DNA from: Harriotta raleighana
Lineage: Eukaryota
Direction: 5' to 3'
Assembly: GCA_050575255.1 (NCBI GenBank)
Contig: JBNZDD010013505.1
Coordinates: 786,972 to 850,971, forward strand
Length of the DNA: 64,000 bases
Of the stretch, positions 1-64,000 are shown one piece after another (position 1 is the stretch's first letter; each line of letters starts with the position of its first letter). The notes beneath the pieces were generated by a model. The model was not told where the DNA came from and ran no database searches. It worked only from the letters and a program-made list of their open reading frames with translations. A program made the position numbers and the translations under genes.

Positions 1-12261: not shown

Positions 12262-14931
12262 TAAATCCTTCTATGGTGTTGCAGTTTCTCTTTCAAAACC
12301 CCAGCATAAAAATGTGGAATTACAAATAAGAAGTAATCCACGTCACGTTCAAGTCATGGGAAAATATTTGATATCATGTTAAATCTGTTTTGAAATGTTG
12401 CAAATGTCCCTCAATTGATATAAAAGTGACTCGTTAAGTGTAGTTGCCAGACATAACTGCTATTTGTTAAGAGTTGTGTTGGCACAACCTGGAAGGCTGT
12501 AGGGTTGCTGCTTTAAACATCAAGGTTATCATTCACTTTGACTTGCGTAATGTGACTTGCTGGGATGAAAGCCTCCTGATCAACCAGTGCTTGGGTCTGA
12601 AACAAGAGAAGAGCCTGTTGATGAATGTTTCATCACTGAACTTTATTAAAACAACTTATTAGTGCTGTTTCCCATGCAGTTAGACACAGATGAAATGCAG
12701 ATCTTCACAAATGCATTTTTGTTCAAATTCCTGACATCTCTGTTTACAAAAAAAAGTGAAGTGCCTTTCAGTGGGTATTTGTCACAGAGCTCTGGCAGCC
12801 AACAAAGCACACTGTCAACTACCTAAGGTTTCACTTCCTAATTAACTTTTCTAGAAGCACAATAACTGTCTAAAACACACAGTTCTCACGTTTAAAGCTC
12901 TGTCATTCCATTCTATTCAGAAGGAGTCACATTAATACCCCCCACTTATAAACAACAAAGCATTAGAATAGTAAGTGCACAATCCAAAGCATGAACTGGG
13001 GTAATCGGAGACAGCTTACAACTTGGCAGAAAGTTCCCTTTTTACTTTCCTTCAGAGCTTGTTAGTGTTTTGAGGATTTGCAGTGTCTAAGCCAGACTGA
13101 AGGAAAGAAGTTCAAACAATATTGACTTTTCAGAAATGATGATTTTAAATAAAAACCCAGAGCTCACAAAAGTTACTGCTTGGTGGATGGTGGGGCGGAC
13201 ATTAACAATCTTTTGTTTATTTCCTCTTGCATTTGGAAATTAATAGATCAAAAGAAGGAAGACTGTAAGCCTGGAAAAACTGAATCAACAGACTGTCAAA
13301 ACCATTTAGGGACTGCCTACTTAAAAGCACACAGCTAAGAATGATTTATCATGTAAACCAAACCTCATGACCTCATTCCAAATCGTCTATGTTTCAAAGA
13401 GGGAAAGATAACACAATTGTTTTTCCTATAGGCTTGTTGTTTGTTTCGAATTGTATTTTATTCTCTCCAGTTGCTGCTTTTGGGGTTCACTCATCAAGGT
13501 CTCGTTATATATCTTTTAATCTCACCTTAAAATCACTGCTTCAATTGTGCCAATGGTCACCTCTCCTCTGTGTAAAGCGCTCTGAGACATTATCATTCAT
13601 GAAAGGTGCTATACAAGTGCATGTTTTTGTTCAAGATGAATCCTTCCATTGAGATCACACTTTGGTTTTGAACTTGGTGTGCAGGGATTTCTGTGGATAA
13701 GTTCTCCATTTTATTATTCCATCTGCTTGATAACAATTTTTTTTATTTATAAGAAGCACTTGCAGTTTTGTTGTTATTTTCCCTGTTCACTGGTTGGAAT
13801 TTCTAGTGTTTGCCCTGGAAATTCACAACATTTTTTGGTTGTCTTAGGTGGGAAAGGGTTAAGTGCTGAAGTAAACAGAAATGCATGGGTGACTTTTTTT
13901 TGCCAATATGAGAGCCATACCATGCTGTGATCACATTCTTAAAACCAATGAGATGACAAAGGCAGTCATATCACTGAATGTTCTTGGGAAAGTGTAATTT
14001 GACATTTGTTAGGAAGGGAGGGGGGAGAAACACTGAAAATAAGAGCATCACAACCCATTAGAATTCACGCGTACATAGAGTGGCAAAGGAGGGAAAAGTT
14101 CATTGTTAAAGAGTGCCTCCTTTGTATCATGCAGACTGTGAAAAGTTCAAACAAGCACTCCATAGTCATGCGTTGAATGAATTTTACTGACTACCACCCA
14201 GGTCATACAGAACACCCAGACAGGAATTCCACAAAGGCTTATCACAATTACATCTACTTAGTGTATGAGGAGAATGTTCATCTTGCAAAGCCTAGGCTCT
14301 TGCCAGCAGCCAGGATTAGTGCTTGCTGCCAATTTCTGGGAAAAGTAGCTACAATAGTGTTTACTAACATACCATCCAGAATGCCAAAAACAGGGAAATT
14401 GAGGAGCAAAAGTGAAAACAGGTCATATAAATAGGTCCCACTTTTGATTCATTCAGTACTTTATGAAAAATACAGTGATGTGTTACTGCTGGTCTTACAC
14501 CATTGGCCCTCAGTAACTCAGCCACTGTTTTCACAGCAGAGAAAGCAATGAAACTAATGACAATTAATCCACCCGTAGGCATGAACGCATGGGGAATAGG
14601 TAGCTTTAATTGAATACAACATTAAAGAAACAAATTGGCATTAAATCCATAAACACGTTAGTGTAAATAATCAAATATCAGGTTTGCAATAACTTAAGTA
14701 AGCTTGTAATATCCTGCATTTCTAAATAACCTGATTAGCTTTACAGTTGCGGGATTTACATCCATTGAAGTTTTTGATATTAGAAACCAAAATACTGTGT
14801 CGCTAATGCTTGTATTACTTTTCCATATACAGTACATGATTCACTTTTCTATTGATGTTTCTCTGAATTAAATGAAGTGGCTTGTAGATGATATTTTCAG
14901 ATTTCTGTTTGAAGTTGTAATTTGTGGCAAA

Positions 14932-15075
14932 GATAATAATTGTTGCATTTGATATAACGCCTTGTCATGTCATTGAGACGTCTCAAAGAGCTTCACAGCT
15001 TTCACCACCTTGGGACGTCCTCCTGACATGAAAGGCACAATACAAATGTAGTTTAGTTATTGTTGTAAAGGGAAT
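14932..15075 (-). mobile_element. SINE tail (minus) with an opposite-strand L2 tail at ~15005-15064
   Basis: SINE ...gagcttcacag, then ccttgggacgtcctcctgacatgaaaggcac...ttgtt, then SINE-like gtaaagggaatt resumes. Confidence 0.7.
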
Positions 15076-15985
15076 TTTTAGTCATGTTGATGGTATTACG
15101 CAATATGTCATACAATATATTGTCCATGTGGAGACATTGAGGGTTGAAAATGGCACCTCATACTTTGGGGTGTAAAATGAGTCTTCTCTGGAGACTTGAC
15201 TCACAAGAACTCAGTTCTGACATAATGTTGAGTTGCAGGCGAGTTCTGGTGAGTCCACATACTGTACATTGAAGATCCGTTTATGTGTTCAGGTGAGTTT
15301 CCTGGTACAGTACAATGAATCCTATTTATGTTTTTGTTTTCCTGATGAGCACCTTTTCAATCTGGTTACATTTTTACTGGTTACATTTCTCAGAAATAAA
15401 ACTGGGAGGTGGGCTGATCGGTAAAGTTACCTGCTTTGACAGATTGTGCTTTAATAGGGAACAGCTGCATTTATTTATACAGCATCATTATGTGAAAGAA
15501 TGTTTAAACAAAAAGAAACGAAATTTAGAAGCATGGTAAAAGGACTAGGGGAACCCATCATTGACAGAACTGAATAAATGTTAATTGGATTATTAAACTC
15601 TGAAGATCAATAGATTTACCAATGAGTGAAAAATAATTCAGAAAATCATCATGCTGTGGTATAATAACATTGCATCTTAGATGATAGCATACATTTCTAG
15701 GGATCTGCTGTCTACTTAGAGATACAAGTTTGTTTCATTGCTGACGTAATGGAGGAAAGTCATTGTGCAAACCCTCGACTGTCCAATAGTTTAAGATGCC
15801 TTCCTGATCTGAAAGGAACAATATAAATGCACTTTGTTATCATTGTTATTGTTGTTGTTGAACCAACTGAACAGAATAAATGTTATTTGGATTATTGAAT
15901 AATCAATGGTTGGCAATATTATGCCCATACTCCAGGCCAATTGTACTTTGGGAGTCCACAAGAGCAGGGTTAACCAATACCTTAT

Positions 15986-16300
15986 GTAGTCATGTAGCTC
16001 AGTGGTTAGAGACTCGCCTTACAAGTGTGTGACCTATGTTTTGAATCCAGACAGGTCAGGGCAAACCTTTGCGCAAGTTTCCTTACTCCAAACTCCTAAT
16101 AATAATCTGTCTCCCCCAAAAACTATACTAAATTGGTCATTTCAATCCACAACTGTTTGTGAAACACTGCTGTGCGCAATTGGCTGCCACGTTTCGCACC
16201 CCAAATATACAGCCAATTCACTTTGCAGTATATTCTGTGAAGTGCTTTGAGACATCTAGAAGACGTGAGAAGTGTTATATCAAATGCAAGGATTATTATT
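15986..16300 (+). mobile_element. Full-length young SINE, short form
   Basis: tagctcagtggttagag A box; Deu segment gctgtgcgcaattggctgccacgtttcgc; (ATT)n tail. Confidence 0.9.
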
Positions 16301-16702
16301 ACCTTAGCCACCAGCCACATGTGGTGAATTGGGAATCCAGATGTAGCTAAATTGCATTTTTCATAAGGAAATAAAACGAATGAGTAATGTACACTATCGT
16401 TGGGCAGGTGATCTAAATACTCCGGACTCCTGAGACTCAAATTCCGCAGGCTCAAAGCTTTTGCCAGCCCATCCAGCCATCTATCCATCCATCCCTCTAT
16501 CCATCCTTATACCTACCTAGCTATTTATTTCCCCACCTCATCACCCTTACTGGCCTAAGGGTGGCTGGCACCAGCCATATTATTACATGTGGTTGGAAAG
16601 TCCGGCTCCAAATGCTGGCTACAGCATTTGTTCACAAAAAAATGCAGTCACTGTACTCCACAGTAAATCCTGTGAAACTCTTTGAGATATTTCAACAATG
16701 GG

Positions 16703-16996
16703 ATAATAATAATAATCCTTGCATTTGATATAGCACTTTTCACGTCTTCTAGGCATCTCAAATCGCATCACCAGATACACTGTAAAAGGAATTGACTGTA
16801 TATACTGTATATGGACGAGAAGCATCAGCCAATTGTGCACAGCAGTATCCCATGAACAATCATGGATTGAAATTACCAATTTTTTTGTGGGATTATTATT
16901 AGGCATGTGGAGTAAGGTAAATTGCCCAAGGTTTCGCCCTGCCTTGAATTGAACCCAGGTCTCTCGTCTGTAAGAAACCACTTAGCTACAGGACTC
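16703..16996 (-). mobile_element. Young SINE, short form
   Basis: (AAT)n tail, Deu segment, gaattgaacccagg B box, agctacaggactc 5' end. Confidence 0.88.
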
Positions 16997-18404
16997 ACGT
17001 CATGCATGATAAGGTGCTGTAGCACATGCAAGGATTGTTATTTATCATTAATACATTAGTATCACCAATATACGTGGCACCTTGAATGTTGATATTTATG
17101 TAAAAAGAAGCACTATGAATATAATTATTAATATCCAAATTTAATGAATGAATGCTGGTGAATGAATGAATTCTGGTACAAATTGTATAATTCATGTATT
17201 ATGATTCATGCTATTAAGTAGAATTTTTGTTCATTTATTATTTTTACACATTAGAACCATTTTATAAAATATACTTGTTATTGAAATTACTTGAGAGCAA
17301 CAGTGTTGGATTTTAAGGCTTTTGACTTTCATTACTGACCCAAAGTTTTTTCTTTAGCAGGTTTAGCTGTAAGAGAGGTTGCAGCTAACTGCATGCACAG
17401 TTCAACTAAGTTGTCTTAAATAAAGTGATTCAGTGCAGTCATGTACAAAAGTAAGTATTGTGGCAATTCAATATTGAATCTGCTGTTTATTTAACTTTCA
17501 AGGATTTTTTCTAAAGAATCCAGAATTGTTTTTAATCACATTGTGCACTAAAAAATAAAGCTATCTTCTTGAGCACTAGTTTGCAACCTAAAATAAGTTC
17601 ATTTAGTAAGCATTTAACAGTAATAACTATTTCTTTGTTTACAGTGTTTCTATCTGGATGGGATTTGTAATTGATTTACATGATTTAATGCCTTTATACT
17701 TTATACTTCCTGTGTGCTGTCAAAGGGTATGGCAATGATAAAATATTATTATTCCTAAAAATTGCTTTCATCAAGCATCAAGAATTTCAACATAAATTTA
17801 CCATTAGTGTTATTTCAAAGTCATGCCTGTGGTTTTTTGTTAACTTCTAATTAGAAACCCACTCTTTCTCACTAACATAAACCAGTGGCTGCAATTGGTC
17901 TGAAGCTAACTGACTAATGTTAGGAAAAAAAATCTCAGAAAAGTTCAGGAATGTCTCAATGATTTTCTCATCCTCTATTAGAAATTGAAAACAGTTACAG
18001 GCAGAAAAAGCATGATTTTCAGTATTTATTTCAGTGATCTACATAATTAAGAAATGATGTTAGCAATTGAATAATCTCAGATGTGCGTTATAACTTTTGT
18101 GACAACTTATGCATTCAGATATTTTTAACAGTGTTTAAGACACATGAAGCCTTTTCTTCACAAAATCGAAGTATAGCTTTCTCTTATTTATGATGTAGTT
18201 TTGTGAAATTTAATGGCATGGCCAACTTTGGGTGCAGGATCTATTGAAAGTTAGGTGTACACAAAGGAAGAAAGCATGGTAGAATAGCCCTTGAAACGGC
18301 AACCATAGAGTCGGTTTATGTTAGCGTTTCCCCCTTCTGAGCTACAACACTGCAGTCAGGTGAAGTATCACATGCATGAGGTGTATTGCTTCTGGGTCAG
18401 AAGT

Positions 18405-19170
18405 TATAATCCTTGAATTGATATGGAGCCTTATCACATAATTGAAAACATTTTAAATTGCTTTATAAAATTTACTGTAAAGTGCGCTCGCTGTATTTTG
18501 CAGGCAAACTAAGCAGTCGATTTTGAAAATAGCAAAGTCATTTCATTTCACAAACATGAAATGAATAATCCATTTTGTCTGGAGGATTGTTGGCCAGGAC
18601 ACCAAGAGAAACTCCCTTCTCTTTTTTAATAGTCCCACGGGATCCTAACAGGTAGATGGGAACTTGGTTTCAGATTTCATTCAGTGCACAATGCAGTGCA
18701 CCCCAAGAATTATACTGGAATGTCAGTTTAGACTGTGATAATAATATTCTATATTCTAATAATATGGTGTCCTGGCCAGCAATCCTCTGGATAAATTGAT
18801 CAGTAACTTCATGGCAGTTTGTAGGACACTGCTGTGTGCAAATTAGCTGCTCTATTCACCTACAAATAATAATCCATGCATTTGATATAGAGCCTTATCA
18901 CGTCTTTTAGACGTCTCAAAGCGCTTCACAGAATATACTATAAAGTGAATTGACTATATTTTGTAAGTGAAACTAGGCATCCAATTTCTCACAGAGGTGT
19001 CCCACAACCAGTGGTGGATTTCATAGTTGCTACATTTCACTGAAAACTCCGAAAAGTGTTTTGAGATGTTTTGAAGTTATACAACAACAACAAAATTACA
19101 TTTGTCTTTTGCCTTTCACGTTGGGAGACTGTTCCGAGCCATGCACTATATCAATTGGAAGAATTATTAT
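18405..19170. mobile_element. Cluster of alternating-orientation Deu SINE pieces (~18405-18740 -, 18765-18865 +, 18865-19020 -, 19030-19170 +) with an L2 tail at 19081-19140
   Basis: Repeated Deu motifs and shared 3' tails on both strands. Confidence 0.75.
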
Positions 19171-20164
19171 GTGGCAGAAGTGATTTCTACAAACATCTCA
19201 TTTGCTACTCTTCTGGCCACAGGAGAAAATAACCGACCAATAATGCAGCATAGATCACAGCCCATTCTTCTTCTACTTCTCTGTAGTTAATTGGATTTAT
19301 CTTTCTCATAACTATTGCCTGGTACATTTCTCTCAATGATATGAACTGGCTATTTGTGCCGTCATGAAACATCCTAACAAATTTGGTGGTCTAGGTAAAC
19401 AATGGCTGACTTCACACCTCACAACCAAAGAGATTCATTTGTTCTAATCTGTTAAAAAATATCCCTACATTTACTTACATTTAAAGACAGGGCCCATATG
19501 ATCAGATGGCTTTTTGGAGATCCACACCAAGTCACACTTGATGGAGCAAATGGCTTGTTTGTGATCTGTATAATTCTAAAATTCTATGAACTGGCAATGA
19601 ATGTAAATAACACGGGACAGTAGTTCCATAAATCTCAATGTTCTGATGATTTGCAAAGCACTCATACTACACTACCCCTTGATTAGTATAACTGTCTTGT
19701 AACTCACTTGGAGCCATCTATTGTTGCCCAAGGAACTGACATTATGTCTGACCATTAAATTGCCATTAAAGCGCTTCAAAAACATACCATTTTAATACGG
19801 GGACCAAAGAACCCAGAGCATCACAAAGAGTCCTCCTTGTCTGCATGTAAGGCATAATAGAAACAGTGCAATACAATAGTGCTACATTACTGGCATTCAT
19901 ATGACTTCTATAATTCAAATCAGGAAGATCAGCTACGGAGGACTACGCAGCTCTGTAAGTCCCATATTTTATGTTGCAGATCAAAGGGGGGGGAAATTCA
20001 AACTCAATCTGCTGGGAATGCACCTAATAGTGGGATCTTGAGGCACAAGTGGCAGCTATGAATTGTTAACATTTCACTCAAAGAAATTTACAAGACGTGC
20101 CCAGATCTTAAAGCCATTTTCCTGCTCCAGCATATGTGGTTTCCTTTATTTTCCTGCCTCTAGT

Positions 20165-20330
20165 TGTCGTTCTTCCAGTCTGGACGCCGTTACTTGTACA
20201 GGTCCACTGGTTCTAACTTCTATTCTGTACCTTTCACCCGGGTGCCCATTCTTCATGTATGAGCCCAGACAGGGATTGTCATTAGACCTAATCTGAGGGG
20301 ATGGCATCACAGATGAACCTGATCTTCTCA
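20165..20330 (-). mobile_element. LF-SINE-like fragment
   Basis: Reverse complement reads gatcaggttcatctgtgatgcc...ctgtctgggctcatacatgaagaatgggcacccgggtgaaaggtac, resembling the LF-SINE 3' body from memory. Confidence 0.55.
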
Positions 20331-20569
20331 TCCAGTCCATTCATTCACACTTCTCAGTAAGAATCATTGAATAATGATCTGGCGAATAAACTCTGGCTAC
20401 TTAATCCTTTTCTTACTTAGCCCAGTTCCACTGTAGCTACCACATTGTTGAACTCAGCAGACTTTCCCAGTCTGCATTCACCTCTTTTCCAGCAGATGAC
20501 ACTTCAAGCTCCATATTCTAACTTTCAAATATCTCCACACGTTTGCCCCAAATGAACACTGTGATCTTA

Positions 20570-20895
20570 TGTCTCCTCAACTCCTTCCACTTTTTTAAGT
20601 TAGACGTGCATCACATCCCCTTTTTCCGTTTGTCCCACCAATGGTGGGTGACATTTCAGTCGGTTTTCCCCTCGCCGGAACTCTCTTCTTAAATCTCTGT
20701 GTTTCCTTCTCTGCTTACAAAACCCTTTTAGAAAATCTTTGCCTCCCTCCCACATTCCTTACCTTTCCACACTCTTTATTTTTATTATTATTATTCCTTA
20801 TCCTCCATCCTGCTCAAGCTCCCATTCAATCCATGTGAAACACTGTCAGATGTTTTCCCATGTGAAAGGCATGGGACAAGTGCAAGTCGCTGTCT
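20570..20895 (+). mobile_element. Old L2 3' fragment
   Basis: cccaccaatggtgggtgacatttcag...tgtgaaacactgtcagatgttttcccatgtgaaaggca. Confidence 0.55.
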
Positions 20896-22483
20896 ATATT
20901 GTACAGTTCAGAATAAATTAATCTCTCAAACTGAACCACTTTCCATAGGAACCTTGTTCAAATCACTTAGAATAAGATGGCACCTCAACACAATACCATA
21001 ATAATGAATTGTTGGAAGGAATTTCTTAAATAAAACTTCACACACCGTAGAGAACATTGTAAGGGAGCCGAGAATCAACAGGAATCCTGGTGACCAAGGA
21101 TAGGACAAATTTTAGAAGAATTTCCCTAACTGAACTGTGTACTGCTCTTTTTCACTGATCTAGGTGAATTGGCATATATGTAGGGTTTTCAATGTACTTT
21201 CCTGAGATGATGAAGGTAGTTATTTTATACAGTGCTGGATACTCATCTTCCCACTTCTCTTGTGGGTAACACAAGATTCATATCATTCCCCCACACTAAA
21301 GTGATTGTATTTGTGGACGCTTGAGCTCTTAGTGCAGCAGTAATATCATTTTATGAAGAAGCAACATCAGCAGCACTTTTTGTGAATATCATGTGTGAGC
21401 AACACGCAGGAAGTGATGTCAGTGGTTGCCTGATGATCCTGAAATTGACCATTTTTTTCACATATCAGTATAAGTTGACACCTGAGATATTGGATCAGAT
21501 GTTTGTAATTTAATGGAGTTGTCTTGCATGTCTTGCCGTAGGAGTCCATTTGAACTTCCACGTCTAAATCTAAAGGAATGCAATGGGCTAAGATTCCAGG
21601 TGTTGTACTGTATTATAATTGGGGAAATGCTATTTACTACCAATATTGGCATGATACTACCCATAACTCTAAATGCAATTTCCACCCAAGAGTGAGCAAA
21701 TTAAAGAAACACGGAAAGGAGATGTTTGTTGTAATCATGACCTTCTACCCCTAGAGGTCGTCAGCCAATTTAATGAATGTGTTGGTGACATCTGGTGGCT
21801 TAACCTCAAGATTGCATCGATGTTGACTTGTATTCACAGTGACAATTGTATTATTTTTGTCTTCTGTAACCCTTTCAAGCCTGATCCAGTAAAATTAAAT
21901 GTCAGTAGTTCACTGGAAAGATAAATGATATGCATCCAGGTCACATTGAGGATAACTGTATCGAGCATACAGGTCGTGGAGGCACTGATTGTCAAAGTGG
22001 AGAGGAATTGAGCTATCTTTTTGGGAAGAAATTGATTGATAAAAAGCACAGAGTAATGTAAAATTACACGTATATTTTACTTGGAGCCTGATGGGACAGG
22101 CTTTTGCAATCCTGTATGTTCCTACGTTTCTACATTTGAAAGATTGAGCCATAGGAAAGATCAAACAGGATGTGTNTTCCTATGTTTCTACATTTGAAAG
22201 ATTGAGCCATAGGAAAGATCAAACAGGATGTGTTTCTGAAATTTCAGGGAGTTTTGACAAGCATGAAAACATCTAGGAAAAGCCACTTTCATATAAGGGT
22301 TTCTTTGTAGATGTTCCTTTCAAGTTATACAAATATTTACAGCAAGTGATTGATCAGATAGTTACAAAACAAATGGAAGGATCATAATGTTTGAGTTTGA
22401 GAGCATTTCAAGATATTCACTATCTTCAGTGCAATTCAAGGAGAAATAGATTTCCTGATTTAAGACAACCCAATTAGAACTAT

Positions 22484-22947
22484 GAAACAAAAGCAGAAGT
22501 TTCTGGGGAAACTCAGCAGGTCAGGCAGCATCCATGGAGAAAGGAAAGTGAGTCAACGTTTCGGGTCCATGACCCTTTATCAGAAATGGGGAATGTTAGA
22601 AGGGAGAGGTTTTTAAGGACATTCGGGTGGGAGGAGGGGGTGGTGGAAAGCAGGACATGGAAGACAAAGGAGACAAAGAAGACAAAAGAAAAAGAGTGTG
22701 TAAACTGATGGGTTGAAAATGTGATAACGATAATCACACGAGAAACAAAAGGGGGGTGGGTTTCAATGAAACTGGGGAGAAGAAGTGTTTAGTGGTGACC
22801 TCTTCTTCCAAGTTTTGTTGAAACCAACCCCTTTTGTTTCTCACCTGTACATTCTTATCACATGGATGCTGCCTGATCTGCTGAGTTTCCTCAGCAACTT
22901 CTGCTTTTGTTTCAAATTCCCAGCATCTGTAGTATTTTGTGTTTTGT
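22484..22947. mobile_element. Penelope-like element remnant with inverted pseudo-LTR segments and 14-bp TSD
   Basis: gaaacaaaagcagaagtttctggggaaactcagcaggtcaggcagcatccatg mirrored by catggatgctgcctgatctgctgagtttcctcagcaacttctgcttttgtttc; direct repeat ccaattagaactat at 22470-22483 and 22948-22961. Confidence 0.8.
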
Positions 22948-23654
22948 CCAATTAGAACTATCCCTAGTTTAGAGCAGATTCTATTGGATGTTAGTTATTT
23001 AGCATTTTTGAATAGCTTGTCATATGATTGATTCTCAGGCAATATGCAAATCTTTTTCAGACCTTATAGGATTCTAGAAATTTACAGCACAGAAGAGGGC
23101 CATTCAGACCAGCTTGTCTGTGCCAACTGCTCCTCCTTATATGAAAGGCACTATACAAATATCATTTTGTTGTTGTGGTTTATGAACAAATCCTTTAAAG
23201 TTTCATTTACTGGTCCTTTCCCCAGGCTCCAACTGTAAACATTTATCAGTAATCATTTTCGGAAGAGTACACTATTGATATGTTTGATTTCTCACAAAAT
23301 TCCTTTGATGTACCTCCATCTAAATCTAATGTCACTCAATCCTTTTAGCTGATAGGAACCTGGCTGATTCATTTTTGAACTATTTTGTTCCACCACGTGG
23401 AGTTTGTTCAGAAGTTCCCATCCTAAACACTTAACAGAAAATATTGTTATTTTAATGCTCAAAATGTGATAGACCCAGGCATCAAAATTGGTGAATTAAT
23501 ACTAATAATCCTTGCATTTCGTATTGCACATTATCATATTAAAACATGATTTGTAGGAAAATGAGGTAATCAATTTGGATACAGTAATGTGCTGCAAACA
23601 CCCATGAAATGAATGATTAATTTTATACTGAAAAAGTAGATAGGACTTGGTTTA

Positions 23655-23760
23655 ATAATAATCCTTGCATTTGATATAGTGCTTTTCACATCTCTTTGAT
23701 GTCTCAAAGTGCTTCAAAATGAATTGACTGTATATTTGTGGGTGAAACGCAGCAGCCAGT
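23655..23760 (-). mobile_element. Young SINE 3' fragment
   Basis: aataataatccttgcatttgatatagtgcttttcac...gggtgaaacgcagcagcca. Confidence 0.8.
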
Positions 23761-24070
23761 GTCGATGTTGATAATATTGATTCTGCAACTACCAATGTAC
23801 GGTATATCTACTGATTCACAGACTATTACAAAATATATCACACCACCCACTACATTTACAGTACATATACATAAATATATATACTGTATATACAGTTTAA
23901 AAGATACCATGGAGTGATTTCAAGGCAGTACTGAAACCTATGATTTAGATGGACAGTTTGACCTACTCATACTTTGCTCCTGTAATGTTGTCATTCGAAC
24001 CCATTGAATAGATTACTGTCTTGTAATTGTTCCCAGAGATCCATTATTCTCAGTGTAATTCCTGGCAGTA

Positions 24071-24922
24071 CAACAACAACAACAACAAAATTACATTTAT
24101 AGAGCGCGTTTCACGTCAGGAGGACGTCCCAAGGCGCTGGACAGATGATTTAAGACCCGAGCAGGGGGAAATGTTCAGGGCGAGGGGGGAGGGGGAGGGT
24201 GGGAGCAAGGAGGAGGTAGAGAGTCGAGAGGGGAGCTGAAGGCACGGTCGAAGAGAAAGGTCTTGAGACCGGCCTTGAAAGAGGAAAGGGAGGGAGCGAG
24301 GCGAAGGCACTGGGGGATGGAGTTCCAGAGCCTGGGGGCTGAGCAGCTGAAAGCCCGGCCGCCAATGGTAGGGCGGTTAGGGCAGGGGATGTGGAGCAGA
24401 CCAGAGCCAGAGGAACGGAGGGTACGGGCAGGTAGATAGGGGGATATTAGGTCGGAGAGGTAGGAGGGAGCAAGGCCGTGAATGGCCTTGTAGGTGAGGA
24501 TGAGGATCTTGAAGTCGATCCTCTGGGGGATGGGGAGCCAGTGGAGACGGGTGAGGGTGGGAGTGATGTGGTCTCGAAGGCTGGTGCGGGAGAGAACACG
24601 AGCTGCAGAGTTCTGGATGACCTGCAGCTTGTGGATGGAGGAGCCGGGAAGGCCCACGAGGAGAGAGTTCCCATAGTCCAGCCTTGAGGTGATGAAGGCG
24701 TGGACCAGTATCTCAGCAACGTGAGGGGTGAGGCAGTGTCGTAGCCTGGCGATGTTCCGGAGGTGGTGGAAGGCAGTGCCAGTTGTGGCGCGGATGTGGG
24801 GGAGAAAGGACAGCTCAGGGTCAAATAGAACACCGAGGTTCCTGACTGGCTTTGCGAGGTGGAGAGTGCAGCCTTGGATGCTGATGCTATCAGCACCCGA
24901 GTTGCGGAGGCGCTGACGCGAG
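24071..24922 (-). mobile_element. Young GC-rich L2 3' fragment (~850 bp, ORF2 C-terminus open)
   Basis: KPVRNLGVLFDPELSF...HAFITSRLDYGNSLL...LHWLPIPQRIDFKIL...KTFLFDRAF; CpGs retained; (CAA)n tail. Confidence 0.95.
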
Positions 24923-25813
24923 CCAATTTCTATTGTGAGATGATCAAATGTTTTTCAAGATTAAGGAGTGTGTATCTTCCTGATTATCCTAGACAGTACC
25001 TCAACTGAGAAAATACACAACACTGAATAGGAAAGTATCCAATACTGTATAAAAAAGCCCACAATTAATCAACAGTGACCTGCTTTACCAAAGCCACTTT
25101 TAAAAATACCAATATCTCAGCAGAAATAAACATGTTCTTATTCCATTAAATACCTTTTGACTATAAAACTTTTATTCAAGATATTTTGAGTTTTATTTTC
25201 ACCAGTGAAATATTCAAGGATAATTCCATTATAGAGCCTTATTATTCATGTATTGCTTTTCATGTGATTTCCTGTGTTCATGTGTTCCTAAAACCTGTTT
25301 AAACCTGGTTTTAAGTATGCAAACAGCATAAATGTTGATGCTGGAGCATTGAACTTCGGAAAAATGGCAGAACTTTATTTTTTGATGAGATCCAGAGACC
25401 AGATGGAGGAAAGAAGTCAGAGGAGGAAGATGAAACATAATACAGACTACATTTGAATGTGTGCATTTATTTTGGTAAATGCATGAATTATATTAGTGCA
25501 TATGGCTATTTCATTATTGAAACCATATGACCAAAGGTTTTTTTAATTTATTTTTAAATTGCAAAATAGAGACAACCTAGTTGCTACTTTTTAAAGGTGT
25601 ATGTTTTAAATAATTCATTTGAGGGTTTTGCTGAATCCTTTTGTTTTGAAGAACATTTGATAAGATTGTGAAGGATCATAGAATCACTGGTGCAGAAGAA
25701 AAATATTTGTGTTCTTCTCAATCCTGATTTGTAATTTCTTTAGATTGTGTTTAATTCACAATATTCACAAAAGGGATCAGTACCATGCAATAATTACAAC
25801 AATGTTTACATTT

Positions 25814-26045
25814 ACAACAACAAATTTACATTTGCATAACACCTTTCACATTGTGAGGATGTCTCAAAGTGCTGGACATAGCTAGATGGGCACCCAAGCT
25901 GGAGGTGGGAGCCAAGGCAGGTGAGGAGGGGATAAATGGGCCAAAGCATGGTCAAAGAGGTTTGTTTTGAGATGTGCCTTGAATGTTAGTAGAGAGGGAG
26001 GCAGTGAGGGAGGAAGAGAGGATTGACATGAAATTTCAGAAAGCT
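25814..26045 (-). mobile_element. Old L2 3' fragment
   Basis: acaacaacaaatttacatttgcataacacctttcacattgtgaggatgtctcaaagtgctg; aaagcatggtcaaagagg. Confidence 0.7.
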
Positions 26046-26419
26046 GTCAGACTGCAAATTAAGAAAATTAACATCAGAATGTTTCACTCTCTGGACTTTT
26101 ATCTAATAATTCTTGAATCTAATAGCACTTTTTTGGCATGTTGCCTTGTGAAATCAGAAATTAGTCAGCTTTCAATATTCACATATGGAAGTCACAACGA
26201 TAAAATTTAATCTGGTTTATGAACATTGGGGCTCTTAACCTCCCTCTTCTCTGCTGCTTTCTCTATCCTCAATAGAAACAGCTTTCATAAGTACCATTGT
26301 ATCCATTGAATATTAACTTTCCTTCTCCTATTTGTGTTGAAGTACCAAGTATTCCTTTTAGTATTCCAGAATATAGCAGTACTGTGTTTATGATATAAAT
26401 CCAATAAAGATGCATATTT

Positions 26420-26840
26420 GTATGTGGGAAGAGGTGTTTGTATGTTTTAAGTGTGATTGTGTTTTTGCATTTTCTTTGCTTGTGTTTATGTGTGCGAGTT
26501 TTCTAATTAGGTCTGTTTATATCAGCGCCTTGACGTGAAAGGTGCTATATAAGTGTAATTTTGTTGTTGATTTTGTTGTTGTTTATATGTTTGTCTGTGT
26601 GTTTTATGTGTGCTCATGTATTCATATGAATGTGGGTTTGTTACTATATGTGCTTGCAAGTGTCTACATGTTTGTGCAGACTGCACAATTGTCTGTGTAT
26701 TTATTTTTGTGAGTGTTTTGTGTGTGTACAGTATTTGTGTATCTTGGATCTTTTGTGTGTGTGTGTGTGTGTGTATGTGTGTGAGAGAGAGTTGTGTATG
26801 TTTGTCTTTCAATATGTGTGTATGTGTGTGTGTTTTGTTG
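26420..26840. repeat. Degenerate (GT)n low-complexity tract with an embedded L2 tail (26523-26582)
   Basis: Visible GT dinucleotide runs, pure near 26755-26773. Confidence 0.85.
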
Positions 26841-28149
26841 AATATTTTCAGTCCCTGAAAACAAAAAGACTGAATCCACAGTTAATTAAGTGTTGACCAT
26901 GCAGATCTATTTTGAGTAATGAATCGCAAAAACATTTAATAAGTTATGTTGGAGAGAAACCAACTGATTCTGAATGAACTTAATCCCAAATTATTAAAGT
27001 TATGAACTGATATTAAAATTCCTTTCATTTGGAGCTGAATTAACATCAGATTTGTGGGAGGTTATGTTTTCATGATGAATCTTATTTAACAACAACAACA
27101 AAATTCATTTCTAGAGCGTCTTTCACGTTAGGAGGACATCCCTAGGCACTGAAACATATAAAGCATATATAAAATAAACAGATATTTGACTTCAATAAGA
27201 GGTGCTTACATTTCGTACTTTTTAACATGTATAGTTTCAATTAAGAACAAACAGTGCCCTCTATAGTTTTGGACAATGTGCAACGTTGCATTGATCTCTA
27301 GAGTATGTTTAAAAGTAATAGCTGAGAAGCACAGAAGCGGTGCTGTTTTGTGCAATCACTTAACTTGACAAAAATCCTCATTCATTTTAAAACGCTTAGC
27401 TGAGGAATGCAGATTACAAGTAGGCAAACAGAGGATAATCCATAGTTAGCCGTGGAATCCTATTCTGAGTAATGAATCACAAAAAAGTATAGTAAGTGTA
27501 TTGGAAACCTTATCCCAAACCACAGATATATGTATGGTTTACATACGTTAAGCCTTAAATCCAAAGTATAAAAACACAGATACTTCAGCATTCAGTTTCT
27601 GCATTTTTGGATTAGGGTCTAGGGCTTGGTTTAAGGTGTACGATGTCTCTTGAATGTTCAGTTCATATCCAATTGAGATGTGGAGCATGACATGCATAGT
27701 TTTAAGAGACAGCTTTGGTAAATGAGCTAAATAGTTTGCTATGATTAGATTACAGATGGCCGATTTGCAAGAGGTTTTAATGATCAATACTTGTATTGAT
27801 TCTTCAAATGTGTTTATTCTATTTTACATTCATAACATGGGATTGAACAGGTTAATACTTTTGAGCATTGTTCTTTGCACTAATATACATATTTCATATA
27901 CATAAGCATAGGGTGTCAGTCTGGCTCAGTTGGAAGCATGTTCATTTCTGAATTAAATGGTTGTGGATTCAGTTGCAGTCTCAAATAAGGGTTTTGAACT
28001 CTCTAGGCTGACACCATGATGCAGTGCTGGGGGAACATGTTCTTGAGTGGCATGTTGGGGAAGTTGTAGTGAAGGATGAAATGGACAGAGAGGGAAGGAA
28101 CTGGGTCACATTAAGATGAAGTAGTTAGGCTTTGTATTGATGATGACAT

Positions 28150-28523
28150 GGAGTCTTGTAGCTCAATGATTAGAGAACGCGCATCACAAGCGAGAGATCT
28201 GGGTTCAATTCCTGGCAGGGCGAAATGTTAGGCACGTTTTCTTACTCCACATGCCTCTGTTTACATAGCAGTAAGTGGGAACCCGGTTGTTAGTCGATTG
28301 TCGAATCGCTTTTCTGTGAATAATAATCCCTCAAAAAAATACAGTAATTATTTGATCACTCAATCCATTACTGTTTGTGGGACATGGTCACGCATAATCG
28401 TCAGCCGCATTTCACCCACAAGTGTACAGTCAATTTACTTTACAGTATATTCTGTAAAATGATTTGAGATGTCTTGAAGATGTGAAAAACATTATATCAA
28501 ATACAACGATTATTATTATTATT
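28150..28523 (+). mobile_element. Full-length young SINE, long form
   Basis: tRNA head (tagctcaatgattaga...ggttcaattcc), CORE-like cctctgtttacatagcagtaagtgggaacccggttgttagt, Deu segment, (ATT)n tail. Confidence 0.92.
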
Positions 28524-28541
28524 GCAGTTTCATACTGGATA

Positions 28542-29104
28542 CAGTAAAACCTCATTTATCCGTGACTCGAATAATTAGAAAACCCATTCAACCGCCATCT
28601 CAAAAAAAAAAGTCCAGATTCGATTAACCGGAAGTTATCCGGTGACGGGTTTAATGTCGGGTTTAAACTAATTCCTGGTCCTGTTTAAAGTAGCAGTTTT
28701 TTTATACCTCATTCGCATAAGTTGGAGCATGGGCTCCAAAGGGGGCGGGTCTCTCTCTCTCTCCCCAATCACAGTCTCTCTCTCTTTCACACTCTCTCTC
28801 CCCCAATCAGTCTCTCTCTCTCACACTCTTTCTTCCCCAATCACAGTCTCTCTCTCTCTGTCTCTCTCTCTCTCTCCCAATCACAGTCTCTCTCTCTCAG
28901 TCTCTCTCTCAGAGGCTGAGATGGGGGAAAGCATAATGGAGTGAGCGAGCACGAGAGTGAGAGAAAATGGCAGGCAAGTTGATGCAGAGAGAGAGAGGGG
29001 AAGGGAGAGAGAGGAAAGCTGCAGGAGTGAGGATTATGGACAAAATTTATATGATGGATTCAGACTGAATATCTTTGAGGGTCTGTGTGTGTGTCTATGT
29101 GTGT

Positions 29105-29138
<34 letters not shown>

Positions 29139-29387
29139 GCCGTTAGGTCTAAACTCGTTGCTTTTTAAAGTCACGTTTTGTTTTACCTCCCGTAGAATCA
29201 GTGCAGCAATTGCGAAGTTAAGTATAAATAATAAAGTACTAATAAAATATTCTGTTATCATTTAGTCTATTATTAATATGGTATGTGTTAAAATAATTTT
29301 TAATTTAAAAAAATGTATTTTTAAAATCCATTCAACCGGAAAAATGGTTTAACCGCCACTGGGTGCCGGATAAATGAGGTTTTACTG
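28542..29387. mobile_element. Tc1/mariner (Tigger/pogo-type) MITE, 846 bp
   Basis: Perfect 21-bp TIR cagtaaaacctcatttatccg / cggataaatgaggttttactg, TA target duplication, no transposase ORF. Confidence 0.92.
28748..28912. repeat. Minisatellite (cccaatcacagtctctctctc-type unit) inside the MITE
   Basis: Four cccaatca(ca)gtctctc units separated by (TC)n. Confidence 0.85.
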
Positions 29388-29482
29388 TATACTGTAAGTG
29401 CTACTGAGGAAGAGGAAGGAAAGCTGAAGAAGAGTTATAGCTTAGTGGAATAAACCAGGGATCAGTCTGGCTCAGTTGATAG

Positions 29483-29640
29483 ATGGGAGAAACTCTCTTC
29501 TCTTACAAATTGTGCCATGAATCTTTAAAATCTACCTATACAGCTGCTCAGGTTCTCAGTTTAACATCTCATCCAAAGGATGGTACCTTCAAGAATGCAA
29601 TACTTCCCCAGCTTTGTATTGGAATGTCAGTCTAGACTGA
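29483..29640 (-). mobile_element. Old DeuSINE
   Basis: tgccatgaatctttaa...ctcagtttaacatctcatccaaaggatggtacc...ggaatgtcagtctaga. Confidence 0.7.
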
Positions 29641-30100
29641 TTAGGTCATCATGTCAGGGTCTAGTTTGTGAGATTCATAAAAGGGTTTTTAAGTAATGTT
29701 TTCCTGGAAATGTCATGGCTGATGCTCTGGAATGCTGCCCAGATGCCGACTTCACACAAGTCATAGCTGAAATTGGCTTTACAGAGGAATTGTGGTGGAT
29801 TGGCCTCAGCCTAAGATTGGCATACTCTGTCTACACATCAAATAATTAGAGTTGAAATACTCCTAGGGGAAGGTGAGAAATAATGAAAACCAATTTAGGG
29901 AAGGGAAATAAAACATGGTTAAACACAGATATAAGAAGAATTCTTGAGGATGAGTGAAACGTTTCAACATATAAATAGTATTTGCTGGTAGGGGAAAGTG
30001 GGTTATTTATTAAGTGGCGCAACGCAGAGAAACTGAATGCAAGGATTTAACAATAATGATGATAAATAATCCTTACGTTTTGTCTAGCGCCATATATATA

Positions 30101-30397
30101 TAATAATAATAATCCTTACATTTGATATAGCACTTTTCACGTCTTCTAGATATCTGAAAGCACTTCACAGAATATACTGTAAAGTGAATTGTCTTATATT
30201 TGTTGGTGAAACATGGCAGTTAATTGTGCACAGCAGTGTCCCACAAACAGCCATGAATTGAAATGACCAATTTTATTATTGTGTTTTTTGGGGGGAGGGA
30301 TTATTATTAGGCAAGTGGAGTAAGGAAACTTGCCTGGATTCGAACCCAGGTATCATGGTTGAAGTGAGTGCTCTAACCACTGAGCTACGGGACTCCA
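30101..30397 (-). mobile_element. Full-length young SINE, short form
   Basis: (AAT)n tail, Deu segment, gattcgaacccagg B box, gagctacgggactcca 5' end. Confidence 0.9.
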
Positions 30398-30574
30398 CAA
30401 ATGTTGGGGGGATGTCTCAAGCTCATAACAGCAAAGACTGGCAAGTGTAGTGACTGTGTATCTTGTGAGCAAATGCAACACTTTAAATGTATCACTTCCA
30501 AGAAATTCTCAATACAGTACTGTATAATGATATATGGAAGTTCTTAAAACAGATAAGAATGCCTGTCCAGATTA

Positions 30575-30958
30575 TTTTCCTTCTCCTCCCTGATTTCCCC
30601 CTTTCCCCCCTTTCTCCCCCCATTTTCCTCCCTGATTGTACTCCACCCCGCCTTTCCCTCTGTCTCTCCCCTTACCCTCTTTTTCCCTTTTCTGCCCCAG
30701 CCCCACTTCCGCGACTGTTTGTGGGACACTGCTGTGCGCAATTTGGATGCCGCGTTTCGCCCACAAATATACAGTAGTTTTTTCCTGTTCTTCTTCCCCC
30801 TACCCCTCCCCTTGCCCACAAATATACAGTCAATTTTTCCTACTTTCCTTCCCCAACCCCTCCCCCCACCGCTGTGATCCCTACTTGACTGTACAGCGCC
30901 TTGGGACATCCTCCTGACGTGAAAAGCGCTATATAAATGTAATTTTGATTGATTGATT
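30575..30958 (+). mobile_element. Chimeric retroelement: L2-type pyrimidine-rich 3'UTR carrying a Deu segment, (GATT)n tail (copy A)
   Basis: Deu segment 30713-30775, partial repeat 30814-30836, then L2 tail cagcgccttgggacatcctcctgacgtgaaaagcgctatataaatgtaattttgattgattgatt. Confidence 0.8.
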
Positions 30959-31042
30959 TGCATTCACACATTTTTAAGTACTGTGAAAGGAAATGCGTCT
31001 AATCCTTTAGTGCTATTTTAATTAATGTTCAGTACATTTTAA

Positions 31043-31185
31043 AGAATCCTCAGGATCGCAAAGTTGCTAACATAACTCCACTATTTAAAAAGGATCAAGA
31101 GAAATACCTGAAAATTATAGACCAGTAAGTTATTATCAATAGAATGAAAAGTCTGAGCACTTGAAAAAAAACATAACTTGTTAAA
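31043..31185 (+). mobile_element. CR1 internal RT fragment
   Basis: PQDRKVANITPLFKK...PENYRPVS (cf. PEDWKxANVTPIFKKG...PGNYRPVS). Confidence 0.7.
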
Positions 31186-31191
31186 GGACAT

Positions 31192-31365
31192 CAACAACAA
31201 TAAAAACTTGCATTTATATAGCATCCTTCACGCAGGGGAGCATCTCGGGCTGTTTCACAGTGATGGACCATGACTCCAAACTAGGGGGAGAGAGGAGGTA
31301 ACTGTAGGCATGATCAAAGAGAAAGAACTTGAAGTGCAACCCAAAAATGAGTAAGGAGGAGCCTA
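31192..31365 (-). mobile_element. Old L2 3' fragment
   Basis: caacaacaataaaaacttgcatttatatagcatccttcacgc tail. Confidence 0.6.
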
Positions 31366-32149
31366 GGTTGAATTACGATCGGTGGAAGCTCATGTGGAGC
31401 ATAAACATTGCCATGTACTAGTTTGGCCAAACAGCTTGTTTTGGTGTTGTAGATTTTATGTAATTCTGTATAAATTCCTCCTATCCTAACAAAACAACAG
31501 TCAATCTGAAGGGCAGCTCATGGTCTTCAATTAGGGCTACCACTCAGGCTCTGTTTCACAGTGTGTGATCTTATTATCCCCCTGTCAAACTGAGCTAATA
31601 TTGCATAAACTTTCAGCCTTCAGATAATAGCTACAGTTTTAAGCATTTCATAGATGGAATTTCTCAATTGTGAAAGGATACATTCTCACAAAGATGGCAG
31701 GGATCAAACTATACTTCCTTCTGGTAAACCTTAATGCATTCTTTGAAATAAATTATGGAAGCCTGCATGTTACTGTTGTTGACAGTTAAACATAGCATCC
31801 CAGTAGTAAGTTATAAAGTTTGAATACTTCACATCAGATTCTCATGTTGAACATAATAGGTACCTGGGAGACATTGTGTGGCTCTAATTTATTCAAGAAA
31901 TTGTGAGAAAATCCTAACCTTAACAGAGCATCTTAAGTAATTTATGACTCCCATCTAAACTAATATTCCTTGAATTTGATCTAGTGCCTACAGCATCAAA
32001 GTGCTTCAAAGGTAAGTGCTTCTGAAAAGTAGTATTGTTAATTTGTAAACAGCAATGTTCGTCAAACAGCAAAGACTGATGATTTCATCTGGTTTGGATT
32101 ATTAGCCTGGACATTGGGAGAAATTCATACACTTTTCAAATAAGTAACA

Positions 32150-32375
32150 ACACCAATTTGCATTTATTTACTTTCCTGTGAGCTTGATTCTGAGCCAAGG
32201 AGAGAAAGGGGCTGACCATAGGCATGTTTGAAGAGGAAGGTCTACAATCTGAAGATAGGCAAAGGAGGAGGCAAGGTGAAGGGATTGAGGCAAAGGGTTT
32301 CAAAGTTTTGGGGTTGTAACTGAGGGCACAACTGTGATGATGGAGCAGAGGGGCTGAGGGGGCAAGAGATGTGCA
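32150..32375 (-). mobile_element. Old L2 3' fragment
   Basis: ggcatgtttgaagaggaaggtct...gggattgaggcaaagggtttcaaagttttgggg. Confidence 0.55.
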
Positions 32376-33165
32376 AAAGTAACAATATAATTCAATTTTG
32401 GATGTGTTTACATTTTTTTTAATGGTTTTCATTAAAGTCACTGATACTATGGCTGCTATCATTATATCAAATGGTTGGTACATAAATTAGTGTCCTACTG
32501 AGGACTTGTAATCTACTGTAGCCTGTTCTGGAACTCCTATATCACCTCCAAAGACAGTGTTAAATTTGCTTAGTATATCTATGAGGAGGATTAGCACTGC
32601 GTAATCTGGAGAGAGCACTAGCTACCACCAGTCATCCAAAAATCAAAGTCTATCTCCAGGTCTTCAAAGTACTGTACATTGTTGAAAACATACAGCGTTT
32701 GTATCACAATACTAGGCTTGGAATTGGACAGGAATTCACAAGATCACAGCAGCGGTCTTTCTGATCTCATCTTTTTAGAATGCCCAGTCTACTGCCTTCC
32801 CATCACAATATCAAGATTTTTAAAAATGAGTTCAGGGTCCTAGTCTAAACTAAATTTCCTGGTAATATGTTCCATTCATTAATCACCCTGCGTTTTTGTG
32901 CTATTCAGTCCGAGCATTAAATAGTCAGTAACCAAGCCATGGGGCAATCCTTCATTCATCAATTCACTAGCTAGCAAATCCCTCTGGAAATCAATTTTGA
33001 AATTGTTATGATTTTTCCAAATTGCCTTGTTCAGATTTGGACATTTGCTGCCACCTCTGATCATTCCTGGTAACTACAACCACTGATGTTGCCATAGAAA
33101 ACAATTAAAAGTGCTCTAGCAGTATTAAGGAAGCACACTTTCAAACTCATGTCTGATTTACCTTG

Positions 33166-33474
33166 ATAATAATAATTATCCTTACATACGATATAGTACT
33201 TTTCATGTCTTCTAGACATCTGAAAGCGCTTCACAGAATATACTATAAAGTAAATTGACTGGATATTTTTGTGGGAAAATCGTGCTGTGCAATTACGCAC
33301 AGCAATGTCCCACAGACAGTCGTGGATTGAGTGACCAAATTACTTCTCATTTTTGTTTGTTTTTTCTTCAGGAATTATTACCAGATATTTGGAGCAGGGA
33401 AACTTGCCCGAGGTTTTGCCCTGCCGGGAATCAATCCAAGACGAGTGCTCCAAACACTGAGCAATAGGACTCCA
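33166..33474 (-). mobile_element. Young SINE, short form
   Basis: Tail, Deu segment and tRNA head ending ggactcca. Confidence 0.88.
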
Positions 33475-34240
33475 TGGGTCAAAATACCTTTCTATTGTTG
33501 TACCACCTTAGGATATCATAAAGAAATGAAACTTCACAAATGATATATTTTCATTTATTGTCATCAAAAATAACTTCTGTTTAGTTTACATGGCACTTTT
33601 GAGCTTGATGTTGTGTAAAATTAACACCATAAACCTTCTACATCCTCCCGATGTGAAAGGCGCTCTGCTCTACAAATGTAATTTTGTTGCTGTTTTGTTG
33701 TTTGTTATTGTTGTACATCAAGTTCAAGAAGCACTGTTGTCGACAGATTGGTGCTGAAGCCAGCCAGTCAAGGTCATTCTCTCACATTGGTCAAACTCAA
33801 AGCACGAAAACCACTCTGGATAAATGTTATTCACTTAAGATGTAAAAGGATGTCCCCAAATTACGCAGTAATTGCATACTTTCTTATCACTTGAATACAA
33901 ACTCCTTACCCAACATTTCCAGTTAGGTGTACTCTATATATCTATTTATTGTTTACTGATTTACTTATTGAATATGTATCATATTCTTCTGTAGCTACAT
34001 CGGCACCAGTCACAGGCAGTTTTTCTTAGTTCTAAAATCCCTTTGGCTCTGATGCTAATTTGAATAAAAGCTTTGCTCTATTGCCAAGGCCTATACGTTA
34101 TATATTAGTTGATGTAGTACAAACAAAATTGGATTCATTTGCAATGAAAGAGTAAATAATATCTTTGCACTGTTTGACAGTCCCAAAAGGTTGTTAGTTA
34201 TCAACTTTCTTGTTTCTGGGCACTTTTTATTAACACCAAG

Positions 34241-34537
34241 TGGAGCCCTGTAGCTCAGTGGTTAGAGCTCTCGCCTTGAGTGGGTTCAATTCCAGGTAGG
34301 GCGAAATCTTGAGCAAGTTTCCTTACTCCACATGCCTGATAATAATCCCTAACAAAAAACAATAATAAATTGGTCATTGAAATCCACGACTGTTTGTGGG
34401 ACACTGCTATGCGCAATTGGCTGCCACATTTCACCCACATATATACAGTCAATTCACTTTACAGTGTATTCTGTGAGGCGTTTTGAGACATCTAGATGAC
34501 ATGAAAAGCACTATATCAATTGCAAGGATTCCGATTA
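34241..34537 (+). mobile_element. Young SINE, short form
   Basis: tggagccctgtagctcagtggttagag...ggttcaattcc...ctccacatgcctgataataatccct...Deu segment. Confidence 0.92.
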
Positions 34538-35297
34538 CTTTTTTTGACGTGAACAAATTTATGAGCCTTGTCCTGTCTGCTGCTAAGAAGGTGTCATGGC
34601 CCTTCAGGCAAAATCATGAAGAGCTATAACTGTTCATATAGAGTGAATTCAGACAATCTGTTTACATGGTACTCTGGAATTTTAAAAGTCTGAAGGGCAT
34701 TCTTTTTTACACTCCACCAAGAGCAAATTAGGAAGGTTTTAATATATTTTTAAAGACTTACCTACATCTTAGTAAGTACAATTTTTTCAGGAAGATTTCC
34801 TGCTATTCTTGGTCTTCATGAAAATCTTGGGAAGTCCACTCGACATGAAAGGTGCTCTATAATTATAAGGTTGTTGTTGTTAAAACCTGGAGAAGTTACA
34901 GATTAAAACGAGTTGTGTATCAGCAAATGTATTTTTAAAAACAAACTTCCAAATTGCTGATTGAAAGTGCTAAGAGAGAATTTTAAAGAATGTACAAAAT
35001 GTAATCATATATAAATGATAACATTATTAAATACTCTAGTGAAATATATTTTCCGACTTTGCATGGTGAAAGGCTCTTGAGTTTTTAGCTTTTTCGGTGG
35101 TTGGGCAATAATCATGAATCTGAATGTTTGAACTGTTTTTTCACAGCAGTATTTGATTTGTTCTGGTCTGAAATAACATCTTTAGGTAGACCTGCCAATT
35201 CCTTTCTATGTAGGCTTCTAAGAAAGGTTGGTGAAGTTTGATTGTGTAATTTGCATTGTTATTTCAGATTGCTCTTAATCCAGTTTCAGTACATGTA

Positions 35298-35527
35298 AGG
35301 GCAAGTTTCCTTACTTTGCACGCCTCATAATAATCCCTCAAGAAAAACACAATAATAATTTGGTCACTCAATCCACAACTGTTTATGGGACACTGCCGTA
35401 TGCAATTGGCTGCTGTGTTTTGCCCACAAAAATATCCAGTCAATTCACTTTACAGTATATTCTGTGAATTGCTTTGAGGGCTCCAGTATACGTGAAAACG
35501 CAATATCAAATTCAAGGATTATTATTT
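35298..35527 (+). mobile_element. 5'-truncated young SINE
   Basis: gggcaagtttccttact...caattggctgctgtgttttgcccacaaaa...ggattattatt. Confidence 0.85.
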
Positions 35528-36717
35528 TATTGTACGTCTTCCTAGTTTATTTTTCTTCCTCTCTCTCTTCCCTTTCCCTCTTGACACTTCCCCATATTAC
35601 ACACCTTCAGGGGCAAGTGGGCTAACAAGAGAGCTACTCTAAGGCTGCCACTGATTCTGCTCTATGCTGACCTCTAGACATTGTGTGAGAATGGCCCAGA
35701 TACTAACTCTACAACTGTCCTCCTCTTTCTACGTTTAAGTGTTTGGCCTTAACTTGCTTCCTGCTCATTGTGGCATGGTTGAGATAACCAACTAAATGAG
35801 TAGGAATAACAGTTTCCACCTGACTGCAAGAACCAAAGAACCTCTGATGTATGTTGGCTCCTCCATCTTAGGTCCACATTTGAATTAAAAGTTTAATTTT
35901 GTGTCAGTACTATTCGATGAAATGTACAGAATTTGGGGGCTCCCAGAGTGAATTCTCACTATCACCAATACTGTGAATGGAGGAGACAATTTCTCTGAGT
36001 TTCAAATAATAGTTACAGAGCATCCTTGGCAGAAACATAGGAATAATCTGCCCTCCCATTGTCTGGAAATGGTGCAGTGTAAATAGCACTGAAAATTGGC
36101 ATAGAATAAAGAAAACTGATAAGTATATTTTGGGATGAAAATGCCATGTTTCAAAACAGAAATGATTAGCGAATTCATTGTTGAATAAAAAAAATTCACA
36201 GCAACAAATTGCATTTATATACTGTACCTCCTTTCACATCAGGAGGACATCCCAAAGCACAAAAAGGATATTCCAGCTCAATCTTAATATGATTTAAAAT
36301 GAACCTAAAGGGTCTCAGAGTCTCCCAAGAACTTTCCTTGGGAAGGAAAGAACTACTTTCCCCCATTTAAAGATAGAGACCTGGTTTCAATGTGTCTTTC
36401 AAGTAATCTGGAGATCCGTTATTGTGAAGCGCTCTGAGATGCTGTCCGGCGTGGAGGGCATGGATCCAAATCTATACAAATCGAAGATGTTGTTGTTGTT
36501 TTAACATAGAAAATTGGACTTCATCATTTTTGAAGTCTGTGATTTCTGATCCTATTTGTTCTCTTGTGTGTTTTATGGTGTTATGTGACAAGCCTGTAGT
36601 GTTAGCCTCTTTGGGTTGTAGTAGCTCAAATAGCAGCACTCATACCCTATATCAGGAATTTGAATTCACATACCCAGGGCAGAACAGGGGGTGGGCTGCA
36701 TTAAAGGAGGACCTTCA

Positions 36718-36830
36718 CATAGAATCATAAAATTTTACAGGACAAAAGGAGGCCATTTGGCCCATCAAGTCTGTGCCGGCTCTTTGAAAAGAGCAACTCA
36801 ATCCCACTCTATGGCTCTTGCCCCACAAAC
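36718..36830 (-). mobile_element. CR1 3' end fragment
   Basis: catagaatcataaaattttacaggacaaaaggaggccatttggcccatcaagtctgtgccggctctttg. Confidence 0.8.
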
Positions 36831-36899
36831 CCGTCCTTGCTATCAACAATAACAACAAAATTACATTTTGTAGGACGTCCTAAGGTGCTAGAGACATTA

Positions 36900-37128
36900 A
36901 TCTGCCTTTTAGGTGGACATCAAAGATCTCATGGCCCAACTCACAAAGAGAAGTGAGTTTCTCGTGGTGTCCAGATCCAATAATCTCCAAGTTAAAATTG
37001 GTTAATTTGCTTTATGGCTATTTTTGGGACATCGCTGTGTGCAGGTTGTCGCCCTTGTTTGCCTAAACCATACACAGCCATTAAACATTGCAGTAAGTCT
37101 TTTGAAGTGGTTTGAGACATTCTCCTAA
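36900..37128 (+). mobile_element. Old DeuSINE
   Basis: aggtggacatcaaagatctcatggc...gggacatcgctgtgtgcag. Confidence 0.65.
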
Positions 37129-37984
37129 CATTTGCCTCATGTATTCAAAATATCTGCCATCCCCTTTCTAGTGCTAATTCTTGTTCAAAAAATAACTGAT
37201 TACTTAAGTTATTAAGAAATTAAATGATGGGACTATATCAAAAGGAAGCATTATTATTAAAGTATTTGTTACGAACCAGTGAGCTTGTTTCTAAATAAAT
37301 TGAAAATAAATTCAATGAACAGTCTTTAGTACATGTGAATCAACATGAGAGGAGTCTGCTTCATTGGATTTAAAATCACATGTAGGATAATAACCAACTA
37401 AGTAGATGAGAGAGATGTTGACAGAGCTGGCATAACACAGAGGTGATTATCTTATTAGCTGAATGGTGAAAAGTTATTCTTTTAATCTGCGGTGGAAGAA
37501 AGGAACCTCTCCAAATGTATCAGAAATGATTTCTGTGTTCAACCAATAGTCTTAAATATTGTGTAGCTTTGTCAAACTGTATTAAGGATCTGTTTTAAAA
37601 AAACAGAGCTTAAATGTCTGTCATTACACTGAGATAATTATACCTGTGGGAAAAAAGGCTAAAGAACGGTAAAGAAAACAATAGGGTTAGTTATTCCTTC
37701 TTTGTCATTACTCAAGGGAAATATTAAAGTAAAATGTAGTTCAACTTGAGCAGAAAAGAGTGTGTCAAGGAGCTGTGAATAGATTTTGAATGGAACTTTA
37801 CAGGAAAGAAAATGGGGGCAAATATGCGGAAAAATGTTCGGTGATAATTATTATGGGTAATAATTATTGCCTCAAGTACAGCATTTTTTCCTCTTGTGTT
37901 CAAAATATCTGCTATCCTATCCCCTTTTCTTGTGTAAAATATGATTAATTAAATTATTAACAACAATAAGTGTCAGGTCCAGAA

Positions 37985-39250
37985 TGCAAAATTCAACCAA
38001 TCGGAATATAGGAAGCGCAGGAGAGAACTAAAAAAGGAAGTTAGAGGGGCAAAAAGAATGCATGAGAAACAATTAGCGGGTAACATTAAAGGGAATCCTA
38101 AGGTATTTTAGAAACATATTAAGGGTAAAAGATTGGTCAAGGGTAGGGTGGGGCCAATAAGGGACCAAGGAGGAAATCTTATTGTGGAGGCAGAGGGCAT
38201 GGCTGATGTATTGAATGAGTACTTTGCCTCTGTCTTCACAAGAGAAGAAGATGCAGCCAATGTCACAGTATTGGAGGAGAGTGTAGTAGAAATGGATAAG
38301 ATAAGCATAACCAGAGAGGAAGTACTGAAAAGGTTGACGGTGCTCAAGGTAGATAAGTCACCTGATCTGGATGGAATGCATCCTAGGTTACTGAGGGAAG
38401 TATGGGAGCAAATAGCAGAGACTGGTCACAACACTACAGTGGTAGTGTTGGTCCACAACTGGTTGCGAGACAGAAAGCAGAGGGTTGTGGTGAGCTAGAT
38501 AGTTAAATTTTAAGGGGTGTGAAGGAGCAGAAAGACTTGGGGATTTGTGTTAGTGACTCTTTGAAAGTGGCAGGACAGGTAGACAAAACCGTTAAGAAGG
38601 CATATGGGATACTGGGTTTTATAAATGTGGGTATAGAATACAAAAGTCAGGAAGTGCTGATTGACCTCTATAAGACTTTGGTTAGGCCTCAGCTGGAGTA
38701 CTGTGTACAATTCTGGTCACCACACTTTAGGAAGGATATTAAGGCATTGGAAAGGGTGCAGAGGAGATTTACTAGGATGCTACCAGGAATGAGGGACTTC
38801 AGCTACAAGGAAAGGCTAGATAGGCTAGACTTATTTTCTCTAGAACAAAGAAGATTGAGAGGAGACCTAATAGAGGTTTATAAGATTATGAGAGGTTTCG
38901 ACAGGGTGAATAGGGAAAGACTGTTTCCACTGGTGGGCGAATCAGTGACTCGTGGTCACAGATTTAAAATAGCTTCAAAGCGAAGCAGAGGGGAGCTGAG
39001 GAGAAATGTTTTCAATCAGCGGGTTGTTCGAATCTGGAATGCACTGCCTGAAAAGGTGGTGGAGGCAGATTCCATAACAGCTTTTAAAAGGGAACTAGAT
39101 TTTTATTTAGGAAGAGCAGATCTGTTAGGTTATGGGGAGAAAGCTGGGCAGTGGGTTTGAGTTGCTCTATTCAAAGAGCCGGCGCAGACTAGATGGGCCG
39201 AATGGCCTCCCTTTGGGCCGTAAAATTCGATGATTCTATGATTCTATGAT
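37985..39250 (+). mobile_element. CR1 LINE with two internal deletions removing most of the RT core
   Basis: VLNEYFASVFT...DKSPDLDGMHPRLLRE, jump to WLRDRKQRVVV, jump to EQKDLG...[19 protein letters not shown]...IWNALP; (ATTCTATG)n tail. Confidence 0.93.
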
Positions 39251-39375
39251 AACAACGACAAAATTACATTTATAGAGCGCCTTTCATGTCGGAAGGATCC
39301 CAAGGCGCTGAACAGCCAAGGGTGTGGACTCGAGCAAGAGAGAGGGACAGCATAGGGAGCACAGGTGGGGGTAGG
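39251..39375 (-). mobile_element. L2 tail abutting the CR1 tail
   Basis: aacaacgacaaaattacatttatagagcgcctttcatgtcggaaggatcccaaggcgctgaacag. Confidence 0.8.
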
Positions 39376-39435
39376 TATTAAGAAAGTAAACAAGAATTCC
39401 ATAACCAATCACCATTTATTTTTAATTCTCAAATG

Positions 39436-39786
39436 CAGGGCCAGCACTACCTTTAGGCGAATTAGGCGGTCACCTAATTCACCCCAATTTTTGGGGTGCC
39501 GGCCCTGATTACAGAACACATATGCTTCGCCGCGTAGCGAAAATGCTATTGTCTGCTGGTGTATAGTGGCAGAGGCGTGAGAGTTAGCAATAAATTGACC
39601 GGAGAATGCTTAATACTTAAATAAAAAAGAAGTATGTTTCATAAATAAATCAATGTATAAATATTACCATTAATTTCATTGATAATTATATTAATTTTTT
39701 GTATTAACATTATCTTATCAAAAGTTACTAGGGGGTGCACATGTGAAGGCTCACCTAGGGCAACAAATACCCTTATGCCGTTCCTG
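39436..39786. mobile_element. hAT-type MITE, 351 bp
   Basis: Termini cagggccagcac / atgccgttcctg; 8-bp flanks ctcaaatg (39428-39435) and ctcaaata (39787-39794). Confidence 0.75.
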
Positions 39787-39827
39787 CTCAAATAGTTACT
39801 ATCTCAAATGGAAACACAAAGTTTAAC

Positions 39828-40142
39828 ATGACACTCCACTTCAGTGCTGGGTGGGGAGTAGTGTTGAATTACCAAGGTGCCATCCTCCAGATGAAATGTT
39901 AAACTGAGGTCCTGTCTTCTTGTTGAGATGGACATTAACGATCTCATGGCATATTCAATAAGAGAAAGTAGCTTCTCTCAGTGTTCTAGCGAAACATCCT
40001 CCAAATAAAATTGGTCATTCAATCCATGGCTGTTTGTGTGAGATTACACAGTCAAACCCACTTCACAGTATAACCTGTGAAGTGCTTTGAGATGTCTCGA
40101 CAACGTGATAAGCCACTATATCAAATGCAAGGGTTATTATTG
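39828..40142 (+). mobile_element. Old DeuSINE (SacSINE1/AmnSINE1-type)
   Basis: gatgaaatgttaaactgaggtcctgtc...gatctcatggca...ctatatcaaatgcaagggttattatt. Confidence 0.8.
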
Positions 40143-40377
40143 TTTGTGACATTTTTGATTAACTAGATTACATTGAGTCTGGCGGTGAAAGGTTCCATAC
40201 GTAGCGGCAACATTTTCAAAGCGACCCAGGTTAATGATTCTTAATCCCACTATTTTTGATGCTCACTCTCGTTGCTAGGTTTTTTATATTTCAATATGTG
40301 TGGACGATCTCATCATGCTGCCCTGCATTGTACCATTTGATCAACTCTTGGAAGATAAGTGAGTTGGGGATGTATGA

Positions 40378-40560
40378 ATAATAATAATAAACCTTGCATT
40401 TGATATAGCACCTTATGACATTTCTGAGACATCTCAAAGTGCTTCACAGAATATACTGTAAAGTAAATTGATTGCATAGTTTGTAGGCACAACGTGGCAG
40501 CCAATTGCACACAGCAGTGACCCACAAACAGTTGTGGATTGAAGTGACCAATTTATTATA
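40378..40560 (-). mobile_element. Young SINE 3' portion
   Basis: (AAT)n tail and Deu segment ggcagccaattgcacacagcag. Confidence 0.85.
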
Positions 40561-41962
40561 CTGTATGTATATTTTTTATAAAGGATATAGTCAAGCTCTG
40601 ATTTATTTTTGCTGGGAAAGTGATAAAGTTTAACAATTCTGGGATGACGTTATTAAACAGAATGTCTTAATCTTCGATAGTGATCCATGAAATCTGCTGG
40701 TCATTACTTTCGGAGTCCTTTCCTTGATATAAGGGGCTCTACAACTAAACATTTTATTATGGTCTTAAGGTATCTGAACAGAATATATTGCACTGCACAT
40801 ATGAGACTTTCCAAAAGTTGTGGGCCAGTAATTCAGTTTTATTCCCAGTTCACTATTGAACCACTTCAAAGTCAAAGCGGAACTCTGTTGTTGGTGCCAG
40901 AGATGGTGAAGCACAGATAGGACAGCGGAAGTGAATGTTCCACAGTTTTGGAGATGTAGAATTAAATTACATAAATCCAATAAAAAAAAACATCTCTTTG
41001 TGCAAAGTATTGGAAAAGGAAATGATCGTAAACATAGAAAATATTAAAGTACAGTGAACATGTCTAATTCAGAAAAAAATCATAAGCTCTCTGAATGATT
41101 AGGATTTTTAAATATATTTATTGCCCTTGTTAATGATGTTGAATAAACATTAGGGGCTGGTTGTGGCATCGTTCATCGTTCAATAAATTTCACAACACAA
41201 AATGTGCAGCGATCGAATAACTAAAATATTGATGCTTCAGTATATTTCATTTTAAAAAGATTGAGAAATCTAGCTCCGTGCTTCCAACCCTTTCTCCTGA
41301 TTCACTGATGTTCTGATCTCTTCCCACTAGACATCAGGTCCTGGAATAGCCACAACTGCTTCCGCTCAACATGGAGAAAAAAATAGAAGCTGCCCTACAA
41401 GACTCCCAGCAATGTCTCCTTATGTGTGGCTGATTAGCTCATCCACCCTGGCTGTTCTCACCATCTCATTTAGCCTGTACACTCTCAGAGTATGTAATGT
41501 AATTTTGTTGTTGTTCTTGTTTCTACAAGTTCCAGCTCATTCAAAATGTGCCACATTATTTTGCAGTACCTCCTTTCCACTTGGCTAGCTCTGACTTGTT
41601 AAGTGTCGCTCAACCTCTCTATCCTACTATCATTGACCAAGCCTTCAGTCAATTTGCCCCTGTCCTCCAGAATTTCCTCTCAAAATCTTATTACCTCACC
41701 CCATCTCTAGCTATCATACTTCCTGAAAACCTATTGCTTAGACCATGTTGTACTCACTTCCTTCCTTTTCCTCTTTTCCCACTCTGCTCGGTGTTTGGCA
41801 ATGTGTTGTGAAGTACTTACAAAACTTTATTGTGTTGAATACTATTATATAATTCCAAATTGTGGTTGGTAAATATATCTTGAAATACTACAAATTAAAA
41901 TGCATATTATCAAATACATAAAAAGATATAATTCTTTGGAGACAATGCCAAGATAAAATCTA

Positions 41963-42255
41963 TTCTGTAGTTCAGTGGTTAGAGCACTCGCCCTACAAGC
42001 GAGAGATCTGGGTTCAATTACAGGCAGGATGAAACCTTGGGTAAATTTCTTCACTCCACACACCTCATAATAATCCCTCAAAAAAAATTGGTTATTTCAA
42101 TCCACAACTATTTGTGGGTCACTGCTGTGTGGTGTTGGTTGCCACGATTCGCCCTCATATATCAAGTCAATTCACTTTACAAGTATATCATGTATAGCAC
42201 TTTGAGATGTCTAGATGATGCGAAAAGCGCTACATCAAATGCAAAGATTATTATT
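41963..42255 (+). mobile_element. Young SINE, short form
   Basis: tagttcagtggttagagcactcgcc...ggttcaattac...Deu segment...gattattatt. Confidence 0.88.
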
Positions 42256-42530
42256 TTTATTCTCTCATATATTGCCATTGAAAGCACGTGCCTCTTGTCC
42301 CTTCATCAGATGAGCTAATTCCATTAAAATTGTGTAAAGATACTTGTTATTCCTATATACAAAATATTTCAAATAAAGCAGACAGAATATTTGGAGTCAT
42401 TCTTCAAAGATTAGAATAACTCGGTTATTATTAGCTCTTAGTCGGAAGGTTATGCATTGAAGCTTCACATTGGGAACTGACATTCCAGAACAGTACTATG
42501 GGAGCACCGCACTGTATTGTCTGAAGTGTT

Positions 42531-42790
42531 ATCAATCAATCAAAATTACATTTATACAGCGCTTTCACGCCGGGAGACATCCCAAGGCACTGAACAGTCA
42601 GGTAGGGACCAGAACAGGGGGGCAGAGGTCGGGTTAGGGGAAAGGAGAGTAGGAAAATTGACTGTACATTTGTGGGCAAAACTGTATATTGAAAATTGAC
42701 TGTATATTTGTGGCAGCCAAATTGCACACAACAATGTCCCACAAACAGCCGCGGAAGTGGGGCCAGGGGAGAAAGGCGGAAAAGAGGGTT
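42531..42790 (-). mobile_element. Chimeric L2-3'UTR/Deu element (copy B), inserted in an old DeuSINE
   Basis: atcaatcaatcaaaattacatttatacagcgctttcacgccgggagacatcccaaggc...gactgtatatttgtggcagccaaattgcacac...gcggaagtggggc. Confidence 0.8.
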
Positions 42791-43013
42791 ATTTCTTTCA
42801 AGGAAATGTTAAACCAATGTCCTTTTTACTCCTGGGCTTCTCATCAACAATTCTTCATCTAAATTGATCATTCCCTTTATTGACTTTTTATGGGATATTA
42901 TGGGACATTTCGAGATGTTTTAGATGCTGTATTAAATGCAAATATTATTATTGTTTGTATTAACTTTACCAATCATTCAGGTGTGCATGTGTTAGTCAAA
43001 CCCTTAACTCATC

Positions 43014-43091
43014 TGTCCAGCGCCTTGGGACGTCCTCCTGACGTGAAACGCGCTCTATAAATGTAATTTTGTTGTTGTTGNTGTTGTTGTT
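43014..43091 (+). mobile_element. Tail-only L2 insertion
   Basis: cagcgccttgggacgtcctcctgacgtgaaacgcgctctataaatgtaattttgttgttgttg, matching the 3' end of the L2 at 24071. Confidence 0.9.
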
Positions 43092-43509
43092 AACTGTTTT
43101 ACCGCTAAATATCGGTGCTTGGTCAAATGATCTGATCNAAAATAATAGCAGGAGATGGTGAACGAGCTGGTACAGGGATTATGTTTTTTGCACTGTGCTG
43201 TCATCTATCGGAGTAGATTATAAATCTAAAAGTGTGAATGATAATCAAAAGAAGAACTGCTTTGTGCTGCAGTTGAAACAGATAAAAAAAATGTTCATAC
43301 TTTATTGCCATAGTTAAACCTGTTTCCTGTTTCATTTGGAAATGTGCTAAATTTAAAGCAGGAAAACTCAAGATTATTTCAACAGTCTTTGAATGTACTT
43401 CAGATGTGGTTATGATGAGGCATCCAGCAGAGCATACTGGAATCATAAAATGTTTATAGCAAAGAAGTGGATCATTTGACCTTTGCTGGTGATGGCTCCC
43501 CCACTAGAG

Positions 43510-43700
43510 CAGAGCATTGTCAAAGGTGCATCATCAGATGAGATGTTAAACTGGAGTTGTGTCTGTCTGTTCAGGTGGACATGAAAGCTCTATTGGCACT
43601 ATTCAAAAAGAGAAGGGAGCTTCTTCCAGTGTCAGGGGCAACAATTCCCCAAATAAAATTGGTTGTCCAATTCACTTTGTAGCTGTTTTGGAGGCTTTTC
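43510..43700 (+). mobile_element. Old DeuSINE
   Basis: cagatgagatgttaaactggag...ttcaggtggacatgaaagctctattggcactattc. Confidence 0.7.
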
Positions 43701-44261
43701 TGGAGACACCTAGAAATGAGTCACAAAATAGAAATAAATGGGCAAATACTGTACTAGGATTGTTGTTATTATTAGTGCTACAGAAACTAATCTAATTCCA
43801 TGATAATAGCATTTAACAGATTAAATGATCAACAATACAGTGTATATAATCTTGACCTTTATATTTGTGAATCTTGCCTATCCACATACTCATTCTATCC
43901 CATGGACATATGCATAAATTGGCCAAGCTTTACAAGCGCTCTGGGAGCCACACAAAGGGCATGACATAAATATAAATTGCTGTTGGTTGGGGAAAATTTA
44001 GAAGATGAGAGTTTTGCAGGAAATCATTTGAACCATTTAGAAAACTGCTATGAGATTATTCAAGAAATTTGGGGAAAATTAGTGCATTTTGACTGGTCTG
44101 ACTGACAGGCAATCTTGGACTGTAAAACCATTTTGTCTTAAAATGTAAGGTCACACCGAATTTTGAAAAATCTTTAAATTCAGCCTTGATCTGGAAACTA
44201 TTTTTTCTGCACTTCTTAAAAAAATGGCTTCCAGATTTAACCTACATTTGTTCCATTAAGA

Positions 44262-44410
44262 CACCCACATATATACAGTCAATTTCTTCCTACTTTCCTT
44301 CCCCTGACCCCTCCCCACCACCGCGCTGATCTCTACTTGACTGTAAAGTGCCTTAGGACGTCCTCCTGACTTGAAAGGCGCTATAAAACTGTAATTTTTT
44401 ATTGATTTTG
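44262..44410 (+). mobile_element. Chimeric L2-3'UTR/Deu element (copy C, 5'-truncated)
   Basis: cacccacatatatacagtcaatttcttcctactttccttcccc...ctacttgactgtaaagtgccttaggacgtcctcctgac...attgatt. Confidence 0.75.
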
Positions 44411-44989
44411 ATAGAGATTCAACTGGACAAAAAAACAAGACCTCAATCAGAATTAACTTGTATTAATTGAAAATAATTGCCTTCACTGGAGGAGGAAAGC
44501 TACGTGACCTATGCAAATGACTTGTTTTCCAATCACACAAATGCAGAAAGAGCAGGAAGAGGCATTGAGTTCAGACTCCCATATTTTTTATGTTGCACTA
44601 AAAGTGCTGCCTCTGAAATTTACAACACTTAAAGATTTGTTCCCAGGCACAATAAACTGCAAAGGACAGCAGTTGAAGTGGTCAAAGAGTCAACAACATT
44701 TCTAAAGCAGCAAGAACATCTGAACGCTGCAATATAAATCACTCAAAATTTATGTTATAGAGAGACTGAAAATGCATTTCAACTAAATATGTCAAAGGGA
44801 AAAGGAATTAACGTATGGCCCAAATCTTGAACCTTGATGAGGAATTACATGTTCATTGGCAAATTTTGGTAAGTTAATTTTGATAATGAAACCTTCTTTT
44901 ATTCTTTATATCCAACAATCTAATTTATTATGTATTTGTAGTAAGATATAGTATAAGTCCTTTAATTTGTACAGTAGTAACATGTCAAA

Positions 44990-45415
44990 TGGTTCTAGAT
45001 CCAAGCCCCACATCAGGACTTTGAAGCTATTGGTCCAGGCTGACATTCCAATGCAGTCAATGAATCATTAAACAGCTCCGGTTCAGGTGAATGTTAAAGA
45101 TATCATCGCACTATTTGAAAAAATAAAGTAGCTTCTACCAGTGTCCTGGNCAAGCCCCACATCAGGACTTTGAAGCTATTGGTCCAAGCTGACATTCCAA
45201 TGCAGTCAATGAATCATTAAACAGCTCCGGTTCAGGTGAATGTTAAACATATCATCGCACTATTTGAAAAAATAAAGTAGCTTCTACCAGTGTCCTGGCC
45301 AACAATGCTCCACATAAAATTGATCATTCGCTTGTTGGCTGTTTGTGGGATCTTTCTGTGTGCAAATTGGCTGCTAGTTGACCTAGACAGTTACAGTCAT
45401 TGTACTTCACAGTTT
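44990..45415 (+). mobile_element. Old DeuSINE (contains an assembly duplication around N at 45150)
   Basis: ggctgacattccaatgcag...caggtgaatgttaaagatatc...tgtgggatctttctgtgtgcaaattggctgc. Confidence 0.75.
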
Positions 45416-46254
45416 TTATCCCCTGTAGTGGGATTTTTCCAGTAGAAGCACACACTGCTAAGGTTGACAAATTTACTGACAAGTGAAGAATAATGTACAA
45501 CTACTGATAGAGCTGCTAAATTTACTACATCTCAAGATGTAGTAAAATACATTAAACATTAAATAAAATGTAATATGCCTGCAGTAAGTCTACATTGATT
45601 TACCGTATCTTACAATTGATCTTTGTGGTATTATTACTATTTATAGATTTCTACTGAAACTTATCTTGAAGTAGAATTAACTCAACAGTATAAATCTTCC
45701 AATCAGACCAACAATATAATGTTGAGGTAAATGAGTGGGAACTTATTAATTGCTTGTTAAATCTTATTTAAAACAGCAGCACACTCGAGAAGTTTAACTT
45801 CCAGTGAGTGTACTACACAAGCAAAAATCTTGCACCCATCAATCAAGTTATTTCCCAAACCTGTTGCCAAATTAGGTATTAGAGATTTATTTGACATGTT
45901 TTCATTTGGACTTGTGAACATTTTTGGTTGCCACCTTTTGGCAGTTGAATGGTGTATTGTAGATTTTACAATATTTTTTCAGCTTTCATATCAAAACAAA
46001 TGATGATAGGCCTATCTTATACAGACCAGTGGAATGAGAGTGCTTCTTGTGAAAATTCTTATGTATTGCTTTAAGCCTGCTTTGATACTGTTAAAACATT
46101 GAATGCAAAATATGATGTTTAACGGATTAAGCAATGTGTTATCAAATCTATGGAATAATCTACCAAATTGGTGGTGGACAAACAAAACACATAAAGAGTT
46201 TCAAAAAGGAACTAGGCAGGTTCTCATTAACAGGAACATTCAAATCACTTTGAG

Positions 46255-46502
46255 GCCGTTACACACCCTTACACTGGAAACTCCTGCAACCTTACTGACC
46301 CAGCAGCTTCCTTCACTCAGCAAACACTAACCTGCTTCATGTCCGCCCCGCACACCCTAATTATCTCATTATCAACGGGCTAGCTTTCAGGCATTCTGTT
46401 TCTGTTCTCCGTGGAAATCCATCCTAACTCACCCCCTCCCTTCCCACTTTCAAAATCCTTCTCAAGACTTATCTATTTGACCATGCTTTCTGTCACTTCC
46501 CC
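46255..46502 (+). mobile_element. Old L2 fragment
   Basis: ttcaaaatccttctcaagacttatctatttgaccatgctttc (FKILLKTYLFDHAF). Confidence 0.6.
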
Positions 46503-47351
46503 CACATATCCCACTATATACAGGTACATTATATATAAAACATAATTATTACCTAATGTGGTAAGATATATATAACTTCTAATATTGCTCTACAATATAA
46601 TTGATCTAGGTAGGTTACCTATGGTTGTCATATTTTTTCTATTATTTTTATTATTATTCTCATTTACACTCAGAGTAAAATCCAAAATGCTTTTCTGACT
46701 ATTTTAGTCACAGCAAATTATTGCAGCTGGTGAAAGTTAGAATTGTTACTGCGGCTATCATTATGAGGAACAATATCAAAACTTAGATAAGTTTCCCTTT
46801 TGTAGTGAGATTGTTAGATCTTTTATAACAGATAATAACAACAATCTCAAACCACTTTTAATGCCTCTAGTAAAAATGTCTCATATTGGGGTAATTAAAC
46901 ATAATGGGAGAAGACAAGCTCAAACAAATTCAAAGGAACCATGTAGATTTCTAGAAGACCTCTTTTCGACCACAAATCTGTCTTTACAACTGAATACTTA
47001 TTATGTTAGAGTATCGACATTGCAGGAACGTTGAATATGCCATTTCAAAAACAACTTTGAAGTAATTATTCTTTGATTATATTAGTCATCCCATACCGTA
47101 AACTGCCACCCTGTAAAACAAGAGCTTTCACATTGCTCTAAAAAGCGGATGTTTTATGATGCAAACAGCAAAAATTGGTAAAACTATTAAACTTTTCAGA
47201 GATCTGAGAGTTTATTGATAATGTGGCATCTTAGTCTATAAAGATAATGAGTTCTAAAGGACAGAGTTTCCTTTGGTAGTTCAGAGATATGGATATTGGC
47301 CCAGCCCCACAAGTGTATCCTCCTTTTTGAAGTCAAATTTAAGCAGAGGTT

Positions 47352-47509
47352 AGAACATAAGAATAAGGAGCAGGAGTAGGCCATTTGGCCCCTCGAGCCT
47401 GCCCCGCCGTTCAATAAAATCAAGGCTGATCTTCTAATCTAACTCCGCCTGCCCGCCTTATCCCCATATCCTTTAATCCCTTTATGCATAAGAAATCTAT
47501 CAATTTCAG
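47352..47509 (-). mobile_element. CR1 3' end from a second family ((TTCTTATG)-type tail)
   Basis: agaacataagaataaggagcaggagtaggccatttggcccctcgagcctgccccgccgttcaataaaatcaaggctgatc. Confidence 0.8.
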
Positions 47510-49597
47510 GTTGTTGGGGATTGTATCGCAGGCAAGAGCAGAGCTTTTGGATGGAGCCAGTGATACGTATCTTTGACTTGTTTTTAAATAAAACTACTTC
47601 ACAGTCGCATCAGTGAACTTAGGAACCTGGACACAGTCTTCTGAACATAGTTTATCTGTACAACAAAAGATGATTGTTTTATACAAGACAGATAGAAATA
47701 GATCATTTTCAGGTAAAGAATTTTCAGTTATCATTGCCAAAGCCTGAAGATATCTTGGATTTTTTTTCCCATGTAGATGCACAAAATAAATGAAAGTTAA
47801 ATTTTTTGGGGAAGCTTTAAGCTGCAACAATATGGACAGATTGGAGAATTTTTTTGGCGGGTGGGGGATCAGTTGAGTGGCTGACATATGCGGAAGGAAA
47901 GCCTATTATCATGTTTAAGAGTATCCAAAACCAAAACGAAAGTTCCATGCCTCCCACGAACACATGTTTACATTTGGAAAGGAATGAGCACTCTCTCAAT
48001 GGAGGAACACACCCTGCTTACCTAATTGCAAACAGTATTAAGCACAGGTGTGCAAGCTGCAACACATTTAACCATTGGTCAACGTGCGCTTGGAAATTCA
48101 GACATTTGAGGCTCAAACATTTCTCTAGGACCAAATTTGTAAGATACATTTTGTACAATTCTTTTCAACTAATTGTTACATTCAGGCTGAATACTGTATA
48201 CGTTTTTCAATGTTCTGCATAGTCTTACCATTTTAAGAACATGTCTTAAGCCATTGAGAGATTTGGGGTCTCTGATTTGTTTACTAAGTCATTTAGAGTT
48301 ATACTTCAACATATTTTTAAAATGCAGTGTTCTGAGAATCTGGAGTTTCTCACTGTACTCCAAAGCTGCTCCTATTTGAGAAAATAAAAGATCATATGAT
48401 ATTCAAAAATTCTAGTGTACAGTATTTGTAAATGTTTCTAGTTGGACAGATCATTTGCTTAAGATAGCACAAAGAGCTCACGAGGCACACATGAATATCA
48501 CACAATCCAGATTGCTTGTGTGATTCTGTGGTCTTTTGGAACAAAGAAAAAGTTCAGTTGCTTTTATTATTGTGAATTTCAGTTGCAAATAACTCTTGAG
48601 TGTTTCAATAATTAGACCCACTCATAATTCCCTTGAAACACGCTCAATGTATCTCATTACAGTTTTTGACTTTTCATCAGAACCTTGAGAATAAATCATA
48701 TTTGCTGGTAGGAAATGAATTGCACTGACATAGGGAAACATGACCTTCGGAATAAACCACACACTGGCTACTGAGCCCATTATTAATCCCTTATAAATAC
48801 CCCCGTTAAAGTACCATGGGATAGGCTGTTCGAGTAAAAGAAAATTGCTTTGCCACTCATTGTGTCAAATGAAATTTATCTTTGTTAACAGTAAAGATTC
48901 AGACATAGTATCATGTGTCACTGTGGACTGTGTTAGTGAAATGTCAGGGTAGTTGGTATGAATAATGCCCTAGGTTTGTCCTTGTAAATTTTGCAAAATG
49001 CCTTGAATGTTATTGATTATGCAAAATGAAAAGTCATTCAAATGAATAAAAGGATGAGCATTTTGCGTGTGTACAAAACCATCTGCTGATGCACAATTAA
49101 GTCATATAGATTGAAACAGGAGCTGATGCTGAGAAAAATCATTAGTGGGTTTCACTACTTAATGTCTCATCTGAGAGAGATATTCTACAGTCTGACAACA
49201 CGTTGGGCCTGTGACAGACAGAGTGTTGACAGTTTTGTGCTTGTTATTTTAAAATCTGACAGGATGATCAATTGATGACGATAAAGTACTTAGTAAGAGT
49301 TTGATGTGTTTTAGCTTGAAATGGACTGGCAAACCTGCCTACCTTGGCTACAGATGGCAAGACTCTTCTTTCCCTCGTTCTTTAGGAATAAACATACAGT
49401 TTGCTTCAAGGTACTGTATAAACACATCTGAACTTTCCATATAAAATATGAAACATTGTCTCATTCTGCTGAGCAATGGCGTGCATTTTAGGCAAAATAG
49501 ATCCAGTCTAAATGTATTTACTTTACCCCATAAACTGAATTTGAATAATCGGGTTGCTTCCTACAGTATCATTGCTACCAGTGTATATCGGTGTTTT

Positions 49598-49966
49598 TGT
49601 GGCAGCAGCCTCATCTCTGAGTCAGAAGGTTGTGGGTTTGAGCCCCACATGCTGACATGCCAGAGTAGACCTGGGAATGTGCTACATTTAGAAAGTGCCA
49701 TACTTAGGATGAAACGTTAAACTGAGATCCAGATGTTAAACATCCCATGGCACGATTCAAAAAGAGAAGAGTTTCCCCATATGTCCTGGCCAACAATCCC
49801 CAAGTACAATTGATCACACATTTCATGATTATTCTTGGGATGCTGTTGACTGCCCACAAAATACAAACAAGTCCCATCATTTTACAATATTTCCTGGGAA
49901 GCACTTTGAAATGTCTCAATGATGCATAAATGCATTATATCAAATGCAAGGATCATTATTATTATT
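49598..49966 (+). mobile_element. Near full-length old DeuSINE
   Basis: tctctgagtcagaaggttgtgggtttgagcccca head; gatgaaacgttaaactgag; catcccatggcacgattc; tail caaatgcaaggatcatt. Confidence 0.8.
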
Positions 49967-52900
49967 ACCTATATATACATATATATAGGTTAAACATATA
50001 TATAGTTAATATAACATTATTCTTTAGAATTCTTCATCTGAACTTCGAATTGTCTAAATTTCCTTCCTTGTCACATAACACTTTCTGATCTGAATCACGA
50101 AAGATGTCAAGAAACAACTTCTCTTCAAGAATAGAGGGAAATTTACCTACACTCAATTATGGCATCCTCCTCCTTCCTAGATGGTCAGTCGCCTCTAATT
50201 TCCTGCAATTGCATGTGAAGCACTTTGAGATGTCTTGACAACACAGATCTTGTATCAAATACAGTACAAGGATCATTCATTGTCTGCAACCTACAGTACG
50301 TATAATATTTTTGAACATTCAATGCTTTGAACAGCCTAACATCATCAACAATGTTTTGTTGCAGACAAAATCTGATGATGTGGGATTTTAAAGGAATCTA
50401 AAACGTACATAGTCTTGAATGAGTTGTGAATCTATGTGGATGAAATACTACTACAGTTTCACTGCAGGATTATGATGGAAGCATAGAAAGAGAACAGAGA
50501 TCAGATTTGGTGTTTTCTTTTACATTTGTGAAACTACTTTGCTTCAACAAATGGTATTAATTTGGATGATGTACCACATCACGAATTATACTCTGTATGA
50601 GTTATTTGGGTTTAATTCTTGGTAAACTGGAGTAACCTCTTGTGACGCTGTTCGCCTGACACATATGCCCAATAAAAGCGCCCATGGTTATTGTCAGCAG
50701 ACTCTTCCTGTTCCAAGAACATCAGGTTTTATTAGAGTATTTGTGCAAACAAATTCTCCAGTATCCCCTTTACTCCCACTCTGAAACAAAAACTTTAAGC
50801 TTTTTTTTCAATTAATTCAGGAGAGTGGTTGTAGCTATTATGGAAATTAGAGTATTGTATTGATGGACCAATGCTTTTTATAATAATATTCCTTGAATTC
50901 GCAATAGTATTGAAACAGCTTTTGTAAGGAATTACTACAAAGTGACGTATCTGCATTTGTAAGCAAACAAGGCAGTTGTTCTGTGCACAGCAAGGTTCTA
51001 CAAAGAAATCCATGTGCATTATATAAATGTACATTGCAATGATGGCAAGGCATGGCTACAATATGCAGGATGGAAAATGAATTGACGAGGGTGTCAAAGA
51101 TCAAACATGCACATATAGAACACACCAATTCATTCCAGTGAATTTAGCTTTCTTTGAGTTCCACTAGTAAGTGTTATAATAATAGTAAGTGTAAAAATGG
51201 AAATTACAAAAATCTAAAGCAGGTCAATAAGTGTCTGAAAAAGAATAAAAAGTGATTATCTATAATGCAACCCTAGATCAGAGTAGGTGAGGTTTGGGGC
51301 TGGTTTCTGACAAGAGAACAAGTTAAGAACAATAAAGAATTGGAAGAAATCCAAAATAATTCATTCGGGGGACAGATAGCTGACCAATAACAATCAGTGA
51401 AAGGCTGCTAAAAGGAGATTTATGAAAAAAAATCATCTTAAAATTTGGTATACAGTAGTGCCTTTCACTTCAGGGGGACATCCCAACGCACTTCACAGGA
51501 TTTACTGTGAAGTGGAGTCACTGTATATTTGTCACTGAAAAAAATAAAGAAGAAAAAGTGTACAACAGTTGTAAAAGTGTGAAATTTCAGAGCAACTCTA
51601 TTTTCTTTATAGAATTATATCAAAGCAAGCATTATTATTTATTGTGTACTATTATAAAATTATTCAATATTATTATTAAATGACTAATAGTAACTCCTTT
51701 TAATAACCAGAATTACATCCCGCTAAACTCTGTTATAAGACCTGGATTGTGTTGGGAGTGGAACTCCCACGGATCAGAATTACTTACGTTTAGTTACTGG
51801 AGTCACTATGGGTGAATGAGATTCTTTATGAAGAAATTCCATCACGAATCACTGCAAATTTAGACCCCAGGGTTGCAGTCAATGATGTCTAAGAATAAGA
51901 TGAGATAATGCTTCTGAAGTTTGCAATGGACTTGGTTGGATCAGTGTAGAAGGCTAAAGGTAGAGAGGTCTAAGTGAATCTCTTTGAAGATCAACTCAGA
52001 AACCCAAACAAAGATGGCCATTATCAAATCAAGCAAAGGTAAGGTGGGTAACCTGAACCAATGCACAAAGAAAAAGCTTATGGATTCAGTCAGTTCAGTG
52101 TTTGGGGTGAAAACACCTACTCAGATAAAGCTGAGGGGCATTTCATCTTTGAACATTTGCAGAGGTTCTCAAGTTTTCATAATCTTAAATAACATTTGGA
52201 TCCAAATGATATCCGGTCAGTAACTATTCAAATCAATAACACAATGTCCAGAAATATTTGGCAGTTTGCAAGTAATCTAAGGCATTCTACCTCTTGAGAA
52301 ACTTCATTGAACTCTGCTGATCTGAATTCTGATTTGGGAGCATCAAATTTCATTGAGTCTAGTCGTTCAGTGAATGGCACGGTCAGAAGCTTTCACTATT
52401 CCATAATATTGACTTCACTCAACAGTCGGTAAACAATGAAAATGACTTGCGACATTTGAGAATCATTAGAGTAAAGCACCTGCAATCCATCTGTGTCACT
52501 TCACATCTTCCGCCTCCAATACCTGCCGTTCTACTTCGATGCTCTGATCCAAAATAGAAAGACAACTGTTTAGGAATCAAAGAAATGCTGTGAGGAATTA
52601 TCATTTATAAAGTGGCATTTTACATGATTAAAGGATCATTTAAAAAGGACCAAGGCAAAAAAGGAATATTCTGCATTCTGGAGGCAGAACAGGACAAAGA
52701 ATGTCAGTGGATATCCTGCTTATCTATCATCAGAGAGTATTTTGTGCAGGTCGTCTTTCTGTTAAATTGTACTTATGCTGTTTGATATAAAAAATCTCTA
52801 CTTCACCCATATGTCCACTCTCCCTCTTTGTCCTGGTTCTGGACGGAGAGGCAGAGTGGACAGAACAGAACAACAAGGCAGAGTGGATGAAAGACAGATT

Positions 52901-53269
52901 CTTGATATCAAACAATGATAAATACAATTTAACAGAAAGACAAACTGGGCCTAATGCTCTCTGGTATTAGATAAGCAGGAGGTGACCCTCCAGGGAGAGA
53001 GCACACATTTGATTCCAATAAATAGCTTGGGAATTTTCAAAGTATAGGTGGGATGCATAGAAATCTCAGTTTGGTTTGAATAGTTTTTACAATGGCGATG
53101 GGTTACCGCATGTGTGAGACACTAGCTGACCAAAAAAAACAGATAGAATTGGTGTGTGACTTACCACAATATGGAGCAGGGAGACGAGCACTTGTGTAGC
53201 CTCAGCTCAGCTGCCAGTTCTGAATTTTGAATTTATTTCTGTGCGTTCTGGATGCTGCAAACTACAATC

Positions 53270-53586
53270 AATAATAATAATAATAATCCTTGCATTTGAT
53301 ATAGAGCTTTTCACATCTTATCGACATCTCAAAGCGCTTCACAGAATATACTGTAAAGTGAATTGATTGTAGATTTGTAGACGAAATGCGGCAGCCAATT
53401 GTGCCCAGCAATTTCCCACAAACTGTCGTGGATTGAAATGACCAATTTTTACTATTGTGTTTTGTTTTGGACAGGCATATGGAGTAAGGAAACTTGCCCA
53501 AGGTTTCACCCTGATCTATCTGTATTCGAACACAGGTCTCACGCTTGTAAGGCAAGTGCTCTAACCACTGAGCTACAGGAGCTCCA
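53270..53586 (-). mobile_element. Young SINE, short form
   Basis: (AAT)n tail, Deu segment, attcgaacac B box, gagctacaggagctcca 5' end. Confidence 0.9.
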
Positions 53587-54884
53587 CTATAAAGACAATC
53601 AATTTGTTATAATCAAACTTGAAAATTAAATTTCAGATTGAATCAAAATACCTTCAAAATGCCATGCTCTCCTGGCAACATCTCCAAGCACTTCATGCTG
53701 TGCTGCTGGCTGGTGGGGTGGGGTAGGGTGGGTTGTGGGGTGAGTAGATGAACAAGTTGGTAAAGAGATAAGTCTTGAGGTGAATTCAAACACGGGGAGG
53801 GAGGGGCAAGTTGGAAAGACTCTGGAATGAGTTCCAGAGAGCCTATTTGTAGATGAATACTTAGGCATATGTTGTAGGTTATTACAATCTCAATGAAAAA
53901 ATGACTGAATCTCCTCATTTGTGGTTTAGAAGGTGTTCATACCAATAACAAACACAAAACATGTTCACTTACTGTGGACCCGTAGAAAGGTATTTTCCAC
54001 ATTCACACCTGGTAATATACCATTGCTGATAAGTTAAACCAAACAAACAAAACTTGCATGGCTCCATACAGAATTAACCCTTAGAGCACCATGGATGAGT
54101 TCATTTATCCTTGTTGTGGTGTGTCTCAGGAGACAGTGATGATGAATTGACTTGTTTACAGCTTTGACAACCTGCTTTAGATGTGCCAATTGTGCTGGAT
54201 ATCCACAGCCTCATATGCATTGCTCAACCAAGTCAATCATCAATCTTTCACCAAGACTTTGGCAACAGAACAGGCCTATGAAGCCAATGTTAAGGCTATA
54301 TAAAGTGCTTATAAGTAACTTAGATCCGACTTTTAGAAAGGTAGAAAGAGGTGGAAAGGAAGGTTAAGTAGTTAGAAATCAGTATGTAAAAGAAAGTTAA
54401 AATTAAGAGAGGAAAATGAAAAAAAGTGGCAATCCAAGTAAAGTTTTAATGTTTAAAACTATTGTGTACATTTTGTATGTCATGGTAACATGTCTATCTT
54501 AATACTGTATTTGAGTGGTTTTATCATTGTAAGTGTGGATTGGAAAAATGCAATATTTCATAAGTCGATAATACAAACATGTTATGGAATTGGTCACATT
54601 TTCCATCCTTTCCTGGAGACAGGCTGTTAAAGTGAACTTCCCCCCTCTGCCATTTCAGCTGGATGTTTTTTCTTATTCCTGACTTCAAGCCTGAGTTTGA
54701 TTTATTCTGAAGTCAGTATTTGATTGCAGTGTCTCAGGATTCTGACTGAGGAACCTGAGTATCGTATTTTAGCTGCACTCACACACCATAATAATAATAA
54801 TCCTTGCATTTGGAATGTTGGAAAGATGTCTCAAAGCGCTTCATAGGAATTATTGTAAAGTGCAGTTGTGTGAGTGCAGCAATG

Positions 54885-55146
54885 GCTTTTGGATGATATG
54901 TTAAACCGAGCTATTCAGGTGGACGTTAAAGATCCCATTTCACTACTTGAAAAGAGAAAGAGTTTATCCTGGTAAACAATCCCCTAAATAAAATTGGTCA
55001 TACACTTCATGGCTCTCTGTGGGGCATTGCTGTGCACAAATTGGCTGCCGCATTCCCCAATAAATATACAGAGTAAAATCCTGTGAAGGGCATTGAGATG
55101 TCTCAATGGGGTAATAAGGCTATATCAAATGCAGGGATTATTATTC
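54885..55146 (+). mobile_element. Old DeuSINE body
   Basis: ggatgatatgttaaaccgag...caggtggacgttaaagatccca...gctgtgcacaaattggctgccgcattccc. Confidence 0.8.
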
Positions 55147-56072
55147 ATCATAATAATGATAAAGTGTTAATAATACTTAAAGAGGGAGTTCTAAACCTAT
55201 GATTCCCCAGCTAAAGAATACATACAGATTCAGGGGCTTTTGTGATTGTATAATGTCTTGACATATGAGTCATCTTATCCTCTGAGTCCTTAGTTCCTTG
55301 ATATATGATTTGTAATAGGTAGTTTGGCATATGCCAAGTAATTTGTAAACCAAAATGTTGTTGGGACAGCAGTTTTAATTTATACTGTATTCATTAGTGT
55401 CCCTTAAATCAACTTTATAATATAATCCGATTGAGAGTATGAAACATTTCCATTGCTTATAAATCCTAAAAAGATTTAGTGATCACATCATAGTAAGTAT
55501 TAATGGCTCTGTATAGTTGCATAAATCATACCAGATTCATATTCAGCAAAATATTGAGGGAAGTTCATGATTTAATGTTAAGCAAACAGTGTAGGAGGTA
55601 TCAAATCCTACTTCAAATGTGTGTTATAAGACAGATGTTTAACACACAGAAAAATGCTAGCTTGCTTTATTTTACTCAGTTGCACCATCTGGTAATCAGT
55701 TAATAATGATGTGTAGTAACTGTACAATAATTTATTGTGTCTGGGTATAATTCTGTGAAGAAAAAATGCCAGTAATTGTTGCAAAGGTAGTATTCATACC
55801 AGTCAAAAGGAAGATGCCAGTCCCTGAGAGGTAAAAGTACTGAATAAAGGGAAATTCTGACAAAAATGGTTACAGAAATCCTGGGCCAGATGAGATTCAC
55901 CACTAAAAGGATAAGGAACTGAGCGTGTTTCTCAGTGGAAATTTGTGAGCAGTAAAACCGCCAGCAAGGACTGGTTGGGCTGATGAACCTGTTTTGCTGC
56001 TGTAGGGTCTACATAACTCTGTGAGCAAGGAAATGAGCAAGACTTGGTTTATATATTTTGGAGCCCTGTAAT

Positions 56073-56959
56073 TCATAGAATTTTTCAGCACAAAAGGAAG
56101 CCATTCAGCCCATCGAGTCTGTGCCAGCTCTTTAAAAGAGCTTTTCAAAGCAATCACAATCTCCAGCTCTCGCCCCACAATCCTGCAAACTTGTCCTCCC
56201 TAAATAACCATCCACCTCTCTTTTAAAAATTATTATTAAATCGGCCTCCACCACCCTTTCAGGCAATGCCTTCCAGATTCGAACAACTCGCTGCATGAAT
56301 AAATTTCTCCTCACCTCCCCTATGCTTCTTTTAGAAACTATTTTTAATCTGTGACCTCAAGTCACTCCCCCACCTCCAAGAAGAAATAGTTTTACTCTAT
56401 TGAATGCCCTCATGATTTTGAAAACCTCTACTAGGTCTCCTCATAACCTTCTCTGCTCCATTGAGAATAATCCTAGCCTCTCTAACCTTTCCTCATAACC
56501 AAAGTCCCTCATTCCTGGTAGCATCCTGTTAAATCTCCTCTGTACTCTTTCCAATGCCTTAAAATTCTTCCTAAAGTGTGGTGCCATGGTACTCTATCTG
56601 AGGCCTAACCAAAGTTTTATACAGGTTAACCATAACTTCCTGACTTTTGTACTTTATGCCTCTATTTATAAAGCCTAGTATCCCATATTCTTTTTTAACA
56701 GCCTTATCTCCCTGTCTTGCCACCTACAAAAATTTACTTACATGAACCCCAAGGTCCCTCTATTCCTTCAGCTCCCCTTAGGATTGTACTATCTAGCCTA
56801 TATTGCCTCTCCTCATTTTTCCTCCAAAATGCATCACCTTGCATTTCTCCACATTAAACTTCATCTATCCACTTTATCATTCCGTCCATGTCCTCTCGCA
56901 GTCTGTCACTATCCTCCTCACTATTCACTATTCTTCCCAACTTTGCATCATCTGTAAAT
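56073..56959 (-). mobile_element. CR1 3' fragment (~890 bp)
   Basis: tcatagaa tail; FMQRVVRIWKALP; 5' end at FTDDAK (RT catalytic-motif relic). Confidence 0.9.
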
Positions 56960-57231
56960 ATAGGACTGTAAGATGTTCAAACAAAAGCTGGCTCATGTGA
57001 CCCTAACATTTAACATAATGCTGAGGCATAATTGAAGAAACATATTTTCATCAAACAGAATACTGTACTTTAAAATGGCCAGTTCTGGGATCCTACAGTT
57101 TCCCTGGATGTAATGTTAGTGTGAGGGTTATGCCAGGGATCTGGAATAAGAACATAATGCAGAATGAAGAAGCCTTAAATTAGATGAGTGACTATAATTT
57201 GACACAAAGTTGCAAATCTTAGTACCTACTT

Positions 57232-57341
57232 ATAATAATCCTTGCATTTGATATAGCGCTTTTGACATCTCAAAGTGCTTCACAGAATAAACTGTAAAGT
57301 GAATTGACTGTATATTTGTGGACGAAATGCGGCAGCCGATT
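57232..57341 (-). mobile_element. Young SINE 3' fragment
   Basis: ataataatccttgcatttgatatagcgctttt...gaaatgcggcagcc. Confidence 0.8.
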
Positions 57342-58595
57342 TTAACACTCCTACCCATTACATAAATCCAAGTGTTAGTAGTTGTTATAAGTATGTAGAA
57401 ACAATTATCTCTTTTTAAAAAAATGAAAAATACATGCTTGTGAGGTAGGTTGAATACTATGAAACAGATACTACAACAACAACTTGCATTTATATGGCAA
57501 GCTTCACAGAGGATTGCGTCCCAGAGCTCTTATTTAATCACTTAAACAAACAAAAAACAGATGTTTGTGTAAGTGATTAAATACTCCACAATACCTAATA
57601 ACGTCACTCCAATTGTGATCAGGGGAATGTCATTTGTGCATAGCAGTCAATGAAAGCTGAGAGACGCATAAATATTATTTTGTCGGATTAATGTCCCGAA
57701 GTTTTTGCTGAATCGCTTTTGGGGGTCAGGTAGAAATTTTTACAGTTTTCTCTTTCTTCAAGGATTTACATGGGGCCATTCACCTCCCTTAGGAGATTAA
57801 ATAAACCAGGAAAGTTCATAAAGGTGCAAATTGTGCACCGAGATTGACAGCTTGTTTTGCAGACATGCTTTTCGGGATAGATTTTTTTTAAAAATCATCA
57901 AGGTTGAGCTATATCTAACCTCTGCAGACCTCTCCTGTGTATTTATGGCACTAATAGGCTGACCAGTTAACCTATCAACAGGAGATGACAACAATGACAT
58001 GATCAAATTGAATCAAAGCAATTAAATTAAAGCATTTTATAATGGAAAGAATGAGGGTTACCAATAGGGCATCCACCTCAACAGCTATATCTTTCACTCT
58101 ATATATTGTACAAATGTGTGCCCTAGTATTTTAGAGCCTATCCTAATTGGAAGTGAGGTAAACTGGCTCCAAGATTACATGCTTTGTATTGGAATATTAA
58201 AACAGAGCCAACTCTCTGTGTTGATCTCGGTAATCCAGTGTCTGAGCCAGGCAGATCCACAGTACCCCAGGACACTGCTGATGACAGACCAGCCAGCCTG
58301 GTTCATTGGCAGTAATTGGAGGGAAGACAAGTTATTGTGATCAGGGTTTCTTCCATCTCAGTTCCTGTTAACCCTGCAAATTAATGTTCTCATGAGTAGG
58401 GTAGTCCTAGCTGGACTATCATGAGAAAGCTTGCGAGTCTGGGTTTGCAATAGCAAACTGTTGGGTCTTAATTAGTTAGACTCCAACAGTATCCCAATGC
58501 AAACTTTGGGGTACCCAAACATTCCTGATAACCTGTGCGTACTGCTTTTTGAGATTAGGTAAACAAGTTACATCCCCATCAGAAGAGAGTGGGCA

Positions 58596-58895
58596 TGGAG
58601 TCCTGTACTTCAGTGGTTAGAGCACTGGCCTTGCAAGTGAGAGACCTGGGTTTGATTCCCAGCAGGGTGAAACCTTGGGCAAGTTTTGTTACTCCACATG
58701 CCTGATAATAATCCCTAAAAAAATTGGGTCACTCAATCCACGACTGTTTATGAGACACTGCTGTGCACAAATGGCTGCCGCATTTCACCCACAAATATAC
58801 AGTCAATTCACTTCACAGTATACTCTGTGAAATGCTTGAGTCGCTTAGAAGATGTGAAAAGTTCCACATCAAATGCAAGGATTATTATTATTATT
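58596..58895 (+). mobile_element. Full-length young SINE, short form
   Basis: tggagtcctgtacttcagtggttagagcactggccttgcaagtgag (Ala-TGC-like arm), B box, Deu segment, (ATT)n. Confidence 0.92.
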
Positions 58896-60698
58896 CCATT
58901 CCAAACAATCAGCAACTTCCATGCATATCTTGAACCCTTAGCAGTTGGATACTCTGAAGAGAGGTAATGGATCTCCATGTGTGTCAGGCACCCAACCAAC
59001 CAAAAACATAGAGCGAGAGAGAGAAAATGTCACTCTGTACTGTTCTGCAGAGAGTTCAGATATCCATACTCATGCATACATGAGCTCAGAGGTTACCAAT
59101 ACACATTCCTGACTGACACCTGGGTTGACTCTCCCTTGTTTTGAGCCAATTAAAGACCTGAGACTCTTTAAAAAGTAATGGAATTTATGGCAAAATTGCT
59201 ACTGTTGGAGCACGTGCTATCATTGCCAATAGTTATCTTGTACTTTCCATCTATCAGCCTTTTTATTCTAATTCAGAGTTTAGGATTATTTTACTCTTGC
59301 AGTGGTAGATATAATAAACTCAATGGGGGGAAATGTAGGGTGCCATGTAATAATTGTCATAATTAAAAGAACTTGAAGATTTCCACTCTACCCCAATGTT
59401 CATACATCATGAGAATGGTTTTGTCTGTCTTGTTGGACAGTCAATGTTGTCCAAATTTATTTTTAACAAAGGGGATCTTCATTATTCATTATTTTTGGCC
59501 ACCAGAGCAACAATTCAACACTGCTTTACCATGGATGGGATTAATTTGATCTGAGGAAGTCGGGTTGAATCGCTGCTCTCACAGTGACGGAAACCAGACT
59601 CGTCATTCCATCACGTCAACAAACCCACGCTCCCTAAATCATGAGGGAAATTGTCACTCTGAAACAAATCAATAAGGACAGATTTTAACAGCACATTTTG
59701 ACTGAATCTTGTTTCTTCATCACAATTATAATCATACTATATGCCCCACCCACTGCATCTTTATGTCGATATCTCAGCGCACTTCACAAGTTTCGGCCAC
59801 AGAATATAGTCAATTTGTGTACATTAGATTCTGTGAAGTGTTTGAATTATCTCGAGGATGTGATCAGGTGCTTCATCAAATGCAAGGTTTGTTATTACAG
59901 TATTAAGTATTTGATGTCAAGTGTAACAATCCCATTTATTTTGCATGTTTCTAAACTAGTAAACCTTGTATCTAACATTTAAAATGATGACTGAAAACAT
60001 GTAAAATAGGTGTCTGATGAATTGCTATCATATGATCTTGAAACTGAAGAAACTGTTTTGTCTTTTTTGTGCGAGATTGCAACACATTCTTCAAAGCAGA
60101 AAACAATTTCCACCTTGAAATTCGTCTACATTATCCAGATGACTGGAAAGTTTCAGGCTTCTAATAAAAATTGCTTTAAACCTGCGATATATCTAATGTG
60201 AACTTTGCTTAAATAATTCTGTACATTAATACATATACAATTTCTTATACATTGCAACTATATATCTGTGTACTAAGCAGGTCAGTATAAACCTGAGGGG
60301 GGTCATTTTAAACTGGACTGGTTTAAAACCAGTTCCATATTAAAATTGACTGAAATGAAGCAGACTGAGAGATTAATTTTAATCCCTACTGGATTCTTGT
60401 TGTACCTGACACATCAGCATATGGGTTGGCCAGGTAATCCAATGCTGTCTGGCACATGTCCTGACACAGGGCAGACACAAGGGAGTATAGGCACGAGGGA
60501 GATTAAATTCATTTCAGTCCAACACATCTGCACTCAGTTCATTCTCTCAGTGTAAATGGGGCAAAACAAGCCAAAGTCTTGAGAATGTTCCCATTCTTTG
60601 TCAGTCAATTTTTTTCTAACCATAAAACAAAAATGTCGGCCAGTATATACCTGGCCTCTGGATTGGAAAATGTAAGGTTTGTAATAATATTAATACTG

Positions 60699-61094
60699 TA
60701 ATAATCCTTCCATTTGATATAGCATCTTATAGGATGTCCTCCCAACCTGAAAGGTTCTTTATAAATGTAATTTTGTTGTATTTTGTTGTTAATACATTGT
60801 TGAGACGTCTCAAAGCACCTCACAAAATATATATTGTAAAGTGGATTGACTGTATTTGTGGGCAAAATGCAGCAGCCAATTTCCTACATACAGCAGTGTC
60901 CCACAATCAGTCGTGGATTGAGTGACCCATTTTTTTAATTACCCCTGGAAATCACTCCGAGAATCAATTTACTGCGATGTAAGAGAGGCATATGGAGTAA
61001 GAAAACTTGGCTAAGGTTTCACCCTGCTCAGTATCAAACCCGGGTCCTCTTGTTCGCGAGGCGAATGCACTAACCGCTATGCCACAGGACTCCA
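60699..61094 (-). mobile_element. Young SINE with an opposite-strand L2 tail (60731-60790) in its 3' stem-loop
   Basis: atttgatatagcatcttat|aggatgtcctcccaacctgaaagg...ttgttgtt|aatacattgttgagacgtctcaaagc. Confidence 0.85.
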
Positions 61095-61826
61095 TCATGT
61101 TTTTGTAATATGCAAGTTTCAGACTACACTGATGGGACACACTAGTTATTCAACAACGAGCATTACAGTAACTGGGAGTGCTCAGTTCTAGTTAATCTGA
61201 AACGGGAAAGTGTTCAATTTTCCAGTACCACGATCCATCAGCATAATGAGCACTAAAATGTGCCCCAAAACAAATACTGATAAGTCTTTGTGATAGCACT
61301 TTACAAACAAGCCTAATAATGACATCAATGTGCTCTATGAGGATGATGACATCAGCTATAAAGATGGTTATATCTGAGAATGTGTCCTGCCACTATAATG
61401 CTATCAAAACCCTGGCGACACTCGGAACTATTTCTGCATGATTTTTATCTTCATGAAGCAACAAAATAACCGTCCATACAATGGACTGATTGGCTCAGAT
61501 CAAAACTATATTTCATATTATAACGCAGCCAGCATCAATTCCTGTTATCTTCTATCAAACTTTAAATGGCGTCTTCACAGTCAGATCCTACAGTGATCTT
61601 ATTATCTAATATTTTGCTTCAGAAAATGCACAAAGTATTTACAACCTTTATATGGTCGATTGAACTGCAGTATTCTGGGAATTCACAAAAAAAACATAGC
61701 TTCAATTACAAGAAAGATAAATAACTTTCAAAAGAAACAAGGATGCATTTTGAAGTCATGATCAAGCATAAAAAGCTGTTGTAAAGATTGATTTTTCTAT
61801 TGATGGCAGAAAATCAATTTTAATAT

Positions 61827-62100
61827 TAATAATCCTTGCAATTGATACAGTGTCTTATTTTGTCGAGATGTCTCGAAGACTTCACAGTAATGCCTGTAAA
61901 ATATTGTGATTGCGTATTCTTTAGGTAGTCAATTTGTGTAGAGCAGTGTCCACGAGCAACAAGTAAATGAACAATTGCATCTGTTGGCCAAGACACCAGG
62001 AGAAACTGTTCTTTTTCAAATAGTGCCATGGGATCTTTAACATCTACTTGAACAAGCAGATGGTCCTTGGTTTGATGTCTTATCTGAAAAATGACACATC
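61827..62100 (-). mobile_element. Old DeuSINE
   Basis: caaatagtgccatgggatctttaacatctacttgaac...tgtcttatctgaaa. Confidence 0.75.
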
Positions 62101-62242
62101 ATGTTAAAAAAGGGAATGACAGTGAAAGCTCCCTCTTAGGAAGGTATTGCAGCATCAACCTAGGCTAAGAGTTCAAAGTCCCTACAGGGAGCTTCAACCT
62201 ACAACCTTAGACTAATTGTAACAGTTTATAGCCAGTTCATCT

Positions 62243-62674
62243 ACAACAACAACAACAACAACAAAATTACACTTGTATAGTGCCTTTCACATCAGGAGGA
62301 CGTCCCAAAGCGCTGAACAGGCAGGTTGGGACCCGAGCATGGGTGGGGATCGGGGATAGGGGGAGTGGGAAGGAGAGTGGGAAGAGTTAGGGTGGGGAGG
62401 AGCCGAAGGCGCGGTCAAAGAGGAAGGTCTTGAGACCAGCCTTGAAGGAGGAAAGGGACGCAGCAAGGCGGAGGGACTGCGGGATGGAGTTCCAAAGTGT
62501 GGGGGTAGAGAGGCTGAAAGCCCGGCCACCGATGGTTGGGTGGTTAGGGTGGTGGACGCGGGGCAGGCCTGAGTCTGCTGAACGAAGGGTGCGGCCAGGT
62601 TGATAGGGAGATAGCAGGTCAGAGAGATAGGCAGGGCAAGGCCATGAATGACCTTGAAGGTGAGGACGAGGATC
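62243..62674 (-). mobile_element. Young L2 3' fragment
   Basis: (CAA)n tail; ILVLTFKVIHGLAPAYLSDLLSPYQPGRTLRS...GGRAFSLSTPTLWNSIP. Confidence 0.92.
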
Positions 62675-64000
62675 AGTTTTCAGTTCTTCTATGATATCTT
62701 GGACAGAAAAAAAATAGATTGGACATCTTCAAATACACAAGCAAAAAGAAAGACAAAATATATATGTTATTTTAATCATTAAATATTTTGATTAAATATT
62801 TGGCACAATTAATCTTTGGATGTTTAACTGAGTCTAGTCTCTAGTCTCAGATCAGTTTGCAATATTTTCAAAAGGTTCTGCGCTCTTTAGAAGTGCAGAA
62901 GAGACTCTTGTCAGGGTGAATGATAGAATTATTCATTCATGGCTAGTTGTTGGACATTGCTATGTCAAATTGGCTGACCCATTCATCTACAAACATACAC
63001 TTTACAGTAAATCCTGTGAAGCATTTGGGACATCCTCCTTGCGTGTATCAAATACAAGCAACATTTTTTAAATGAATATTGATATAGTTGGATATAATTG
63101 CCAGAATGACATAAGACTCTGATTGAAATAAAGAAAAATATGTTTAATCACACCAAGGCAGAGGATTAGAACAGCACAGTTTCAGGGATATGATTAGATC
63201 TCTAACGTCCCCCTGAAAAAAGCAGACAAGACCTCCGTTTAACATCTAATTGAAGAAATGGCAGCTCCATCAATGAGCACAGAGGAAGGTTGGTTTCAGA
63301 GAACAATCATCACACAACAACATCGCTGCAGGAGATACTTAGGATAGCTGCCTCTGCACAACTTCTTCAATTGCTTCATCAATTATTTTCCCTCCATCAT
63401 TTAATCAATGTATTTATTATTTGTTGAATGGCCGTGAATTTCATGTCAACAAAATAATAAATAAACTAGTTACTCTTAAACCAATAGCAGATTGAGGTTT
63501 TGTTTCTTACAAGTATCATTCCTATTACCAGGAAATCATTATCATTAGCAATAATTAGTGTTGTTATTTATATCTTTCCTGACACAGTTTGTACAGCAAT
63601 GTTATGGCATTTACAACCAGCAAAGCTTCACTTCTGAAATTGCAAGTGGCTAAAATGAAAACCAGGCAAATACAGAGAAATGGTAGAAAGATGTTTCGCT
63701 GAGTAAACTATAAAATGGTAATCTTGTTCTAGTGCTGGTCAGTTGGATGCACAATTTTTACCAGCAAAGGTTAAAGCAAAATGGAAGCACAGTCCAGTCA
63801 AGGGGGTGAATATTAACATTAATAATAATTGAAGTGTAAGCAGTAAGGGCAGATGTTACATTTCAGATTTTGTATAAAGGGTTTAACTTGGTTTAATTAA
63901 TTCCACAAGGAGAAATTGGAACCATTACTACATTACTTCACCAAGACTGATGGAGAATTTAATACTTTAAGGTAACAGAGATTTCTCAGAATGGCAAATC

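What the first reader, a model, noticed from the sequence alone, without database searches (positions are those of the whole stretch)
30575..30958. Multi-copy chimeric retroelement: a SINE Deu segment inside an L2 3'UTR, with its own (GATT)n tail
Seen: three dispersed copies (30575-30958 +, 42531-42790 -, 44262-44410 +) share the same junctions. All three have Deu 'cccacaaatatacagtcaattt' (or a near variant) joined to 'tcctact(t/c)tccttcccc...' L2-type 3'UTR and the terminal stem-loop. Copies A and B also share the upstream junction 'ccccacttccgcg|(a/g)ctgtttgtgggaca' and a duplicated ccacaaatatacagt. A and B end in (GATT)n and C in a degenerate version, whereas other L2s here end in (GTT)n and SINEs in (ATT)n. 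Established: SINEs usually acquire LINE 3' tails. Inference: shared junctions mean the chimera itself retrotransposed, either as an L2 subfamily that captured SINE sequence (the reverse direction) or as a new non-autonomous family. I cannot tell whether it is already catalogued.
Basis: partly seen in the sequence, partly recalled or inferred. Interest (0 to 1): 0.72.

Follow-up and report, generated by a model that had tools for sequence, protein, structure and literature searches.

The report
Histone-carrying jumping element with L2 tail
These three snippets are the cut-off ends of a very abundant jumping element in a chimaera-type fish genome, built from a histone gene fused to a piece of a second host gene and likely copied by a LINE-2 enzyme, whose histone part has piled up one-way A-to-G changes that likely record RNA editing written back into DNA.

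Summary
Real, and stranger than reported. The shared junction occurs 4,031 times exactly in the genome (reversed control 0; about 14,000 copies after calibration). Full-length copies (about 0.95-1.4 kb, roughly 470 reaching the histone part) have no Pol III head and no L2 ORF2. They read: GC-rich head, histone H2B-variant coding sequence, RUNDC1 N-terminal coding piece, TTG repeat, pyrimidine tract, one to four copies of a 70-nt SINE 3' segment, L2 3' end, (GATT)n. The H2B parent is a holocephalan variant that is intact in Callorhinchus milii; only a broken copy was found here. Copies form a ladder from near-intact H2B to frameshifted young forms. Along that lineage 19 of 50 A became G against 2 of 37 T to C (p=3e-4), favouring a 5' A/T neighbour, while post-insertion changes are symmetric: likely ADAR editing fixed by reverse transcription (inferred). 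The 5' end matches a YY1/TISU motif, a likely internal Pol II promoter (untested). 'An L2 that captured SINE' is not supported, and the 'Deu' label is unverified. The scan noted H2B-carrying L2-tailed elements with editing traces in another chimaera genome; no paper was found; Dfam/Repbase could not be checked.

The parts
30575..30958 (+). Copy A: 5'-truncated member of the family, two-segment subtype with an ~85-nt internal deletion
   Evidence: aligns colinearly at 79-93% to the 3' 470 nt of full-length copies L007, L041, L054, L038
30575..30707 (+). Pyrimidine-rich tract of the element; its last ~17 nt resemble the start of an L2 3'UTR (by eye)
   Evidence: 85-89% to full-length copies; L2 3'UTR seen
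30708..30775 (+).
   Evidence: family consensus equals the SINE consensus but for one inserted T (114 and 7 element segments against 80 SINE segments)
30776..30835 (+). Spacer (duplicate of the L2-type start) and remnant of the second SINE segment
   Evidence: pairwise alignments to L054 and L007
30836..30946 (+). L2-type 3'UTR with predicted terminal stem-loop (30895-30930)
   Evidence: 75% over 122 columns to the window L2 at 62262-62383 and 93% over the last 59 nt to the L2 at 24086-24144; consensus fold
30947..30958 (+). (GATT)n tail
   Evidence: sequence; tail survey
42531..42789 (-). Copy B: 5'-truncated member, one SINE segment with local slippage duplications, L2 3' end, (GATT)n
44262..44410 (+). 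Copy C: truncated inside the SINE segment; junction, L2 3' end, degenerate tail
   Evidence: 89% to L007 over 144 columns
62246..62674 (-). Reference, not part of the family: true L2 3' end (ORF2 end, 3'UTR, (GTT)n), type of the likely partner LINE
34240..34548 (+). Reference, not part of the family: tRNA-headed SINE carrying the donor segment

Best explanation
The three copies are 5'-truncated members of an abundant non-autonomous retroposon made of a histone H2B-variant coding sequence fused to a RUNDC1 coding piece, a pyrimidine tract, a SINE 3' segment and an L2 3' end, which is likely transcribed by RNA polymerase II from a YY1/TISU-like motif at its own 5' end and likely copied in trans by L2 reverse transcriptase. 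Shown: the anatomy, the two host donors, the copy number, the common 5' end, the ladder of subfamilies, the tail variants and the A-to-G excess. Inferred: (1) assembly by successive template switches or splicing between L2, SINE and host RNAs, RUNDC1 first and H2B last; (2) L2 recognises the 3' stem-loop and repeat, which lets an mRNA-derived RNA pass the stringent 3'-end recognition of this LINE type; (3) daughter copies become new sources because the promoter travels inside the element; (4) ADAR edits the RNA in the H2B part and reverse transcription fixes inosine as G, so the source lineage drifts one way from A to G. The coding pieces are passengers: the protein constraint is lost.
For: H2B: copy L093 scores PF00125 48.2 bits (cut-off 26.4), matches solved H2B chains at E 4e-33 and is 70/83 identical to C. 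milii 'late histone H2B.L4-like' P0139. RUNDC1: best hits of copy L171 are chondrichthyan RUNDC1 at 86-92% (487 hits among 520 candidates); 48/59 identical to C. milii RUNDC1; host gene on C13201, its first ~130 codons not found, with an N gap upstream. Linkage: 25 of 30 loci found by the 5' part carry junction plus L2 tail downstream, 29 of 30 the SINE segment. Numbers: 4,031 exact 3' junctions, sensitivity 13 of 45; 257 exact H2B|RUNDC1 junctions, control 0, sensitivity 37 of 68. 5' end: in 27 head-bearing copies conservation starts 3-4 nt before the ATGG core (A at -3 in 20, at -2 in 21) and no two share the upstream flank; the head aligns with the Gly-rich N-tail of the broken single-copy variant L195; it fits the TISU/YY1 motif of PMC2518114 (passages). 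No tRNA at any element head in 30 loci, no Rfam family in the element in 5 loci. Ladder: tree of 72 H2B cores runs host H2B, old, mid, young. A>G: 19 of 50 A vs 2 of 37 T>C, p=3.4e-4; 22 of 55 vs 3 of 40 when polarised by P0139, two of the 22 probably CpG artefacts; 5' neighbour A/T in 10 of 19 changed vs 2 of 26 unchanged, p=0.0014; private changes symmetric (A>G 0.020-0.031, T>C 0.028-0.030); mid-to-young step 9 of 43 A changed while private A>G differs by about 0.01. Several tail lineages with the same 5' part (GATT, GTT, SINE-type ATT) point to more than one source.
Against: No expression, promoter or retrotransposition data. Target-site duplications are not general: 16 full-length copies, mean flank match 4.0 vs 3.4 nt in mismatched pairs, one clear 7-nt case. 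No GATT-tailed autonomous L2 was seen among 34 ORF2-linked ends, so the partner is inferred from homology only. Individual copies show no A>G excess, so editing per cycle must be rare; no 3' G preference (6 of 19 vs 9 of 26); the changed sites give no more folding stability than random A sets, so the double-stranded substrate is unidentified. The A>G excess is absent from the SINE segment and weak in the retained RUNDC1 piece (2 changes). The 'old' group is 6 copies of which 3 share upstream flanks, and groups were chosen by similarity searches, which can sharpen a ladder. The DNA of an intact parent H2B was not in hand. The family membership of most truncated copies rests on the 3' part alone.
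Confidence: 0.8

Rival explanations
1. Same anatomy, but all copies come from one long-lived germline-transcribed chimeric pseudogene with an external promoter; the A-to-G drift is transcription-associated mutation at that DNA locus, and the copies are dead on arrival (the reading given for platypus snoRTE).
For: Ladder-like tree fits one source changing through time; private changes in copies are symmetric; the source kept its CpGs, as an unmethylated locus would. Transcription-associated A>G excess on the coding strand is known (recalled).
Against: A>G is about four- to sevenfold over T>C per site and roughly twentyfold over the neutral A>G gain between mid and young copies, far above the 1.5-2-fold asymmetry I recall for mammals; the excess is confined to the H2B part; several structural lineages share the head; no two copies share an upstream flank.
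Confidence: 0.25
2. The A-to-G drift comes from biased misincorporation by the L2 reverse transcriptase, or from selection for a G-rich RNA or promoter, not from ADAR.
For: Any RNA-to-DNA cycle gives strand asymmetry; no double-stranded substrate identified and no 3' G preference.
Against: An enzyme bias should also hit the A-rich SINE segment, which is unchanged; observed changes stabilise the fold no more than random ones (fraction of random sets at least as stable 0.54, 0.50, 0.20); the 5' A/T preference fits the ADAR neighbour rule (rule recalled; p=0.0014).
Confidence: 0.3
3. One reading: an autonomous L2 subfamily took a SINE segment into its 3'UTR, and the H2B-RUNDC1 form is a side branch.
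For: The SINE segment sits between short L2-like sequences with a repeated TTCC(C/T)AC (by eye), so an L2 with an inserted segment may have been the ancestor of the 3' module; 1 of 40 junction loci has an ORF2 end joined upstream.
Against: 4 of 40 junction loci extend into RUNDC1 or H2B against 1 into ORF2; 28 of 34 ORF2-linked ends have the plain 3'UTR and GTT.
Confidence: 0.07
4. Independent nested SINE insertions into L2 tails, or assembly artefact.
For: Some fetched loci are duplicates of each other (L002/L020, L010/L024, L029/L030).
Against: One junction 4,031 times on both strands (2,021 and 2,010), control 0; unrelated flanks; graded divergence.
Confidence: 0.01

Closest known systems
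SVA_F1 (MAST2 exon 1) and the chimpanzee STK40-SVA subfamily (PMC6139936, abstract and outline seen)
   Same: Non-autonomous composite retroposon with captured host-gene sequence at the 5' end, repeat-rich middle, mobilised in trans
   Different: Partner is L2 through a homologous 3' end, not L1 through poly(A); the captured pieces are coding sequence of two genes and form the whole 5' half; about 14,000 copies against 94 for the STK40 subfamily; joins not shown to be splices
Platypus snoRTE/PlatSINE1, crocodilian SINEU, MeloSINE (PMC3747384 and PMC7245038, passages)
   Same: Cellular RNA piece fused to a LINE 3' end, uniform chimeric structure, no tRNA head
   Different: Those heads come from non-coding RNAs; here the head comes from protein-coding mRNA, and the subfamily ladder suggests repeated rounds, which PMC3747384 denies for the snoRNA element
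CmiSINEs (SINE2-1_CM, SINE2-1B_CM) and SacSINE1-CM of Callorhinchus milii with partner L2-2_CM (PMC5499810, parts 1-2 of 6 read)
   Same: Same kind of genome; SINEs of the window that fit this description are the donors of the 70-nt segment; L2 partner; module exchange at the 3' end
   Different: No tRNA head, no CORE body, about four times longer; the tail is closer to the window's GTT-tailed L2s than to the SINE tail; not described in the parts read
Processed pseudogenes / retrocopies (PMC5470649, passages)
   Same: mRNA-derived, coding constraint lost, dispersed
   Different: No poly(A); fixed chimeric structure with a LINE tail; one family holds about as many H2B-bearing copies as the whole retrocopy counts listed for non-mammalian vertebrates (coelacanth 472, zebrafish 195-652)
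ORF1-only non-autonomous LINEs (HAL1, HeT-A; recalled, and named in note e1-9387429)
   Same: Coding-like 5' half, long 3' part, no reverse transcriptase
   Different: The coding remnant is host H2B and RUNDC1, not ORF1

Membership tests
SINE (SINE1/2/3) | Small-RNA-derived head with Pol III A and B boxes | tested here: not met
   No tRNA at the head in 30 loci, no Rfam hit inside the element in 5 loci; head aligns with the H2B-variant N-tail
SINE (SINE1/2/3) | 3' end homologous to a partner LINE, ending in a simple repeat | tested here: met
   75% over 122 columns and 93% over 59 nt to window L2s; GATT/GTT/ATT tails
SINE (SINE1/2/3) | No protein-coding-derived body | tested here: not met
   H2B and RUNDC1 coding pieces
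DeuSINE | Central Deu domain | tested here: inconclusive
   The segment lies in the ~160-nt 3' region that PMC5499810 describes as shared by CORE-type and Deu-type SINEs, downstream of the core seen in the window's SacSINE1-type copies (core recognised from memory); no Deu reference sequence was available (not held)
L2 LINE (autonomous) | ORF2 with endonuclease and reverse transcriptase upstream of the 3'UTR | tested here: not met
   Full-length copies are 0.93-1.37 kb from head to tail (16 copies); ORF2 end joined upstream in 1 of 40 junction loci
L2 LINE (autonomous) | 3' stem-loop and terminal short repeats | tested here: met
   Consensus two-stem fold shared with window L2s, weak covariation; repeats
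Processed pseudogene (L1 type) | Poly(A) tail and target-site duplication | tested here: not met
   Microsatellite tails; one clear duplication in 16 copies
SVA-like gene-capturing composite retroposon | Captured host-gene sequence fixed at the 5' end of a multi-copy non-autonomous element | tested here: met
   257 exact H2B|RUNDC1 junctions, control 0; 25 of 30 linked to the tail
SVA-like gene-capturing composite retroposon | SVA homology (hexamer, Alu-like, VNTR, SINE-R), poly(A), L1 mobilisation | tested here: not met
   Every module traces to H2B, RUNDC1, a local SINE or L2, apart from the low-complexity tract; no poly(A). It works like SVA_F1 but is not an SVA
SVA-like gene-capturing composite retroposon | RNA polymerase II transcription | not testable with these tools
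   Inferred from the lack of a Pol III head, internal T-runs and the TISU/YY1-like 5' motif
ORF1-only non-autonomous LINE (HAL1 type) | Retains the LINE's ORF1 | tested here: not met
   Coding remnants are H2B and RUNDC1
Catalogued Dfam/Repbase family | Match to an existing consensus | not testable with these tools
   No repeat library is on hand

The most novel reading that the evidence does not exclude
A self-renewing retroposon whose promoter arose from a histone's N-tail coding sequence, which hijacks L2 by its 3' end, and whose source lineage has been rewritten stepwise by ADAR editing fixed through reverse transcription: a heritable, datable record of A-to-I editing driving directional evolution of a mobile element, with the unchanged SINE segment marking a constrained module needed for mobility.
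Probability: 0.4. Interest if true: 0.88.

Novelty: new variant of a known kind. Interest (0 to 1): 0.74.

Why it matters
LINEs of the L2/CR1 type are thought to copy almost only RNAs that carry their own 3' end, which is the usual explanation for the scarcity of retrocopies outside therian mammals (PMC5470649, PMC3747384, passages). This family shows the way round: one mRNA chimera with a borrowed L2 end reached about 14,000 copies and seeded several hundred histone-like pseudogenes that confuse H2B annotation (about 140 of the 150 scored matches of an H2B search lay outside the host H2B genes). It is an independent parallel to SVA_F1 with another LINE. The subfamily ladder with a known parent makes two open questions testable: whether RNA editing can be fixed in the germline through retrotransposition, and why conserved SINE body segments persist, since here the segment stayed unchanged in an element with no Pol III head while the neighbouring H2B part drifted by about a fifth.

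Tried and rejected
Pol III head: none. L2 ORF1/ORF2 as the 5' part: rejected; Pfam found no family at E below 0.2 in three frames of the frameshifted young copy L007, which is why the H2B origin only shows in older copies or across frameshifts. Intact parent H2B variant in this assembly: not found by three searches; histone clusters here contain N gaps, so absence is not shown. RUNDC1 exon 1: not found, N gap at the expected place. Intron-bearing H2B (L098) as parent: rejected, 70% DNA identity and farther than the C. milii variant. Target-site duplications: no general signal. Structure as the cause of the A>G changes: no support. Shared duplication in A and B as one event: rejected. Splicing as the H2B|RUNDC1 join: a GT follows the breakpoint in L195, but the RUNDC1 side has no pyrimidine tract; left open. 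Sequencing runs: no RNA holder listed, no evidence either way; no reads were laid, so presence in other samples is untested. Literature: ten searches of the open library; those aimed at this element and at lineage-level A-to-G editing (77) returned no paper describing it; subscription journals, Repbase Reports and supplements were not seen. The original DeuSINE paper was not held.

Full report
Observation. A search of the genome with the 3' 269 nt gave 3,189 first-look candidates, of which 40 were scored and 30 fetched; 29 of the 30 end in a GATT-type tail, with three pairs being duplicates of each other. A 19-base pattern across the SINE|L2 junction has 4,031 exact matches (2,021 forward, 2,010 reverse; reversed control 0). 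The pattern catches 13 of 45 copies found independently through their 5' part, which suggests about 14,000 copies; the calibration set is small and made of long copies. Tail classes: junction-bearing ends GATT 75, GTT 10, ATT 4, other 7 of 96; ends with L2 ORF2 upstream GTT 28, GATT 1 (a misclassified family copy), other 5 of 34. The duplicated motif in A is the remnant of a ~145-nt tandem duplication typical of the family, in B a local slippage. The SINE segment occurs in both kinds of window SINE, 3' of the part I recognise from memory as the Deu core; PMC5499810 (parts 1-2 of 6 read) describes such a ~160-nt 3' region shared by the CORE-type CmiSINEs and the Deu-type SacSINE1-CM. The label 'Deu' is therefore unverified.

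What lies 5'. Long copies run upstream through a pyrimidine tract and a TTG repeat into a GC-rich ~500-nt region. Searching with that region gave 1,436 candidates, 40 scored, 30 fetched; 25 of 30 have the junction and L2 tail downstream, 29 of 30 the SINE segment in one to four copies. Their consensus reads across two frameshifts as a histone H2B fold. A genome scan with PF00125 returned host histone genes and older copies of the element. Old copy L093 scores 48.2 bits on PF00125, hits H2B chains at E 4e-33 and is 84% identical to a C. milii variant annotated 'late histone H2B.L4-like', against 72% to canonical H2B of this genome. A broken single-copy version of that variant with its whole N-tail lies on C13655 (L195); no intact one was found. 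Directly after the H2B piece, old copies hold an in-frame-readable stretch whose best hits are chondrichthyan RUNDC1 (86-92%; 48 of 59 identical to C. milii RUNDC1; the old consensus reads about 76 codons without a stop). The host RUNDC1 gene is on C13201, with its first ~130 codons unfound and an N gap upstream. The closeness to C. milii proteins places the genome among holocephalans (inference). The H2B|RUNDC1 junction has 257 exact matches, control 0, sensitivity 37 of 68, so about 470 copies reach it. Of 40 junction loci taken in list order, 4 reach RUNDC1, 2 of them H2B, 1 is joined to an L2 ORF2 end, and the others are truncated. No 5' part lies in the window.

The 5' end. In 27 head-bearing copies, conservation begins 3-4 nt before an ATGG core and no two share the upstream flank. 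The head aligns with the Gly-rich N-tail codons of L195, so it is H2B-derived. It fits TISU, a YY1-bound element just downstream of transcription starts (PMC2518114, passages); that L1 uses YY1 in a like position is recalled. No tRNA or other Rfam family sits at the head. Full-length copies measure 927-1,371 nt in 16 cases; target-site duplications are not general (mean 4.0 against 3.4 nt; one clear 7-nt case), which I recall is usual for L2.

History. A tree of 72 H2B cores rooted on a host gene is ladder-like: host H2B, old, mid, young. Old copies keep the long RUNDC1 piece and end in GTT or in a SINE-type ATT tail; mid and young copies have lost ~110 nt of it and mostly end in GATT; a SINE-tailed lineage spans mid-type and younger-type 5' parts. 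A duplicated pair on C13349 has the RUNDC1 N-terminus and TTG repeat without H2B, a possible pre-fusion stage. Mean non-CpG divergence from the group consensus is 8.4% (24 mid copies) and 5.2% (29 young copies). Groups were picked by similarity searches, and three of the six old copies share flanks.

The A-to-G drift. At columns where old copies and host H2B agree, the young consensus shows A>G at 19 of 50 A and T>C at 2 of 37 T (p=3.4e-4); polarised by the C. milii protein, 22 of 55 against 3 of 40, two of the 22 probably CpG artefacts and five codons misaligned by an indel. Private changes in the copies are symmetric. Changed A have a 5' A or T in 10 of 19 cases against 2 of 26 unchanged (p=0.0014), in line with the ADAR neighbour rule as I recall it; there is no 3' G preference. 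From mid to young 9 of 43 A changed, while private A>G differs by about 1% between the groups: roughly twentyfold over neutral, if that difference measures elapsed time. The SINE segment equals the SINE consensus but for one T and the retained RUNDC1 piece has 2 A>G, which argues against a uniform enzyme bias unless those parts are under selection. The changed sites add no more folding stability than random A sets. My reading is ADAR editing fixed by reverse transcription over serial source replacement (about 0.45), against enzyme bias or selection (0.3) and mutation at one transcribed locus (0.25).

Mechanism. Shown: anatomy, donors, number, common 5' end, ladder, tail variants, asymmetry. 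From established knowledge: LINEs of this type need their own 3' end on the template (PMC3747384, passages; PMC5470649, passages), and SINE modules are exchanged by recombination or template switching (PMC5499810; PMC7245038, passages). Inferred: L2 as partner, Pol II transcription from the internal motif, order of assembly, ADAR.

Comparison and novelty. It works like SVA_F1 and the STK40-SVA subfamily (PMC6139936, abstract and outline) and like snoRTE or SINEU, but belongs to none: no SVA modules, no poly(A), no small-RNA head, no ORF1 or ORF2. Searches found no paper on it; Dfam, Repbase, subscription journals and supplements were not seen, and a chondrichthyan repeat library could hold it unnamed. 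The scan's notes hold an L2-tailed chimera 'with the end of an unknown protein gene' in this genome and two H2B-carrying L2-tailed elements with UQCC2 and editing traces in another chimaera genome; sequence look-ups with L032 and with copy A returned nothing. I saw the latter two only after my own H2B, RUNDC1 and A>G results and did not test them. Verdict: real; new variant of a known kind; interest 0.74.

Noticed in passing
L195 1330-1804 (G000:C13655:141329-141803 +): Broken single-copy version of the holocephalan H2B variant with its whole N-tail and a pyrimidine-rich 3' region; a truncated young family copy lies ~300 nt downstream. Candidate dead parent: the variant is intact in C. milii but no intact copy was found in this assembly.
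   Followed up: partly
L098 1957-2190 - (G000:C13502): H2B-like gene with an acceptor-like site before the VHPD codons, as I recall for the oocyte variant H2B.K; it carries a stop and a frameshift, so it looks pseudogenised.
   Followed up: no
L075 and L077 (G000:C13217:60711-61079 and 69293-69580, -), L196 (C13689): A second H2B variant in two copies, one with a deletion, plus a dispersed decayed copy; sister to the element's H2B in the tree.
   Followed up: partly
L191 1939-2218 and 4925-5208 (G000:C13349): Duplicated pair with RUNDC1 N-terminal coding sequence and TTG repeat but no H2B, cut off by what looks like a CR1 end; possible pre-fusion stage of the family.
   Followed up: partly
L139, L142, L147, L149, L155: Five old copies share several hundred bases of upstream flank, with an inverted L2 3' end just before the head: one insertion spread by segmental duplication or inside a larger repeat.
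   Followed up: no
L116, L199, L202, L232, L234, L249, L257: Sub-lineage with a duplicated L2-type stretch and a SINE-type tail ending in (ATT)n: tail exchange within the family.
   Followed up: partly
L247: An L2 body joined just before its stem-loop to the family's 3' module: single L2-element recombinant or nested insertion.
   Followed up: no
L093 1720-1830 -: A second head-like GC-rich motif, preceded by an inverted copy of the motif core, sits inside this old copy at the end of the RUNDC1 piece.
   Followed up: no
window 45001-45302 and 22119-22236: Near-perfect two-copy tandem duplications (149 nt at 97%, 58 nt at 96%); like duplications next to single N bases in many loci suggest assembly artefacts.
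   Followed up: no
window 2416-2487 - and 41961-42032 +: ARAGORN tRNA calls; the second is the head of a tRNA-derived SINE and the first probably is too.
   Followed up: partly
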